From positions 1,696,001 to 1,760,000 of the forward strand of contig OZ241857.1 in the NCBI GenBank assembly GCA_965203315.1: DNA of 64,000 nt, in the 5' to 3' direction. Shown here piece after piece: positions 1 through 64,000 of the stretch; position 1 is the stretch's first letter; every line of letters starts with the position of its first letter. Source of the DNA: Nitrosopumilus sp. (GTDB lineage Archaea; Thermoproteota; Nitrososphaeria; Nitrososphaerales; Nitrosopumilaceae). Position numbers and translations under genes: made by a program. The notes beneath the pieces are model-generated. The model had not been told where the DNA came from. It saw only the letters and a program-made list of their open reading frames with translations, and made no database searches.

Positions 1-2
1 TA

Positions 3-347
3 ATGACTTCCTATGATACTAGTCATGCAGTGTTACATTGGTTTGATAGCAGTAAGAAGAATCTTACACGTGCCATTGACATGGGTTTTTTTATATCGTT
101 TAGTCCGGTACTACTCTATGCTAACGATAAGCAAGTTCTCCTTTCACACGCAGATCAATCCAAGGTTCTTGTAGAGACAGACGGCCCTGTAAGATTTTCA
201 CACTGTTTCGAGATGAAGATGGCACAACCAATCTTTATCCCAAGCTTGATCTTTTGCGCATCTAAAATAATGGATATGTCTTTTGATGATATGGCATTAA
301 CCCTAGAAAGTAATTTTAGATCATTTTTAAATATAGATCATATGTGA
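3..347 (+). CDS. tatD: TatD-family hydrolase, C-terminal part (5' end outside window)
   Basis: VLHWF, G-FISFS and LVETDGP motifs typical of the TatD C-terminal half. Confidence 0.8.
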   Translation: MTSYDTSHAVLHWFDSSKKNLTRAIDMGFFISFSPVLLYANDKQVLLSHADQSKVLVETDGPVRFSHCFEMKMAQPIFIPSLIFCASKIMDMSFDDMALTLESNFRSFLNIDHM

Positions 348-820
348 TGGACATATTGATAGTTTGATCGCGTTCTAAAGTATTATCCATTTATGATATT
401 TTCTATGACGATCAAAGATTCCTTTATCTAAATATGTATTGAGATCAGTAGAGACTTGATTGATTCTTAATATTAAAAAATTAAATGTCATCACACTATG
501 TCCATAGCCAATTCGTGTAATTAGTGACTAATATCGTGGTCACTCTAAATGAGTTCAAATATGGAGTGTGTGTTGATCAACTGTTTGCTACTCATATGCT
601 AGAAATTATGCATATTGTGAAACACTCAAAATAATTCAGAATCACTGATCTAGTTACACGTCTAGTGTGTTACAAAATTAGTAGTCAATGCATGAGTTGT
701 AGGCTAGTTTGTGATATGTCATGGCGTAGAACAAATCTTGGATTGTGTGGATAGATTTTGCCGATGTGCTGTCTCGATTTATTCTATAGATATAAAATAC
801 CCTCAGTTGTCATCAAAAGA

Positions 821-1348
821 GTGAACAGAATAAAGAGTCTCTCAGATAAGGTACTTGAGGAACACAAGTCCAAGTTTGGTGCCAATTTTACTGACAACAA
901 AAAAGCGTTGAATGAGATCACTACTATACGCTCTAAAAGTTTAAAGAATCAAATCGCAGGTTATATTACTAGATTTACCAAGAAAGAGATTCGTGACATA
1001 AAGTCTAAACAAGCTCGATTTATCGCAGAGTCTAAAAAATCGATCAAGCCAGAACGTCCATCTGAGCCTAAATTTCAATCCGACGTTGGTGATATCATCA
1101 AACCCGCCGAGTCTACTACCAAACCAACCGAGACCACAGAACCCACAGCTACCAAACCCGCCGAGTCTACTACCAAACCAACCGAGACCACAGAACCCAC
1201 AGCTACCAAACCAACCGAGACCACAGAACCCACAGCTACCAAACCAACCGAGACCACAGAACCCACAGCTACCAAACCCGCCGAGTCTACTACCAAACCA
1301 ACCGAGACCACAGAACATTCACAAACAGCTTCTTCTGCACATACTTAG
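821..1348 (+). CDS. rps17e: 30S ribosomal protein S17e with long repetitive Thr/Pro/Glu C-terminal tail
   Basis: F..NKK...I.SK.LKNQIAGYITR S17e signature; GTG at 821 preferred over the ORF-track TTG at 758. Confidence 0.9.
   Translation: MNRIKSLSDKVLEEHKSKFGANFTDNKKALNEITTIRSKSLKNQIAGYITRFTKKEIRDIKSKQARFIAESKKSIKPERPSEPKFQSDVGDIIKPAESTTKPTETTEPTATKPAESTTKPTETTEPTATKPTETTEPTATKPTETTEPTATKPAESTTKPTETTEHSQTASSAHT
1100..1315 (+). repeat. Coding tandem repeat of 21-bp (KPAESTT, A) and 33-bp (KPTETTEPTAT, B) units, order A-B-A-B-B-B-A-B(partial)
   Basis: Exact nucleotide repeats read from the sequence. Confidence 0.95.
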
Positions 1349-1383
1349 TACATTATAATTTGTCTATTTTCTTTAAACAGTGA

Positions 1384-2157
1384 ATGGTTACGATAAAATT
1401 TATTGGTGGCGCAAAAAAATCATTTGATCAAACTCAGTTGAGTATAGACGAATTTGTAGTAGATATCAGAGATCTATTAACAACTCTTAACAAACTCAAA
1501 TTGGATGACACTCCTTACATAGATACAACAAACTATCTGATTGCCGTCAACGGTATTGACTCATCAGCAATTAGTGGCATTGATACCCAACTGAAACAAG
1601 ATGACATTATCAGCATAATCCCCATAATTCATGGTGGCGATTCCAAAAAACTTCAATTCAAGTTGTTGGGAAGAACTATTCAGCTTGTTGAGGTTAGAGG
1701 TGACCGCAAGTTTACTGTAGATTTCTTTGATGATCTAAGAAGGCGATACCCAAAACTAAGACTTCAAGCAATATCCAGCACCTATATTCTAAATCTCTCT
1801 CATCTGAGAAAGATTCTAAATCTCTCTTTTATACACGAACGGAGAGATACGCTTCTTGCCAAGAGATTGGAGACTGATGTTTTACTACGTTTTGCAATAA
1901 CAACTCAGATATCTGAGGCGATCAAAACTGTTGGCATCAAACCAAACAAAGACTTCTTTATCATTGGAATTGGACCTAAATCACTGTTAGATTCATTGTA
2001 TGTTGAACTATTGCCTAATCTGACAACTCCATTAACAAAGGACAACACTAGCACTCTAAAGAAGAACTTTGGTATCTCAAAGAGATATATCGATACAATC
2101 GATACGGATACTCCTCTTGAAGACATTCTAGCAGAGAAGGCAGCTGTTCTATTCTGA
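1384..2157 (+). CDS. MoaD/ThiS ubiquitin-like domain fused to a KEOPS Cgi121-like domain
   Basis: N-terminal beta-grasp ending IIPIIHGG; C-terminal LETDVLLRFAITTQISEAIK resembles Cgi121; next to Sua5 and THUMP genes. Confidence 0.75.
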   Translation: MVTIKFIGGAKKSFDQTQLSIDEFVVDIRDLLTTLNKLKLDDTPYIDTTNYLIAVNGIDSSAISGIDTQLKQDDIISIIPIIHGGDSKKLQFKLLGRTIQLVEVRGDRKFTVDFFDDLRRRYPKLRLQAISSTYILNLSHLRKILNLSFIHERRDTLLAKRLETDVLLRFAITTQISEAIKTVGIKPNKDFFIIGIGPKSLLDSLYVELLPNLTTPLTKDNTSTLKKNFGISKRYIDTIDTDTPLEDILAEKAAVLF

Positions 2158-2670
2158 CATATTGATCTTTGTCTTTGTAATGCTTAGTATGTCGGCAGGT
2201 CTTAAAATTGATACGCCCGTCTGTTTACCGAGTATCTCGACAAGAATAATCTTGTCCGGTAGTTCTAACGATACTTTGTTCTTTACATCGCTAGCAATCT
2301 TTGTGATCAGATCTCTACTCGACATATCGGAATTCCGTTTTTCAACAGTTATTCTATATGTTTCAGATTCACAAATATTTCCTGACAAAGACGATGCTGC
2401 TGCTACTATCTCTTGTATTGTGCTGGTCACTAGCTTTTGTACAGGAATGATTCGTAGACAGTATCGTACGCTCCACGGCTCTTCGATCAACCTTGATCTG
2501 ATCTCTTGAACCACATATATTGGATCTATACTTGTATCTACAGTTATTATTCCCGACATTTCTGTTTGTGTTGTAGTACATGAATGATCGCCCATATCTG
2601 ATAAAAAACTCTCTATCTCTTCACAAGCCTCTATCTCTAGATGTCTAGCACATGTAACTATAAGATTCAT
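2149..2670 (-). CDS. THUMP-domain RNA-binding protein
   Basis: TYRITVEKRNS...KVSLELPDKIILVEILG THUMP pattern. Confidence 0.85.
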   Translation of the reverse strand: MNLIVTCARHLEIEACEEIESFLSDMGDHSCTTTQTEMSGIITVDTSIDPIYVVQEIRSRLIEEPWSVRYCLRIIPVQKLVTSTIQEIVAAASSLSGNICESETYRITVEKRNSDMSSRDLITKIASDVKNKVSLELPDKIILVEILGKQTGVSILRPADILSITKTKINMSE

Positions 2671-3263
2671 CTGTCTGACACCTCGTCTCTACTGATTGCG
2701 CCCTCTCGTACAATCTTTACTGCTCCCGCATCTATCTCTATGATCGTCGACTCTTTACCACCTCCCGTTATGCCTCCATCTACAAATACATCACATCTTT
2801 TAGCAATGGAACATAGATTAGGATCAGTGACGGATTTACTGCCTGATAGATTTGCACTTGTTCCTACAAGAGATTTACATCCTGCTAATATCTCAAGTAT
2901 GCATCTATTATTTGGAACTCGTAGTGCAATCTTGTCTTCAAGTTTTAACGATCTCTTTATCTCTTGATCTTTAACCTCTAGTATTATGGTCAAGGCACCA
3001 GGCCAAAACTTTTCGGCCAACTTTAAGGCAGTCTTGTCAAAGTATCCTATCTCTTGAGCAACTTGAATAGAATGAACTAGGATTGGAAATGGTTTTTTCA
3101 TGTCTCGTGATTTTATATCATATATCTTGGCTACTGATTTACTAACATATGGGCTACATCCTATCCCATATATGGTGTCGGTTGGAAATATTACAATACC
3201 GCCATGCTTGATCGTCTCAACTGCACTCTTTACTCCCAGAGCATCGCATCTAACTTTTAACAC
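2667..3263 (-). CDS. tsaC: L-threonylcarbamoyladenylate synthase (Sua5/TsaC)
   Basis: FPTDTIYG, K.R...KP, FWPGALT and TSANLSG motifs. Confidence 0.92.
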   Translation of the reverse strand: MLKVRCDALGVKSAVETIKHGGIVIFPTDTIYGIGCSPYVSKSVAKIYDIKSRDMKKPFPILVHSIQVAQEIGYFDKTALKLAEKFWPGALTIILEVKDQEIKRSLKLEDKIALRVPNNRCILEILAGCKSLVGTSANLSGSKSVTDPNLCSIAKRCDVFVDGGITGGGKESTIIEIDAGAVKIVREGAISRDEVSDR

Positions 3264-3387
3264 ATATTCGTTATGCTGTCTGGTTAATTATCACTTTTGT
3301 TGCGTATTTGGAATGATCACTTGTATGCGCAATACATGGTGTTTATGTACAACTAGATCTAATTTGAGAAGATGAATATTATGAGAT

Positions 3388-3675
3388 CTAGATGTTTAAT
3401 CCAAAATCTTCAGCAAATTTGGTAAAGTTGTGATATTCTTGAAGAAACTCTCTTCCAGAACTACTAATCTTATACTTGTTTGATCCATATGATGTATCTT
3501 GCTCCAAGAGACCCTGTTCTACCAAAGTCTTTAGTATCCTCGATATTCTCGAATGAGATATGTTTGCCTTTCGAATGAGATATGTTACAGAGGTTCCATC
3601 TTCATCCTGCTGATCGTCACGTGTAGTTGACAGTATGTCCCCAATGATCTTTATGTGTGTCCTGTACTCGGCCAT
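3388..3675 (-). CDS. Winged-helix DNA-binding protein
   Basis: YR...II.DIL...LIRKANIS...L...GLL...Y.I...GREFL archaeal wHTH pattern. Confidence 0.8.
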   Translation of the reverse strand: MAEYRTHIKIIGDILSTTRDDQQDEDGTSVTYLIRKANISHSRISRILKTLVEQGLLEQDTSYGSNKYKISSSGREFLQEYHNFTKFAEDFGLNI

Positions 3676-3782
3676 CTCTATCTGCTCCTTACAATCTATG
3701 TATGATATTGTGATGGTATCTTGAAATACACAAAAAAGATAAAAGAAATTGACTTAATGTCTAGGTTCCCCAAGATTTGTGC

Positions 3783-4433
3783 CTAATCTTGTTTATCAAA
3801 GTCTTCATCGAACTTTATCTTCATCAAAGGTACTCGACTGACCGGAATAAACAACAGTATCAGACCTATGATCTTGATCATGATCGACACGCTATCTAGG
3901 ACAAGTTCGGGGAAGACAAAAGCATACCATCCCAAGAACTCGCCTAGCGCCAAAAGCCCCAATCCGGCGGCGACTAGGATCGCACCTTTGTTCCTATTAT
4001 CTATATGTGATAACAACGTCTCGATCGCCCCATACGCAAGTAGGATAAACGAGATCGATCTAAAGAGATGCTCCAATTGAATCGTTGATACCACGAACAG
4101 CGGTAAAATCACTATCGATCTAAAGTATGATGTCTTTGGAAAGAATGACTTTATGCTATGTGAGAATGCAATGAAAAAATATCCGATGGTCTGAATCGCG
4201 ATCCCAAGAGTCTGAACCCATCGTTCTATGTCTCCTGATTTTATTATGAGCTCATCTACCAAATAGCCCATCCATATCACAAAGAATCCACTACTTATTG
4301 AAAAGAACGCTATAGATAATCGAAAGAGCGTTGGACTACCTGTATTTCTAAAACCGATGAGCGACATCGTTCCTATACTCAAACCTACCAAAAATCCAAT
4401 TAGATTTAGAATACTCTCTAGTATGATCTCCAA
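3783..4433 (-). CDS. Multi-pass membrane protein, function unknown
   Basis: About 7 hydrophobic segments. Confidence 0.7.
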   Translation of the reverse strand: MEIILESILNLIGFLVGLSIGTMSLIGFRNTGSPTLFRLSIAFFSISSGFFVIWMGYLVDELIIKSGDIERWVQTLGIAIQTIGYFFIAFSHSIKSFFPKTSYFRSIVILPLFVVSTIQLEHLFRSISFILLAYGAIETLLSHIDNRNKGAILVAAGLGLLALGEFLGWYAFVFPELVLDSVSIMIKIIGLILLFIPVSRVPLMKIKFDEDFDKQD

Positions 4434-4478
4434 CTATCTAATCAAGATGCATTCTACTAGTTATTTTTATCTAATGTA

Positions 4479-4688
4479 TTATTCCCATTCGTCGAGTGAT
4501 CCGGTCTGTTGACTCTTTGTGTCTCCTGTATAATCTCCCAATATGTCCGAGTAGACAGGTTCGTTATGTGCAACAAATTTTACATACTCTCCATAACTCA
4601 TCTCTAGATCACACGAGTCACACTTGACCAGTGAAAAGTCCATAGTCAATTCAGCACTACTCTTACATTGAGGACACTTTATCTTCAA
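4479..4688 (-). CDS. Small zinc-ribbon protein
   Basis: CPQC...CDSC; start uncertain (TTG at 4688; ORF extends to 4733). Confidence 0.6.
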   Translation of the reverse strand: MKIKCPQCKSSAELTMDFSLVKCDSCDLEMSYGEYVKFVAHNEPVYSDILGDYTGDTKSQQTGSLDEWE

Positions 4689-4736
4689 TGTATTGTAGTT
4701 GTAGATGTTCTCTATTATTGGTTTGTGATACAAGAT

Positions 4737-4851
4737 GGATCTTTTCGATTTGCGTGAGATGAATGATTACAGAAAAAGCACACAAGATTCTATAAGGGAA
4801 AATTAGAAAAAAGCCTTGCGAAATGTCATCCCACATAAGCCGAAAAGATCC
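4737..4851 (+). mobile_element. MITE family A copy 1, with 8-bp target-site duplication TACAAGAT
   Basis: Imperfect ~25-bp TIRs GGATCTTTTCG.../...CGAAAAGATCC; TACAAGAT at 4729-4736 and 4852-4859. Confidence 0.85.
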
Positions 4852-5235
4852 TACAAGATATCTAACAATTTGAGATGTTACGTACCGAATACACTACACC
4901 ATGTTCTAACATTCAGTACCACGTGCAGAATTGTAGCCACTACAAACGAAACATGACTAACGCACTGGAATTGTTATGATTGTGTAGATACCATGTAATG
5001 TTCAAATCTACACGGAAGACTCTTCTCGGATCAATGCTGGGTTTGGATATCGTCTGGTTTGGTTTGTTCTTGTGTGGTGTCTATGTCTCTTGAACTCAAC
5101 GATCTTGTATGTTTACCATCAAGATCGTATCTAGTTGAAATAGATTGGAAGGATCAACAGTAGACTAGATGCATATGGACTCGGCGTTACAATCTTGTCA
5201 ACAAATAAAAGGCTACTCTGTTGAGCCATTTTAGA

Positions 5236-5523
5236 ATGAGTCGTTTGTGCACAAAGTGCAAAGATCAGATCCCTGACGAAACCCAACTAGATGTAGTTGC
5301 TCAAAAATACCCTGTATGTAACAAATGCTGGGAAGAGTGGAAAGAGTACCGTGTAATGGTGATCAACGAGATGCGCCTTGATATGTCTATGGCAGATCAC
5401 CGAAAACTACTCAAAAAACACGAAAAGATATTTGCTGGCGTGATGTCTCCTGATGGTCAAGTGATCGATTATACCAATGAAGACAATCGGAACCCTGATG
5501 AGCCCAAACCTTTAGAGTCCTAG
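5236..5523 (+). CDS. Fe(II)-trafficking / oxidative-damage-protection protein (YggX-like)
   Basis: C.KCWEEW...MVINEMRLDM...RKLL pattern. Confidence 0.7.
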   Translation: MSRLCTKCKDQIPDETQLDVVAQKYPVCNKCWEEWKEYRVMVINEMRLDMSMADHRKLLKKHEKIFAGVMSPDGQVIDYTNEDNRNPDEPKPLES

Positions 5524-5973
5524 CATTCTCTTTGCGTTATCTGGAATGATCATCATCAATACTCGTATCTTACTATCATCTAATTCATCTATTATCTCTC
5601 TAACTGTATGTGCTAGTACATTCTGTTCTTCTTCTCTCAGATTTAGATAGATCTCTAAAATTCCATCTAGATTGAACTCGATCAACTTTTGTGGGTTTAG
5701 TGTAGCTACCGATATGTACGCAGAAAAGATCTCATGCCGTTGCTCTTCTGTAAATGTAGCTAGTATCTCGAGCCATGTACTAAACAGTTTGGCAAAGTTT
5801 GGAAAAGGAATGGTTGGTCCTGCATCGAATGCGTTGTATATTATCTCACTCTGTTCTGTTGGCGGTAATCCAAAGAACTCGATCATGCGTTTCTTTAGAA
5901 TTGGTCTTCTCAAAAAGTCTGGTAGGCTTGCTAGATTTACAATAATATTTCCCGCAAAGTTCTCATGTGACAT
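5512..5973 (-). CDS. Hypothetical protein
   Basis: Full-length ORF with native-looking composition. Confidence 0.65.
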   Translation of the reverse strand: MSHENFAGNIIVNLASLPDFLRRPILKKRMIEFFGLPPTEQSEIIYNAFDAGPTIPFPNFAKLFSTWLEILATFTEEQRHEIFSAYISVATLNPQKLIEFNLDGILEIYLNLREEEQNVLAHTVREIIDELDDSKIRVLMMIIPDNAKRMLGL

Positions 5974-6038
5974 ATTTTAGATATTTGTTCTTGAGTATAA
6001 AATCATAGCAATTATTGGCTGTAATTATGATCAGTGTA

Positions 6039-7223
6039 TCAGTCAATCAGATTCTTGTTCTCTTCAGTTGTAATCCTTTGTTCCAATCTATCTTCTAGTG
6101 GAATCTCTACAAGGTCTCCCATCCTTAGATTCTTCAAACCGGCTGCAACTGCTTTTGCTCCTTCCTGATCATTATCTAAACCTAATAATGACATCAGATA
6201 TGCTGCTCCTGTCTTGCCTGCAAGCTCACCAAACACTATTCTTCTTCTATTTCCTACAGTTCGTGGAGGTATGGGCTCATACGCTGCAGGATTTCGAAGT
6301 ATTGCTGCCAAGTGTGTTCCTGCCTTGTGCTTGTACGCCGATGCTCCAACTATTGGTTTAGAATCATACGGTGCTATTGATGTATAACTCTCTATAAGTC
6401 TAGAGAGATCTAGTAACATATCTAATCTAAAGTCATTTGGTGATTTGTAGAGATATGTGAGTGCGACAGATACTTCAGCCAGCGAAGGTATTCCTGTTCT
6501 CTCTCCGATGCCATCAATAGTGGTATGAATCTGATCGACTCCTGCATCACATGCTGCAAATGCATTTGCAAGTGCAAATCCGATATCATTATGAACATGA
6601 GCGTCTAGTGGTACATTAATTGCATCTCTCACTCGTCTTACAAAGTTGTACATACCAATCGGTCTCATTATTCCAACTGTATCTGGAAGACTGATTCGAT
6701 CAACTCCTGCTGACTCTATCTCGCGGCATATCTCTAGAAGAAATTCTGGTTCTGCTCTACTTCCATCCTCTACCGTAAATCTGATCTTTAAGCCATGAGA
6801 TTTGGCATACTCGACTGTCTCTACTGCACGTCTTAATGCCTCTTGTTTTGTTATGCGTAATTTATCTTTTAGATGAATATCTGATACTCCTAGATATGCT
6901 GCACACCACTGTGCATCACAATCTAGTGATACATCGATATCTTGTTTCAACGCACGTCCGTGCGAGACGATATCTGCTCTTAATCCTTGTTTGATGATGG
7001 TCTTTGTTGCCTTGCGATGATCTTCTGATACGATGGGGGATATCTCGATCTGATCTACTCCGAAATAGTCTAACATCCACGCTATCTGTATACGCTGCTT
7101 GTTTGTAAAAGAGACTCCTGGATGTTGTTCACCCTCGCGTAGAGTGCTGTCTAGCACACTGATCTTCTTTGGGTTCTCTTCGTATGCATTGTACATATCA
7201 GCATAGTAGTTTGGATGTGTCAT
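6039..7223 (-). CDS. Homocitrate synthase / isopropylmalate-synthase family enzyme
   Basis: DSTLREGEQ, PDTVG, HVHND.G, GIGERTG; located in the lysine cluster. Confidence 0.88.
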   Translation of the reverse strand: MTHPNYYADMYNAYEENPKKISVLDSTLREGEQHPGVSFTNKQRIQIAWMLDYFGVDQIEISPIVSEDHRKATKTIIKQGLRADIVSHGRALKQDIDVSLDCDAQWCAAYLGVSDIHLKDKLRITKQEALRRAVETVEYAKSHGLKIRFTVEDGSRAEPEFLLEICREIESAGVDRISLPDTVGIMRPIGMYNFVRRVRDAINVPLDAHVHNDIGFALANAFAACDAGVDQIHTTIDGIGERTGIPSLAEVSVALTYLYKSPNDFRLDMLLDLSRLIESYTSIAPYDSKPIVGASAYKHKAGTHLAAILRNPAAYEPIPPRTVGNRRRIVFGELAGKTGAAYLMSLLGLDNDQEGAKAVAAGLKNLRMGDLVEIPLEDRLEQRITTEENKNLID

Positions 7224-7277
7224 TGACTAAACATTGTTTGATATTGATCTTATAAACATATTCGTACTAGTTTCGTC

Positions 7278-7330
7278 CAAAAAACACACATTTGATCCGA
7301 AAATAGACAAAAAACACACATTTTGATCCG
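7278..7330. repeat. Direct repeat CAAAAAACACACATTT(T)GATCCG x2, period 30, upstream of homocitrate synthase
   Basis: Copies at 7278-7299 and 7308-7330. Confidence 0.8.
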
Positions 7331-7337
7331 GTTATCG

Positions 7338-7751
7338 TCACAAGACTTTATTCAAGATTATGACGGTATTTGTATCGATGACTCCTTTGATCTTTCGTAG
7401 CGCATCTATACTAGTGTTTATCTCTGCAACACTTGGAGCACCAACTATGGTCGCAATGTCGTATTGGCCAGTAATCTCGTATACTGTGTTTACTCCATCT
7501 ATCTCTGCAAGTTTTACAGAGACTTGGGAAGTATCGATAGATGAGTCGACCGATATCAATACTATTGCACTGGTGATTCCTTGATCTCCCATCTCGATCG
7601 TAAACTTTTTGATGACTCCTCCATCGACCAAACACTTTACTCTACGCCGTACTGCTCCATCTGAGAGCTTCATCTTTTTTCCAATATCCTTGTATGACTC
7701 TCTGGCATTCTCTTTGAGGTATCCTATTATCTCTTCATCTATGCTAGGCAC
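7338..7751 (-). CDS. lysM: Lrp/AsnC-family regulator (LysM-like)
   Basis: HTH ENAR.SY..IG...LS.GAVRRRV; YEITGQYD; in lys operon. Confidence 0.82.
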   Translation of the reverse strand: MPSIDEEIIGYLKENARESYKDIGKKMKLSDGAVRRRVKCLVDGGVIKKFTIEMGDQGITSAIVLISVDSSIDTSQVSVKLAEIDGVNTVYEITGQYDIATIVGAPSVAEINTSIDALRKIKGVIDTNTVIILNKVL

Positions 7752-8913
7752 GTTTTTTGGCCTCCTCTTCTAATACTTTATCTAGTATATCTAGAACTTT
7801 TGTGATGTCTCTGCGTGATATGAGTAGTGGTGGTAGAATTCGCAGTATGTTTCTACCAGAGTATAACATGAGCACGCCCTGTTTCAAGAGTTCATCTAGT
7901 ATGTTTCGTATATCAAATCTCATCTCAATACCTATCATCAATCCTTTACCGCGAACCTCTCTGATCATTGTATGTTTTGTTTTGAGTCTCTCCAAACCTT
8001 CAATGAATATCTGCCCCATCTCTTTTGCATTATCTATCATTCCTCCCGTTAGTTCATCAAGGACTGCTGATCCAGCTGCACATGATATGGGATTTCCTCC
8101 AAATGTGGACGAGTGCTCTCCCTTGTTCATAGTGGCAAGTATCTCTGGTCTGACTAGTGTCGCGCCCATTGGAATTCCTCCTGCAATTCCTTTTGCAAGG
8201 CACATAATATCTGGTCTAGTGTTCCAATGATCACATGCCCACAAACTTCCTGTTCTGCCTAGACCAGCTTGTATCTCATCAAATATCAACACAATACCTC
8301 GTTCATCACAGAGACGTCTAACATCTGACAAAAAGTTTGGAGGTGCAACATGAATTCCACTCTCTCCTTGAATTGGTTCTAGAATTACCAGTGCAGTGTC
8401 GTCATCTATTGTAGCACGCAATGACTCAATATCTCCAAACGTCGCAAACGCAACTCTCTCAACTAGTGGCTCAAACGGCTTACGATACTTTGGATTAAAT
8501 GTAAGTGATAATGCTCCAAATGACTTGCCATGGTATGATCCCTTCATGGCCACCATTCCCTTCTTTCCAGTAAACTTTCTTGCAAACTTTATTGCTGCCT
8601 CGATTGACTCTGCTCCGCTGTTGTTCAAATGTACCTGAGTCAGGCCTTCTGGCGCAAGACTGGTGAGTTTCTTTAAAAACTCTTCTCGTGTCTTGTTGTA
8701 TAGCGAACTATGAACAGTAATGATCTTGTCGAGTTGTTTACGAATCGCAGTATTTACATTATTGTTCTGGTGCCCAACTAGGGCTACTCCATATCCTCCC
8801 ATACAGTCGATATACTCTCGCCCATCTGTATCCCACACATGTGCTCCTTGTCCTCGTTCAATCGTGACTGGAAATCGTTGATACAGATTTCCCATAAATT
8901 GATCTTCACTCAT
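7744..8913 (-). CDS. lysJ: [LysW]-aminoadipate-semialdehyde/glutamate-semialdehyde transaminase
   Basis: Class III aminotransferase motifs NSGAE, EPIQGE, FDEIQAG, AKG. Confidence 0.9.
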   Translation of the reverse strand: MSEDQFMGNLYQRFPVTIERGQGAHVWDTDGREYIDCMGGYGVALVGHQNNNVNTAIRKQLDKIITVHSSLYNKTREEFLKKLTSLAPEGLTQVHLNNSGAESIEAAIKFARKFTGKKGMVAMKGSYHGKSFGALSLTFNPKYRKPFEPLVERVAFATFGDIESLRATIDDDTALVILEPIQGESGIHVAPPNFLSDVRRLCDERGIVLIFDEIQAGLGRTGSLWACDHWNTRPDIMCLAKGIAGGIPMGATLVRPEILATMNKGEHSSTFGGNPISCAAGSAVLDELTGGMIDNAKEMGQIFIEGLERLKTKHTMIREVRGKGLMIGIEMRFDIRNILDELLKQGVLMLYSGRNILRILPPLLISRRDITKVLDILDKVLEEEAKKRA

Positions 8914-9710
8914 CTCTTGATCACCGTACATCCTCTATGTGCTATTGCAGATGAAACAGGATCAACACGTTGTCCGTTTGCGATCAGCACTTCTCCAACT
9001 CCCATCTCTAGAGACTCGATCGATGCTAATATCTTCTTCTCCATTCCTGGTCCGATCTTGGGTCTGATCTCTTTTGCTGCATCTAGTGTCAACTCTGATA
9101 CAACTTTATCATCCATCAATAGCCCATCAACATTTGTGATAAATAATACCTTATCTGATTTGACACTTGCTGCTACATATGCGGCAGCTCTATCTCCATC
9201 TATGTTGAGTAGTTCAAACTCTTCACTCATTGCGATGGGTGAGATGACTGGAACTAGTCCTTTTGATAAAAGTAATCTTATAAACTCTGAATTTACCTCT
9301 CTTATCTTTCCAGTATATCCTCCATCGATTGCTTGTTTTCTACCCTTTTCATTTACGATCAACAATCTCTTCTTTCTATCTGCTCTGATGAGTTTGGCAT
9401 CGACGCCAGAGATCCCCACCGCATTAATGCCACTCTTTTGCAGCATCTGAACAATAATCTTGTTGATCTTGCCTGACATGACCATTGTAAAGATCTCTGC
9501 TGTCTCTTTATCGGTATATCTGCTCTTTATTCCGCTAGGCGATGTAACGAATTTGGGTTCTTTACCTAGCTGTTCACATAGATGTGAAACCTCTTTTCCC
9601 CCACCATGAACTAGAATCAATCCTTCTTTCTTGGAGATATTTTTAATGTCTTCTATAAAGGACTCGTGTAGATCATCGACCACACTCCCTCCTATCTTTA
9701 TCGTGATCAT
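8910..9710 (-). CDS. lysZ: [LysW]-aminoadipate/glutamate kinase
   Basis: IKIGG, VHGGG, NIDGD motifs. Confidence 0.9.
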   Translation of the reverse strand: MITIKIGGSVVDDLHESFIEDIKNISKKEGLILVHGGGKEVSHLCEQLGKEPKFVTSPSGIKSRYTDKETAEIFTMVMSGKINKIIVQMLQKSGINAVGISGVDAKLIRADRKKRLLIVNEKGRKQAIDGGYTGKIREVNSEFIRLLLSKGLVPVISPIAMSEEFELLNIDGDRAAAYVAASVKSDKVLFITNVDGLLMDDKVVSELTLDAAKEIRPKIGPGMEKKILASIESLEMGVGEVLIANGQRVDPVSSAIAHRGCTVIKR

Positions 9711-9712
9711 GT

Positions 9713-10759
9713 CTAAACTGGTGTCAACGGCGTATATCGTAGTCCATCCATCTCATCAAAGCCACACATAACATTCATGTTCTGTATAGCAGATCCTGCA
9801 GCTCCTTTCATCAGATTGTCTGATGCAGAGAGTGCAACAAGTCTGTGATTGTCTTGATCTAAATCAAATCCAATATCACAAAAGTTTGATCCTACCAAAA
9901 ACTTTGGATCTGGAAATTTGTATAGTCCTTTCTTGTCTCTGATCAATCTTACAAACTTTTCGTCACCATATGCGCTACGGTACAACTTCCACAGCTCTTT
10001 CTCATCAACGTCTCTCTTCATAAATGTGTGATTTGTACACAATATTCCACGAACAACGTCTACAGCGTGTGGACTCATAGACACTTGAATCTTCTTTTTT
10101 GCAATCTGACTGAGTTCTTGTTCTATTTCACCGGTGTGTCTATGTTTTGCAGGTTTGTATGGTCTAATGACACCGGCTCTCATCGCATGTGCAGATCCAG
10201 ATCCAGAGCCTGCACCAGAAGAACCAATCTTGGAATCAACGATGATATGTTCTATATCTATTATATCGTCTCTTATTAGAGGAGCAATAGCAAGTATCGA
10301 TGTTACTGCCATACATCCGGGACAAGATACCAACTTTGCATTTTTGATCTCTTCTCGATGAAGCTCAGGAACACCATATACTGAATTTGAAAGATACTCT
10401 GGATGTGGATGCTCCCATCCATACCATTTATCATATGCTGTTTGATCATGTAGTCTATAATCTGCACTAAGATCAATTACCTTTACATCTCTATCGTATA
10501 GTGCTTTTACTATCTCTGTTGCTGTGCCATGTGGAACAGCCGTAAAAACTAGATCACAACTATCTGAGATTCTATCATAATCCAACTCTGAGAAGGTTAG
10601 ATCGGTAAATCCCTTCAAACTAGGTTGAACTCGATGTAGGTACTCGCCCACATGCTGTCGTGATGTTACTGCACCTATCTCTATCTTTGGATGGTTCACT
10701 AAAAGCCGTATGGTCTCACCACCTACATATCCAGACGCTCCGACAACACCTACCTTCAT
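9713..10759 (-). CDS. lysY: [LysW]-aminoadipyl/glutamyl-phosphate reductase (ArgC family)
   Basis: GASGYVG, CPGC, DNLMKGAAGSA. Confidence 0.92.
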   Translation of the reverse strand: MKVGVVGASGYVGGETIRLLVNHPKIEIGAVTSRQHVGEYLHRVQPSLKGFTDLTFSELDYDRISDSCDLVFTAVPHGTATEIVKALYDRDVKVIDLSADYRLHDQTAYDKWYGWEHPHPEYLSNSVYGVPELHREEIKNAKLVSCPGCMAVTSILAIAPLIRDDIIDIEHIIVDSKIGSSGAGSGSGSAHAMRAGVIRPYKPAKHRHTGEIEQELSQIAKKKIQVSMSPHAVDVVRGILCTNHTFMKRDVDEKELWKLYRSAYGDEKFVRLIRDKKGLYKFPDPKFLVGSNFCDIGFDLDQDNHRLVALSASDNLMKGAAGSAIQNMNVMCGFDEMDGLRYTPLTPV

Positions 10760-11155
10760 AACGTTTTATCACTTGATGTGTAATTTAATTCGTTATTATG
10801 TATTGTGTATTATGTACTCTATTGTATGACTTGTACGGAGAGAGACTTGATCCAAAATTAGACAGATACATTTTGACCTAGAGAAAAGCGATCTGTAGAC
10901 ACTATCTGATCTGCTCTATCTTTTTGTATTGTCTGGGGCATATCAGATACTGTTGTGTCAGATACTATATCTGGCTTGTCTCTTTCATCCGACAGATTCA
11001 CTTTCTACATTTTACCGCTCATTCTATTCTGTATGATGTATGTCTGATTGTGTATCGAGTTTAGTCATTTGACTTGAGTAAACCACTTTTGTACTATACC
11101 CACAATAAACACTATGTTTTTAATAGTGAATATATTTTGAATATTGATATAATAT

Positions 11156-11890
11156 ATGCCACAGAGTAAGAAGAGTTTTAGACTCAGTCCATCAAAGTAT
11201 GTGACATATGATATGTGTCCTTTAAAGTTTCAGTATCAATATATTGACCAAGAGCCAACCGAGCCATCACCTCATTTGGAGCTAGGTAATGTAATACACA
11301 ACACTATAGAGGAATTGGAAGAACTCGAAGAGGTCACGGAACGTATCGCATTAAAATATCTAAACAAAAATCTTAAAGCGACAGATCTGATTAAAAGTAA
11401 AAAAGAGTTTAAAGACAGAGCCAAAAAAATGCTCAAAAAATATTTAGAATGGTCAAAGGAAAATACAGATAACGCTACGGTAGACGTTGAGGTCTGGTTT
11501 GATCTAAAAAGACCTACCCATATTAAAGGTAGAATAGATCGAGTAGAAGAGACTCCAAAAGGCAATATCGAGATAATCGATTACAAGACGGGAAAAACTA
11601 GCCTCAACAAAAAGACCATTCGAAAAGATATTCAGATGAATATGTATGCTATTGGTGCAAAAAAGTTGTACCGTAAAACTCCAACAGCTGCTTCTGTATT
11701 ATACCTAAAGACAGGCAGGATGGTCAGATATAATATTACCAATAAATCCCTTGAGGTATTTCGTAAGAGACTTGACAAGATGACAAAGTCTATCAACAAA
11801 TCGATCAAGAACAATGATTTTAAGGCCAAGCCAGGATATTGGTGTCGCTTTTGTGATTATGCTGATATATGTGAGTACAATCCATACTAG
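11156..11890 (+). CDS. RecB/Cas4-like PD-(D/E)XK nuclease with predicted 4Fe-4S ligands
   Basis: LSPS..CP, G..IH..IE, GRIDR, IIDYKTG, Q..MY and C-terminal CxxCxxxxxC. Confidence 0.85.
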   Translation: MPQSKKSFRLSPSKYVTYDMCPLKFQYQYIDQEPTEPSPHLELGNVIHNTIEELEELEEVTERIALKYLNKNLKATDLIKSKKEFKDRAKKMLKKYLEWSKENTDNATVDVEVWFDLKRPTHIKGRIDRVEETPKGNIEIIDYKTGKTSLNKKTIRKDIQMNMYAIGAKKLYRKTPTAASVLYLKTGRMVRYNITNKSLEVFRKRLDKMTKSINKSIKNNDFKAKPGYWCRFCDYADICEYNPY

Positions 11891-11934
11891 ACAATAATAA
11901 AAACACAACTATGCCATCGAAAATATCCATGTGA

Positions 11935-12136
11935 ATTCTTTATAAAGGTTTTAGCGATTTTCAGTCTTTGGTCCATAGTTTACACTAGGAATGTATTCCT
12001 CACGATCACAGGACTTCGGACATATATCCATTCGAGCCAGTTACGCTCAGTATCATCTTGGTCCTTTTATCAAAATCTGTCCATTTATTTTTCAGTGGCT
12101 CTCCCACAATATTCGACCGGACCGTTACGATTTTGA
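11935..12136 (-). ncRNA. Putative IS110 bridge/seek RNA
   Basis: Two stem-internal loop-hairpin units read by eye just downstream of the recombinase stop codon; loop strands match the inferred junctions. Confidence 0.65.
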
Positions 12137-13249
12137 CTATGACACAACAAACTTTCTATCCTCTGCTAACACACAATATATCACTCGAAGTAATTTGGCA
12201 GCAGCTGCAACTGTTGCCTTGCTTGTACCGCGTTTCTTTGCAAGTTTATAGTAAAATCTAGAAATGTTTGTATCTGTATGTCTGACGTGTACATGTACTG
12301 CTTCAGTTAGAATCCATCTTAGCATACGACTACCACGTTTGGTTATATGACCATGAATCACTTTATCTGCAGAGTTTCGTACTGATGGAACTAGTCCTGC
12401 ATATGCGCATAGTTTATCTGATCCATGAAATCTTTTGATATCTCCTATCTCTGCCGCAATTACAAGTGCACTGTAATTGCCTATGCCTGGAATTGTTTTC
12501 AAGAGTGCTGCATATCTTGTTTTATCTACTTTGGTCGCTATTTTGATATCATCTTCAAGAATCTCTTTGTTACAAAATTCTATTGATCTCAGATAAGACT
12601 CTATACGATAGTCTCCAAGTTGTTGTAATTTCTTGATGTATTGCTTAGAAAATGGATTACCATCTATCTTTATCCCACTCTGTAGTATTATTCCATGTAT
12701 TAGATTCTTGTATCTTGTTCTATCTCTCACATATCTCTGTCTATGTCGTACCAGTTGTTTTGATTCAATAGTATCTAGATCCGATACATAACACTCTGGA
12801 ATGTAATTGAGTCTGAGTAGGTCTGCCAGTGTCCATGCATCTACCTTGTCTGTCTTTTTCTTTGATGCAGCTATCGCTCTAGTTTGGTATGGATTCGACA
12901 ACACTACATTAAATCCCAATTCATCTACCAAGTATCTAAACAGTCCATACCAGACTGACGATGACTCTAGAACACACTTTGTCTTGTCTCTAGAAAACTG
13001 TGCAAAGAACCTTTTGATACTGTCATGATCTGTAGCAACACGTTCATTGAGCAAACGCTTACCATCCTCATCAACTGCTGCAACCTGTAGAAACTTTTTG
13101 TGAGCGTCTATTCCAACGTATATCATCTTACTTTTACTTTTTTTCTGGGTAATCTGTTTGTTTGCATTTTTAGATCGATTTACAGGTGATCGCTTGGATC
13201 GACTTGCATGCTTGGTATCATCTGAATTTGCTTTGATCGATTTCTTCAC
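12137..13249 (-). CDS. IS110-family DEDD recombinase/transposase, apparently intact
   Basis: YVGIDAHK, VLESS, KTDKVDA (DEDD), TIPGIG, AEIGD..RF, YAGLVPSVRNS, I.K.G...LRW.L. Confidence 0.95.
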   Translation of the reverse strand: MKKSIKANSDDTKHASRSKRSPVNRSKNANKQITQKKSKSKMIYVGIDAHKKFLQVAAVDEDGKRLLNERVATDHDSIKRFFAQFSRDKTKCVLESSSVWYGLFRYLVDELGFNVVLSNPYQTRAIAASKKKTDKVDAWTLADLLRLNYIPECYVSDLDTIESKQLVRHRQRYVRDRTRYKNLIHGIILQSGIKIDGNPFSKQYIKKLQQLGDYRIESYLRSIEFCNKEILEDDIKIATKVDKTRYAALLKTIPGIGNYSALVIAAEIGDIKRFHGSDKLCAYAGLVPSVRNSADKVIHGHITKRGSRMLRWILTEAVHVHVRHTDTNISRFYYKLAKKRGTSKATVAAAAKLLRVIYCVLAEDRKFVVS

Positions 13250-13257
13250 ATATGTTT

Positions 13258-13363
13258 ATTTTTGTGCCACGTGTGTGATTTGGACTATTACATTTATACG
13301 GAGTTTTAATATTTTTGTGCCACGTGTGTGATTTGGACTATTACATTTATACGGAGTTTTAAT
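13258..13363. repeat. Perfect 53-bp tandem duplication just upstream of the transposase
   Basis: Units 13258-13310 and 13311-13363 are identical; each has TATAAAT on the minus strand. Confidence 0.95.
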
Positions 13364-13769
13364 ATGTATGCAGATCTATAAATTCACAACACATTGTAAA
13401 TTTACCTCTAGACTATCAAATATTTCGTCAATAACTTTAATCAATATTCAACTAAACAAGAGATATGCATAATGGTGAGAGTGTGTTTTGGTTTATGCTA
13501 AGATGATCGTGCTAAGTATCATGCCTAGCATATCATTCGTTAAGAAATCGACCACATATGTCTCTTGGAAAAGGTAGATTTGAAACGCCACATGAAACAT
13601 TTAATCGAAAGATACCAAAAAAGGAAACGTCCACTGTAGAGTCGTCTGGAGATGAATATCGTGTCAAATGATATGGTGAACGATTTTTATTTCACACTAT
13701 TCATGTGGATAACAGAGCGCTAATAGAGTGATCAATTTAACAAAAAATTCATGTCAGAGTAATGATCTG

Positions 13770-14621
13770 TCATTTTTTAATATAATTTAATGCAAAGTTG
13801 ATCATCTCTCTTGGAATGTCTCGTTTTGCAACCTTTGCTAATCCTTTAAACTCAACTGTATTGTTTACTTCATGTACGACCAGGCCTCGCTCTTTATCTT
13901 CCATCATATCTATGCCTAATATTCCACCTCCCACAGCATCTGCTGCTTTTATTGCAATCTCTTCTATCTCTTTTGTGATCTCGCATCTTTCTGGATCTCC
14001 ACCTAACGCAACGTTTGTTTTAAAATCACCTGCAGATCTACGATACATGGCCGCTACTGCTTCATCTCCAACTGTGATGACCCTGATATCTCTTGGCGGT
14101 CTATCTATAAGCTCTTGCAGATAGTATATTCTATCGTATGGTCCATCAGTTACATCACGTATCTCGATAATTGCATCTATTGTATCTCTATCCTTGATGG
14201 GCATTACTCCTCGACCCCAACTCCCGATGACTGGTTTAATGACTACCGGATACCCCATATTCTCAATGACATCGATTGCGCCTAAACTAGAGAATGCAAA
14301 TTTTGTCGTGGGCGTTGGCACATTGTGTTTTTTTAGACACAACGTTACGAACATCTTGTTTCCACATATACTTGCTACCTCGAGTCTATTCAATACAGGC
14401 ATGTCGATAAACTCTAGACTAGCTGTAAAGTGTAATCCTCTAAAGTAACTAACACATCGCTCAATCGCTATATCTCCTAACGAGTCATTCTTGCTATCAG
14501 TACTCATCTCTGTCGTCTTGGCGTCTAGCATTTGTACATTACAACCTAGGTCTACAGCTGCATTTTGGAGCATCTTCTCCTCTGTTCTGATTCGGTCAAA
14601 GACGATACAGATCTTTGGCAT
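13770..14621 (-). CDS. lysX: LysX/ArgX ATP-grasp ligase (RimK family)
   Basis: KPVIGSWGRG, RDIRV, KTNVALGG, HEVNNTVEF. Confidence 0.92.
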   Translation of the reverse strand: MPKICIVFDRIRTEEKMLQNAAVDLGCNVQMLDAKTTEMSTDSKNDSLGDIAIERCVSYFRGLHFTASLEFIDMPVLNRLEVASICGNKMFVTLCLKKHNVPTPTTKFAFSSLGAIDVIENMGYPVVIKPVIGSWGRGVMPIKDRDTIDAIIEIRDVTDGPYDRIYYLQELIDRPPRDIRVITVGDEAVAAMYRRSAGDFKTNVALGGDPERCEITKEIEEIAIKAADAVGGGILGIDMMEDKERGLVVHEVNNTVEFKGLAKVAKRDIPREMINFALNYIKK

Positions 14622-14788
14622 TACTCTCCCCAGTCTTCACCTACGCTCTCTGCATGCTTTATCTCTGTGTTGGCACCATCTCTCTTTGTTATCTCAAAGT
14701 CGGCACCACAATCATAACAAGAGATAATTTCACCAACTGAGGCATCGTCTGGAATATTCATCGTCGCATCACATTCTGGACAGTTCAT
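14621..14788 (-). CDS. lysW: LysW amino-group carrier protein (absent from ORF track)
   Basis: Manual translation MNCPECDAT...SCYDCG...VGEDWGE* with diagnostic C-terminal EDWGE. Confidence 0.95.
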   Translation of the reverse strand: MNCPECDATMNIPDDASVGEIISCYDCGADFEITKRDGANTEIKHAESVGEDWGE

Positions 14789-15984
14789 GTTTTTGTTTGC
14801 CTCCTCTTTTGTAATTTATTCGCTTCTGTTGTCTGTAATCCCCATAACTCTACGAATCCCTTTGCTAGCCTCTGATCAAATGTAGACTCTGTTCCATATG
14901 TAGCAATATCGCGCTTGTACAACGCGTATTCTGATTTACGACCTACAACTCTTAAACTGCCCTTGTACATCTTTAACTTTACAGTTCCAGATACAACTTG
15001 TTGAGACTCTCGGATAAATGCATCCAAGTCTACTCTTAATGGATCCTGCCATAGTCCCGAGTATACGAGATGTGCCCACTCGTCATCTATTGTAACTTTG
15101 AATCGATTTTCGTGTTTTGTGTGAACCATCTTCTCTAGGTCAGTGTGAGCTGTGATGAGGCATGTAGCTGCTGGCGTCTCATATACCTCTCGTGACTTTA
15201 TTCCTACAACTCTGTCTTCTATATGATCAACGATTCCTACTCCTGACTCTCCTGCCTTGCGGTTGATGTACTCGATCAATCTCTGTAGATTCATTGCTTT
15301 ATTATCGACTGTCACTGGGACTCCTTGCTTGAACTTTATTGTTAGATATGTTGGTTTGTCTGGAAGATCTCTGGTCTTGACCCAGATAAAGGCATCATCT
15401 GGAGGTTCACTGTACGGATCCTCTAATACTCCACCTTCGATTGCACGTCCCCACAAGTTTTGATCTATGCTGAACTTTTTTGCAACATTGTCAATCTCTA
15501 TTCCATGATGTCTTGCAAACTCTAGTTCTGTATCACGATCTAGATTCTTATCTCGAATTGGTGCTATTATTGGAAGATCAGATCCAGATCGTAACGTTAG
15601 ATCAAATCTTACTTGATCATTTCCCTTGCCTGAACATCCATGCGCTAATGCGGCAACGTCTTCTTTTACTGCGATCTCTAATACTTTCTCTGCGATCAGC
15701 GGTCTCGCAAGTGCAGTAGCTAAACAATATTCTCTTTGATATAGAGCATTTGCTTTTATTGCTGGTGTAATGTAATCACTTGCAAACTCTGCTTTTGCAT
15801 CAATATTGTAATGACGCTTTACTCCGAGCTTTTTTGCTTTCTTTGCGATCTCACGCTTGTCTTCACCCTGACCCACATCAACCGTGACTGTAATTACATC
15901 CATGTCGTGCTCTTCTTGGAGGTACTTTACAACAACTGATGTGTCTAGACCTCCCGAAAACGCAAGAATTCCTTTTTGTGTCAT
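14785..15984 (-). CDS. argG: Argininosuccinate synthase
   Basis: LAFSGGLDTS, HGCSGKGNDQVRF, SREVYETP. Confidence 0.96.
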   Translation of the reverse strand: MTQKGILAFSGGLDTSVVVKYLQEEHDMDVITVTVDVGQGEDKREIAKKAKKLGVKRHYNIDAKAEFASDYITPAIKANALYQREYCLATALARPLIAEKVLEIAVKEDVAALAHGCSGKGNDQVRFDLTLRSGSDLPIIAPIRDKNLDRDTELEFARHHGIEIDNVAKKFSIDQNLWGRAIEGGVLEDPYSEPPDDAFIWVKTRDLPDKPTYLTIKFKQGVPVTVDNKAMNLQRLIEYINRKAGESGVGIVDHIEDRVVGIKSREVYETPAATCLITAHTDLEKMVHTKHENRFKVTIDDEWAHLVYSGLWQDPLRVDLDAFIRESQQVVSGTVKLKMYKGSLRVVGRKSEYALYKRDIATYGTESTFDQRLAKGFVELWGLQTTEANKLQKRRQTKT

Positions 15985-16134
15985 AAAACACAATTACGGA
16001 TATATTTTTAGAATTTATCTTTTGTGTATTCTTGTGTCTACTGTGTTGTGTCTGTTGTGTTGTGTCTGCTGATGTTGAACTGGTAGACGTTCAGACTTTT
16101 TCAAATATAAATAACATCAAAAGTACGATATACT

Positions 16135-16347
16135 ATGGGTATTGTGTCCAAAGGCGCAAAGTGTAACGTTGATGGATGTACAGATGACGGCGCTAGATCG
16201 TTGAATACATCCAAAGTTGAGAGTGCTGGTCTTCGCGTAAACTCGTCTGGAAAAAAGACTGTTCTATGTAAGACTCATTACAAAGAATGGAAGAAAGAGT
16301 CTAAAGGCGATCGTGATCTAGAACGTGCGAGATTTGATAGATTTTAA
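16135..16347 (+). CDS. Small putative Zn-binding protein
   Basis: C.VDGC...LCK.HY pattern; TATA-like ATATAAATA upstream. Confidence 0.65.
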   Translation: MGIVSKGAKCNVDGCTDDGARSLNTSKVESAGLRVNSSGKKTVLCKTHYKEWKKESKGDRDLERARFDRF

Positions 16348-17411
16348 CTCTTTACTGGATTTTGTGTATAGTCTTCAACGAGCTTTTGATATATTTCGCC
16401 TATCTTTGAATAGAGACGCTTTGATCTGCGTGGCTTTTGATTGCTGAGTGCATATAGTGCCAATATTGGAAATGCGATAGTTGTGTCAGCATATACTGTA
16501 ACTATGCCTTGATGCGAGTCTTGGATTTTGCCCCAACTCTTACCTTCTTGAAGTGTTGCTCCAGATAGTCCTCCTGTATCTGGTCTAGCATCAGTTATCT
16601 GAATGATATAGTCTTGTCCGCCATCATTTCGCCTCAAGATCTGATCGAGGAGTGGCCCTGTCTGCTGTGCCATATTCTTTGGTACTCCTCCTCCCAACTC
16701 CAATATGCCTGATTTTGTAGAACTGTATAGTATTGCAGCCTGCTCTAATATCTCTCGTACAAAGTCAAGATTGTACTTTTTTCCAGCAAGTCTGTGTATT
16801 GCTAAATTTAACGCTAGTGATGAGTCTTTGATGGTTGAGATGTATACTGGAACATCCTGGTCATATGCAGCAACTATAAAACTCTGATCTGGATGTTTGG
16901 CATTGTTCTTACTCAGGTATCCCATCTTGTTACAAAATTCTGCAGTTGTAAATGGTTTATCAGTAAAATCGGCAAACATCTTTTGAACGACTTGATCTTG
17001 AGCCTCAAGGGTCTCATAGAATTTGATATATACGTCACGAATTCTAACTATCTCGTTCTCGTACAGCTTCATGTCGTCTACATTGAAACTACCTTGCTTG
17101 ATTGGTAATCCCCATGCAAAGTGGTCTTCATGATATACATTTGCACCAGTAGTAATTATCCAATCTACAAATCCACGTTCAATTAACGTCTTGATTATGC
17201 CACCAAAACCTACTGGCGTCATCGCACCTGATACACTGAGACAGATAGTTGCATCTTCTTGTATCATAGTTGCATACAACTTTGCAGCCTCACCTAAACT
17301 TCTACCATTGAATCCAGATCTTGCATACACCTCTACCAACTGTTCTATTGTCATGTCGGGTTCAAGTGATATGTGTGGTATGTCATTTCCATAAAATTTA
17401 TGTGGATCCAA
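16344..17411 (-). CDS. Deoxyhypusine synthase family protein
   Basis: ITTGAN, GGGVPKN, GGLSGATLQEGKSWGK. Confidence 0.9.
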   Translation of the reverse strand: MDPHKFYGNDIPHISLEPDMTIEQLVEVYARSGFNGRSLGEAAKLYATMIQEDATICLSVSGAMTPVGFGGIIKTLIERGFVDWIITTGANVYHEDHFAWGLPIKQGSFNVDDMKLYENEIVRIRDVYIKFYETLEAQDQVVQKMFADFTDKPFTTAEFCNKMGYLSKNNAKHPDQSFIVAAYDQDVPVYISTIKDSSLALNLAIHRLAGKKYNLDFVREILEQAAILYSSTKSGILELGGGVPKNMAQQTGPLLDQILRRNDGGQDYIIQITDARPDTGGLSGATLQEGKSWGKIQDSHQGIVTVYADTTIAFPILALYALSNQKPRRSKRLYSKIGEIYQKLVEDYTQNPVKS

Positions 17412-17523
17412 CTAGAAACAAAAAAGTCCATACAGTAAATAATACTTGCTGATCAAACTTGCATCTCATGTACTCATATCTGATGCTCTAAAACATTATT
17501 TGTATGAGTATGTCTGTATATGC

Positions 17524-17859
17524 ATGAAGATTATCGAACTTGATTCTAATCGTATATCAAAACAACCAGATGAGACGAGTGTTATCTTGTCTACTAGTTT
17601 ACATCATGAAGAACATGTCATAAACCGAGTTGAACTTCGTCTATATGTGGAACACACTGATGTCAAGCATGGTCAACACTATCTGATCACATCGTTTGTT
17701 GATACCGATATAGGATCAGTTGAGATGATATATGATGAAGGATTTTTAGGTCAGGATCCACTAGTACGCGCAACTAACTTTCTGACATCCACACTAGGAA
17801 TCTCTAGTCTCATTCTCCGCTCACTAATATCGTTACATGACAGAGCTAACAACGTCTGA
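17524..17859 (+). CDS. Hypothetical protein
   Basis: ORF; ATG at 17524 preferred. Confidence 0.6.
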   Translation: MKIIELDSNRISKQPDETSVILSTSLHHEEHVINRVELRLYVEHTDVKHGQHYLITSFVDTDIGSVEMIYDEGFLGQDPLVRATNFLTSTLGISSLILRSLISLHDRANNV

Positions 17860-18087
17860 CCGCTCGGTCTAGTTACTATGTATCGTTATATCGATCTAGT
17901 GTAAGTTGTATCTGATATCATCGATGTTAATTCAAGCTGCATTCTATTCTGGACTATGGTGGTGGCTTACTGTATGTGTTACTTTTTAATTGATACGATC
18001 CTTGACTACATGTTCACTGTACTAGGCAGATATACTCATGTCAGAAAATATCAAAAAGTTTAATTCAATTATACTCTGTGTCAATTT

Positions 18088-19965
18088 ATGAGAATATTGC
18101 AACTTCACTGTGACAGTATTGAATACACTCCAATCAAGAAGGAGATCAAGATCGCTAAAGATCTTACAGATACTCAAACATGTCATCTAGATGAAGTCGT
18201 AGTTGCATTTATCTCGATTGAGAGAGGTGACAACTCGAATGTTGTTCAAGATGCAGTATCGCAGATCACAGAGTCTATGAATAAGGTTGGCTGTCGGCAT
18301 CTACTACTTTATCCATACGCCCATCTGAGCTCCGACCTTGCTAGTCCAGGTCACGCGATAAAACTGTTGGATGAGATGGAAAAGGCTACATTCGACCTTG
18401 ATGTCTCTTGCGCACCTTTTGGTTGGACCAAGTCATATAATATCAAAGTCAAGGGGCATCCATTAGCAGAGACATCCAAGGTGATATCATCTAGTTCCGT
18501 AACATCTCATGAATCTGTTGACACGCAAGAAGATACATCAACTGCGCTACAACACGAGTCTACAATTCAATCGTCGTGGAAGATAATGACTCCTGATGGT
18601 GTAATGGTTGACATTGATCAATTTGATTTCACAAACCACAAGAAACTAGAAAAGCTTGCCAAGTACGAGTCTGAAAAATCAAGAAATGTCGATGAAGCGC
18701 CGCCGCATGTGTCGCTGATGAAGAAGCTTGGAATTGCAGATTATGAATCTGCATCTGATTCTGGTAATATGAGATTCTTTCCAAATGGTCGACTGATCAA
18801 GTCCTTGATAGAACGTTATGTAACAGATAGGGTAAAAGAGTATGGTGGCTCCGAAGTGGAGACGCCAATCATGTACGACTCGGAGCACCCAAGCATGGTC
18901 AGTTACTTTAATCGTTTTCCTGCAAGACAGTATAGTATTGATTCAGAGGGAAAACGACTCTTTCTTCGTTTTGCAGCATGTTTTGGTCAGTTTTTAATGG
19001 CAAACCACTTTCAACTATCGTACAAAAATCTGCCGTACAAATTGTACGAGCTGACACGGTATAGTTTTAGACGTGAACAGTCAGGTGAGCTGGTAGGACT
19101 GCGACGCTTACGTGCATTTACCATGCCCGACTGTCATGCATTTTGTGCAGATATGCAACAAGCGATATCTGAACTACGTAAAAGATTTATTCTATCTCAA
19201 AGCGTTCTAGATAATCTAGGTATTGAGCGATCTGACTATGAGATGGCCATACGGTTTACTGAAGATTTTTACAACGAAAATCACCAAATGATCGAGGATA
19301 TGATAAAGCAACACAACAGACCAGTATTAGTCGAGATGTGGAAAGAAAAGTTCTTCTACTTTGTACTAAAGTGGGAGTTTAACTTTATCGACAATATGGG
19401 AAAGGCATCGGCTCTCTCTACTGATCAAATAGACGTAGAGAATGGTGCAAGATATGGAATAGAGTTTGCGAACGAGAATAACATTATGATAAATCCAATA
19501 ATACTACACAACTCTCCTAGTGGCGCTATTGAGCGAATAATTTATGCATTGTTGGAAAAGGCAGCGTCAGATACAAGCCAAGGACAAAAACCACAACTGC
19601 CATTGTGGTTAGCGCCAACACAAATCCGTATAATTCCTATAACTGAAGAGTTTAATGACTATTGTGAAAAGTTGGTTCAAAGACTGACTGCCGAGAACAT
19701 TCGAGTTGATATGGATGAACGCAATGAGAGTATAGGCAAGCGAATTCGAGATGCTGAGAAAGAGTGGATACAATATATTCTTGTGATAGGCAAGCGCGAG
19801 ATCGAGTCTACCAATCTTAGTATTCGAGATAGACAGATGGGTACTGTACGTAACATTACATTTGATGATCTCTTGGGTGAGATTCGAGCAAAGACTGCTA
19901 ACAAACCATACACCATGCTTAATTTACCATATTTGCTCTCAAAAAGACCACAGATAATGGTTTGA
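18088..19965 (+). CDS. thrS: Threonyl-tRNA synthetase (archaeal editing domain)
   Basis: MRILQLH, YPYAHLS, APFGW.K, LRFAAC, SFRREQSGE, GAIER. Confidence 0.97.
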   Translation: MRILQLHCDSIEYTPIKKEIKIAKDLTDTQTCHLDEVVVAFISIERGDNSNVVQDAVSQITESMNKVGCRHLLLYPYAHLSSDLASPGHAIKLLDEMEKATFDLDVSCAPFGWTKSYNIKVKGHPLAETSKVISSSSVTSHESVDTQEDTSTALQHESTIQSSWKIMTPDGVMVDIDQFDFTNHKKLEKLAKYESEKSRNVDEAPPHVSLMKKLGIADYESASDSGNMRFFPNGRLIKSLIERYVTDRVKEYGGSEVETPIMYDSEHPSMVSYFNRFPARQYSIDSEGKRLFLRFAACFGQFLMANHFQLSYKNLPYKLYELTRYSFRREQSGELVGLRRLRAFTMPDCHAFCADMQQAISELRKRFILSQSVLDNLGIERSDYEMAIRFTEDFYNENHQMIEDMIKQHNRPVLVEMWKEKFFYFVLKWEFNFIDNMGKASALSTDQIDVENGARYGIEFANENNIMINPIILHNSPSGAIERIIYALLEKAASDTSQGQKPQLPLWLAPTQIRIIPITEEFNDYCEKLVQRLTAENIRVDMDERNESIGKRIRDAEKEWIQYILVIGKREIESTNLSIRDRQMGTVRNITFDDLLGEIRAKTANKPYTMLNLPYLLSKRPQIMV

Positions 19966-19971
19966 TACAAT

Positions 19972-20844
19972 ATGAGTTTTGTAGATCTATATTTGAATAG
20001 AGGTACATTAATCGCAAGTTCTGATACGGAACCTGTATCCACCGTATTTGGAGTACCATTTGATTCTACTCACTCTTACAAACCTGGTTGTAGGTTTGGC
20101 CCTGATGCTATCCGTGACGCATACAACAATATTGAGACATTTCATCCACAGTTTGGTATAGATCTAGAAACGATAGGAATTGAAGATCTTGGAAATACTC
20201 CTCATACCGTATCTTCCTCAACAATGGTTGAGATGGTTCAAAAGATAACTACCGAACTATTACACAAAGATAGACAGATCATTGTTTTAGGCGGCGAGCA
20301 CTCTATAACATATGGAACATACACAAGCTTTCCAAAAGAGACTGGATATGTCGTATTTGATGCTCATTACGATCTACGTGATGGATTTGCAGATACCAAG
20401 TTGAGCCACGCAGCATATCTGCGTCGTATAATCGAAGAACGTGGATCTGACAAGATACTTCATGTAGGTGCAAGGGCGTTTGTAGGCGAAGAACTCGAGT
20501 TTCTAAAAGAGAATAATATCTCCACAATAACTGATAGAGATATTCGTAATGGTGATGGACCTAAACTATTATCACAGTTTATTGACAGACTCGAATCTGT
20601 CTATGTTAGTTTTGATCTAGATGTACTAGATCCAGCTTTTGCACCAGGCGTTGGAAATCCAGAAGCAGTAGGAATATACTCGCGTGAATTGTTTGACATG
20701 ATTGATTCATTTGCGTCTACTCGGATTCTCGGTGTGGATATTGTTGAGTTAAATCCATATCACGATACGGGTGCCACATCTACCCTTGCTGCTAAAATAA
20801 TGTCTACGATGATTGCGTTAAACTTGACGCAGCAATCTAGATGA
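19972..20844 (+). CDS. speB: Agmatinase
   Basis: GGEHSIT, FDAHYD, DLDVLDP..APG. Confidence 0.92.
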   Translation: MSFVDLYLNRGTLIASSDTEPVSTVFGVPFDSTHSYKPGCRFGPDAIRDAYNNIETFHPQFGIDLETIGIEDLGNTPHTVSSSTMVEMVQKITTELLHKDRQIIVLGGEHSITYGTYTSFPKETGYVVFDAHYDLRDGFADTKLSHAAYLRRIIEERGSDKILHVGARAFVGEELEFLKENNISTITDRDIRNGDGPKLLSQFIDRLESVYVSFDLDVLDPAFAPGVGNPEAVGIYSRELFDMIDSFASTRILGVDIVELNPYHDTGATSTLAAKIMSTMIALNLTQQSR

Positions 20845-21014
20845 GTTTGGACACATTGATCTTTCGGCTCTTCAAAATTGAGATAAACACCTCTGAATTG
20901 AACTCTTGTGATCTTTTGCTATGTTGTTGACTTTGATATCGATTTACATGCCTACTGCTCTGAATTTAGTAGAATACAAAAGATCTAACTCTTCATTTTT
21001 AGATGCTGTGGTTC

Positions 21015-21131
21015 AATTCTTTTCAATTTACCCAGGATAGTATTCTAGAAGACTTTTTCTAAAAACGTTCCTATAAAGTCTGCTGGTACTTTTTCTGTTA
21101 AAATCCTATCTCACATAAATCGAAACGATCT
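21015..21131 (-). mobile_element. MITE family A copy (reverse orientation, diverged)
   Basis: Aligns by eye end to end with the reverse complement of 59431-59547. Confidence 0.7.
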
Positions 21132-21144
21132 AAGTTGTAATGTA

Positions 21145-22275
21145 TTACATCTTGTCGAGTAGGGATTTTTGATAATGTTGTAATGATTGTCCAATCGGTC
21201 TCTTTGGATTGGGAGGTGCAATTATCTGATTCAAGATCTTTGGAGGTAGTTTAGACTCGATAGCATCATTGACATTCTTTTTTATCTTCAAGATGTTGCT
21301 TTTGTATAAATCAATACCAGTAAAACTACGTTGCAGACATGCAGATACTATCCCTGTTGTTCCTCTTCCAGCAAATGGATCTAGAACATGATCACCTTTC
21401 CGTGTTGTGAATTTTACGATATTTGCAATCAAGTCTTCTGGAAACATTGCAAAATGCTCATTGCCGTGATGCGCTTTAGTTGATATCTCCCAGACATTGC
21501 CAGGGTTCTTGCCTAGTGGATTACATGCTGCAAATACAGGATAGTGTTTGTGTCCGCCGACCCTCTTTCGAGTTGCATGCCTCTTGAACTTGCGATAACA
21601 GGTAGGGCAATGTTTCTCTGGATCATACCCAAAAGCCCAAGATATCTCATTCGTGGTAGGTAATTCACTAAACGGCGTATCTGGAGTAGCATTATGAATG
21701 GTTTCAAGAATCTTCTTTATTGCCCGTTGATTCTTCTTGAACGGTCTAGTCTGTATGTTTTGAATTGGAGGCGGTTTACTTGAACCGGATGTAACCTCGT
21801 TTCCTTGTACACGAATCGAGTCCATATCTAGATAAGGTTTACCAGACTTTGATAGAAATAGTACAAATTCATACGATTGAGTTAGACTCGTTTTTGAACT
21901 TGACGATACAGCATTCTTTTTGTACCAGATAATATCTTCATGAAATACATATCCTATTTCGGTCAATGCGATAGCAAGCTTGTGAGGGATCATTAGTTTT
22001 GAATGGTTTCGTCTAGTGTCACCAATTACAATAAACAGACTACCATCGTCTCTTAGTAATCTTTTACATTCTGCAAACACATCGACCAACTTTTCTATAA
22101 ATAACTCGGGAGTGCTCTCTTGACCGATCTCGTTACGCTTTGTTCCATAACTTCGATGTTTATAGTAGGGCGGAGATGTAATGACTGTTTGATACTTTGT
22201 GTGCTTTGGCTCTTGGGCTAACTTGGCCAAGATGTCTAGTGCATTACCCTCAAGTATTTTGGGTGTGACGGTCAT
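21145..22275 (-). CDS. Beta-class N4-cytosine/N6-adenine DNA methyltransferase
   Basis: TSPPY precedes DPFAGRGTT; H.AMFP; CxxC insert. Confidence 0.9.
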   Translation of the reverse strand: MTVTPKILEGNALDILAKLAQEPKHTKYQTVITSPPYYKHRSYGTKRNEIGQESTPELFIEKLVDVFAECKRLLRDDGSLFIVIGDTRRNHSKLMIPHKLAIALTEIGYVFHEDIIWYKKNAVSSSSKTSLTQSYEFVLFLSKSGKPYLDMDSIRVQGNEVTSGSSKPPPIQNIQTRPFKKNQRAIKKILETIHNATPDTPFSELPTTNEISWAFGYDPEKHCPTCYRKFKRHATRKRVGGHKHYPVFAACNPLGKNPGNVWEISTKAHHGNEHFAMFPEDLIANIVKFTTRKGDHVLDPFAGRGTTGIVSACLQRSFTGIDLYKSNILKIKKNVNDAIESKLPPKILNQIIAPPNPKRPIGQSLQHYQKSLLDKM

Positions 22276-23434
22276 AGTATAACTCCCGCTGAAATGTATA
22301 TGCAGTCAACTATATCTTGTTCTGTCATCTTGATCTGTGGGATCTTGGATCGTATATTGCCTGCCATCTCTTTCAGTAAAGATAGATCGTTAGAATTGAC
22401 TTTTAATTCTTTCATCTGGGCTTTAAAATCAGAGTCTGTGTTGTAGAGATCTCTTATACACATGTGACAGTTTGTGCCAAATTCTAAGAATTGATGTCTC
22501 TGTGATATCCCTAGAGTCAATGCAATCCACATATCGTCCCATGGCTTTTTAAATATACTAGTTGACAGATCATCTAACACATATTTATTATTTGTGAATC
22601 TCTTTATGACCTCATCACCATAAACAGTTTCAATGACAAACTCGATATTATTTTTAGGCATTATGATCTTTAGATTTTCAACATCAGATGATAATCCCGG
22701 ATTAGTACTGGAATACTTCTCCATTAGATTTTTACTCGTGGTATAAAATCCACTGCGTTTATCGTCAATCAAAGTAGCTGGACTTCCTTGTATATTGTAC
22801 AGAAAACCCATGAGCATCTCAAATTTTGTTATGCCTATCTTGGCAAGTAATTCTGGTAGTGTATATTCTTGTTCTGAGTTTGTGTCAGTTAGAGCGATAG
22901 TGTCGTCTATGATCTTTTTTGATAGTTCAAAATATTTCTTCAATCCTTCATTTCTAGCTGCTGTTCCTCCACTATCTATTCTATTTTTAATCTCAAAGAG
23001 AGTTAATTTTTTGTCTTGAACATTAAGCAAATCAATCTTTAGTTTAAATTTTTTTGAAACGACACCATTTAGATCTTGGGTATCTTTTACTAATTTATCG
23101 AGAAATGTTGACAAGTATAACTCTTCATAAGAGGTCGCACCTGTAAATTTTTTAAAAAGTTTTTGTAATATTTTTCCACGACTACCTTTTGAACCCCAAA
23201 AATACGATGTAATCTCTAAAAATGAATTATAGTAATTGGCGTTAGATTTTGTTGCTTCTTTACCATAATACTGTCCTGCAAATGGATCGATGCTCGAGTA
23301 ACTGTTACTTGTTTTTTCAAAGATCTTTGTTATTGTGTTTTATATGCATCATACAACCATCTTTCTTGCTCAGCAAGTTTTGACTTATCTTGTAAGAGTA
23401 ACAAGGTTCTAGTACAAAGTTCTGTTTCTGTCAA
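22272..23434 (-). pseudogene. Probable type II restriction endonuclease, frameshifted near its 5' end
   Basis: ID(L)...FEIK PD-(D/E)XK-like motif; overlaps the MTase start; the frame is open back to ~23340 and joins the upstream LTETELC...DAYK frame if one A is added to the A4 run (plus T4, 23338-23341). Confidence 0.65.
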
Positions 23435-23557
23435 ACTATACAGATATCATATGTTCATTATTTATACCTACAATCTTTACATGACAAGGATATCAGATTT
23501 TTCCAAAACTGATTTTATCGTTTCAAGATAGAGGTGTTTGCATCACTTTGTTATATT

Positions 23558-23610
23558 GGATCTTTTCAGTTTACGCATGATGGTATTTTAGAAGACTCTT
23601 CTAAAAATAT
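23558..23610 (-). mobile_element. MITE family A partial copy
   Basis: GGATCTTTTCAGTTTACG...TTTTAGAAGACTCTTCTAAAAA matches the first ~50 bp of 21015-21131. Confidence 0.6.
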
Positions 23611-23886
23611 CTTATTATCTAAACATATTAAAATGCATATTTGAATAAAATCAATATGTATTGTGTTTACTCTTACCTAAAAACAAATTTTAAAAGAGTT
23701 GAGTTCTTACATGTGATCACTCTCTAGCTCATAGTTGGATACTCTCCACAATATGGTAGATATGATGTATGGCGATATATTGAATACTGTGAATGTGTGA
23801 GTTTCAGTATCAGTTACACTAGTTGCTATAGTGATTCCAATATACGATATTCAGACTTTATTAGATAGTATGATTGGGATTAGCAC

Positions 23887-24453
23887 ATGTTGAATAATCT
23901 TAGAGAGCATCTTCGACCTCTTCTCGAGGGAGTTGGAAAAAAGTTTGCAGCGACAGGTCTCTCACCAAACTTTTGGACACTGGTGGGTCTCGGATTTGCA
24001 TTCCTCTCTAGTATTGTATATGGTATTGGGATAGAGTACAGTCTCTTGATTGGTGGAGTTTTGTTGTTGGTCTCGGGATTCTTTGATATAGTTGATGGTC
24101 AAGTTGCACGAGTCACATCCAAGACATCTAGACGAGGCGAGTATCTAGACTCTGTGTCAGACAAGATTGCTGAAGTTGCAATATTTCTTGGAATTCTATT
24201 GGGTAATCATGCTGATCCTTATCTGATTATTCTTGCAATATCACTGTCACTGCTTGTGAGTTATGCTAGAGCAAAATCTGATGCAATACAGATAAAATTG
24301 CAAGGAATTGGAATAGGTGAGCGAGCCGAGCGATTACTAGTTGTTGCAGCTGTAGGCATGATCGGGTTCATGGAGTATGCTATGGTTATAGTCGCAGTTA
24401 TTGCCGCAATTACTCTTGTACAACGAATTATAGTTACACTAAGATCGATCTAA
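23887..24453 (+). CDS. CDP-alcohol phosphatidyltransferase family protein
   Basis: D..DG.VAR......G.YLD...D motif. Confidence 0.9.
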   Translation: MLNNLREHLRPLLEGVGKKFAATGLSPNFWTLVGLGFAFLSSIVYGIGIEYSLLIGGVLLLVSGFFDIVDGQVARVTSKTSRRGEYLDSVSDKIAEVAIFLGILLGNHADPYLIILAISLSLLVSYARAKSDAIQIKLQGIGIGERAERLLVVAAVGMIGFMEYAMVIVAVIAAITLVQRIIVTLRSI

Positions 24454-24737
24454 CGTAGCTTGCCACGCTTTCTTCGGTTGTCTGCTGAACGAATCTTTAG
24501 AATCTTGAAATGAATTGCACATGATATACAGTACCATTTTAGAACCGTCGGTGATGCAATGTATGTCCCTTGAGCTCGAAGTTCCTTGGCTAGTGTATGT
24601 TCAACTAGATTTAATCTAGATGTGACCTTTTTTGCTTTGTCCTTTGGTACAGTCTGCCCGCAATTTGTACATTGAACAACACCTGACGAGCCTTTTCCTC
24701 CCTTTGTACGACCACGACTTGCACGTTTTAGTGGCAT
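24450..24737 (-). CDS. rps26e: 30S ribosomal protein S26e
   Basis: MP.KR...GR, C.NCG..VPKDKA, YCISCAIH. Confidence 0.95.
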   Translation of the reverse strand: MPLKRASRGRTKGGKGSSGVVQCTNCGQTVPKDKAKKVTSRLNLVEHTLAKELRAQGTYIASPTVLKWYCISCAIHFKILKIRSADNRRKRGKLR

Positions 24738-25258
24738 GACAATAGCCTGATCTACCTACTTATATTCTTGAGTTTGTAGCTTGTCTCGTCTTGATATCTC
24801 TTGTCACCGTATCATGAGACTCGCTTTGGAATTCATGTGATTTCTCTGATCTGTCCAACGAGTGTCTTGACAACTAATAGTTTGAGATTTGTGCAGATGT
24901 CAAGAGTCTAGACCATGGTTTTGTGATATCTCTAATTCCATCTAGTTGACAAGACGCCATGTTGATATCATGCTCAGACACCTCAAGTCCAACATCTTAC
25001 AGAGCCCTGTTCAAACACGATGTCGATTTGTTGTACAACATCTCTACGTCAAATATTGCATAATATCTATAAAAAGTAGTTTTTACGAATTTTACATAAT
25101 GTCTTTTAAGCCCTTAATAAATATCGGATGTAATGCGAGGTCTCTGTCATCTGTGTTATACATCAGGTACCGAACTAGTGATAATCCATAACATGATAAT
25201 GTGTAAACGTTGTGCTAAAAAAGCAAGACACTAATTCAACTCATCTCAAATTAGCTGT

Positions 25259-26128
25259 ATGAAACTAGCTGTATTTGCACACTGCGCAATAGATACAATT
25301 CAGATAGGATCTAGTCAGTATGAGCAGATTGGTGGTTCCGGTTGCTATTGTAGTATGATGGCAAGAAAGTTTGCTCTCAAAGTTGATCTTGTCACAAAGT
25401 TTGGTCCCAATTTTCCACAACAGTATCTAAAGAACGCCGGCGTATCATTTGTTGACAGCATCTCAAAGAGTGACACAACTAGATTCAAGATAACTATTGA
25501 TGGCTCAGAGAGACATCTATATCTGGAACACGAATGTGTTCCTATTCAATATCAAAACATTGATGCCGACTGTCATCTGATCAGTCCAATATATCATGAA
25601 ATATCGTTCGAGTTATTCTCAAGACTAAAGAAAGACTCTAAATTTCTTCTAGTTGATCCACAAGGATTTTTACGTAGAGTGGATACAACAAATCTCATCA
25701 AACTCGAGCCGACTGATCTAGATCTAGCTGGAGTTGATGCAATCAAGATTAATGCAGACGAAGGAGCTTGTCTTGCAAAAGGAACACCAAAAGAGTTGAT
25801 GCTTTCATTACAAAAACGTGGTGTACAGTATGTCTTGTTTACAGACAAGACAATGATCTCGTTGTTGGTCAAAGACAAAATATACTCAATAACTCTTCCA
25901 AACAAACAGATCTATGACACGACCGGAGTAGGCGATATCTTTTGTACAGCATTTTGTGCAACGATGTTGCGAGAAGATGATTTCTTGTGGGCTCTCTGTT
26001 TTGCTGGAGGTGCAGCTCAAGCTACATTAGACTCTAAAGAGGTTGGTCTACAAAAGATTCCAAAACGAGGAACTATTCAGACTAACGCATCCTACTTTTA
26101 CAACCTAGTCAAGTTTTACGATATCTAA
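25259..26128 (+). CDS. PfkB-family carbohydrate kinase
   Basis: GGSG, VDPQG, DTTGVGDIF. Confidence 0.85.
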   Translation: MKLAVFAHCAIDTIQIGSSQYEQIGGSGCYCSMMARKFALKVDLVTKFGPNFPQQYLKNAGVSFVDSISKSDTTRFKITIDGSERHLYLEHECVPIQYQNIDADCHLISPIYHEISFELFSRLKKDSKFLLVDPQGFLRRVDTTNLIKLEPTDLDLAGVDAIKINADEGACLAKGTPKELMLSLQKRGVQYVLFTDKTMISLLVKDKIYSITLPNKQIYDTTGVGDIFCTAFCATMLREDDFLWALCFAGGAAQATLDSKEVGLQKIPKRGTIQTNASYFYNLVKFYDI

Positions 26129-26173
26129 AGTGATCGTACTGTTATTAAAGTAGATATTACCAAATGACTGATA

Positions 26174-27169
26174 ATGCAAGTTGGAATCTATGGATCAGGT
26201 GTTGCAGAGAATGCAGCCAAGACTATAAAGAAACTCTTGGATGAAAATGGAATTCGTTCATTCACTTCTAGATCCAAGACCAAGCATGTAGATTTTACAA
26301 TAGTGTTGGGGGGTGATCGTGGAGTTCGAAACTATTTTCATAGAACATTTGATTCAACATCTCCTGTACTCGGTGTTAACGAAGGTGAGTCTGGTGGTTT
26401 CCTTGCACAGATCGAACTGCGCGAGTTTTCATCGTTTGTCAAAACTTTGAAGAATCAAAACTACATCATAGAAGAGGTTCCTCGTTTAGGTGTAAAGATA
26501 GATGGACGTAGCGTCTATCCTGTCTTGAACGACGTTGGCATCTTTTCATCAAAGAGTGCAATGTTGATGGAACATACTTTACATGTAAACGGTGAAGAGG
26601 TATGGCACGATAACAGTGATGGTATAATAATATCTACCCCCATCGGCTCATCTGCTTACTCGATGTCAGCCGGTGGCCCAATGATCTTTCAAGACTCTGC
26701 TGTATTTGAGATAATCTCTGTAAACTCTCTGGATATAACAAGACGTCCAATAGTAGTATCAAACAACAGCTCGATCTTGATCGACGATATAGCAGCTAGA
26801 CTACACTGCGAAGTAATCCTTGACGGTCTAGATAGATATACGGTTACAAAGAATGTAGAGTGTAATCAGTTCTTTCCACCCGCCAAGATAATTCGACTCA
26901 AAAAAGATCTCACCGCAATCTCTGCATTGACAAAAAAGGTTCATTTAGCAGAGGATCTACTCAGCATGCCACCTAGCGCAAAGCTACTCTTAAAGACTCT
27001 CGAGTATGAGGGAACGCTAACCCAGAAAGATCTTGCAAACAAGACACTCTTGCCTGATAGAACAGTCCGATTAGCATTGAGTCATCTGTTAAAGAAAGGA
27101 TATGTCAAGAAGAAGGTGTCAGTCCGAGATGCAAGGCAGCGTATTTACGAGATATCAAAGATGGACTAG
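26174..27169 (+). CDS. NAD kinase-family protein with C-terminal wHTH
   Basis: GGD, LND, DGIIISTPIGSSAYSMSAGGP; MarR-like C-terminus. Confidence 0.85.
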   Translation: MQVGIYGSGVAENAAKTIKKLLDENGIRSFTSRSKTKHVDFTIVLGGDRGVRNYFHRTFDSTSPVLGVNEGESGGFLAQIELREFSSFVKTLKNQNYIIEEVPRLGVKIDGRSVYPVLNDVGIFSSKSAMLMEHTLHVNGEEVWHDNSDGIIISTPIGSSAYSMSAGGPMIFQDSAVFEIISVNSLDITRRPIVVSNNSSILIDDIAARLHCEVILDGLDRYTVTKNVECNQFFPPAKIIRLKKDLTAISALTKKVHLAEDLLSMPPSAKLLLKTLEYEGTLTQKDLANKTLLPDRTVRLALSHLLKKGYVKKKVSVRDARQRIYEISKMD

Positions 27170-28770
27170 GGTACTCTAGCAGCTGCACGCATAAATGCCA
27201 CAAACACGTCTTCAGGAAATCCTGGTCTACTGTTAAACTCTGGATGAAATTGGACTCCTATGTGGAATCGATGATCTGGGATCTCTAGTGACTCCATTCT
27301 CCTACCTCTATCACTATGTGCTGCAAAGATCATTCCATTTGCCACAAACACGTCTATAAACTCTGGATTGATCTCGTATCGATGCCTGTGTCGTTTGTTA
27401 ATTACATCGGAATCATATATGGATCGCATCATTGTATCTCTCTTGATATTGATCTCATTTGAACCTAAACGTAACGATCCACCCATATCGCTGACATCTA
27501 TCTGCTCTGGCAAGATATCTACTACTGGATATTTAGTATCAGGATTGAGCTCTGTAGAGTTTGCTCCATCCAAGTTTAATACATCTCGAGCAAACTCGAC
27601 TGCTGCTAGTTGAAATCCAAAACATATTCCTAAAAATGGAATGTCTTTGACTCTGGAATACTTTATTGTGTTGATTATTCCTTCCGAACCTCTTGTACCA
27701 AATCCGCCCGGAGCTAGAATTCCATCATATCTTGATAGTGTTGTATAATCTGTAATATTCTCAGAGTCTATCCAATCTATTACAAGTGATCTATTAACAC
27801 TTGCAGCAGCATCGCCAAGTGCGTGATTTACGCTTACATAGCTATCAGCTAGTGCGACATATTTACCAACCATGGCAATCTTGACCTCTTGTTCTTTTTG
27901 AGATGATATAGTATGTGTTATCTTGTTCCATGCATCCCAATTTGCAGATGCGTTTACCATTCCAACCATTCCGAACTTTCTAAAGATAGAATCAATTATT
28001 CCTTGATCGTATAGTGTCTGTGGAACATCAAATATCGATCTTACATCATGACAAGACAATACATCCTCGGGCATGACATTTGTAAACATGGCAATCTTTT
28101 TCTTCGTCTTTGATTCAAGTGGTACAGTACATCGAACGGCTAAAAAGTCTGGTTGGATACCTATGCGACGCAACTCTTGAACGCTATGTTGTGTAGGTTT
28201 TGTCTTTTGTTCCCTCACGACATCGAGAGATGGTGCAAGCGTAACATGAACAAAGATTACCCCTTGTGGTCCTTCCTCAACTCTCATCTGTCTTAGAGCC
28301 TCTAGGAACGGTAGTGACTCGATATCACCTACTGTGCCTCCACACTCTATTATCAAAAAATCTAATCTCTCTTTTTGTGCAATGTCTCGTATTCTTTTTT
28401 TTATCTCGTCTGTGACATGAGGAATTATCTGAACACATGCACCCAAGTATTTACCTTGCCTCTCTGCTTCTATTACCGACGAGTATACTTGGGCTGTTGT
28501 GATGTTATGATCTTTGGGCATATTTTGATTCAAGAACCGTTCATAATTTCCAATATCCATATCACACTCGCCACCATCTTCTGTCACAAAGACCTCGCCA
28601 TGAGCAACTGGATTCATAGTTCCAGCATCATAGTTTAGGTAAGGATCGATCTTGACACAAGATACTCGCTGATCTGCAAGTTGGAGCAGCTTTGCTATCG
28701 ATGATGTGGTGATGCCCTTTCCCAGACCAGACATTACACCTCCTGTAACAAAGATAAATCTTGTTTGCAC
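27166..28770 (-). CDS. pyrG: CTP synthase
   Basis: TGGVMSGLGKG, KTKPTQHSV, GICFG, RHRHRYE, QFHPEF; start may extend to 28791. Confidence 0.97.
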   Translation of the reverse strand: MQTRFIFVTGGVMSGLGKGITTSSIAKLLQLADQRVSCVKIDPYLNYDAGTMNPVAHGEVFVTEDGGECDMDIGNYERFLNQNMPKDHNITTAQVYSSVIEAERQGKYLGACVQIIPHVTDEIKKRIRDIAQKERLDFLIIECGGTVGDIESLPFLEALRQMRVEEGPQGVIFVHVTLAPSLDVVREQKTKPTQHSVQELRRIGIQPDFLAVRCTVPLESKTKKKIAMFTNVMPEDVLSCHDVRSIFDVPQTLYDQGIIDSIFRKFGMVGMVNASANWDAWNKITHTISSQKEQEVKIAMVGKYVALADSYVSVNHALGDAAASVNRSLVIDWIDSENITDYTTLSRYDGILAPGGFGTRGSEGIINTIKYSRVKDIPFLGICFGFQLAAVEFARDVLNLDGANSTELNPDTKYPVVDILPEQIDVSDMGGSLRLGSNEINIKRDTMMRSIYDSDVINKRHRHRYEINPEFIDVFVANGMIFAAHSDRGRRMESLEIPDHRFHIGVQFHPEFNSRPGFPEDVFVAFMRAAARVP

Positions 28771-29064
28771 ATTAAAGAAACGAGTAAACACCTTTTGTAT
28801 GTTTTGTCATGTTGTGGTTGTGGTTGTGGTTGTGTATAACATATTCACAGGCTCTATAATACCTAGAGAAGCGGGCTGAGATTTGATGCATCAAATATCG
28901 ATTATTGTCTTTATGTTAACAAAAAAAGTAGAATAGGAGTATGTGGCCGTGAGCATATACTCTTTCTAATTTGCTAGTTTAAGTCTCAAACTCTGAAAAA
29001 GTCTTGTATTGCATATTACAAATTAATCGTCTAATGTTTTAACAAACTATGATTCTATGTATGT

Positions 29065-30348
29065 CTACGGTGTGAGCCGATCTATATCTCTTGGATATAG
29101 TGTCGCATCTCGAATATTCTCTGTACTTGTGAGTGCCATGATCAATCGCTCTAGACCGATTCCACATCCTGCATGAGGTGGCATTCCATAATCGAACGCA
29201 GTTAGATGATATTCAAACGCGTCGATCGTTAGTCCCTTGTTCTTCATCTTGGTCTCCAATTCTTTACGATCTGCAATTCTTGTACTGCCAGAAGATAACT
29301 CTAGATCTCCATACATCAGATCAAATGACTCTGATATATTCGAGTCTGTCTTGCTCTCCTTTACATAGAACGGTTTTGGAGCCATCGGCCAATCTTTGAT
29401 AAAGTAGAATCCCTCTAGGCCAATCTTTTTGAGATTTGATGGATATAGATCATCTCCCCACTCTACCTTTGCATCGACTGACTGCATCTTTTTCAACAAT
29501 TCGTCATATGTGTATCGTGGAATCTTGTCTGGTATGTGGGGTACAGCAAATTTGGAGTTATCTGCTACCTTGGCTGATACTTTGATGATATCTTCGATTC
29601 TATCTATAATGTCGTTATAGTCCACAAACGCTTCCTCCAAATCTATTGATATGGCCTCAGCTAGATGGCGATTAGTTCTAGATGGTTCAGCGCGAAAGAT
29701 CGGTCCTATCTCGAACACTTTCTCAAAACTCATCGTGAGTTGCTCTTTATACAACTGTGGACTCTGTGCCAAGAACGCTTGTTTATTGTAGTAAAATATC
29801 GGAAAGAGAGCTGCACCTCCCTCTGTTGCTGACGAGATCATCTTTGGTGTATTGATCTCTACAAAACCATCGTTATGGAGATAGTCTCTGATTGCTTTTA
29901 GTATGTTACTTCTTGTGATAAATATGTCTTGAAGCATAGTGCGTCTGAGATCGATTGATCTAATCTCAAGTCTAGTCTCAATATTCTTTACCGTCTTGGC
30001 AGTTGGCTCAAACGGAGGAGTCTTTTGAGCATTTGTAAATACATGTAGTGCCTCTGGCACAATCTCAAATCCGCTTGGCGATTTAGGTGATGCTTTTACC
30101 ATTCCAGTAACTCCAACAGATGAGTGTGCTTTGAGAGACTCTAGTCTAACTCGTATCTCGTCAGGACAGCTACCTTTCTTGGCAACGACATAGATATCTC
30201 CGCATCTATCTCGTATTGTGGCAAAGATGATGTTACCGTGTCTTCTAATAGTCAGTACCCATCCCATTACGGTTACACGACTGCCATCTGTTGTAGAATC
30301 AAACTGATCAGAATAGTGCGTTCTTCGGATATCGCCTAGATCGTCCAT
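29065..30348 (-). CDS. aspS: Aspartyl-tRNA synthetase (archaeal type)
   Basis: LAQSPQLYK, FRAE.S.T.RHL.E, PPHAG.GIGLER. Confidence 0.95.
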   Translation of the reverse strand: MDDLGDIRRTHYSDQFDSTTDGSRVTVMGWVLTIRRHGNIIFATIRDRCGDIYVVAKKGSCPDEIRVRLESLKAHSSVGVTGMVKASPKSPSGFEIVPEALHVFTNAQKTPPFEPTAKTVKNIETRLEIRSIDLRRTMLQDIFITRSNILKAIRDYLHNDGFVEINTPKMISSATEGGAALFPIFYYNKQAFLAQSPQLYKEQLTMSFEKVFEIGPIFRAEPSRTNRHLAEAISIDLEEAFVDYNDIIDRIEDIIKVSAKVADNSKFAVPHIPDKIPRYTYDELLKKMQSVDAKVEWGDDLYPSNLKKIGLEGFYFIKDWPMAPKPFYVKESKTDSNISESFDLMYGDLELSSGSTRIADRKELETKMKNKGLTIDAFEYHLTAFDYGMPPHAGCGIGLERLIMALTSTENIRDATLYPRDIDRLTP

Positions 30349-30491
30349 AGTTCAACTTTGTATTTATGGTATAATTAATTTTGGTAATTGTTGAATCTTG
30401 TGGCGTATCGAATGAGACTATGATGTATATCGCCTCTAGATTCTCCACGGATCATACATAACGCTTATAGCAACACAGATCTGATGATGAC

Positions 30492-30701
30492 TTGATGGAT
30501 ATACTGATGGGTCTAGTTATTGCGACTATTATCATAGCTGCAGTATATGTGGGCTCACATGCTGCAATGCATGCTGAAGATAAACCAGCTAAAGGACACA
30601 ACATCTCTATACTTCCTCATAAATTAGATAGCCAGACTATACATCCATACGTTACTAGTTCATTCCACAAAATATACAACCCAAACATATCTTATGCTTG
30701 A
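30492..30701 (+). CDS. Small membrane-anchored hypothetical protein
   Basis: N-terminal hydrophobic helix. Confidence 0.4.
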   Translation: MMDILMGLVIATIIIAAVYVGSHAAMHAEDKPAKGHNISILPHKLDSQTIHPYVTSSFHKIYNPNISYA

Positions 30702-30750
30702 GAGTATTGTCTAGTTAATACTAAAATTATCAACACCATGTTGCTTATTT

Positions 30751-30963
30751 GTGACTCTCTCTGATCGAGAAAGATTGATTGCAGTTATATCCAATGCAAT
30801 AACCGTATACTCTGCCTTAAAAGAACAAGAACGTTCTAGTTCCAATATGTACGAGTTTGTCTTGAATGCTGTACCCTCTGAGATACGCTCAAACCTAGAT
30901 GCTGCACTAATAGACGAAGTATTTGCATATGTATCTTCAATACACTCAAGTCATAATTCATAA
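30751..30963 (+). CDS. Small hypothetical protein
   Basis: Helical-looking ORF directly upstream of purP. Confidence 0.55.
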   Translation: MTLSDRERLIAVISNAITVYSALKEQERSSSNMYEFVLNAVPSEIRSNLDAALIDEVFAYVSSIHSSHNS

Positions 30964-30991
30964 AGCACACGCGAGAACCAATTATATCATA

Positions 30992-32017
30992 ATGATCTCG
31001 ATCGCAACTCTCGGCTCACATTGCTCACTCCAAGTTCTAAAAGGTGCCAAGGATGAAGGAGTCAAGACTATCCTTGTATGTGAGAAACGACGAGAGCGAC
31101 TCTATCGGAGATTTCCATTTATCGACGAGATGATACTAGTTGACTCTTTTGATGAGATACTCGATACTCGTTGCCAATCGATCTTGGAGAATAATGATGC
31201 TGTTCTAATCCCACATGGTACACTGATTGCTCAGATGAGTTCATCTGAGATCGAGTCAATCAAGACTCCGATCTTTGGTAATCGCTGGATACTTAGATGG
31301 GAGTCTGACCGCAAACTAAAGGAACAGCTCATGCGTGAAGCAGATCTTCCAGTCCCAACTCCTGTACACGATCCATCTACAATCTCTGATATGGTTATCG
31401 CAAAGCGACAAGGTGCTGCAGGCGGCAAAGGGTACTTTGTAGCAGCATCAAAGGAAGAGTATGATGAAAAACGTTCACAATTAATATCTGATGGTATAAT
31501 CTCTAAAGACGAATCGCTATATCTACAAGAGTATGTGGCAGGCGTACTTGCATATCTACAATTCTTCTACTCTCCACTATCTGATCAGGTCGAGTTTTTT
31601 GGTGCAGATCAGCGACACGAGTCTGATATTGAAGGACTGGGAAGAATACCAGCCAGACAACAGCTAGATCGTCAAAAAGTTCCTTCGTTTAATGTTATAG
31701 GGAATAGTCCACTAGTTCTAAGAGAGTCACTACTAGATCAAGCATATACGATGGGTGAGAACTTTGTTGCCGCTGCCAAAAGACTCGTTCCTCCTGGCAT
31801 GAATGGACCATTCTGTATAGAAGGCGTCTATGACGAGAATGCAAAATTTACTTCATTCGAGTTCTCTGCTAGAATAGTTGCCGGAACCAACATCTACATG
31901 ACTGGTTCGCCGTACTATACGATGTTGTTTGGTGAGAGTCTAAGCATGGGTCAAAGGATTGCACGTGAGATAAAGACCGCTTTTAATACTGGCAAACTTG
32001 ATCAGATAACCACATAG
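30992..32017 (+). CDS. purP: FAICAR synthase (formate-dependent, ATP-grasp)
   Basis: IATLGSHCSLQ, IPHG, GGKGYF, SARIVAGTN. Confidence 0.9.
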   Translation: MISIATLGSHCSLQVLKGAKDEGVKTILVCEKRRERLYRRFPFIDEMILVDSFDEILDTRCQSILENNDAVLIPHGTLIAQMSSSEIESIKTPIFGNRWILRWESDRKLKEQLMREADLPVPTPVHDPSTISDMVIAKRQGAAGGKGYFVAASKEEYDEKRSQLISDGIISKDESLYLQEYVAGVLAYLQFFYSPLSDQVEFFGADQRHESDIEGLGRIPARQQLDRQKVPSFNVIGNSPLVLRESLLDQAYTMGENFVAAAKRLVPPGMNGPFCIEGVYDENAKFTSFEFSARIVAGTNIYMTGSPYYTMLFGESLSMGQRIAREIKTAFNTGKLDQITT

Positions 32018-32022
32018 CTAGA

Positions 32023-32922
32023 TCATTTTAGTATCATCTTTGTGATCTTTGTTGCCGCCGCAAATGGATCCATCGACTTGGACTCGAGTCGTTTGATATA
32101 CTTTTCAAATGTTCCATTCTCCTCTAACTCATCTACTCGCTGGACAATATTGTATAGTATGATATCGCGCAACTCGGCTGCAAGGCGCGCGTTATTGTCC
32201 GACTCATGCTTTGACATCTTGTCCTTCAGCATCTTTGCAAACTCTGTTATGCCTGTGTCTCGCTTGACTGATGTTTTGAGTATTGGTGGTTTTTTGATCG
32301 AATCACCAATAAAGTCACGTACCGCGTCATACAGTCTCGTAGCTCCGCTCAGATCACTCTTGTTTATGATGTACATGTCACCGATCTCTGTCAGCCCAGC
32401 TTTGATTGCTTGAATACTGTCTCCTGTATTTGGATTGAATACGACTATTGTAATATCTGCAATACTAGATATCTCTACCTCTGTCTGACCGGCACCGACA
32501 CTCTCTATTATGATCGGATCAAATCCTGCATACTCTAACACTCGAATACTGTTTCGTAGTGATCTGGATACTGCACCTGTTGATCCACGTGATGCTATGC
32601 TTCTAATGTATGTTCCAGAGTCTGTCGACTCTGACATCCTTACACGATCTCCTAGTATCGCTCCACCTGTTATGTGACTAGTTGGATCTATTGCAAGCAC
32701 AGCTGGTTTCGTATCTAGCTTCTCTAACTCGATTGCTGTCTTGTTGATCAGCGAACTCTTTCCCGCACCAGCAGGTCCTGTTATGCCGATTATTGTAGCG
32801 TTGCCTGTATCTGCAAAGATCGATCTGATCAAAGATCGTGCTTCTTTACCATCATTCTCTATAATCGTAATAGCCTTTGCAATTGCGCCACGTTTACCTT
32901 TTTTGATATCGTCTATATCCAT
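32023..32922 (-). CDS. meaB: Methylmalonyl-CoA mutase-associated GTPase
   Basis: GITGPAGAGKSS, IDPTS..TGGAILGDRVRM, ESVGAGQ, NKSD. Confidence 0.93.
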   Translation of the reverse strand: MDIDDIKKGKRGAIAKAITIIENDGKEARSLIRSIFADTGNATIIGITGPAGAGKSSLINKTAIELEKLDTKPAVLAIDPTSHITGGAILGDRVRMSESTDSGTYIRSIASRGSTGAVSRSLRNSIRVLEYAGFDPIIIESVGAGQTEVEISSIADITIVVFNPNTGDSIQAIKAGLTEIGDMYIINKSDLSGATRLYDAVRDFIGDSIKKPPILKTSVKRDTGITEFAKMLKDKMSKHESDNNARLAAELRDIILYNIVQRVDELEENGTFEKYIKRLESKSMDPFAAATKITKMILK

Positions 32923-32960
32923 CACCTCGTTTTGTTTAGTGGTACAATAAAATCCTAAAC

Positions 32961-33344
32961 CTATCGGGGTCCATATATGAGCGATGGTGGTGTCTCTCCA
33001 GAAGAGTATATCTCTGTCTTTAGTTGTACATCGCCTAACTCTTGATGTGTTATCTCTAACACTATTGGATGTACGACCCATCCGTATTGTGGTTCTATGA
33101 TCTGTACCTCTTCAGTGAAACTATTGCCACTGTACGTTCGTCTAAACGTCTCCTTCATACCTAGAATCTCCATAGTTACAGATTGGGTCTGTTCTGAACG
33201 ATCAGAGAATGTTATGTTGACTTTACCATCATCGTACAAGGCATCTAACTCAAACGGATGCTCGACCGGTCTCTCAATAATCGTTCCTGCTATCACAGCG
33301 CCGCCCAATATGATAGTAGCTACGATTATGTGCACCTTGGCCAT
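32961..33344 (-). CDS. Exported hypothetical protein
   Basis: Signal/anchor helix after ATG at 33344. Confidence 0.55.
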   Translation of the reverse strand: MAKVHIIVATIILGGAVIAGTIIERPVEHPFELDALYDDGKVNITFSDRSEQTQSVTMEILGMKETFRRTYSGNSFTEEVQIIEPQYGWVVHPIVLEITHQELGDVQLKTEIYSSGETPPSLIYGPR

Positions 33345-33345
33345 A

Positions 33346-35826
33346 TCAGAATTCACGTTGCATTGATCTAAGAAACTTGGAATCGATTCGTATTCGTTCG
33401 AGCGTCTGAGATATAGTTCGTTGAGTTCCTGGTACTGGATTACGCTCAAAGAATGTCTGTATGTCCTGTTCCATCGTATCATCTGCAACATTAGATATGC
33501 TTGCAACTATGCGGTTTAGCAAGGGATTACCATGTCCTATCTTTTTGTGTAGTCTGTTCCAGTTCTTTACGAGCCACGGCCATACGATCTTCTTCCCGTA
33601 TGGATTCTCTGATATCTTGACTATGGGAAGATGCATATTTTGAGAACGAACTTTGGTCTGTGCAAAGTTTAGTGTCTTGTGTAGTAGTGCTGTACTCTGA
33701 AATCCACACAGTGCCCCCAAGAATCGTAGTTGCGATTCAACCGACTCGGCTGATTTATACATCTCTGTGATCTGATGATGTGTCTTTGCATTACCCTTCC
33801 ATGCGGCAATAGAGCAGATGGATTCTATGAGATCGGGCGAGATCGAGTTTGGAGATTCAATCAGTTTGGTGTATCTAGATTGTACCTCACGTATGACCTC
33901 GGGATGGTTCATTCTGCCTAGCGATGTTATTACAAAGGAACGTAGTAGTGCGTCGGTGTGTCTATCTTCCCTCTTCTTCTCCCACCCAACTCTCTTGAGT
34001 ATATTCTGAAGATAGTTGATGCCATATGCGCGTATCTGATCTACAAAAGGCTCATTGAATGCAATATTGTATAATGCAACCAAGTTTTGTCCTACATTTA
34101 TCGATACTAGATAGTCTGTCTCACCTACATATGCATCTGTAAAGTCTAGATAGTCTCTGACAGTCTCTCTTCTTGCCTTACATAGTGAGAATAGATCGTT
34201 TTGAATTGCCCATCTATCTATGGGTGTGATATCTCTTTTATCTACGAGCATCTTGAGATCGAGTAGAATGGACTTGTCGTATCTGATTCGATAGAAGCCA
34301 GTTCGTCCACTGTTTACGATTACATTTGCGTTCTTTGTTATCTTGATCTCGTTCGTATCTTTTACAAGTAGTTGTTTTGTTTTGCTACCTTGGACTGATA
34401 TTGGAATGTGCCACAGGCCCTTACCTTGTCTTGATTTATGTTCCAACAAGTATCGAGACTGTGATACGTTGATGCCATAATCTGTCTGCTTTACATCCAC
34501 TAGTGGAAAACCTGGCTGCTTCAACCATGTCTGTACCATACTAGATACAGGCATAGTAGACGCCTTGCTTATTGCATCCCAGAGGTCTTGACCTTGAGCA
34601 TTTTTGTATGCGAATTTTTTCAGATACTCTTTCAGGCCACGTCTAAAGTTAGCCTCACCAACATAATGCTCGATCATTCTCAAGATACAACCTCCTTTGT
34701 CGTACGATATCGCATCAAATATCTCTCTGATCTGAGATGGTGATCTCACATCAACGTCTATTGGATGTGTGGTTTTTAGAGCGTCTAGTTCCATGGCGGT
34801 ATTCATTGCGTCCTCTATGAACTGATCCCACATATCCCACTCTGGATAAAACTCTGCGACAAACTTTGTTGCCATGAATGTAGCAAAACTCTCGTTGAGC
34901 CACAAGTCATTCCACCATTTCATCGTAACAAGGTTTCCAAACCACTGGTGTGCAATCTCGTGTGAGATCACTTCGGCGATAAACTGTTTGGTTTTAGTGG
35001 ATGATGTCTTTGGATCGTATAACAGTATGGTTTCACGAAAGGTTATTGCTCCCCAATTCTCCATTGCTCCAGCTGCAAAGTCTGGCACTGCAATGAGATC
35101 CAGTTTGGGTAATGGATACTTTATTCCAAAATACTTTTCATACGCGTCTAGTAGCCTCTTTCCTAGGTCTAGCGCAAATCTACCTTTGGATTTTGATCCC
35201 TTTATTGTAACTACTCGTACCTCAACATCTCTTATCTTACTCTTCAAATACTCAAACTCACCAACTCCTAGATATACGAGATATGTTGACATTAGTGGCG
35301 TCTTTGCAAACTTGTAAGTCGTTCTCTGACTCTTACTCGTCTTTGATACTATTGGCATGTTTGATATTGCAGTGTGGCCTTGCTTGACAACCAATCTTAT
35401 CTCAAAGGTGGCTTTTGCATCTGGTCGATCCCAGCACGGGAATGCACGTCTAGCATCAGCTGCTTCAAACTGACTAGTTGCCAGATACTTTGTCTTGCCA
35501 TCTTGTATGTACTCACTACGATAAAAACCCAAAAGTCTATCGTTTAGAGTGCCGTTGAACTCTAGGTGAATCGTGCATGTGTCCTGAATCGAGTTTGATA
35601 GTTTGATGTGTAACTCTTCACTCTCTTCATTTATGTCAAATTTACACGGAATCTCTGTATCCTGATCTAGTACTGTACATGATAGTATCTCTAACTCTGC
35701 ACAGTCTAGTTTGATGGATCTAGTGGGTTTGGTACATTGTACCGTTATGATCTCTTTGCCAGAGAACACGAATCGTTCTAGATCTGGCTCAAAGATGAGA
35801 TCATAATTTGTTGGATATACTGACAC
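33346..35826 (-). CDS. M1-family aminopeptidase
   Basis: GAMEN, HEIAH-x18-E, FDAISYDKG. Confidence 0.95.
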   Translation of the reverse strand: MSVYPTNYDLIFEPDLERFVFSGKEIITVQCTKPTRSIKLDCAELEILSCTVLDQDTEIPCKFDINEESEELHIKLSNSIQDTCTIHLEFNGTLNDRLLGFYRSEYIQDGKTKYLATSQFEAADARRAFPCWDRPDAKATFEIRLVVKQGHTAISNMPIVSKTSKSQRTTYKFAKTPLMSTYLVYLGVGEFEYLKSKIRDVEVRVVTIKGSKSKGRFALDLGKRLLDAYEKYFGIKYPLPKLDLIAVPDFAAGAMENWGAITFRETILLYDPKTSSTKTKQFIAEVISHEIAHQWFGNLVTMKWWNDLWLNESFATFMATKFVAEFYPEWDMWDQFIEDAMNTAMELDALKTTHPIDVDVRSPSQIREIFDAISYDKGGCILRMIEHYVGEANFRRGLKEYLKKFAYKNAQGQDLWDAISKASTMPVSSMVQTWLKQPGFPLVDVKQTDYGINVSQSRYLLEHKSRQGKGLWHIPISVQGSKTKQLLVKDTNEIKITKNANVIVNSGRTGFYRIRYDKSILLDLKMLVDKRDITPIDRWAIQNDLFSLCKARRETVRDYLDFTDAYVGETDYLVSINVGQNLVALYNIAFNEPFVDQIRAYGINYLQNILKRVGWEKKREDRHTDALLRSFVITSLGRMNHPEVIREVQSRYTKLIESPNSISPDLIESICSIAAWKGNAKTHHQITEMYKSAESVESQLRFLGALCGFQSTALLHKTLNFAQTKVRSQNMHLPIVKISENPYGKKIVWPWLVKNWNRLHKKIGHGNPLLNRIVASISNVADDTMEQDIQTFFERNPVPGTQRTISQTLERIRIDSKFLRSMQREF

Positions 35827-36094
35827 ACCAACTCTTGTGTGTCATCTTTTAATAGTATTCTGTATGCAGCATACGGCATACAATACACAATACACAATAT
35901 GCTGTATGTAGACACTGCATTGAGAATCAGACGTACGCAAATCTTCATGCCACTGATATAGCATCTGACATTGTGCCATCGTACACATGATCTCAGATTC
36001 TATTGAGGTTTGAATGGTTTACAAGTTCATACTCTATCGGTCAAAATGCAACTAGAGATAAAGGCTTTTAAAATAATATTGCTATTGTTTAATT

Positions 36095-36517
36095 GTGAGA
36101 CAGAAAGTAAAGTCACGAAGTGTAAAGATTCTTGTTGCAAAACTTGGTCTAGATGGTCACGATCGAGGTGCCCTAGTACTGTGTCGTGCATTTCGTGATG
36201 CAGGGATGGAGGTAATCTATTCTGGTCTCTTTGCGACGCCTGAGCGTGTAGCTCAGATTGCTCAAGATGAGGATGCTGATGCTGTGGCTATGAGTCTATT
36301 GAACGGTGCACACATGACACTATTTCCAAGAGTAGTAAAAGAATTGAAGAAGAAAGGTCTGGATGATGTTTTAGTTGTTGGTGGTGGCGTAATCCCGGAG
36401 ATCGATCACAATCGGCTGATAAAGTCTGGAGTCGATCACGTCTTTGGACCAGGTACGCCGCTAGACACTATAATAGAACACATAAACACTGGCGTATCTA
36501 AACTACGAAAACTCTAG
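36095..36517 (+). CDS. Methylmalonyl-CoA mutase B12-binding small subunit
   Basis: KLGLDGHDRG and GGGVIP motifs. Confidence 0.92.
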   Translation: MRQKVKSRSVKILVAKLGLDGHDRGALVLCRAFRDAGMEVIYSGLFATPERVAQIAQDEDADAVAMSLLNGAHMTLFPRVVKELKKKGLDDVLVVGGGVIPEIDHNRLIKSGVDHVFGPGTPLDTIIEHINTGVSKLRKL

Positions 36518-36737
36518 ATCTGGTTCTCTCAATCTGTCTGGGTTTGACAACCTTTGTAAATTCTTGAAAATTCTCCTCTGTACCAACGTAAGTGTATTCT
36601 AACATAATCTACTTGATCATTTGATTCACAATTCATGTTTTGTGGATTTGCCATTGTGGGATTTCAAATCACAAGTTGAGAGAACCAAAACTGGACAATG
36701 AACTTGAGGGCTCATCAGTGTCTGAACACGACAAGAG

Positions 36738-36911
36738 GGTTCTGTTCAATTGACGGGGTTGAGATCATGATGACGTTATCTCAGAACGCACAATATGTGA
36801 CTCAAAACAGCAGCAATTTACGATAGCCGATATGAGACCGTTTCCATATTTTGCAAAATTTTTCGAGAATTTTGTGCAGAAAATGTCAACTCCCGTCAAT
36901 TGAACAGAACC
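36738..36911 (+). mobile_element. MITE family B (174 bp, 20-bp perfect TIR GGTTCTGTTCAATTGACGGG)
   Basis: TIRs read directly; no ORF of note inside; no TSD seen. Confidence 0.85.
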
Positions 36912-37010
36912 GTAATCAATTACAGTACCCACAAATGTTTGATATTATTTTACAATTGGATCACGAGTTGGCAGTACCACATGTTGCATGGAATGAATTA
37001 AAGGATCTCA
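36912..37010 (+). pseudogene. Fragment of PIN-like toxin gene, paralog of the gene at 58938
   Basis: NQLQYPQMFDIILQLDHELAVPHVAWNELKD vs NQFQYPQAFDVILQLGHELAVPSFVWEELKD. Confidence 0.8.
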
Positions 37011-37047
37011 CAAAAATTATATGTTGTAGAAAAATATAAAAATTAGA

Positions 37048-37980
37048 GTGAAAAGACAAGGAAATAGTTTGAATAAACAAACAAAGTTATCTGGTGGTAG
37101 ATCCAGAAAGACTTCTCTGCGAACTTCACGTGGGATTTGGGTGAGGGAGGAACCAAAACGACCGCGTGGTAGACCTAAAAAAACTACAACAGCTGAAACC
37201 ACAAAACGACCGCGTGGTAGACCTAAAAAAACTACAACAGCTGAAACCACAAAACGACCGCGTGGTAGACCTAAAAAAACTACAACAGCTGAAACCACAA
37301 AACGACCCAACAGACCTTCTAAACGAACTTCACGTGGGATTTGGGTGTACACAGGACCAAAGAAAGTCGTATCCGTGCCTGGTAAGACATCTGTTTATCC
37401 ATTTAAAGAACCAATGAGGCAGAAAAAAGAGAGCGATGAAGAAAATTCAAAAACTCGATCTGGAACACGCTCAAAACCACCGGCAACACTTGATCCACCT
37501 AAATCAAACAAAATAAACACTATTGAGCTAAACAAAACGCTAAAACAAATAGACAAAGAGGTAGCAAAGGTGTTAGACTATTATGTGGTAGATATATCTA
37601 AAAAAGAGATAGCGTCTATTACAGACTATTTGATGTCCAAGATCAAAGATATCGTGACAGAAAATATGAAGTCTAACCAAAAAATCGTCTATAGAAAATT
37701 CTCTAAACAAGTGGAGAATAAAGTTATTGGAGCACTTCAAAATGTTAAATTCATCAGGTATGTGTGTTACGATAACAATTCACGTGGGGATCGTATGAAA
37801 TTAATTGTTCTACATGATCATAAGAATAACTCTACTGCATTTGATGTAGTTTATGGTATAGTTGATAATTTAAATTACTATTTTAGTCGATTACGTATAG
37901 CTGTAGATACGATTTCTATATCTGACATTGACGATATTACTAAATTTTTAAAACAAACAACAATCTTGATTGCAAAATAA
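37048..37980 (+). CDS. AT-hook repeat protein with uncharacterised C-terminal domain
   Basis: Three KRPRGRPKK AT-hook motifs. Confidence 0.75.
   Translation: MKRQGNSLNKQTKLSGGRSRKTSLRTSRGIWVREEPKRPRGRPKKTTTAETTKRPRGRPKKTTTAETTKRPRGRPKKTTTAETTKRPNRPSKRTSRGIWVYTGPKKVVSVPGKTSVYPFKEPMRQKKESDEENSKTRSGTRSKPPATLDPPKSNKINTIELNKTLKQIDKEVAKVLDYYVVDISKKEIASITDYLMSKIKDIVTENMKSNQKIVYRKFSKQVENKVIGALQNVKFIRYVCYDNNSRGDRMKLIVLHDHKNNSTAFDVVYGIVDNLNYYFSRLRIAVDTISISDIDDITKFLKQTTILIAK
37156..37307 (+). repeat. 48-bp coding tandem repeat x3 plus partial (KRPRGRPKKTTTAETT)
   Basis: Identical units at 37156, 37204 and 37252. Confidence 0.95.
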
Positions 37981-38102
37981 TCTGATATTATAAGATGCAG
38001 GATATCCGTTTATCAAAATATGCGTCAACTATGCAAATTAGAAAGATCTATAAATAAGTTCTAAAATGAGAAATCAATGAGTAAAAGAGTTAAGAGCAGA
38101 AT

Positions 38103-38222
38103 GGCTCTCTTCGGTTTATGTGGGATGTGAGCGGTTACAGAAAAATCACTACAATATTCTATAAATGAAAATTATGGAAAAAGCCTTATGAACTTCTGCC
38201 CCCACATAAATCAAAGAGATCC
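38103..38222 (+). mobile_element. MITE family A copy
   Basis: TIRs GGCTCTCTTCGGTTTATGTGGG / CCCACATAAATCAAAGAGATCC; interior aligns with 4737-4851. Confidence 0.85.
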
Positions 38223-38491
38223 GAACCGTTAGTCTTTACAACATTTACAAGTAATATTTCTGTTTGACACTGATTCAATGTATCTTATTGTCATCTAGTC
38301 ATCAACGATCTTTGCTAGTGATCATAAATCCATAGATCCTTGAATGCATATGCCCCATATTATGTTGGGAGTCGAGCATCCACAATCGTCACACATTAAA
38401 TCGTTTATTGAGCCGGAGCCGCCGTCAAAAGAAGATGTATTAGCCTCTGCTAAAATAGACATTTGGATAAACTGTAAGAGAATTCTAGATC

Positions 38492-39493
38492 TTATTCTGT
38501 CGAGTCAGGCCACATCATCTTGCGCATCTCTTTGCCTGTCTTTTCTATCAAATGTTCATCATACTTGCGTATATGTTTGTCAAACGAGTCACGGCCACTC
38601 TCTTTGTATTGTCTGATCCACTCGTCGTTAAACGTACCGTCTTGAATCATGTCTAGGACTTTTTTCATATTTGCTTTTGTATTGGCGTCTATCACCATCG
38701 GTCCTCGAGTCAGGCCACCATACCTTGCAGTCTCACTAACACGTCTCCACATTCCGTTGATTCCGTACCGTTGAATCATATCGACAATCAGTTTTAGTTC
38801 GTGCAAGACTTCAAAATACGCAATCTCTGGTTGATATCCAGCTTCGACCAAAGTCTCAAATGCATTTGTGATCATAGACGCAGCACCTCCACATAGATCT
38901 GCTTGTTCGCCAAACCAATCTGTCTCTACTTCTTCTTTGAATGTTGTTTGGATAAGTCCTGCACGTGCACTACCTATGCCCTTGGCAATCCCCAACGTTC
39001 TATCCCATGCCTTTCCTGTATAGTCTCGTTCTACTGCAACGATCGATGGAGTTCCAAAGCCTTCTAGATATGTCTCTCTTACTTTGGAGCCGGGTCCTTT
39101 CGGCGCAACCATTATCAGATCTACATTCTCTGGTGGTGTTATCCACTTCCAATGGATTGCTGCTGCATGTGAAAAGGATAATGCCTTACCTTCAGATAAC
39201 GATGACATGATCTCAGTCTTGTATATATGACCTTGAATCATATCTGGAATCAGAATGTGGATTATATCAGCTTGCTTTGTTGCTGCTGCTACCGACATTA
39301 CCTTGTGACCATCAGACTCTGCTTTTGTCCAACTGTTTCCTCTCTTTAGACCAACAACTACATCTAGACCAGAGTCTTTGAGATTGTTCGCTTGGGCATC
39401 ACCTTGAATCCCATACCCTATAACCGCAATCGTTTGATCCTTTATTGGGTCGAGGCTGATATCTGCATCCTTCCACGTCTTTGCCAATAACAT
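38492..39493 (-). CDS. ilvC: Ketol-acid reductoisomerase
   Basis: IGYGIQG, VAPKGPG, EE.ETD.FGEQ..LCGG, AYFEVLHE. Confidence 0.96.
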   Translation of the reverse strand: MLLAKTWKDADISLDPIKDQTIAVIGYGIQGDAQANNLKDSGLDVVVGLKRGNSWTKAESDGHKVMSVAAATKQADIIHILIPDMIQGHIYKTEIMSSLSEGKALSFSHAAAIHWKWITPPENVDLIMVAPKGPGSKVRETYLEGFGTPSIVAVERDYTGKAWDRTLGIAKGIGSARAGLIQTTFKEEVETDWFGEQADLCGGAASMITNAFETLVEAGYQPEIAYFEVLHELKLIVDMIQRYGINGMWRRVSETARYGGLTRGPMVIDANTKANMKKVLDMIQDGTFNDEWIRQYKESGRDSFDKHIRKYDEHLIEKTGKEMRKMMWPDSTE

Positions 39494-39700
39494 GTTCGTC
39501 AAATGCCACAAATATTAATCATCTAGATCTCAATGACTCTACCACAAGATCTACATTTTACTGTGATCTGTTTGGCATCACAAAACGCTTTGAGCCACAC
39601 TCTGGGCATATGGGACAAGCTCGAACTGGTTTCATTATTGTGTGATTGATTTATAGTGATTTAGAGATTGTCTATAAAGCACACAATAATTATGTGGCAA

Positions 39701-40204
39701 CTAAAAATCTATACCTCTCTTTGCTTTAATGTTCTGTCGAAACGGATGCTTGATCTCTTTCATCTCTGTCACTAGATCTGCTCTCTCTATGAATCTCTCT
39801 TTTAGCATGGTTTCCAGTTAGAATGAGATCCATCTCTTCAGGCTTCGTATCTATTATGCGTAATACATCTCTTACTGTAATCAACTCTAAATTTACTGCA
39901 TAGTTTATCTCATCTAAAATTACAATGTCGTACTTGCCAGATTGAATCTTTTCATTACTGATCCTAACTGCCTCTTTTGCCATGTTTATGTGATCTTGTT
40001 TTGGACTGGTATCGTCGATTATCCCTACAAATCCTTTGCCTGCCGCAACCATCTCAAATTCTGGTTCCAGTCTCATGATCCTTTAATGAATTGAATCATA
40101 CATACTCTTTTTTTATGTCCCACAGCTCTCAATACAATTCCTAACGCAGCTGTAGTCTTGCCTTTGCCCCCTCCTGTATACACTATGGTCAAGCCTCTGC
40201 TCAT
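39701..40204 (-). pseudogene. cobO: Cob(I)yrinic acid a,c-diamide adenosyltransferase (CobO/BtuR), disrupted twice
   Basis: [15 protein letters not shown]...QFIKGS then stop at ~40075; ILDEIN, LILTG; extra base at ~39792 before ADLVTEMKEIKHPF...GIDF*. Confidence 0.88.
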
Positions 40205-40329
40205 ACATCTGCTAACGATCATACTTGCTAAAAACATTGAGGTGGTAATCTATGTGCTATACACTCTTAGATTATGTTATATTGATGTGGGTTGGTATTT
40301 TTTTGTACAAAACTCTCAAAATTTTATAC

Positions 40330-40462
40330 ATTGTCATCTTTAGTTCACTCCACACAAAATGAGGTATTGCCAACTCGTGACCTAGTAAAATGATATCAAA
40401 TGTTTGTGGGGTATTGGAATTGAAATATCACAATCAATGGAGATTGAGTCAAATATCTTCAA
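40330..40462 (-). pseudogene. Degraded PIN-like toxin gene, paralog of the gene at 58938
   Basis: TTG AAG ATA TTT GAC start overlapping the upstream stop; sequence resembles 58938-59070 with several indels. Confidence 0.7.
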
Positions 40463-41217
40463 TTCCCAAAACAAAGTAATCCTCTCTTAGCTAACTCATC
40501 CATTATCAAATGCTTGGGCATTCCAAGTAATTCTCCGGCTCTACCAAAACTGAACTTTTCCTTTACATGCATCGCAATTATGTGCTCCTTGATATCTGGT
40601 TTGAGTTTTTCATATGTTTTAGAACCTTTGGCCATCTCTGGATATTTGCAGTATATGTAAGATAATGCCTCTGGAATAGTTACGTCATTCATAATATCTT
40701 TATAGTTATGAAATACCCAGGGCATCTTTATGTCAAGCACATCTTGAAATTCTGGGAATCCTCCTTTCTCTTCTCCAATGACTCTGGCATACTCTACACC
40801 GTGTTTGGTCAATTGAATGGTGTTGTCTATCTCTTGTATCGGTCCCATTTGTGCGAGACGTTCCAAAGTATTCTCTAGAACAATACTAGACTGTATGCGT
40901 ATTTCTTACATCATATGCACATTTTAACGTACAATAAAACACATGTGTACTTTCTAGAGGCAAATTGATTCATTGTTGTCGTGTTTGATGATTGAACATG
41001 GGCACTCTTAATAATACGCATACAGTCTACTGTATGGACCATCATCTTTTATTGTAAAGTCACACCACTCTCTTATCTCAGGATAGGGATCGCCTAATAC
41101 GTACGTCAATAACTGTAGTTTCTGCCTGCCGTAGATTGGCTCATCATCCACATATACTAGTAGGAGAATATACTTTTCTAGTTCGCTAATCTCTGACACT
41201 GCAGTATCTATTGCCAT
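40459..41217 (-). pseudogene. wHTH/UPF0175-like antitoxin paralog split by a MITE
   Basis: Both halves align to 58327-58941; removing 40888-41028 and one ACT restores GPYSIVLENTLER in frame. Confidence 0.9.
40888..41028. mobile_element. MITE family D (141 bp, 16-bp perfect TIR AGACTGTATGCGTATT, 3-bp TSD ACT)
   Basis: TIRs and TSD (40885-40887, 41029-41031) read directly. Confidence 0.92.
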
Positions 41218-41294
41218 GTGTCTATTCTATCATACGTATGATAAAAACATCCCTCTGCTGGTGTCTAGAATTCTCTGAGATGTACATACGTCTT

Positions 41295-41451
41295 GGCTCT
41301 TTGCAACATGCGGATGCTAAAACGTCATAACAAAACTAGAAAATTTATACTTGAACGTCAAAAATTTACAATATTCAACACATACTAGACAACGTTACTA
41401 TACAATTTGAGAATTATGTGCATTGTTATCTTTTACATATTGCAAAGAGCC
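41295..41451. mobile_element. MITE family C (157 bp, TIR GGCTCTTTGCAA(C/T)ATG)
   Basis: 15/16-bp terminal inverted repeat; non-coding interior. Confidence 0.75.
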
Positions 41452-41522
41452 GTTTTATGTTTACTGGTCAAACATATCTTGATGCGACAAGTTAAATTAA
41501 AAATGATATTAGGATATACAGA

Positions 41523-42857
41523 TTGAAGATCAAGAGTATTCTAATTGCGGGTACAAGTAGTGGTGTGGGCAAGACCTCTATAACTTGTGGTATCATACAT
41601 GCTCTAAAACAACGTGGCTACTCTGTGCAGCCCTTCAAAGCAGGACCTGATTATATTGATCCTCTATATCTGTCTCTTGTGTCTGATACTAGTACATATA
41701 ATTTAGACGCATGGGTGATGGGTAAAGATCGTGTACGTTCTAGTTTTGCGAACCACTCGAGATCAGATATTTCCATAATTGAAGGTGTTATGGGATACTA
41801 TGATGGTTTTAGATGGAAGGACTATGCCAGTACACATCACATCGCAACGTTGACAAACTCGCCCACAATTATGGTTCTTGACGCAAGCAAGTCTTCGGCC
41901 TCGGTCGCAGCAACCGCGTTGGGTTTTTTACGTTATCATAGAAAATCAAATATCGTTGGCGTGATTCTCAACAAGTTGGGTAGTCAGAAACACGCAGACA
42001 TATGTCGAGTAGCTCTAAGAGGTGTCCGTGTTCCAGTAGTGGGAATGATTCCAAACGATCCAGATCTCTCCATGCAGTCAAGGCACCTGGGTCTATTATC
42101 GACATTATCCAAACCTATGACACAAAACATACAGCGTATTGCAAAACAGATATCTAGTTATATTCATGTACCGCGATTACTACAAGTCATCGGTTCGTCT
42201 GATCATAATCCATCAGTACAGAAACAAAAGAAACCGACTGTTACGATTGCAGTTGCACTAGACTCGTCATTCAACTTTTACTATCAAGATAATTTGGATG
42301 CGTTACGTCGTGAAGGTGCAGTACTAGAGTTCTTTAGTCCTGTCAAGTCAAAACGAGTTCCCAAGTGTGATGGACTGTATATTGGAGGTGGTTTTCCCGA
42401 GATTCTTGGTAAAGATCTAGAAAAGAATGAAGAGATAAAGAAAACGATCAAACGATTGGCCGAGGACGGCCTTCCGATATACGCAGAGTGTGGTGGATTA
42501 ATGTACTTGACAAAGTCTATTCAATACGATGAAAAAAAGTACAAGATGGTTGGACTATTTGATGCATATACGCAAATGACCAAATCTATGGTACTAAACT
42601 ATACTGAAGGTGGCATGGCCAACTCTGTAATCTCTGACTCGCATCGTAAATTTAGAGGTCACGAGTTTCATTATTCCAAGATCGATCTTGCCACCGACTC
42701 GAGACTCATATACAAATTACGTTTTGGTGTCGGTATAAATGGCCGAGATGGACTAGTACAAGATATGACGCTGGCGTCGTATGGTCATCTATACTTTGAT
42801 AGTGGTAAATATGCTGATGCATTTGTACAAAATTGTCTTCGATACAAGAAACTATGA
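41523..42857 (+). CDS. cbiA: Cobyrinate a,c-diamide synthase
   Basis: SGVGKT, FKAGPDYIDP, EGVMG, YAECGGLMYL, GHEFHYS. Confidence 0.93.
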   Translation: MKIKSILIAGTSSGVGKTSITCGIIHALKQRGYSVQPFKAGPDYIDPLYLSLVSDTSTYNLDAWVMGKDRVRSSFANHSRSDISIIEGVMGYYDGFRWKDYASTHHIATLTNSPTIMVLDASKSSASVAATALGFLRYHRKSNIVGVILNKLGSQKHADICRVALRGVRVPVVGMIPNDPDLSMQSRHLGLLSTLSKPMTQNIQRIAKQISSYIHVPRLLQVIGSSDHNPSVQKQKKPTVTIAVALDSSFNFYYQDNLDALRREGAVLEFFSPVKSKRVPKCDGLYIGGGFPEILGKDLEKNEEIKKTIKRLAEDGLPIYAECGGLMYLTKSIQYDEKKYKMVGLFDAYTQMTKSMVLNYTEGGMANSVISDSHRKFRGHEFHYSKIDLATDSRLIYKLRFGVGINGRDGLVQDMTLASYGHLYFDSGKYADAFVQNCLRYKKL

Positions 42858-43481
42858 TCCGCGAATCAACTTGAATATTGCATTTATGATGGCGGATGCG
42901 GACGAGCTCCCTCCCTTTCTACCGACATTTGTAATAAACGGCACTTGTGTTTGAGCAAGCTCTTCTTTTGACTCTGCAGCACAGATGAACCCAACTGGAA
43001 TCCCGACGATCAGTGCTGGTCTTACTAGCTGCTCTCTAGTCATCTTGATGACCTCTTGTAGCGCTGTAGGAGCATTGCCTATAACTACTACTCCTCCATC
43101 TATATGTGAACTAGATATTCTCATCGATACCTCGGATCTGGTCTTTCCTTGACTCTTTGCTTGCGTCATGACTTTAGGATCTGATATATTGCATACTAGA
43201 TCATTCCCAAAGTCTTTGATATTCTGTTTGTTTAACCCTCCTATCACTCCATTGACATCGACAACGATACTACAACCATCTTTTAGTGCAGACATGCCAC
43301 TGTCTATCGCATCTCTATGAAATAACAGTCTATTCTCTCGAGCAAAATCAAAGTCAGCAGTAGCATGAATGACTCGTCGTACTATTGGCCACTCTCTCTC
43401 GTTATAATGATGTGTACCGATCTCTGCATCTATCATCTTCATACTGGCATCTTCTATAGATTGGCCTCTCCTAGTCTGCAT
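42852..43481 (-). CDS. cbiC: Precorrin-8X methylmutase
   Basis: RRVIHATADF, IGNAPTAL, PVGF..AAESK, GRKGGS. Confidence 0.93.
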   Translation of the reverse strand: MQTRRGQSIEDASMKMIDAEIGTHHYNEREWPIVRRVIHATADFDFARENRLLFHRDAIDSGMSALKDGCSIVVDVNGVIGGLNKQNIKDFGNDLVCNISDPKVMTQAKSQGKTRSEVSMRISSSHIDGGVVVIGNAPTALQEVIKMTREQLVRPALIVGIPVGFICAAESKEELAQTQVPFITNVGRKGGSSSASAIINAIFKLIRGS

Positions 43482-44223
43482 CTTGTACCTCTCGTGCTCT
43501 CTCTATTATTAGATCGATAATCTTCTCGTCAGTACCTATATGTTTTGTAGTAAAGACACTCTCTAGTCCGGACTCTTCCAATGCTGGAAGAAGATCGTTG
43601 TTGATATCGGTCTTTACATGTGCACCTTCATGTAAAAAGTAAAAGACTATGACCAGTACCTTTGGTTTGTCCTCCTTGCAGCGTTGTATACCCTGAATGA
43701 TATTTGGTTCTTCGATCTCTAGCCAGCAACGACTTACATTTCTAAAGGTACCTTCAAGTTCGTTGACTATATAGTTGAGTGATCTCTGTGCATTAGGATC
43801 TTTGCTGCCGTGACCAATTATCATCACATCAACTTCTCTGTTTGGAACGGTTATATAGTTCTCAGACAATGTCGTTTCTACTCTGTTTTGTACAATCTCT
43901 ACTAACGTATGATGCATGCTCATCGGTTTTGTTATCAAGAACTTGATCTCTGTATCCTTTTGAAACTCCATCACATTTGTGACTGCCATCTTTACCTTTC
44001 TTCCGGGATACAAAAAATACGGAACAACGATCAACTCATCTATGTCTCGCTTTATACATCTCGATATGCCGTCATCGATGTATGGTGGTTCCACTTCTAG
44101 AAAACAGTAATCAACGAATACATATTTGGACTTTGCAGCGATGCCGCTACAGATGAACTCGAGCTCTTCGGACGCCTCTCTCTGTCTACTGCCACGATCA
44201 ATTAGTAAGAGCCCACGTTTCAA
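43471..44223 (-). CDS. cbiX: Sirohydrochlorin cobaltochelatase (CbiX, two-domain)
   Basis: FLE...P, VPYFL..G; second domain GHGS...G.HVK.DI. Confidence 0.85.
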   Translation of the reverse strand: MKRGLLLIDRGSRQREASEELEFICSGIAAKSKYVFVDYCFLEVEPPYIDDGISRCIKRDIDELIVVPYFLYPGRKVKMAVTNVMEFQKDTEIKFLITKPMSMHHTLVEIVQNRVETTLSENYITVPNREVDVMIIGHGSKDPNAQRSLNYIVNELEGTFRNVSRCWLEIEEPNIIQGIQRCKEDKPKVLVIVFYFLHEGAHVKTDINNDLLPALEESGLESVFTTKHIGTDEKIIDLIIERAREVQDAD

Positions 44224-45278
44224 TCTACTATCCTCGCTATCGCTATTGTTAGATCTGGTGGAAATTTCTGTTTTTCGACTATCAACTTGCCTCCAGAAGA
44301 CAGTAGAGCTGCAGCCTCTGATACACTAGGTGTTCCTTCAAATGCTTTTACAGTATTGGATGGATTTGGTGTTGTAATCTTAGTCAACTCTTCTCGTTCG
44401 ATGTATTGTACTGGAACCTCGAGTTCTCGACCTGCATCTACAAGTCCTTGAATATCTTGTGGCTTTTTGATCGATACCAATCTTGCCACAGATCGAATAT
44501 CTAACTTGAATTTTTTCATACAATGATTGATTCCTGCTAGTATGGTATCTTTTGATGTATCTCGATGAAGTCCTACACCTACAACTAGGCTTGGAGGTCT
44601 ATAAACAACAGTATCTGATATGTGATTCTCTATTATTCGATCTGATATGATCAAATGTGCAACACAATCAGAGTTGAATAACTCTTCTATGGTATTGTAT
44701 ACTGTCACATTCTTTGGCAGTTGTTTGTACCACTCTCCTCCTGCGTCCTGAAAGACACCAATCTCTTCTTCGTTTACCATGTGTGCACTAACTCTGGTAA
44801 CTGTAGAGTCATCTTGAATCTTCCATCCAATATCTCTCCCTACTAGATCAACTGCTATTGTCTTGTTGACATCAGCTGCCGTAGTTATGACTGATATTGC
44901 GCCAATCTCGTTTGCAATCTTGTTAGCCAATTCGTTGGCTCCACCAATGTGGCCAGATAAGACGCTGATCACAAATGTTGCCTTGTCGTCTATAACAATA
45001 ATTGCAGGATCTGTCTTTTTGTCTTGTAAATGTGGTGCTATGAGTCTAATTACTGCACCTAGCGAGAAGAGACATATCAGAGCATCGCTATCATTGAACA
45101 GTTTTACAATCTTTGTTGATGTCTGTTCGTCATAGTATGAGATGCACTCGTCTCCTGTAAACTTTGTCGGAGCATATACAGACCATGTTGGAAATAACAA
45201 CTTTAATCTTTTACCTATATCTATGCCGTTCTTTGTAATTGCCAGAACTGATATCTTCACAAATGTTGCTCTAGTCAA
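44220..45278 (-). CDS. cbiG: Cobalt-precorrin-5A hydrolase
   Basis: DKKTDPA, LSGHIGGAN, ITTA.D, SVSEAAAL. Confidence 0.92.
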   Translation of the reverse strand: MTRATFVKISVLAITKNGIDIGKRLKLLFPTWSVYAPTKFTGDECISYYDEQTSTKIVKLFNDSDALICLFSLGAVIRLIAPHLQDKKTDPAIIVIDDKATFVISVLSGHIGGANELANKIANEIGAISVITTAADVNKTIAVDLVGRDIGWKIQDDSTVTRVSAHMVNEEEIGVFQDAGGEWYKQLPKNVTVYNTIEELFNSDCVAHLIISDRIIENHISDTVVYRPPSLVVGVGLHRDTSKDTILAGINHCMKKFKLDIRSVARLVSIKKPQDIQGLVDAGRELEVPVQYIEREELTKITTPNPSNTVKAFEGTPSVSEAAALLSSGGKLIVEKQKFPPDLTIAIARIVD

Positions 45279-46363
45279 TTTAATAAAATACCTTTGTTAC
45301 TGGCAAGTATCTTACCTTCAAAGTCAAATAGAATCACTTCGATCTCAACTCTCCCGTCCACATGTTGCGCCATATGTGCACCCACCTTTTCACATATGGA
45401 TTCAAAGAATCCTTTTGTACTGCTCTCTGATATGATCTCTGATACATGTCTTGCTGTATTTGCTGATCTTATCTTTTGTATTATAGAGTCGTCAGCACCA
45501 ACATCTGTAGCTAGTGCTGCAAGAAAACTCATGTCGACTTTGGAACCTTTAACATGGGTCTGCTTCACACCAGCTGCCATCTTTGCCAACTTGCCAATAA
45601 ATCCAACAACGTATGCCTTCTTGATTCTCTTTTTACTACACTGCCCTATGGTATATCCTACAAAGTCTCCCATCTGAACAAAGCAATGTTCTGGCAGTTC
45701 AATGATATTTTTTGCATAGTCTTCACTTCTGCTACCTGTAGTTAATACAACTGTATCATTGCCCATGGCAATGACCACATCAAGATTCTGTCGTATAGAT
45801 GCCGCATACGATGCGGTAGAGAATGGAACAACTATTCCACTAGTTCCTAGAATGGATATTCCTCCTTTGATTCCAATCCTTGGATTGTCTGTTTTTGGTC
45901 CCAACTCTTCACCTTTTGGAACAGATATCAAGATATCTACTCCATGCTCTTCAAATATGTCCTCAAAACTCACTCTGAGATTCTCTGCGATCATCTTCTT
46001 TGGAACAGGATTAATTGCAGCACTTCCGATCTCTAATCCCAGACCAGGCTTTGTAACGCGACCAACACCGGTACCTCCTTCTATCTTAATCTGACCTTTC
46101 TGTTTAGTGAGTACTAGATCAACTACAATCTCTGCTCCATGTGTAACGTCTGGATCATCTCCACCATCCTTGATCACTATGCATCTTGACTTGTCTGAAT
46201 CATATGTACATGATTCAATTGGAATGACGATACTGCTCTTTTTAGGAAGGACTATCTCTACTTTTGATATCTCTCTCTGTTCTTTGATGGATAATAGTGC
46301 CGCCTTTGCTGCCGCTGTGGCTGAACTTCCTGTAGTGTATCCTGTTCGTAGTCTATCTGCCAT
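45275..46363 (-). CDS. cbiD: Cobalt-precorrin-5B C1-methyltransferase
   Basis: LRTGYTTGS.A, KDGGDDPDVTHG, NPRIGIKGGISILGTSG. Confidence 0.95.
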   Translation of the reverse strand: MADRLRTGYTTGSSATAAAKAALLSIKEQREISKVEIVLPKKSSIVIPIESCTYDSDKSRCIVIKDGGDDPDVTHGAEIVVDLVLTKQKGQIKIEGGTGVGRVTKPGLGLEIGSAAINPVPKKMIAENLRVSFEDIFEEHGVDILISVPKGEELGPKTDNPRIGIKGGISILGTSGIVVPFSTASYAASIRQNLDVVIAMGNDTVVLTTGSRSEDYAKNIIELPEHCFVQMGDFVGYTIGQCSKKRIKKAYVVGFIGKLAKMAAGVKQTHVKGSKVDMSFLAALATDVGADDSIIQKIRSANTARHVSEIISESSTKGFFESICEKVGAHMAQHVDGRVEIEVILFDFEGKILASNKGILLN

Positions 46364-46448
46364 CGATTGAATATTTCCACTTTATCGTATTAATCCTTGT
46401 ATCTATTCTAAAACCAGTAATAGTTATCACATTTCTATAGGTGTGCTA

Positions 46449-46611
46449 GGCTCTGTTGGTGGGGTTGGTAGTTTTGACGAAATTCTCAAAATTTTACAAA
46501 ATATGAAAACAGTCTTGTATTGTCTATTGTACATTCCATTTTTTTAGATTGCATAACATACGTTTCTTGAGATAGTGTCGGTTCGATCTCAGCCTCCAAG
46601 TTACTAAAACC
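46449..46611 (-). mobile_element. MITE family B diverged copy (reverse orientation)
   Basis: Aligns by eye with the reverse complement of 36738-36911 (AAATTCTC, CAAAATATG, TGAGATA, GATCTCA blocks). Confidence 0.65.
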
Positions 46612-46621
46612 TACAAGATAC

Positions 46622-46655
46622 TTTTATAAGATACGGGGGGGGGGGGGAGTAATTA
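46622..46655 (+). promoter_or_regulatory. TATA box followed by a G13 homopolymer before the start codon
   Basis: TTTTATAA at 46622-46629; G13 at 46635-46647; TTG start at 46656. Confidence 0.6.
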
Positions 46656-49600
46656 TTGAGTAAGCGCCGTCTGATCCCTTTTCTAGCCTTGTTGACAGTT
46701 GTACCACTCTTACTAGTTGATCTAGATGATGCGTTTGGGGCGGTTATACCTCCGTATCCATACCCTGCTGTACCGGGTGTAAACCCACCAGGTGGTTTAC
46801 GTACTGATATCCATTCTAATGGATTAGTACTTACCCCCAATAGTGATAATAGCAGAAATATTGCTCTCACCACTAGTATTAATCATTCTAGAATTGACCC
46901 CTCCTATGCACCTGAAGGAGACATTACCATAGACAAAGGCACAAAGATACTACCAAACTCTGCATTGACTTCAATTAGTTGTACACTCACGTTTGGAGTA
47001 AACAACGTTGGTGCCAATCCATCTAATAACATTCACGAGTATGCTAAACTACCTACTGATGTAGATGACCGCACTTATACCAATTTACCTGAAAGCGATG
47101 TTAAAGTAATAGGTGTAGACTTTAAAGAATATTCCCATGGCTGCGACGTCTCTGCTCTTACCACTGCAAACTCTACCAATGAACCACTACTCACAGACAA
47201 ATCTATGAGAGTTACGATTTATGGTCAGGCTGGCAAAAAGGCATTCTTTACCTCACACTTTGAAAATATCACCAAAGCTCAACTGATCCCAGAGTGTACT
47301 AGTGCAAACTTTGACAACAGTACCAAACAACTCAAAGGACAAACTCGCATGTGTCACGGTACATACGGTAATCATCTGATTATCATAACAACGCAAATAG
47401 GAGAGTATGGTGCTACTAGTACAATTATTCCACCAGATATACTAACGATACCGCCACTGGGTAGCGTGTTACCTGCCTTTGGTGTTACAGAATTTACATC
47501 CGATCCTGATAATGACGGTCAGTTATATCGATTCTACCCCGCCGGCAGATACGCAGATTCTGGTGGCAAGCATGATATCTATATACAAGAGAATACTCGT
47601 ACACTCGTAACCAGTCTATTCACTGGTGTTGACGATTATAGTTGTAGTGCAAGAGTTGGTAATTTTCCACATCTGATCAATAACAATTATGTTCCAAATC
47701 TTGCAATACCAAATAACATTAGTCCCAAAACTACTGACAGTATAATTGCCGTTGGTCTGAACTTTTACAACGGTACTAAGCCAGGATCATCCTGTTCGCC
47801 AGATATAGAGGCTACTTCTAAACAACCACTAATAACCGACAAGGACATGAGAGTCACCATATACAACAATATAGACAAAAAGCCATACTATTTCTCACCA
47901 CGTGACGGAATACTACAAGCTCAACCAATTCCTGCATGTACGACTGATATAATCGATACAAGCAACAACAATGCCCTCAAAAGTAACAATTCAATGTGTT
48001 ATGGCATAAATGGAACTGGCAGCGGCGCATCTATTGTTATAGTTACAAAACATCTGACTGGATTTTATGGCGTGGCAACCTCTATCACTGACCCAACAAA
48101 TCCTATGAAATTTCAATATGGTGGAGCAACTGTACCTCTTGTAGATAAAAGTACACTACTAGACATACCGCCAATCGGCAGCTTGACACCAAGTTTCAAG
48201 ATTATGCAATTTAAATCAGACACTAGTAATGACGGTCAGGTATATCAAACACAAGACACCGCTAGATATCAAAATTCTGACAAAAAGTATGATATCTATA
48301 TGGAACAGAACGCTCGTACACTCGTAACCTCTCTATTCGCCGGTGTCGATGATTTTAGTTGCATGGCAAGGGTCACTCATATTCCAGGTTTGATCACTGA
48401 CAACCGTGTTCCAAATCTTGCAGCTCCTGCCAACATACAACCTAGGCTTGTTAGCAGTTTAGATGCAGTCGGACTAGACTTTTACAATGGTTCTGACATA
48501 GGATCATCATGTTCACCAAATATGGAGACTCTCTCTGAACAACCGCTAATACTCGATAAAGATATGCGAATCACCATGTCTGATACAGACAAGCATGTAT
48601 ACTATTTCTCACCACGTGATGGAATACTAGAGGCACAACCAATTCCTGCATGTACATCTGATATAATCGATAGAGACAATAACAATGCTCTCAAAAGTGG
48701 CAATACAATGTGTTACGGCGTAAATGCAACCACTGGTCCAAAATCTATTGTTATAGTTACAAAGTGTCTGACTGGATTTTATGGTGCGACTGGTACTCTC
48801 TTTGTACCTACAAAATCTGTAAATCCTAACAACATGTGTGGCAAGTCTACAAGTAATGGCTCTGGCGATGACTATTTAGCCACTGCACCAACATTTGGCA
48901 GATCACAATTCACAGGCGAACAAGTCGTAACCTGTGGCTACAAGATGGACGACACTTGCCGTGATGTTACTGCATATCATGTCCAGTACGAACGAAACAC
49001 AATCCAAACAAACACAACACACACATTTGCTCTAAAAGCACACGCACCAAATCTGTTAAACAATGTAATGCTGGCGTTCAGTGTACCTGCAGTTGGTGCT
49101 CCAATGAGTACAGCTGAAGCATACATTTCCATAAATCTTGGAATAAACTATAGTGAACCATCATACCACTATATCACAGATGTTACCATACACGATCCAA
49201 ACAACATCATAGACTATGACATACAGACCACAACCGTATCCAAGGTATCATGTTCAGGTGGTGCACTAGAATGTATCCAAGTAACCATTCCGGATGTACT
49301 ATTCCGTGAAGTAATGAATCACGAACCCTTTGCTATACAAGTAACAGACACACTAGGACTAACATCCATAAACTACATGAACGAAGGCGTCTTTGTTGAA
49401 GGTCCATCACTAAATGCACCGCCAACTGTACAGCCAGGCCTAACACTATCTCGTGATGATGGTCGGCCAGTAAACTTGGTACTGGTCCGTACAGACAAGG
49501 TATCTGATCTATGGGCAGACGCATTTGGCAACACGTGGAGTCGCAACTCGTTTGGTCACTTTGTCATAGTACAATATGCACCATACGCAGGTACCACTCC

Positions 49601-49811
49601 AGTATGTACAGACATCAATGACAGAATATGTACACCATTCAAGATCAAACTCGACTGGCACAACCAAAAGATGATCGAGCTGCGTGACTCGTTATACGAT
49701 GCATACAAGACAAAAGCATACGCCGAGATCGACAACATATTCACATACGAGTTTGGCGATATGGACTCTCGCACTAGAACACTGATCAATCTGGGCTGGC
49801 TAATCGAGTAG
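46656..49811 (+). CDS. Large exported/surface protein with three internal ~150-220-aa Cys-containing repeats
   Basis: Signal peptide; repeats at ~46960-47415, ~47435-48075 and ~48155-48790. Confidence 0.8.
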   Translation: MSKRRLIPFLALLTVVPLLLVDLDDAFGAVIPPYPYPAVPGVNPPGGLRTDIHSNGLVLTPNSDNSRNIALTTSINHSRIDPSYAPEGDITIDKGTKILPNSALTSISCTLTFGVNNVGANPSNNIHEYAKLPTDVDDRTYTNLPESDVKVIGVDFKEYSHGCDVSALTTANSTNEPLLTDKSMRVTIYGQAGKKAFFTSHFENITKAQLIPECTSANFDNSTKQLKGQTRMCHGTYGNHLIIITTQIGEYGATSTIIPPDILTIPPLGSVLPAFGVTEFTSDPDNDGQLYRFYPAGRYADSGGKHDIYIQENTRTLVTSLFTGVDDYSCSARVGNFPHLINNNYVPNLAIPNNISPKTTDSIIAVGLNFYNGTKPGSSCSPDIEATSKQPLITDKDMRVTIYNNIDKKPYYFSPRDGILQAQPIPACTTDIIDTSNNNALKSNNSMCYGINGTGSGASIVIVTKHLTGFYGVATSITDPTNPMKFQYGGATVPLVDKSTLLDIPPIGSLTPSFKIMQFKSDTSNDGQVYQTQDTARYQNSDKKYDIYMEQNARTLVTSLFAGVDDFSCMARVTHIPGLITDNRVPNLAAPANIQPRLVSSLDAVGLDFYNGSDIGSSCSPNMETLSEQPLILDKDMRITMSDTDKHVYYFSPRDGILEAQPIPACTSDIIDRDNNNALKSGNTMCYGVNATTGPKSIVIVTKCLTGFYGATGTLFVPTKSVNPNNMCGKSTSNGSGDDYLATAPTFGRSQFTGEQVVTCGYKMDDTCRDVTAYHVQYERNTIQTNTTHTFALKAHAPNLLNNVMLAFSVPAVGAPMSTAEAYISINLGINYSEPSYHYITDVTIHDPNNIIDYDIQTTTVSKVSCSGGALECIQVTIPDVLFREVMNHEPFAIQVTDTLGLTSINYMNEGVFVEGPSLNAPPTVQPGLTLSRDDGRPVNLVLVRTDKVSDLWADAFGNTWSRNSFGHFVIVQYAPYAGTTPVCTDINDRICTPFKIKLDWHNQKMIELRDSLYDAYKTKAYAEIDNIFTYEFGDMDSRTRTLINLGWLIE

Positions 49812-50150
49812 GTCTGCGTCTCTCAAATCTTGTTTGTCAAGTATTAATTAATCAATTGTTAAATCATTGTCTGACTTTACATACGACGTATGGTCAATCA
49901 ATTTTAGATATGAAATTTAGTCTGTAACGCATATGGTATATTCATCTTGAGATCTGATTTTTATGATCATCTTGTGTAGCGACAAATCCTTCAAAAGACG
50001 CATCTTTGGATATGAGTTGTGCTAGTCAAATTTATCATCAACATTCCTGCAAAATTTTTCAAGAACTGATGGCCTTTGTCGACTTTTTACAAAATTCAAA
50101 TTAATCTTCACTTAACGTATATAAGAGAAGGTCAAAACTCGGTCTTTGTA

Positions 50151-50633
50151 ATGACATATTCAAAGATCCTGAGACGTTTACGTGAAGAAAAGACCAACTA
50201 TAAAAAACGCGCAACTATGTTGATGGGTAAACGCGACTTTATCACAGTAAATATAACTAATGAGAATACTCTTGTTCAGATACTAAAGCCTGGTATGACG
50301 GGCGATCATGTGATTGCATCAGCTCATTCTAGATATCTATTAGAAAAAGGGTGGCATGGATCTAGAAAGAACATTTCTGCAGCATATCTGACAGGCTATG
50401 TGGCAGGCAAACGCGCATTGGGCAAGGGCGCAAACAATGCAATTCTTTATACAGGTACCAGAAAATATACGCAGAGAATGGCCGCTGCACTAAAAGGCGT
50501 TATAGATGCTGGCGTTGAGGTACCTGCTAATCCTAAGACATTTCCAGACGATACTCGTCTAAGTGGTAACCATCTTGCTGTAAAAAACGATATCTCTAAG
50601 ATAAAATCTGAGATCGATAGTGAGGTTAGATGA
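50151..50633 (+). CDS. rpl18: 50S ribosomal protein L18
   Basis: RR.RE.KTNY.KR, N..AAYLTG; spc-operon position. Confidence 0.93.
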   Translation: MTYSKILRRLREEKTNYKKRATMLMGKRDFITVNITNENTLVQILKPGMTGDHVIASAHSRYLLEKGWHGSRKNISAAYLTGYVAGKRALGKGANNAILYTGTRKYTQRMAAALKGVIDAGVEVPANPKTFPDDTRLSGNHLAVKNDISKIKSEIDSEVR

Positions 50634-51295
50634 TAATGAGTCCTGCTATGCAATCTAGATCGCAGTCACGTGAAGGTCGTTCAAGGCGCAGACGTGAACA
50701 AGAAGAAGATGTATGGGTGCCAAAGACTGTTCTAGGCAAGCGTGTAAACTCTGGCGAGATCACATCACTCGAAGAGATCATCGAATCTGGACTACGTATT
50801 CAAGAGTCTGGAATAATTAAGAAACTATTGCCTGATCTCACGAGTGAGGTAGTCGACGTTGGAATAATTCAAAAGATGACATCAAACGGACAATCTACTA
50901 GATTCAAGGCAATAGTTGCTGCAGGAAACGAGAATGGCTATCTAGGTATAGGTCAGGGTAAATCAAAACAGATGCGAATCGCTATCGAAAAGGCAACCAA
51001 TCAAGCATATCTGAACATAAATCCGATCAAGATGGGTTGTGGTAGTTGGGAATGTCGTTGCGATCAAAAGCACTCTGTACCATTCAAAGTTCGTGGCAAG
51101 GGCGGTAGTGTTACAATCGAGATCATTCCAGCTCCGAGAGGGCTAGGTCTGGTTGCGGGTGGCAAGATAAAGCGCCTCTTGGAACTTGCTGGATTAAAGG
51201 ATGCATGGACTACTGCAAAAGGCTCTACACCAACAATGAACTCTACATCAAAAGCCATATTGGACTGTCTTCGACAGACATTTAGTCAAGGTTGA
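50630..51295 (+). CDS. rps5: 30S ribosomal protein S5
   Basis: WVPKT.LG, QKMT..G..TRFKA, GCGSWEC, PAPRGLGL. Confidence 0.96.
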   Translation: MIMSPAMQSRSQSREGRSRRRREQEEDVWVPKTVLGKRVNSGEITSLEEIIESGLRIQESGIIKKLLPDLTSEVVDVGIIQKMTSNGQSTRFKAIVAAGNENGYLGIGQGKSKQMRIAIEKATNQAYLNINPIKMGCGSWECRCDQKHSVPFKVRGKGGSVTIEIIPAPRGLGLVAGGKIKRLLELAGLKDAWTTAKGSTPTMNSTSKAILDCLRQTFSQG

Positions 51296-51299
51296 TACA

Positions 51300-51767
51300 A
51301 TGACAAAAGCATATCTGGTTGTTCGTATTCGAGGTCAAGCTGATGTTCCTTACTGGGCGACTTATACAATGTCTCTATTAAAATTAGATAAAAAGTACAG
51401 AGCAACCATCCTTCCTGCACGTGAGAATACTCTTGGAATGCTCAAAAAGGTTCAACACTACGTCTCTTGGTTCGAGTTGGATACATCATTGGCAAAAGAA
51501 CTCTTGGACAAAAAGGCACGTAAATCTGGCTACAAAAAGATAACCCTCGACGATATTCAATCTCTTGGTTTTTCAAGTATAGATGACCTAGCAACTGCCT
51601 TGTCTGAAGGCAGAGCAGTACTATCTAAATTAAAACCGCTCAAACCATGGTTTGCTCTATCGCCTCCTAGGTTTGGGTTTAAGCGTAGTACCAAACGACT
51701 ATATGGACAGAGAGGCATATTGGGTCAAAACAGAGATCTAGATAAATTGGTAAGGAATATGATGTAA
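51300..51767 (+). CDS. rpl30: 50S ribosomal protein L30
   Basis: VVRIRG, GMLKKV, F.L.PPR.GF. Confidence 0.93.
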   Translation: MTKAYLVVRIRGQADVPYWATYTMSLLKLDKKYRATILPARENTLGMLKKVQHYVSWFELDTSLAKELLDKKARKSGYKKITLDDIQSLGFSSIDDLATALSEGRAVLSKLKPLKPWFALSPPRFGFKRSTKRLYGQRGILGQNRDLDKLVRNMM

Positions 51768-51768
51768 T

Positions 51769-52194
51769 ATGGCAACGAGACTACGGAAGACTAGGAGACT
51801 TCGAGGTGGCAGACATATGGGATGGGGCCAAGTGGGTCAACATCGCGCAAGTGGGCACAAGGGCGGTCTTGGCGTTACCGGCATGATGAAACATCACTAT
51901 AGTAGTCTACTCAAATACGATCCTGATCACTATGGCCACAACTCGACTAGACCACCACGCCCGAACATTACAAAGCGTTGGGCTAACATACGTGACCTCG
52001 ATGATCTCTTTCTAAAGATCGGCAAGGAAGAAGAGGGAAAAAAATACATCGATCTACAGAGTGCAGGTTATGAGAAACTACTAGGTGGTGGAACTCTGAC
52101 CTGTGCATACTATGTCCAAGTTGGACGGTTCACTGCGTCAGCAGCGACAAAGTTAAAGGCAGTTGGAGGCGAGGTGTCGTCTAAAGATGGCTGA
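51769..52194 (+). CDS. rpl15: 50S ribosomal protein L15
   Basis: RKTRRLRG...GWG...QHR..G..GG.G; KLLGGG. Confidence 0.94.
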   Translation: MATRLRKTRRLRGGRHMGWGQVGQHRASGHKGGLGVTGMMKHHYSSLLKYDPDHYGHNSTRPPRPNITKRWANIRDLDDLFLKIGKEEEGKKYIDLQSAGYEKLLGGGTLTCAYYVQVGRFTASAATKLKAVGGEVSSKDG

Positions 52195-53617
52195 GGGCAC
52201 GCTAACCACTATGGTAAGATCCATGGTGGCCAAGGCCGAGCCATACCTACCACAAGTACCAAAACCAAAGAAAAAGATTCCACTACCCACTAGACTACTC
52301 TGGTGTGGTGTGGCACTGTTGATCTATATGGTCATGGGTCAGACTCCGCTGTTTGGGGCAACGACTCCCGAGTTTGACTTTCTTGCGTTTGCACGTGTAA
52401 TCTTTGCATCTCAACAAGGAACACTAGTCGAGTTGGGTATAGGTCCGATAGTAACTGCCGGTCTCTTGATGCAGCTATTGCGTGGCTCTGAGATCCTAAA
52501 GTTTGACTTTAAAAAACCTGAGGAACGTGGCATCTTTCAGACTGCTACAAAGATGGTCACCTATATCGTTGTAGTCGTAGAGTCTATAGTATATGGTATT
52601 GCAGTATATGGTCCAAACATCACCGATCCCAGTGTAATGTACATCCTAGTGGGACAGCTGATGGCAGCGTCGGTTATCATCATGTTCCTTGACGAGCTTA
52701 TCCAAAAGGGTTGGGGACTCGGAAGTGGAATCAGTCTCTTCATTATGGCTGGTGTTGCTCAACAGATACTTTGGAGTCTGTTCAGTCCGTTACCCGCTGG
52801 TGACGGAGGAACGATAGGAATCATACCATACATTGGTGAATCGATAATAAATGGAGATGTATCTAATATCTTGTTTAGATCGAACCAACTGCCTAGCATC
52901 TTTGGACTATGTCTTACTGCTGGTGTGCTGTTGATCTTGGTATTTACTCAGGGAATGAAGATCGAGATTCCTATTGTATCAACAAAATATCGTGGATTCT
53001 CAGCAGTATATCCTATCAAACTGATGTATGTCTCTAATATTCCTGTAATCTTGGCATCAGCTCTTACGGCAAACGCGATATTTGTATTTCAGATGCTCTG
53101 GGCAAACTTTAACCCACGCAACAATGATTTTTTCATGAATATTATAGCGCAATTTGATCCTACCAGTCCGTCTACACCAATCGGTGGTATCATATACTAT
53201 GTTACGCCTCCACGAGGTCTAGATGTTGCAGCACTTGATCCAGGACGTGCAGTTGGATATGTCTTGTTTATGATTGGTATCGTAGTGCTATTTGGCCGAT
53301 TGTGGGTAGAACTTGGTGGTCTGTCTCCAAAGAGCGCAGCTCAAAATCTGCTTGATGCTGACGTTCAGATTCCTGGATTTAGACGTTCAAACAAACCAGT
53401 AGAGGCACTGTTAAACAAGTACATTCCATCAGTTACAATAATCGGCTCTGTGATCTTGGGACTCTTGGCAGGCGTATCTGATGTACTGGGCGTATTTGGC
53501 TCTGGAATCGGAGTCTTGTTGATGGTAGATATCTTGATAAACTACTATACACAGCTAGTACGAGAACAGGTAGAAGTAGTGATGCCAAGGTTGGGTGCTC
53601 TGCTTGGTCGAAAGTAG
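52187..53617 (+). CDS. secY: Preprotein translocase SecY
   Basis: ELGIGPIVTA, KGWGLGSGISLFI, YPIKLMYVSNIP, IPGFR. Confidence 0.97.
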   Translation: MAEGTLTTMVRSMVAKAEPYLPQVPKPKKKIPLPTRLLWCGVALLIYMVMGQTPLFGATTPEFDFLAFARVIFASQQGTLVELGIGPIVTAGLLMQLLRGSEILKFDFKKPEERGIFQTATKMVTYIVVVVESIVYGIAVYGPNITDPSVMYILVGQLMAASVIIMFLDELIQKGWGLGSGISLFIMAGVAQQILWSLFSPLPAGDGGTIGIIPYIGESIINGDVSNILFRSNQLPSIFGLCLTAGVLLILVFTQGMKIEIPIVSTKYRGFSAVYPIKLMYVSNIPVILASALTANAIFVFQMLWANFNPRNNDFFMNIIAQFDPTSPSTPIGGIIYYVTPPRGLDVAALDPGRAVGYVLFMIGIVVLFGRLWVELGGLSPKSAAQNLLDADVQIPGFRRSNKPVEALLNKYIPSVTIIGSVILGLLAGVSDVLGVFGSGIGVLLMVDILINYYTQLVREQVEVVMPRLGALLGRK

Positions 53618-54182
53618 AAAGATAATAGTGGTTGGAATTCCAGGTGTGGGCAAGACTACATTGCTGACCAAGATAAAAGAGTTGTTATCACACTCTGACA
53701 GGAATGTCAGTTTTGTAAGTTTTGGCACGTTGATGTTTGATGTGGTACGTGAAAACGGATTAAGAGATCGAGATGATCTACGTAGACTGGCTGTATCTAA
53801 ACAACACGAACTCCAAATGATCGCTGCACAAAAGATTGCTAAAAAGACTGAAGATATCGTTATCATTGACACACACGCATTCATCAACTCTCCAGAGGGA
53901 TACTATCCTGGTCTACCAAAACATGTCTTGGATATTATATCTCCATCCAACTTTATCTCGATCTCTGCTAAACCTGAAGAGATCTTTAGTAGGCGACTAC
54001 ATGATACTAGCCGAGATCGTGATCAGGTTACCATAGACAATATTAAAAAAGAACTAGATGTACAGTCTGGTATGATCTCTACATGTGTAATTCTTACCGG
54101 TTCGCCAGTAAAACACATTCTAAATAGTGAGGGGGCTATAGATGATGTCGCAGCTGAGATCATAGAGTCGATTGGGTTGTAG
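53604..54182 (+). CDS. adkA: Archaeal adenylate kinase
   Basis: GIPGVGKTT, DTH, GYYPGLP; follows secY. Confidence 0.92.
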   Translation: MVESRKIIVVGIPGVGKTTLLTKIKELLSHSDRNVSFVSFGTLMFDVVRENGLRDRDDLRRLAVSKQHELQMIAAQKIAKKTEDIVIIDTHAFINSPEGYYPGLPKHVLDIISPSNFISISAKPEEIFSRRLHDTSRDRDQVTIDNIKKELDVQSGMISTCVILTGSPVKHILNSEGAIDDVAAEIIESIGL

Positions 54183-54184
54183 TC

Positions 54185-54802
54185 ATGGAACAGATACTCT
54201 TGTTTATTGATATACTATTGTTACAGTTTGATTTCTTTGGAGACGAGCGAGGCGCATTGGGCAGTGATGATCCGATCATACAAGGAATAATACTGTCAAT
54301 GTTTGCAGTGGCTGGTTTTGGCATCTTGTTGAATATCTTTAATGCAGGTGTTCGAAAGAAGATGATCGATCAAATAAAGTTTAAGCGAATCATGAAAGAG
54401 ACTCGCGCATATCAAAAAGAACGCATGGCTGCAATACGTGCTAAAGATCAAGCAAAGATAAACGAACTTGGTAAAAAATCTGCCTATATGAACAAGATGT
54501 CTATGGAGATGATGCAGATGAATATGCGACCCATGATGATAACGTTTGTACCTCTTATACTGATCTTTTATTTCGTACTGCCAGAACTCTTCTCTTATAC
54601 TGTTGCAATCTCGCCGATTCCACTCAATGTAATTCCTGGTGATTGGTTCCAACTCACCTGTACTGCAGAGCAAGCTGCCGATCCAGAACATGTCTGTGAC
54701 GGAGAGAATTCACTGTTCCTATGGGCATGGTACTTTTTATCATCTATAGCATTTAGCGGCATAATCATGAAACTAACAAAAACATCGATGGATCTTAGTT
54801 GA
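54185..54802 (+). CDS. DUF106 / EMC3-TMCO1 (Oxa1 superfamily) membrane protein
   Basis: TM-coiled coil-MRPM..T.VP-WYFL.S; conserved position after adk. Confidence 0.85.
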   Translation: MEQILLFIDILLLQFDFFGDERGALGSDDPIIQGIILSMFAVAGFGILLNIFNAGVRKKMIDQIKFKRIMKETRAYQKERMAAIRAKDQAKINELGKKSAYMNKMSMEMMQMNMRPMMITFVPLILIFYFVLPELFSYTVAISPIPLNVIPGDWFQLTCTAEQAADPEHVCDGENSLFLWAWYFLSSIAFSGIIMKLTKTSMDLS

Positions 54803-55359
54803 CTAAATCGATAGTGATCTCTGGACCGCCTGCAGTGGGCAAGACTACAGTCGCGAATGGTCTTGCAGCAGAGTTTAATTTCAAGTGCGTCAGCGGAGGT
54901 GATGTTCTCAAGACTATGGCAGCAGAGTCTGGGTTTGAATCTAACGGAGACGATTGGTGGGATACTGTACAAGGGCTAGAGTTTCTTGAGCAGCGAAAAA
55001 ACAATCCCGAGTATGATCGTCAATTAGATCAACGGTTAACTCGTCTCTTTCTTGAAGATGATTTTGTGATCACTAGCTATACTTTACCGTGGTTGGTCAA
55101 AGGCGGCATCAAGATATGGCTTGAAGGATCTCATACTAGCAGTGCTAAAAGGATGCAGTCACGAGATAACATGAGTCATCAAGATGCATATGCTATTACA
55201 AAACTTCGATTTAATGAGAACAAGAAACTATACAAGCAGCTATATGATTATGACTTTGGTTACGATAAATCGATATTTGATATATTCATTGATACTAATG
55301 ATCTAACTGCAGAACAAGTAATCAATAAAGCCAAAGAGTCTGTACGGAAACTATTATGA
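54799..55359 (+). CDS. cmk: Cytidylate kinase (archaeal)
   Basis: ISGPPAVGKTT, SGG; operon position. Confidence 0.88.
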   Translation: MTKSIVISGPPAVGKTTVANGLAAEFNFKCVSGGDVLKTMAAESGFESNGDDWWDTVQGLEFLEQRKNNPEYDRQLDQRLTRLFLEDDFVITSYTLPWLVKGGIKIWLEGSHTSSAKRMQSRDNMSHQDAYAITKLRFNENKKLYKQLYDYDFGYDKSIFDIFIDTNDLTAEQVINKAKESVRKLL

Positions 55360-56357
55360 CACTAAAGCAACTACAAGGTCTACTCGAGCTAGATCAAGAT
55401 ATTACTGACGACTCTTTTGGTACATACTATGATAAACGGACCATAGAACAACTCTTCAATTATGGAATAATCATACTTGATAAACCGCCTGGTCCTACAA
55501 GTCACGAAGTTGTCGCGTGGACAAAGCGAATAACAGATATCTCAAAGATTGGACATAGTGGAACACTAGATCCTCAAGTCTCTGGCGTACTGCCACTGGG
55601 ATTGGGTGCTGCAACCAAGTCACTTGGTGTACTCTTGTATGGTCCTAAAGAGTATCATGCTTTGGGTAGAGTTCACTCATTACCTTCGCATGAACGATTA
55701 ACAGATGTGATTGCATCATTTCATGGTCCAATATATCAAAAACCACCACAACGTTCTGCTGTTCTACGAAAGACGCGAGTGCGAAATATTTACGAGTTAG
55801 AGATACTAGAACAAAAGGAGCGACTGATTCTAACTCGTATCTTGTGTGAATCTGGTACCTATATCAGAAAGTTGTACTATGATATCGGTGAAGTTTTAGG
55901 TCCTGGTGCTACGATGATAGAGTTGCGTCGTACACGCGTAGATCAATTTACCGAGCAAGATGGCTTGGTAACGATGCACGAACTTGCAGCTGCGTTTGCA
56001 CTATACAAAGAAGAGCAAGATGACTCTAAACTATACAAGATCATAAAACCGGTCGAGGTTGCACTGAGTCAGATACCTTCTGTTGTCATACGTGACTCTG
56101 CTGTAGATGCACTCTGTCATGGAGCTCAACTTGCGGTACCTGGCATACTGCAAATGTCTCATGATCTCAAACGAGGCGATACTGTTGGTGTCTATACTCA
56201 AAAGGGCGAGATAGTTGCTCTTGCTATATGTGTCATGTCTGAATCTGAGATACGCGACGCAACAAAGGGATATGCATTTGAGACAAAACGAATAATCATG
56301 GCTCCTAACACATATCCCAAAAAGTGGCACACTAGACACAGTTCAAAGGAGGAATAG
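55356..56357 (+). CDS. cbf5: H/ACA pseudouridine synthase Cbf5
   Basis: DKPPGPTSHEV, GHSGTLDP, SGTYIRKL, PUA domain. Confidence 0.95.
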   Translation: MTLKQLQGLLELDQDITDDSFGTYYDKRTIEQLFNYGIIILDKPPGPTSHEVVAWTKRITDISKIGHSGTLDPQVSGVLPLGLGAATKSLGVLLYGPKEYHALGRVHSLPSHERLTDVIASFHGPIYQKPPQRSAVLRKTRVRNIYELEILEQKERLILTRILCESGTYIRKLYYDIGEVLGPGATMIELRRTRVDQFTEQDGLVTMHELAAAFALYKEEQDDSKLYKIIKPVEVALSQIPSVVIRDSAVDALCHGAQLAVPGILQMSHDLKRGDTVGVYTQKGEIVALAICVMSESEIRDATKGYAFETKRIIMAPNTYPKKWHTRHSSKEE

Positions 56358-56359
56358 TT

Positions 56360-56800
56360 TTGTTAGCAAAGAGTTTGATCGTGTTTGTGGGGGTAGGTAT
56401 TGTTGCCGGATTTGGATTTGGAATCTATCTCGCAGATCTTAGAGATATCACCGAGTCTATCTCTGTTGATGGCCCATCGTTATCTGTTATTCCATCGGCT
56501 ACAGAGTTTGTGTCGGGTCAAGTTGTCCAGTTACATATAGTCAACTCTGGGACTGTTCCAATCTCATTTAATGATACGTCATATGGATTAGAGATTACCG
56601 GACTTGCAGGTGTCATTATATTCTCACCCGTATCCCAACCAATATCGTCTGTACTCGCTCCGGGTGAATCTATTGTACTCTCTTGGGATCAAATAAAGAA
56701 CAATGGTGATGTCGCACTCGATGGTTTATACAAGATCAATGTTCGTGGTGAGTCTACTGGGGAGACCGTACTTGGGTCTGCAACATTTACAATTAGATAA
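56360..56800 (+). CDS. Membrane-anchored Ig-like-fold hypothetical protein
   Basis: N-terminal TM; N.G...L.PGE....WD......G.Y pattern. Confidence 0.6.
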   Translation: MLAKSLIVFVGVGIVAGFGFGIYLADLRDITESISVDGPSLSVIPSATEFVSGQVVQLHIVNSGTVPISFNDTSYGLEITGLAGVIIFSPVSQPISSVLAPGESIVLSWDQIKNNGDVALDGLYKINVRGESTGETVLGSATFTIR

Positions 56801-57165
56801 AGCCATGCTTGGTTTCCGCTATCTTGATCTATTTGTTGTATAGTAATTACTATTGATTATGTGTTTTGTGAATTATACATGTAAATCTCGTGATCTTGGG
56901 AGAATGTATAGAATCACTTTCAATACGATGCACTTTATCGATTATTTAATTAGAAATATTTTATGATATTTTGTGACAATACAATTAATCATCAAAACCG
57001 CTTTTGGTCTACTCTACAAAAAGAGATCATCTCAATATGGTGCGAATCTGTGCAATGCTTGTAGAAACTAGTACAAAAACAATCTAGATCATGTTCAAAG
57101 AATCAAAGATAATTTTAACATGAACGACATTTGAATATATATAGATAACATATTATTCTTGTACA

Positions 57166-58041
57166 ATGTCACAAGTTATAACGAGACAGATAACAGATCA
57201 GATATCAAATACAATATTCCAAGGCGATTGTTTAGAGTATCTGCCAGATATACCTGACAGTACAATACAACTGATCGTGACTTCTCCGCCGTACAATTTG
57301 GGGAAAGAGTATGAAAAAAGACAGAGCATTAACGAATATGTTGCCAATCAAGAGAAGGTGATCACACTATGTCACAAAAAACTAAAAGATAGTGGTTCGA
57401 TCTGCTGGCAGGTCGGTAGCTATGTAGAGAATGGTACCATAGTGCCCTTGGACATACTACTATATCCTATATTTCAAAAATTAAACCTGAAACTACGAAA
57501 CAGAATTATTTGGCATTTTGGCCACGGGTTGCACTGTTCCAAGAGGCTCTCTGGCAGATATGAGACTATATTGTGGTTTACAAAATCTGATGAATATACA
57601 TTCAATCTTGATCCAATACGAGTACCACAAAAATATCCTAACAAGAAATATTTTACGGGTAAAAACAAGGGTAAACCAAGTTGTAACCCATTGGGCAAAA
57701 ATCCTAGTGATGTGTGGAATATCCCAAACGTCAAACACAATCATGTAGAAAAGACTGATCATCCTGCACAATTTCCGGTAGAACTAGTAGAGCGATTTGT
57801 CCTGGCACTTACAAACAAAGGCGATTGTGTATTCGATCCGTACATTGGATCTGGTAGTACAGCAATAGCTGCATTAAAACATGGTCGAAGCTGTATTGGT
57901 GCAGAGCGAGAACCAAAATATGTGGATATAATGTGCAATAGACTGAATCTATTGGCTACCAATAAACTAAAGACCAGACCCATGAATACACCTGTTTATG
58001 GCGAGGACGAACAAAAATTAACAACTATCTTACAATTCTGA
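57166..58041 (+). CDS. Orphan beta-class N4-C/N6-A DNA methyltransferase
   Basis: TSPPYN, HPAQFP, DPYIGSGST; no nuclease adjacent. Confidence 0.92.
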   Translation: MSQVITRQITDQISNTIFQGDCLEYLPDIPDSTIQLIVTSPPYNLGKEYEKRQSINEYVANQEKVITLCHKKLKDSGSICWQVGSYVENGTIVPLDILLYPIFQKLNLKLRNRIIWHFGHGLHCSKRLSGRYETILWFTKSDEYTFNLDPIRVPQKYPNKKYFTGKNKGKPSCNPLGKNPSDVWNIPNVKHNHVEKTDHPAQFPVELVERFVLALTNKGDCVFDPYIGSGSTAIAALKHGRSCIGAEREPKYVDIMCNRLNLLATNKLKTRPMNTPVYGEDEQKLTTILQF

Positions 58042-58111
58042 CGTATTCTGATAACACAAAATTAAATTAGAATGTAATCGTGTATTATGTTTTAGTGTAT
58101 ATAGTTGAATG

Positions 58112-58227
58112 TGCTCTTTACGATTTACATGGGATGGATTTTCGCGAGGCTTGTTCCATAATTTTCCCTTATGGGCTCTTGTAGTGTTTTCTGTAACCAT
58201 TCTATCTCACGTACACCGAAAAGATCC
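58112..58227 (-). mobile_element. MITE family A copy (reverse orientation)
   Basis: Ends TTTCTGTAACCATTCTATCTCACGTACACCGAAAAGATCC, matching the reverse complement of 59431-59470. Confidence 0.8.
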
Positions 58228-58326
58228 ACTAGATTTAGCATATGTGTGTAGGACTATGTTGACAGGCGCGATGGGATTTGAACTCATCACTCATAGTTTT
58301 TATAGGATATTCACTATACTAGATGG

Positions 58327-58941
58327 ATGGCAATCGATACTGCAACTCTGGAGATCAGTGAACTAGAAAAGTACATACTATTGCTCGTATATGTGGACGG
58401 CGAGCCCATACATGGTAGGCAGAAACTTCAATTAATGATGTACATGTTGGGTGATCCATATACAGAGATCAGCGATTGGTGTGATTTTACAATAAAAGAT
58501 GATGGTCCATACGGTGCGGTTTTGAACGATACTTTGGAGCATCTTGTACAAATGGATCTGCTAGTCGAAAAAAATGATGCCATCCAATTAACCAAACATA
58601 GTATAGAGTACGCCAGAATGATTGGAGAAGAGAAAGGTGGATTTCCGAAAATTCAAGATGCATTTAATCCTGCGATGACATGGATATTTAGTGAGTATAA
58701 AAGAATGTTTAATGACGTAACCATTCCTGAGGTTCTGTCTTATATGTACTGTGATTATCCAGACATGGCTAAAGGTTCTGCAACGTACGAAAAACTCAAA
58801 CCAGATATCAAAGAAAACATAATTTCCATGTATACAAAGGAAAAGATGAGTTTTGGTAGAGCAGCAGAATTACTTGGTATACCGCTACACATAATGATGG
58901 ACGAATTAGCAGAAAGAGGATTACTTCGGTTTGGAAATTGA
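58327..58941 (+). CDS. Putative antitoxin: YwgA/SocA-like wHTH N-terminus plus UPF0175-like C-terminus
   Basis: G..KLQ...Y...F....GPY...L...L; C-terminal KMSFGRAAELLG...L.ERG; overlaps the PIN gene start. Confidence 0.65.
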   Translation: MAIDTATLEISELEKYILLLVYVDGEPIHGRQKLQLMMYMLGDPYTEISDWCDFTIKDDGPYGAVLNDTLEHLVQMDLLVEKNDAIQLTKHSIEYARMIGEEKGGFPKIQDAFNPAMTWIFSEYKRMFNDVTIPEVLSYMYCDYPDMAKGSATYEKLKPDIKENIISMYTKEKMSFGRAAELLGIPLHIMMDELAERGLLRFGN

Positions 58942-59410
58942 AGATATTTGATGCTTCGCAATTTATTGCCATATTTAACCAATTTCAATACCCACAAGCG
59001 TTTGATGTTATTTTACAATTAGGTCACGAGTTGGCAGTACCTAGTTTTGTGTGGGAAGAATTAAAGGATGATAGAACACATACAAATGTGCAGAGATTAG
59101 TTGATGAAGGCAAACTCACAAAATTAGAAAAAATACACTAAAAGAGATCGACGAGTTTAAACCTAGACCTACCTTGAAAATTGGCGAGAAAGATGTAATG
59201 CCGACATATTTAAAACTGGGAGGATACAAAAATAATGTCTACTGTATACTGGACGATAAAGATGCACAACGAGTAGCATCAAGATTAGGAATAAGGCATA
59301 CTGACTTGAAAGGATTGTTAAAGCTACTGGGCAGTAAAGGAGTCAAGTATCCAAAAGAGATTGATGAAATTATAGCGTTACTTGATAGCTCCGAGTTCAG
59401 ACCCATATGA
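58938..59410 (+). pseudogene. PIN-domain (DUF3368-like) toxin with a one-base frameshift
   Basis: IFDAS, P..V.EE, GE, ILDD..A PIN motifs split over two ORFs; A6 at 59128-59133 needs A7 to join them. Confidence 0.78.
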
Positions 59411-59430
59411 AAATGACTCTTAGTAGATTA

Positions 59431-59547
59431 GGATCTTTTTGGTTTATGTGGAATAGAATGGTTACAGAAACAGCACTGAGATTCTATGGGGAAAATTTAG
59501 CAAGAACAGTCTTGCAAGATGCTATCCCGCATAAATCGAAGAGATCC
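59431..59547 (+). mobile_element. MITE family A copy
   Basis: TIRs GGATCTTTTTGGTTTATGTGGAATAG / CTATCCCGCATAAATCGAAGAGATCC. Confidence 0.85.
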
Positions 59548-59620
59548 ATCTATGACAACATCACCAAAGAACCAACAATATATAATGAAAATCTCAAGCA
59601 TCTATGTCGCGAGACTTTGT

Positions 59621-59719
59621 GCCGGGGTCGCCTAGCCTGGTAGGGCGCGCGCCTGGAAATAACTTTACCATATAGCGCGTTCTCGCAAGGGAACGGGAGT
59701 TCAAATCTCCCTCCCGGCG
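59621..59719 (+). tRNA. tRNA-Ser(GGA) with 15-nt intron at position 37/38 (59659-59673)
   Basis: Acceptor GCCGGGG/TCCCGGC, anticodon stem CGCGC/GCGCG, long variable arm TTCTC-GCAA-GGGAA, T-loop TTCAAAT, G discriminator. Confidence 0.93.
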
Positions 59720-59720
59720 C

Positions 59721-61028
59721 CTATATCTCTATTTGGTCCATGATCTCTGTAAACCTCCATGGTCCACAATGATCATTTGTTGTTGTTGGAATATATCCAG
59801 AGTTTTGTAGCTTTGAGATGATATGTGCAGCAAATGCAAGCGCACCGGTTGCTCCAGGTGAGTTGTAGTTTAGTATGTGTAACGACGACTCGCTCTCTTC
59901 TAGTATTATGTCTGGAACAAATTTGCCTCTATTATCGATCACCGATGATCTAATCCCTGCTGTTCCTCTCTCTGTGAATTTATCTGGTTCGATCTTTGGT
60001 AGGAACCGTCTCACTCGATCTATCATTGCATGCTTTGATATCGACGATTTAATCTCACTTATTGCAAGTTCTTGGAACTGTTTGTCCAAGATCACTCTTC
60101 TTGCACCAGATCCCAACATCTCTAATATCTTTGGTACAAACTCTTTGATGTTAGTTGACATGTCATATCCATATGGACTAAATACAGGTACAGCGTTAGG
60201 ACCTATCTCGCAACTATGGTCTACTCTGATTATCCAATGTGGATCTAAAAAGGGATATTCTGGAAAATCTGGTACACTATATACACTCATCTTTGTTAAG
60301 TGTCTGTACTCTTTTGGTGCCTTCCAATACTCTCCACGAAAGTGAACATCAGTGAGATCCGTTCTCATCCCCATCATATGTGCAACATCTATTGCGTTGC
60401 CTCCTGCCGCATTGATTACAAATTTTGCTGATATTGTACCGGTATAGTTTGTGGTTAACTTGAATCTTGTACCATCTGATTTGATATCGGTGATCTTTGT
60501 ACCTACTAGTATGTCTACTCCATTATCTATGCTATCTTGTGCCAGAGATCTAGTATATGCTGCATAGTCTGCAGAACCATCACGATACACACACAGGGCT
60601 GCTGTACAGCATAGTTCTGGCTCAATCTTGCTGATCTCTGATTCTGTAAATAGTTTGATCTCTGTTTCATCTAATCCGTTCTCTATTCCCCATTTGAGAT
60701 ACTTTTCAAGCGTCTTGATCCCTCTTTGATCAACAGATACTTCGATCACTCCATCACTTTGAAATGGCAGATCCTTTATTCCGGCATACTCTTTCCACAT
60801 CGTGTAGCCATAAAATGCAGTCTTTGCAAACAGGGTCTTCTTTATAGGATCATATAGGTATGGCGCATGTATCTTGCCTGTATTTCGCCCACTTGTATGT
60901 GTTGCAACTTTTGACGATTGTTCAACTATGCATATAGATCGTGATTTGTATAGGCTTGATAGAAAATATGCTATCGACACACCCAAAATCCCTCCTCCAA
61001 TTATTACTATGTCGTACTCTCTTACCAT
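59721..61028 (-). CDS. FAD-dependent oxidoreductase (L-2-hydroxyglutarate oxidase-like)
   Basis: IIGGGILG, HTSGRNTG.IH, FRGEY, IGPNA, SPGATG. Confidence 0.85.
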   Translation of the reverse strand: MVREYDIVIIGGGILGVSIAYFLSSLYKSRSICIVEQSSKVATHTSGRNTGKIHAPYLYDPIKKTLFAKTAFYGYTMWKEYAGIKDLPFQSDGVIEVSVDQRGIKTLEKYLKWGIENGLDETEIKLFTESEISKIEPELCCTAALCVYRDGSADYAAYTRSLAQDSIDNGVDILVGTKITDIKSDGTRFKLTTNYTGTISAKFVINAAGGNAIDVAHMMGMRTDLTDVHFRGEYWKAPKEYRHLTKMSVYSVPDFPEYPFLDPHWIIRVDHSCEIGPNAVPVFSPYGYDMSTNIKEFVPKILEMLGSGARRVILDKQFQELAISEIKSSISKHAMIDRVRRFLPKIEPDKFTERGTAGIRSSVIDNRGKFVPDIILEESESSLHILNYNSPGATGALAFAAHIISKLQNSGYIPTTTNDHCGPWRFTEIMDQIEI

Positions 61029-61467
61029 CGATCTATTGTCGCTCTGGTTGATATTAAATTCATAGTATCCAATGATCTCAACAATGTTCATAATGCATTA
61101 TGGGCTTGTAAAATCTCCACACACAAATCTGCATAGAAGGTATATTGGACCACATCTAAATATCTTATAATGATGTACATTGCACTTACAATAAATGCAT
61201 CATTCAACATTTACTAGTACGAGTCTTACTGGATGTTATCTGATAAAATATAACCAAAAATTGCGACGTGTTGAATGATAAGTTCATTTTTAGATAAAGA
61301 TCTAGAAATTCATCTATTGCTTTCCAAAATAACAACTCTTGTACTGGTGCGACAGATACACTAGAATGTGTTTGTAGATTTCGTTTATGAATTAAAATTC
61401 TATCGTCTAGACAAGATCACATCTAAACATCTGAACAGATTAATATCTAGTGTACGTTCATCTCTTT

Positions 61468-61737
61468 ATGCTACCTGACAGATGTTCAGTAACCGAGAAC
61501 AGTAACCGGTGTGTAAACCCGCCCGAGTTTATCGTCTCTATCATAAATGATGCCGGACAGTATATGATCTGTGTGACATGTTCTAAACACAAGGATCTAG
61601 TTGCCGCAAAAGTCATTCTGCTCCAAGATGAAGGCAAGATCAGTTCAGGTAAAGTATCATTTGAAAAGATCAAAGCAGTAGGAACTGACTGTATACGTTG
61701 CGATCCAGATATTGTCCAGATAGACGATCTACAATGA
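61468..61737 (+). CDS. Small Cys-containing hypothetical protein
   Basis: ORF MLPDRCS...CVNPPE...C..H...DCI. Confidence 0.6.
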   Translation: MLPDRCSVTENSNRCVNPPEFIVSIINDAGQYMICVTCSKHKDLVAAKVILLQDEGKISSGKVSFEKIKAVGTDCIRCDPDIVQIDDLQ

Positions 61738-61970
61738 TCTAGTTACAAATGTCATCTTATCGATACTTTATGCAAAAGATGTTTAATCCAAATCAAACCC
61801 GATTTATACGGTGCATAATCTTGAAAAATAAAAAATAGAAAAAGACTATTGATCTTTCTTTTTTGTCTTTTCAGTCTGTATCTTGGCTAACTCTAATTCT
61901 TCATTTGTATGCTTGAACTTTTTCAACAACATCATTATCTCATCAAAGTATAAAAACGCACATGTTTGTT

Positions 61971-62930
61971 CTAATAACCGACAGAATAGATCGGTTTCTT
62001 GCCTTGGATGCCGAGATCTAGATTATGTAATACGATCTCGGCCATCTTGACTCTAGTATCTATAGTTGAGCTACCTATGTGTGGCGTAAGTACTACGTTA
62101 TTCATCTTGGTTAGACTATTCGATCTTGTGGGTTCTCTCTCAAATACGTCTAAACCGGCTCCTGCAATTGTACCTTGTTCTAGTGCGGATACAAGATCAT
62201 GTTCGTCTACAACTCTACCTCTTGATGTGTTTATTAGATATGCACTGGGCTTCATCTCTTTGAATGATTGCATGTTAAAGATGCGATCCGTATCTGTTGT
62301 ATGAGGTACATGAACCGATATGATATCACTCTCTTTGAGTAACTTTGGGAATGATACATATCTTACACCATATCGCTTCTCTTTACTTTGTTTTAGTCGG
62401 GTTCGGTTGTGGTATATTGTATTCATTCCAAACGCCTTTGCTCTAATGGCGAGAGCTGATCCGATCCTACCTAGTCCTAGTATTCCAAGCGTCTTTGATT
62501 GTAGATCTTGACCAAGAAATTCATCTGGTCCGTATATCCTCTTCCATGACCCATTTCGAATAACTCGATCTCCTTCTGTTATTCTTCGTAATAGATCAAG
62601 CATTATGCCAAAAGTTAGATCGGCAGTAGCTGCAGTCAGTACGTCTGGGGTATATCCTACACGAATTCTCTGCTCTATCGCACACTGTAAATCGATGTGA
62701 TCGAATCCTACACTAAATGTGCTGATCACTTTGAGACTCTTGGCAGCAGTAAGGATCTTGCGATCAATCATATCGTATGGAAAACAGATCAGTCCATCGG
62801 CATCACTTATAGATTTCATCATGCGTGATCTTGGCATTGGAATCTTGCCCGAGTGTACCTCTACATCGTATCGTCTTGTTAGGTGTTTTAGCGCAAAGTC
62901 GTGTATCGCTCTAGTCAACAAGACTTTCAT
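61971..62930 (-). CDS. D-2-hydroxyacid dehydrogenase (glyoxylate reductase/D-glycerate dehydrogenase-like)
   Basis: SVGFDHID, GLGRIG, INTSRG, GLDVFE.EP, TPHIGS. Confidence 0.92.
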   Translation of the reverse strand: MKVLLTRAIHDFALKHLTRRYDVEVHSGKIPMPRSRMMKSISDADGLICFPYDMIDRKILTAAKSLKVISTFSVGFDHIDLQCAIEQRIRVGYTPDVLTAATADLTFGIMLDLLRRITEGDRVIRNGSWKRIYGPDEFLGQDLQSKTLGILGLGRIGSALAIRAKAFGMNTIYHNRTRLKQSKEKRYGVRYVSFPKLLKESDIISVHVPHTTDTDRIFNMQSFKEMKPSAYLINTSRGRVVDEHDLVSALEQGTIAGAGLDVFEREPTRSNSLTKMNNVVLTPHIGSSTIDTRVKMAEIVLHNLDLGIQGKKPIYSVGY

Positions 62931-62983
62931 CACATCTGAGATAATACTGAAACCATTTATAAGATCTCTTTTCAAAACAAATC

Positions 62984-63121
62984 ATGTCGCCAAAAGATGA
63001 CGAATTTGCAGTGTGTGTTGAATGTGGCAACTCTATCGAGAAATGTGTATGTGTCTGTCCCTATTGTGGAGAGCGTGATAAATGTGAATGTGCTCTATTT
63101 GATGCAGCAACTGGGGGATGA
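62984..63121 (+). CDS. 45-aa Cys-rich microprotein (absent from ORF track)
   Basis: MSPKDDEFAVCVECGNSIEKCVCVCPYCGERDKCECALFDAATGG*; TTTATAA ~25 bp upstream; stop 3 bp before the next gene. Confidence 0.7.
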   Translation: MSPKDDEFAVCVECGNSIEKCVCVCPYCGERDKCECALFDAATGG

Positions 63122-63124
63122 GGC

Positions 63125-64000
63125 TTGAGTACAGACTTTACATGGTTGATCGGTGGACCTCAAGGTAGTGGCGTTGAGTCTGGAGCAAACATATTCTCCA
63201 AGGTATGCGCCGAGATGGGATATCACATCTTTGGCAAACGTGAGTTTTACTCAAACATCAAGGGTGAACACAGCTACTTTACAGTACGTATATCGGACTC
63301 GGAGATACATTCTAACGTCGATCCAGTAGATCTGATGGTCTCCTTTGATGCAGAGACGATCTTTCGACACTATGACGAGTTGGGTCAAGGTGGCGGTATC
63401 ATATATGACTCAGAACTAGATGATACCGATACAACTAGTGTAAATACACTAGATGATCCATTTCGGCAACGACTACATCAAACACTAGAGTCTGCAAACA
63501 AACCTTTTACAATATCCGGGGTCTTGGAGCTCGCAAAAGAACGAGGCGTACAACTCTTTCCTGTCTCGTTCAAAGAACTACTTGGTTCGTTTGCAGATGA
63601 AGTTAACAACCCAAAATTACGTGGCCTTGTACGAATGTACAATGTGATCGGCGTCTCTCTGTCACTCGGTTTAGTAAAGATGTCGACTGTATCTCTACTC
63701 GACTCGATAGAATCTATATTTGCTAAAAAACCAAAGATTGCTGAACTGAACAAACAAGTTGCTACATTTGCATACAATTACGCATCTACAAAATTTGAGT
63801 TTGATAAAAGACTGGCAGGAACAACAAAGCGTCCTAATACGATTCTAGTTCAAGGACATTATGGGACGTCTATAGGAAAGATGGTCTCTGGCTGTCGATT
63901 CCAATCATACTATCCAATAACACCTGCATCAGATGAGAGCGTCTATCTAGAATCAAACGAGATACTACATGTACGACACAATCGACCTGGCTCTACTGTT
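63125..64000 (+). CDS. 2-oxoacid:ferredoxin oxidoreductase alpha subunit (3' end outside window)
   Basis: WLIGGPQGSGVESGA, REFYSNIKGEHS, YYPITPAS. Confidence 0.92.
   Translation, partial: MSTDFTWLIGGPQGSGVESGANIFSKVCAEMGYHIFGKREFYSNIKGEHSYFTVRISDSEIHSNVDPVDLMVSFDAETIFRHYDELGQGGGIIYDSELDDTDTTSVNTLDDPFRQRLHQTLESANKPFTISGVLELAKERGVQLFPVSFKELLGSFADEVNNPKLRGLVRMYNVIGVSLSLGLVKMSTVSLLDSIESIFAKKPKIAELNKQVATFAYNYASTKFEFDKRLAGTTKRPNTILVQGHYGTSIGKMVSGCRFQSYYPITPASDESVYLESNEILHVRHNRPGSTV

Follow-up and report, generated by a model that had tools for sequence, protein, structure and literature searches.

A stretch of Nitrosopumilus DNA, the minus strand of positions 11926-13256 of the window (the whole 64,000-nucleotide stretch that was analysed), very probably constitutes a 1,331-bp IS1111-type insertion sequence of the IS110 family, with a DEDD/serine recombinase gene and a bridge (seek) RNA. 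The element is real and, as far as its sequence goes, plausibly intact. Its boundaries were placed by comparison with other copies in the same genome, and the fold of its RNA by covariation among relatives. The positions of all features are collected in Table 1.

Table 1. Features of the insertion sequence and its immediate flanks (window coordinates).
Feature	Position	Strand	Basis or remark
Insertion sequence body	11926-13256	-	1,331 bp; paralogue homology and uninterrupted paralogous target sites
TA core copy, right-end junction	11924-11925	.	uninterrupted sites of sister copies; copy ends
TA core copy, left-end junction	13257-13258	.	own-genome copies; uninterrupted sister-copy sites
Subterminal inverted repeat, right arm TTCACAT	11929-11935	-	sequence; kept in relatives
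Subterminal inverted repeat, left arm ATGTGAA	13245-13251	-	holds GTG start; sequence; kept in relatives
Recombinase ORF, 370 codons, GTG at 13249-47	12137-13249	-	internal ATG (13126-24) would give 329 aa
Bridge/seek RNA core (P1, P2, target loop, P3, P4, donor loop, P5)	12010-12136	-	covariance model R1
Target-loop 5' strand GGUCGAAUAUU	12108-12118	-	core UCGAAUA-U pairs with flank sense strand beside right end
Target-loop 3' strand UGAAAAAUAAAU	12083-12094	-	5 nt of left flank, TA, A
Donor-loop 5' strand CAAGAUGAUACU	12049-12060	-	complements left terminus in part; copied inside left end
Donor-loop 3' strand GAAUGGAUAUAU	12022-12033	-	last 5 nt of right end plus TA
Internal copy of donor-loop 5' strand (AGATGATAC), left-end positions 34-42	13215-13223	-	inside N-terminal codons
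Putative TATA-like box TTTATAAA, facing outward	11939-11946	-	13 nt from right end
Target half-site by right end, sense TTTTCGA	11917-11923	-	guide/flank comparison
Target half-site by left end, sense AAAAA	13259-13263	-	inside MITE copy

Ends and core of the element

Eleven diverged paralogous copies in the same genome (68-75% identity, the nearest at 75%) share homology with the window over 11924-13258 only. Because the element's own subfamily is present in a single copy, its ends rest on these 68-75% identical paralogues. Paralogous target sites that carry no insertion were found for several sister copies: four for L002, reading ...CATCAC-TA-GAATTAC..., one for L004, and 34 of 38 for L005-7. 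These uninterrupted sites read LT-TA-RT, which assigns one TA to each junction. At the right, all 12 own-genome copies end in ...CACATGGA-TA, and at the left, 10 of the 12 have the junction flank-TA-A(A/C)CATATGTG; of the other two, L011 is without the first 28 nt of the left end, and L012 has the left junction TA-ACCGTATGTG. Comparison with other copies thus kept the near end of the original prediction and moved the far end to 13256.

The subterminal inverted repeats are perfect over 7 bp, lie 5 nt (left arm) and 3 nt (right arm) from the ends, and extend imperfectly to CAT..GTGAA; their length falls within the 7-17 bp of the IS1111 group. Non-coding DNA amounts to 211 nt 3' of the stop codon (11926-12136), compared with 7 nt before the gene if it starts at GTG, or 130 nt if it starts at ATG. 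A long non-coding right end together with subterminal inverted repeats is how IS1111 is defined (PMC11208160), and the element fits this definition.

Neither a circle junction nor an empty site was found in the contigs of four DNA runs (same arrangement; the source sample is possibly included), and no empty-site allele was found among 30 relatives, where the DNA-level match was confined to lysX (window ~13772-14700, 66-73%). One DNA-run contig spans the left boundary and does not differ from the window. A search for RNA runs containing this DNA listed none.

The recombinase

Both IS110 domains are present at full length, in agreement with the family assignment of the original prediction: PF01548 (DEDD_Tnp_IS110) with E = 3.9e-26 over profile positions 1-151 of 155, and PF02371 (Transposase_20) with E = 3.8e-24 over positions 2-86 of 87. 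The protein is related to IS621 at E = 3e-11. The catalytic-motif positions D, E, D..D and S align with those of the ISCro4 and IS621 chains, the alignment to ISCro4 being GIDahK/GIDvsK, vlEsss/cmEats, TDkVDA/TDaVDA, and aGLvPsvrnSa/aGLtPrryeSG. The catalytic residues of IS621 are D11, E60, D102, D105, and S241 (PMC11208158), and, going by the printed motifs, the aligned columns are probably the catalytic ones. The C-terminal serine motif, GLVPSVRNSA, carries SA, versus the SG or TG printed for the family; the IS1111-group motif is GL-P----S(t)G, with SG, TG, or TA at this place. The closest named relatives of the recombinase come from Nitrosopumilus and Nitrosopumilaceae MAGs, which bears out the thaumarchaeal host proposed earlier.

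In 36 of 38 distinct relatives, the conserved (Y/F)xG(I/M)D motif is read in the frame of a GTG at left-end position +8, and in 29 of the 38, an ORF of at least 330 codons runs from the left-end GTG. Several relatives have no ATG at the position of the internal ATG.

Fold and covariation of the guide RNA

A two-loop guide RNA had been predicted directly after the stop codon, and its strands, stems, and hairpins can indeed be read there on the minus strand. P1 is formed by UCAAAAUC and GAUUUUGA (12136-12129/12077-12070), and a GUCC/GGAC helix by 12122-12119 and 12082-12079; the hairpin of loop 1 (the target loop) is GUGG-GAGAG-CCAC, and that of loop 2 (the donor loop) is GAGC-GUAACUG-GCUC. The four loop strands are as first noted, GGUCGAAUAUU (12118-12108) and UGAAAAAUAAAU (12094-12083) in loop 1, and CAAGAUGAUACU and GAAUGGAUAUAU in loop 2. 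The loop-2 helix had been written AGGAC/GUCCU; a closing helix, P4, does exist, but as GGAC/GUCC (12064-61/12021-18), while the longer form fits only a distal GUCCU at 12014-10. Over 37 distinct relatives, P4 is 97.2% paired, with compensatory changes in three of its four pairs; the distal GUCCU is 84.3% paired.

When 29 loci of other genomes were examined with a covariance model (R1), the RNA was located in 21 of them, directly 3' of the recombinase gene. In the R1 alignment, 93.3% of cells were paired, compared with 40-53% when the partners were slid, and 22 of 25 pairs showed compensatory change, a result reached by none of 500 shuffles; these counts come from alignments that were fitted to the model, and the relatives share ancestry and are not independent. 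The five predicted helices, all of them Watson-Crick in the element's own copy, are thus supported by covariation in 21 relatives. All five were also recovered when the single sequence was folded, at a stability no better than that of shuffles (z = -0.16), so that the structural support is provided by covariation and not by energy. A mini-hairpin GGAU/GUCC within the donor 3' strand showed no covariation (481 of 500 shuffles equalled it). A scan of window 11000-14500 against Rfam, with E up to 10, returned only a chance-level STnc560 match (14.8 bits, gathering threshold 55), and the RNA is covered by no curated Rfam family.

Target-loop strands and flanking DNA

The 5' strand of the target loop corresponds to the reverse complement of the seven bases to the right of the insertion point, and the 3' strand to the five bases to the left, followed by TA. 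In the element itself, the 5' strand agrees with the flank at 11917-23 in six of seven positions (i.e., one mismatch), plus the core A. The near end and this one target guide had been read correctly before, including the 7/8 match of UCGAAUAU to plus 11917-24. The 3' strand is identical to sense 13263-13255 (AAAAA-TA-AA) over nine contiguous letters. The reverse complement of the loop-1 3' strand (AAAAAUAAA), TTTATTTTT, has three copies in the window, among them the guide itself and 13255-63, which straddles the true left-end boundary. A site for the right-target guide, previously sought at 13683-13690, therefore does exist, at 13255-63.

The same correspondence is seen across the family. For the 5' strand, the longest stretch that guide and flank have in common reached 6 nt or more in 37 of 51 own pairs, compared with 30 of 1,581 mismatched pairs. 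For the 3' strand, own pairs averaged 3.53 matches out of five and mismatched pairs 1.25; at least four of five letters agreed in 23 of 36 own pairs versus 12 of 936 mismatched ones. Judged from these sequences, the target-loop guides are naturally reprogrammed across 27 guide classes, their letters changing with the flanks. Elements of the L003 and L005 types, for example, have near-identical recombinases and RNA scaffolds, different loop letters, and different repeated targets. A perfect predicted target of the element was not found in its own genome, where ca. nine sites have one mismatch.

The donor loop and its copy inside the left end

The 3' strand of the donor loop has the same register as that of the target loop. 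It matches the right end and core at 7/7 in the element and in 33 of 44 elements overall, and at 6/7 in nine more, and it covaries with the right end (ATGGA-TA, ATAGA-TA, ATGGG-TA, AAGGT-AA). The complementarity of AUGGAUAU to plus 11923-30, noted in the original prediction, was confirmed.

The 5' strand behaves differently. It complements left-end bases 1-7 at 5/7 in the element's own copy and does not pair with the core, its pairing being limited to 4-5 left-end bases. It is also identical, over 9 nt, to an internal site of the element's left end. In the family, such an internal copy is found ~30-40 nt inside the left end; it is letter-for-letter, 7-10 nt long, and covarying, and the identity is limited to the loop letters. 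The internal site of the element also resembles its left terminus, as an imperfect copy in inverted orientation. Same-sense identity of at least 7 nt between guide and left end was present in 23 of 29 own pairs and in 59 of 435 mismatched pairs, while reverse-complement matches of the strand were not enriched across the whole left end. Four further elements, examined afterwards, showed agreement of 6-7 letters between guide and internal copy. A scan inside the element for a third RNA partner of the donor 5' strand (G-U pairs allowed) gave scattered matches, with no position kept across elements. A generic same-sense comparison of upstream with downstream regions in remoter relatives (Archaeoglobi, Thermoplasmata, Nitrospirota, IS4321, and Haloarcula) yielded 7-11 nt in own pairs and 6-12 nt in mismatched pairs, a background too high to speak for or against the left-end guide copy outside Nitrosopumilaceae; in Archaeoglobi, no left-end guide copy was evident by eye.

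The donor-loop 5' strand may be an ordinary right-donor guide for left-end bases 1-5, with the internal copy kept for an unrelated reason such as regulation. We take this as a serious possibility, though we lean slightly against it. In 27 of 29 distinct relatives, the strand complements four or five of the first five left-end bases, an uncontrolled count over a nearly invariant terminus. Left-end base 3 does covary with the guide (ACT always occurs with AUAG, 7/7, and ACC never, 0/15), and the register lies within one base of that of the target-loop 5' strand. Five base pairs without core pairing are nevertheless weak, and the most variable letters of the strand (ACU, AAU, CAU, UGU, AUU, CAA) match the internal site only.

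A different reading, which we put forward tentatively and with some doubt, is that the left end of these Nitrosopumilaceae elements carries a DNA copy of the RNA's right-donor strand, so that the terminus would be read in cis or in trans, or the element would throttle itself. In cis, the left terminus would be read by DNA-DNA pairing in a single-stranded intermediate, as with IS200/IS605-type guide sequences; in trans, it would be read by the RNA. Alternatively, the RNA-protein complex would dock on the template strand just 3' of the start codon, thereby throttling the gene from which it derives. As part of the same tentative reading, the guide copy would be an inverted repeat of the terminus placed 21-39 nt inside, always at a multiple of 3. 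If true, this, taken with a recombinase gene that opens 7 nt from one end and a complete TATA promoter in the other, would amount to an archaeal re-invention of junction-dependent expression and to a mode of donor recognition not described for IS621 or ISEc11.

A predicted promoter at the circle junction

The reading frame opens 7 nt in from the left end, at a GTG, and a TATA-like box is situated 13 nt short of the right end; this arrangement predicts an archaeal junction promoter. An 8-mer with at least seven A/T letters occupies the TATA-box position in 35 of 38 distinct right ends, GC-rich surroundings included, and the box probably functions as such. By analogy with IS621 and ISEc11, the element would leave as a circle joined ...CACATGGA-TA-AACATATG..., in which the box would precede the GTG (left-end position 8) by ~26 nt. 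Given this spacing, we propose that the circle would be the main source of a leaderless mRNA that encodes the full 370-aa recombinase and includes the guide RNA in its 3' part. In the resulting RNA-protein complex, the first loop would pair with both strands of the target ...AAAAA-TA-T(A/T)TTCGA... and the second with the joined ends, and strand exchange would then take place at TA.

Alternative readings

The left flank is a truncated MITE copy with a 53-bp tandem duplication, and the right flank is unrelated unique DNA. With flanks of such different types, the insertion site may have been rearranged later; a search for the reciprocal product that a flank exchange with the MITE might have left found none. 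We rejected another register, one that would let the right-flank guide fit the intact MITE (TTCGACC versus TTCAAAC, 5/7), since it draws on the conserved GG adjoining P2.

The rearranged look of the left flank is one of several observations that would suit a dead copy, in which the parts read intact, the element is immobile, and the flank matches are the fossil of one past insertion. The single-copy subfamily, a nearest paralogue of only 75% identity, the lack of a perfect predicted target in the genome, and the lack of joints in the DNA contigs point the same way. We nevertheless consider a dead copy unlikely. The ORF is open over 370 codons, the five helices are all Watson-Crick, the guides still match flanks and ends (5/5, 6/7, and 7/7), and the left end retains its guide copy without a mismatch over 9 nt; decayed relatives, by contrast, carry stops and frameshifts. 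An intact-looking IS1111-type element is the reading that we prefer.

It is highly improbable that the downstream structure is merely a 3' UTR or terminator element, the protein choosing the site and the loop-flank matches being by-products. The fold is no stabler than shuffled sequence, as such an element might have it, but the loop letters follow the flanks in 27 guide classes, the stems stay paired through compensatory changes, the L003 and L005 types combine near-identical scaffolds with different loop letters and repeated targets, and RNA guidance has been shown experimentally for ISEc11 and IS621 (PMC11187229; PMC11208160).

The layout first proposed, in which the element ran to ~13500-13684 with an AT core and a circle junction AAGATG-AT-ATCCAT, and the second-loop 5' strand recognised 13500-07, has practically no chance of being correct, since homology to all 11 paralogues ends at 13258, the uninterrupted target sites give a TA core, and 13300-13521 belongs to an unrelated repeat, which occurs without the element in at least seven other places. 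Its span, 11917-13684, took in the 53-bp duplication, the truncated MITE, and part of that other repeat family, none of which is the element's own. The string AAGAUGAU does occur at plus 13500-07, but as one of 17 occurrences in the window (seven expected) and 244 bp outside the element; it is thus a chance match and not the site of the loop-2 5' strand.

Discussion

We know of no routine genetic tools for ammonia-oxidising archaea, and one could be developed starting from a native recombinase that is compact and RNA-programmed. The genome and its relatives provide ~27 naturally reprogrammed guide sets, each with target sites. With two simple internal loops, a TA core, and a directly readable register, the family offers clean natural data on IS1111, the less understood branch. 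Testable predictions on how such elements sense circularisation in archaea follow from the left-end guide copy and from the TATA-plus-GTG layout.

IS110-family recombinases have been recorded in archaea, 662 of them in 2,835 archaeal genomes (bioRxiv 10.1101/2024.06.21.599552), and ISHvo10 is named as an archaeal example (PMC11187229). They belong to the same protein family and have archaeal hosts, and the portions of these accounts cited here treat the proteins. For thaumarchaeal IS110-family elements, our literature search turned up no account of guide RNA, ends, or promoter.

ISEc11, ISPa11, ISKpn4, and ISPst6 are IS1111-group elements with seekRNAs (Siddiquee et al. 2024, PMC11187229). The element shares with them a long non-coding region 3' of the gene, subterminal inverted repeats, natural reprogramming between close relatives, and a promoter expected at the joined ends; as in their seekRNAs, the RNA segment complementary to the top strand precedes, in the 5'-to-3' direction, that complementary to the bottom strand (PMC11187229). 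Unlike these elements, it has an archaeal host, its recombinase identity is low (24% to an IS4321-family copy, tblastn), and the promoter predicted for it is not a -35/-10 hybrid but a TATA box that lies entirely within the right end. A short one-loop RNA suffices for ISEc11, and the role of the longer IS1111 RNA is left open in that account (PMC11187229); in the present family, by comparison, there is a conserved second loop, with letters that follow both ends.

A likeness to IS4321/IS5075, bacterial IS1111-group elements that target Tn21-type inverted repeats, was seen by eye in one plasmid copy (L127): a segment of the downstream RNA, ...GGAUAGAUUC..., repeats the right end ...CCATAGATTC..., and another, AAAACGGAAA, reads as the right flank in reverse complement.

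With the bridge RNA of IS621, a member of the IS110 group (Durrant et al. 2024, PMC11208160; Hiraizumi et al. 2024, PMC11208158), the RNA described here has in common two internal loops, in each of which one strand is expected to pair with the bottom strand left of a 2-nt core and the other with the top strand right of it. In both systems, the core is the same in target and donor and is duplicated on insertion, and the recombinase is of the DEDD and serine type. In contrast to IS621, the RNA lies in the right end and not the left, the order of the loop strands is reversed, the core is TA rather than CT, and the inverted repeats are long instead of 2-3 bp. Moreover, the donor 5' strand barely complements the terminus, and the left end holds an internal DNA duplicate of it.

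Ends and Core of the Element

The host genome (2.47 Mb, 7 contigs) contains 11 further full or nearly full copies of the element at 68-75% identity, and all 11 are homologous to the window solely within 11924-13258. In a MAFFT alignment with 150-nt flanks, similarity between copies begins as flank-TA-A(A/C)CATATGTGAAG and ends as TTCACATGGA-TA-flank. Three sister subfamilies lie in repeated DNA, so uninterrupted paralogous sites could be used as empty sites. Four such sites for copy L002 read GTTCACCATCAC-TA-GAATTACACAAG, and one for L004 reads GTGCGTGAGACC-TA-ATATCATACC. For copies L005-7, the left half CCCCCG(T/A)TAAGT-TA is followed by AAAGA(A/G)CC in 34 of 38 sites, with three occupied and one different. 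Thus, insertion takes the form LT-TA-[element]-TA-RT, where LT and RT are the left and right halves of the target. The original prediction had placed the far end at 13500 or 13684, which is outside the element; 13300-13521 is a truncated copy of a MITE-like repeat found at least seven times elsewhere without the insertion sequence. The assignment of the loop-2 5' strand to 13500-07 has to be abandoned as well, AAGATGAT at that place being one of 17 in the window.

In genome G186, copies L025 and L060-L065 have TA at the left junction and …ATAGA-TG-ATTCAT… (three) or …ATAGA-TT-GATTCAT… (four) at the right, a one-base polymorphism at the core. Own-genome copy L011 (C1:1216122-1217431) has lost 28 nt from the start of the left end; its junction is consistent with loss of the DNA between two TACATT hexamers in an arrangement like that of L009.

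Features of the element and its surroundings (window positions)
Feature	Position	Strand	Remarks
Element body	11926-13256	-	
TA core copies of the window element	11924-25 and 13257-58		
Recombinase ORF	12137-13249	-	370 codons; DEDD_Tnp_IS110 and Transposase_20 domains, each full-length
Left-end internal copy of donor 5' strand, AGATGATAC	13223-15	-	
MITE-like repeat, truncated copy	13300-13521		full repeat ~300 bp, ~20-bp terminal inverted repeats
PD-(D/E)XK / Cas4-like nuclease gene	11156-11890	+	between argC and lysX

Guide RNA Structure

The RNA helices and loops originally described are present, and all of them appear in the minimum-energy fold, whose stability does not exceed that of shuffles (z = -0.16). 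A covariance model with five helices was built from six distinct own-genome versions; when it was applied to 29 loci in other genomes, 21 had a match directly 3' of the recombinase gene. In these 21 sequences, none of which had been used for the model, 93.3% of cells were paired, compared to 40-53% with partners slid, and changes on both sides were seen in 22 of 25 pairs; 0 of 500 shuffles reached the observed values, although the figures are biased towards structure, since the sequences share ancestry and were aligned by fitting them to the model. Three alternatives for the closing helix of the second loop were compared in 37 distinct sequences. Pairing of GGAY with RUCC directly after the 12-nt 3' strand was found in 97.2% of cells (three of four pairs compensatory), and the distal AGGAY/RUCCU closing in 84.3%; a mini-hairpin inside the 3' strand was unsupported. 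On this comparison the two loops are built alike: helix, 11-13 nt, hairpin, 12 nt, helix.

A small hairpin with a GNRA-type loop, UAGU-GUAA-ACUA, is located 3' of the second loop (11976-11987, minus strand), and a similar motif, (C/U)AG(C/U)G-NNA-(G/A)C(U/C)(A/G), can be seen by eye in many relatives. Loci L080 and L088, from Nitrosopumilus MAGs, have two to three guide-RNA matches within 1 kb, in tandem, partial, or inverted, which represent either elements arranged tail to tail or duplications of the RNA module.

Target Guides in the First Loop

Loop letters were compared with the flanks after the ends had been fixed independently. The 3' strand of the first loop follows the pattern xx-[5 nt left of site]-TA-Axx. 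In the window copy, UG-AAAAA-UA-AAU stands against sense …CACAAAAA-TA-AACAT…, with nine contiguous identical letters (13263-13255); the reverse complement of this strand occurs three times in the window, once as the guide and once at that boundary. The 5' strand follows GG-[reverse complement of 7 nt right of site]-U-x, and in the window copy UCGAAUA fits TTTTCGA (11923-17) at 6/7.

The comparison was extended to 44 insertions, comprising 27 guide classes and 36 distinct targets. Own guides matched on average 3.53 of the left five bases, versus 1.25 in mismatched pairs, and at least four of five were matched in 23/36 own pairs versus 12/936 mismatched ones. At some right flanks (e.g., L002, L010, and the G135 copies) the fixed register fails by offsets of 1-2 nt, and the longest common stretch was therefore used; it reached at least 6 nt in 37/51 own pairs versus 30/1,581 mismatched pairs. 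The L003 and L005 types have near-identical scaffolds, different loop letters, and different repeated targets. The fit was poor for L022/51/52 (left side), L023, L029, and L031.

Donor Guides in the Second Loop

The 3' strand of the second loop, GA-AUGGA-UA-UAU, has the same register as its first-loop counterpart and reproduces the element's final five bases together with TA. Among 44 elements, it agreed with the right end at 7/7 in 33, 6/7 in nine, 5/7 in one, and 3/7 in one, tracking the right-end variants ATGGA, ATAGA, ATGGG, and AAGGT; the last has an AA core, found in its first loop too.

The 5' strand is the exception. When it was compared with the reverse-complemented initial 60 bases of the left end, its longest match was at most 5 nt, no better than in mismatched pairs. 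In a register shifted by one base relative to the first loop, four or more of left-end bases 1-5 are complementary to it in 27 of 29 distinct elements (all five in 11), these being raw counts at an almost invariant terminus. Base 3 of the left end varies together with this strand: ACT goes with AUAG in 7/7 cases, ACC in 0/15. A same-sense copy of the strand, which covaries strongly, is found inside the left end: 7-10 identical letters that start 21-39 nt from the terminus, after conserved T(T/C)(C/T)AG. Identity of at least 7 nt occurred in 23/29 own pairs versus 59/435 mismatched ones, and is limited to the loop letters. About 11 distinct variants exist, including ATGGTACT, ATAGTAAT, ATAGCAT, ATGGCAA, ATGGTATT, ACGGTAG, and ATGGTTGT. 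In four elements examined only later, 6-7 letters agreed; exceptions are L036, L069, L024, and decayed L023.

The internal site repeats the left terminus imperfectly in inverted orientation, and also resembles the right end in direct orientation (TTCAGATGGTA vs. TTCACATGGATA). A scan for a third RNA partner of the second-loop 5' strand found none. The site may be read in three ways: the RNA may pair with the bottom strand there, the site may, as DNA in cis, take the place of the guide in single-stranded intermediates, or it may serve autoregulation. Single-strand excision of IS110 elements is argued for in two recent preprints (10.64898/2026.08.31.748434, 10.1101/2025.10.25.684509). The left-end guide copy is a feature worth testing.

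Predicted Gene Start and Junction Promoter

The distances of the internal copy from the left terminus are, without exception, multiples of three. In 36 of 38 distinct elements, the conserved (Y/F)xG(I/M)D motif shares its reading frame with a GTG at left-end position 8 that forms part of conserved ATATGTG, and in 29 of the 38 the ORF from this GTG has 330 codons or more; several lineages have no ATG at the internal ATG position. The TA core and the first A form an in-frame TAA just upstream of this GTG. In 35 of 38 distinct right ends, GC-rich ones included, positions -21 to -14 relative to the last base are occupied by an 8-mer with at least 7/8 A/T, (C/T)TTA(T/A)AAA; in the chromosome it faces outward, in the window copy antisense to the neighbouring nuclease gene. 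In joined ends, its centre would fall ~26-27 nt upstream of the GTG, the usual archaeal TATA-to-start spacing. This arrangement predicts that a leaderless recombinase mRNA would be made from the circle, and is worth testing.

Insertion Site and Neighbours

The window copy has its ORF, helices, guides, and ends all intact by sequence, and its subfamily has no other member in this genome. On the left it is flanked by the end of the truncated MITE copy. This repeat, with ends TAGACC..ATTCATAATTC and GAATTATGAATACGGTCTA, has at least seven genome copies (L013-L019, 92-96% identity) and no Rfam match; after the same AAAAA-TA, intact copies continue differently. The last 53 bp of the truncated copy are exactly tandem-duplicated (13257-13309 and 13310-13362), abutting the left end, and flank duplications at this position may be a by-product of recombination by this element. 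On its right side the element borders unique DNA, with the nuclease gene ending 33 nt away. Given a truncated, duplicated left flank and a unique right flank, the site may have been rearranged after insertion. A search of the own genome found neither a reciprocal product of flank exchange nor a perfect predicted target, no RNA run containing the stretch was found, no circle junction was seen in contigs of four DNA runs, and no empty-site allele was found in 30 relatives, which share only lysX at the DNA level. The nuclease gene had no DNA-level match in these relatives, and the stretch 10760-13770 may as a whole have been inserted into the lysine/arginine biosynthesis cluster.

In copy L009, 14 bp of flank are duplicated in the same place as the 53 bp here, and L029, from another genome, has an identical 31 bp on both sides. 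A second repeat family (13549-13711) occurs at about eight genome places with 68-81% identity. The L005-7 target is a short repeat, CCCCCG(T/A)TAAGT-TA-AAAGAACC, present at 38 places in the own genome; it follows a C-run and one of several conserved contexts, and so is probably the terminus of a further repeat family.

Comparison with Known Systems

A search against solved structures matched the ISCro4 and IS621 recombinases (E = 7e-12 and 3e-11), with GID, LES, TDKVD, and a serine (…RNSA…) aligned opposite their conserved motifs. The closest named relatives belong to Nitrosopumilus and Nitrosopumilaceae MAGs (44-56% identity), and remoter ones to Archaeoglobi, Thermoplasmata, Bathyarchaeia, and Nitrospirota. 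A homologue was found in 61 of 301 sampled genomes of the same class, a tally that takes in one unpublished genome, G283, which contributed nothing else to the analysis.

Relatives in Archaeoglobi MAGs (L095-L100, L117; 41-43% identity) follow the same guide logic: the left flank recurs in a downstream strand, …(A)TTTTTAGAT…, and the right end CACATGGGAG in …GGATGGGAG…; the inverted repeats, TGGGCTTCCGCC, are longer. In an IS4321-family copy on an Enterobacter plasmid (L127), inspected by eye, one downstream non-coding segment repeats the right end and another complements the right flank; the second-loop logic may thus extend to bacterial IS1111 members.

Archaeal IS110-family recombinases as such are already on record (10.1101/2024.06.21.599552); in the literature searched, we found no paper joining bridge RNA or seekRNA with Nitrosopumilus or Thaumarchaeota. 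The window element fits the printed definition of the IS110 family and, by its long downstream non-coding region, subterminal inverted repeats, and guide order, that of the IS1111 group. In PMC11187229, IS1111 seekRNAs have the top-strand complement 5', as does the RNA described here. As far as can be judged from sequence, the element would work like ISEc11 or IS621; junction promoters have been described for both of these, and the predicted circle promoter would be their archaeal counterpart.
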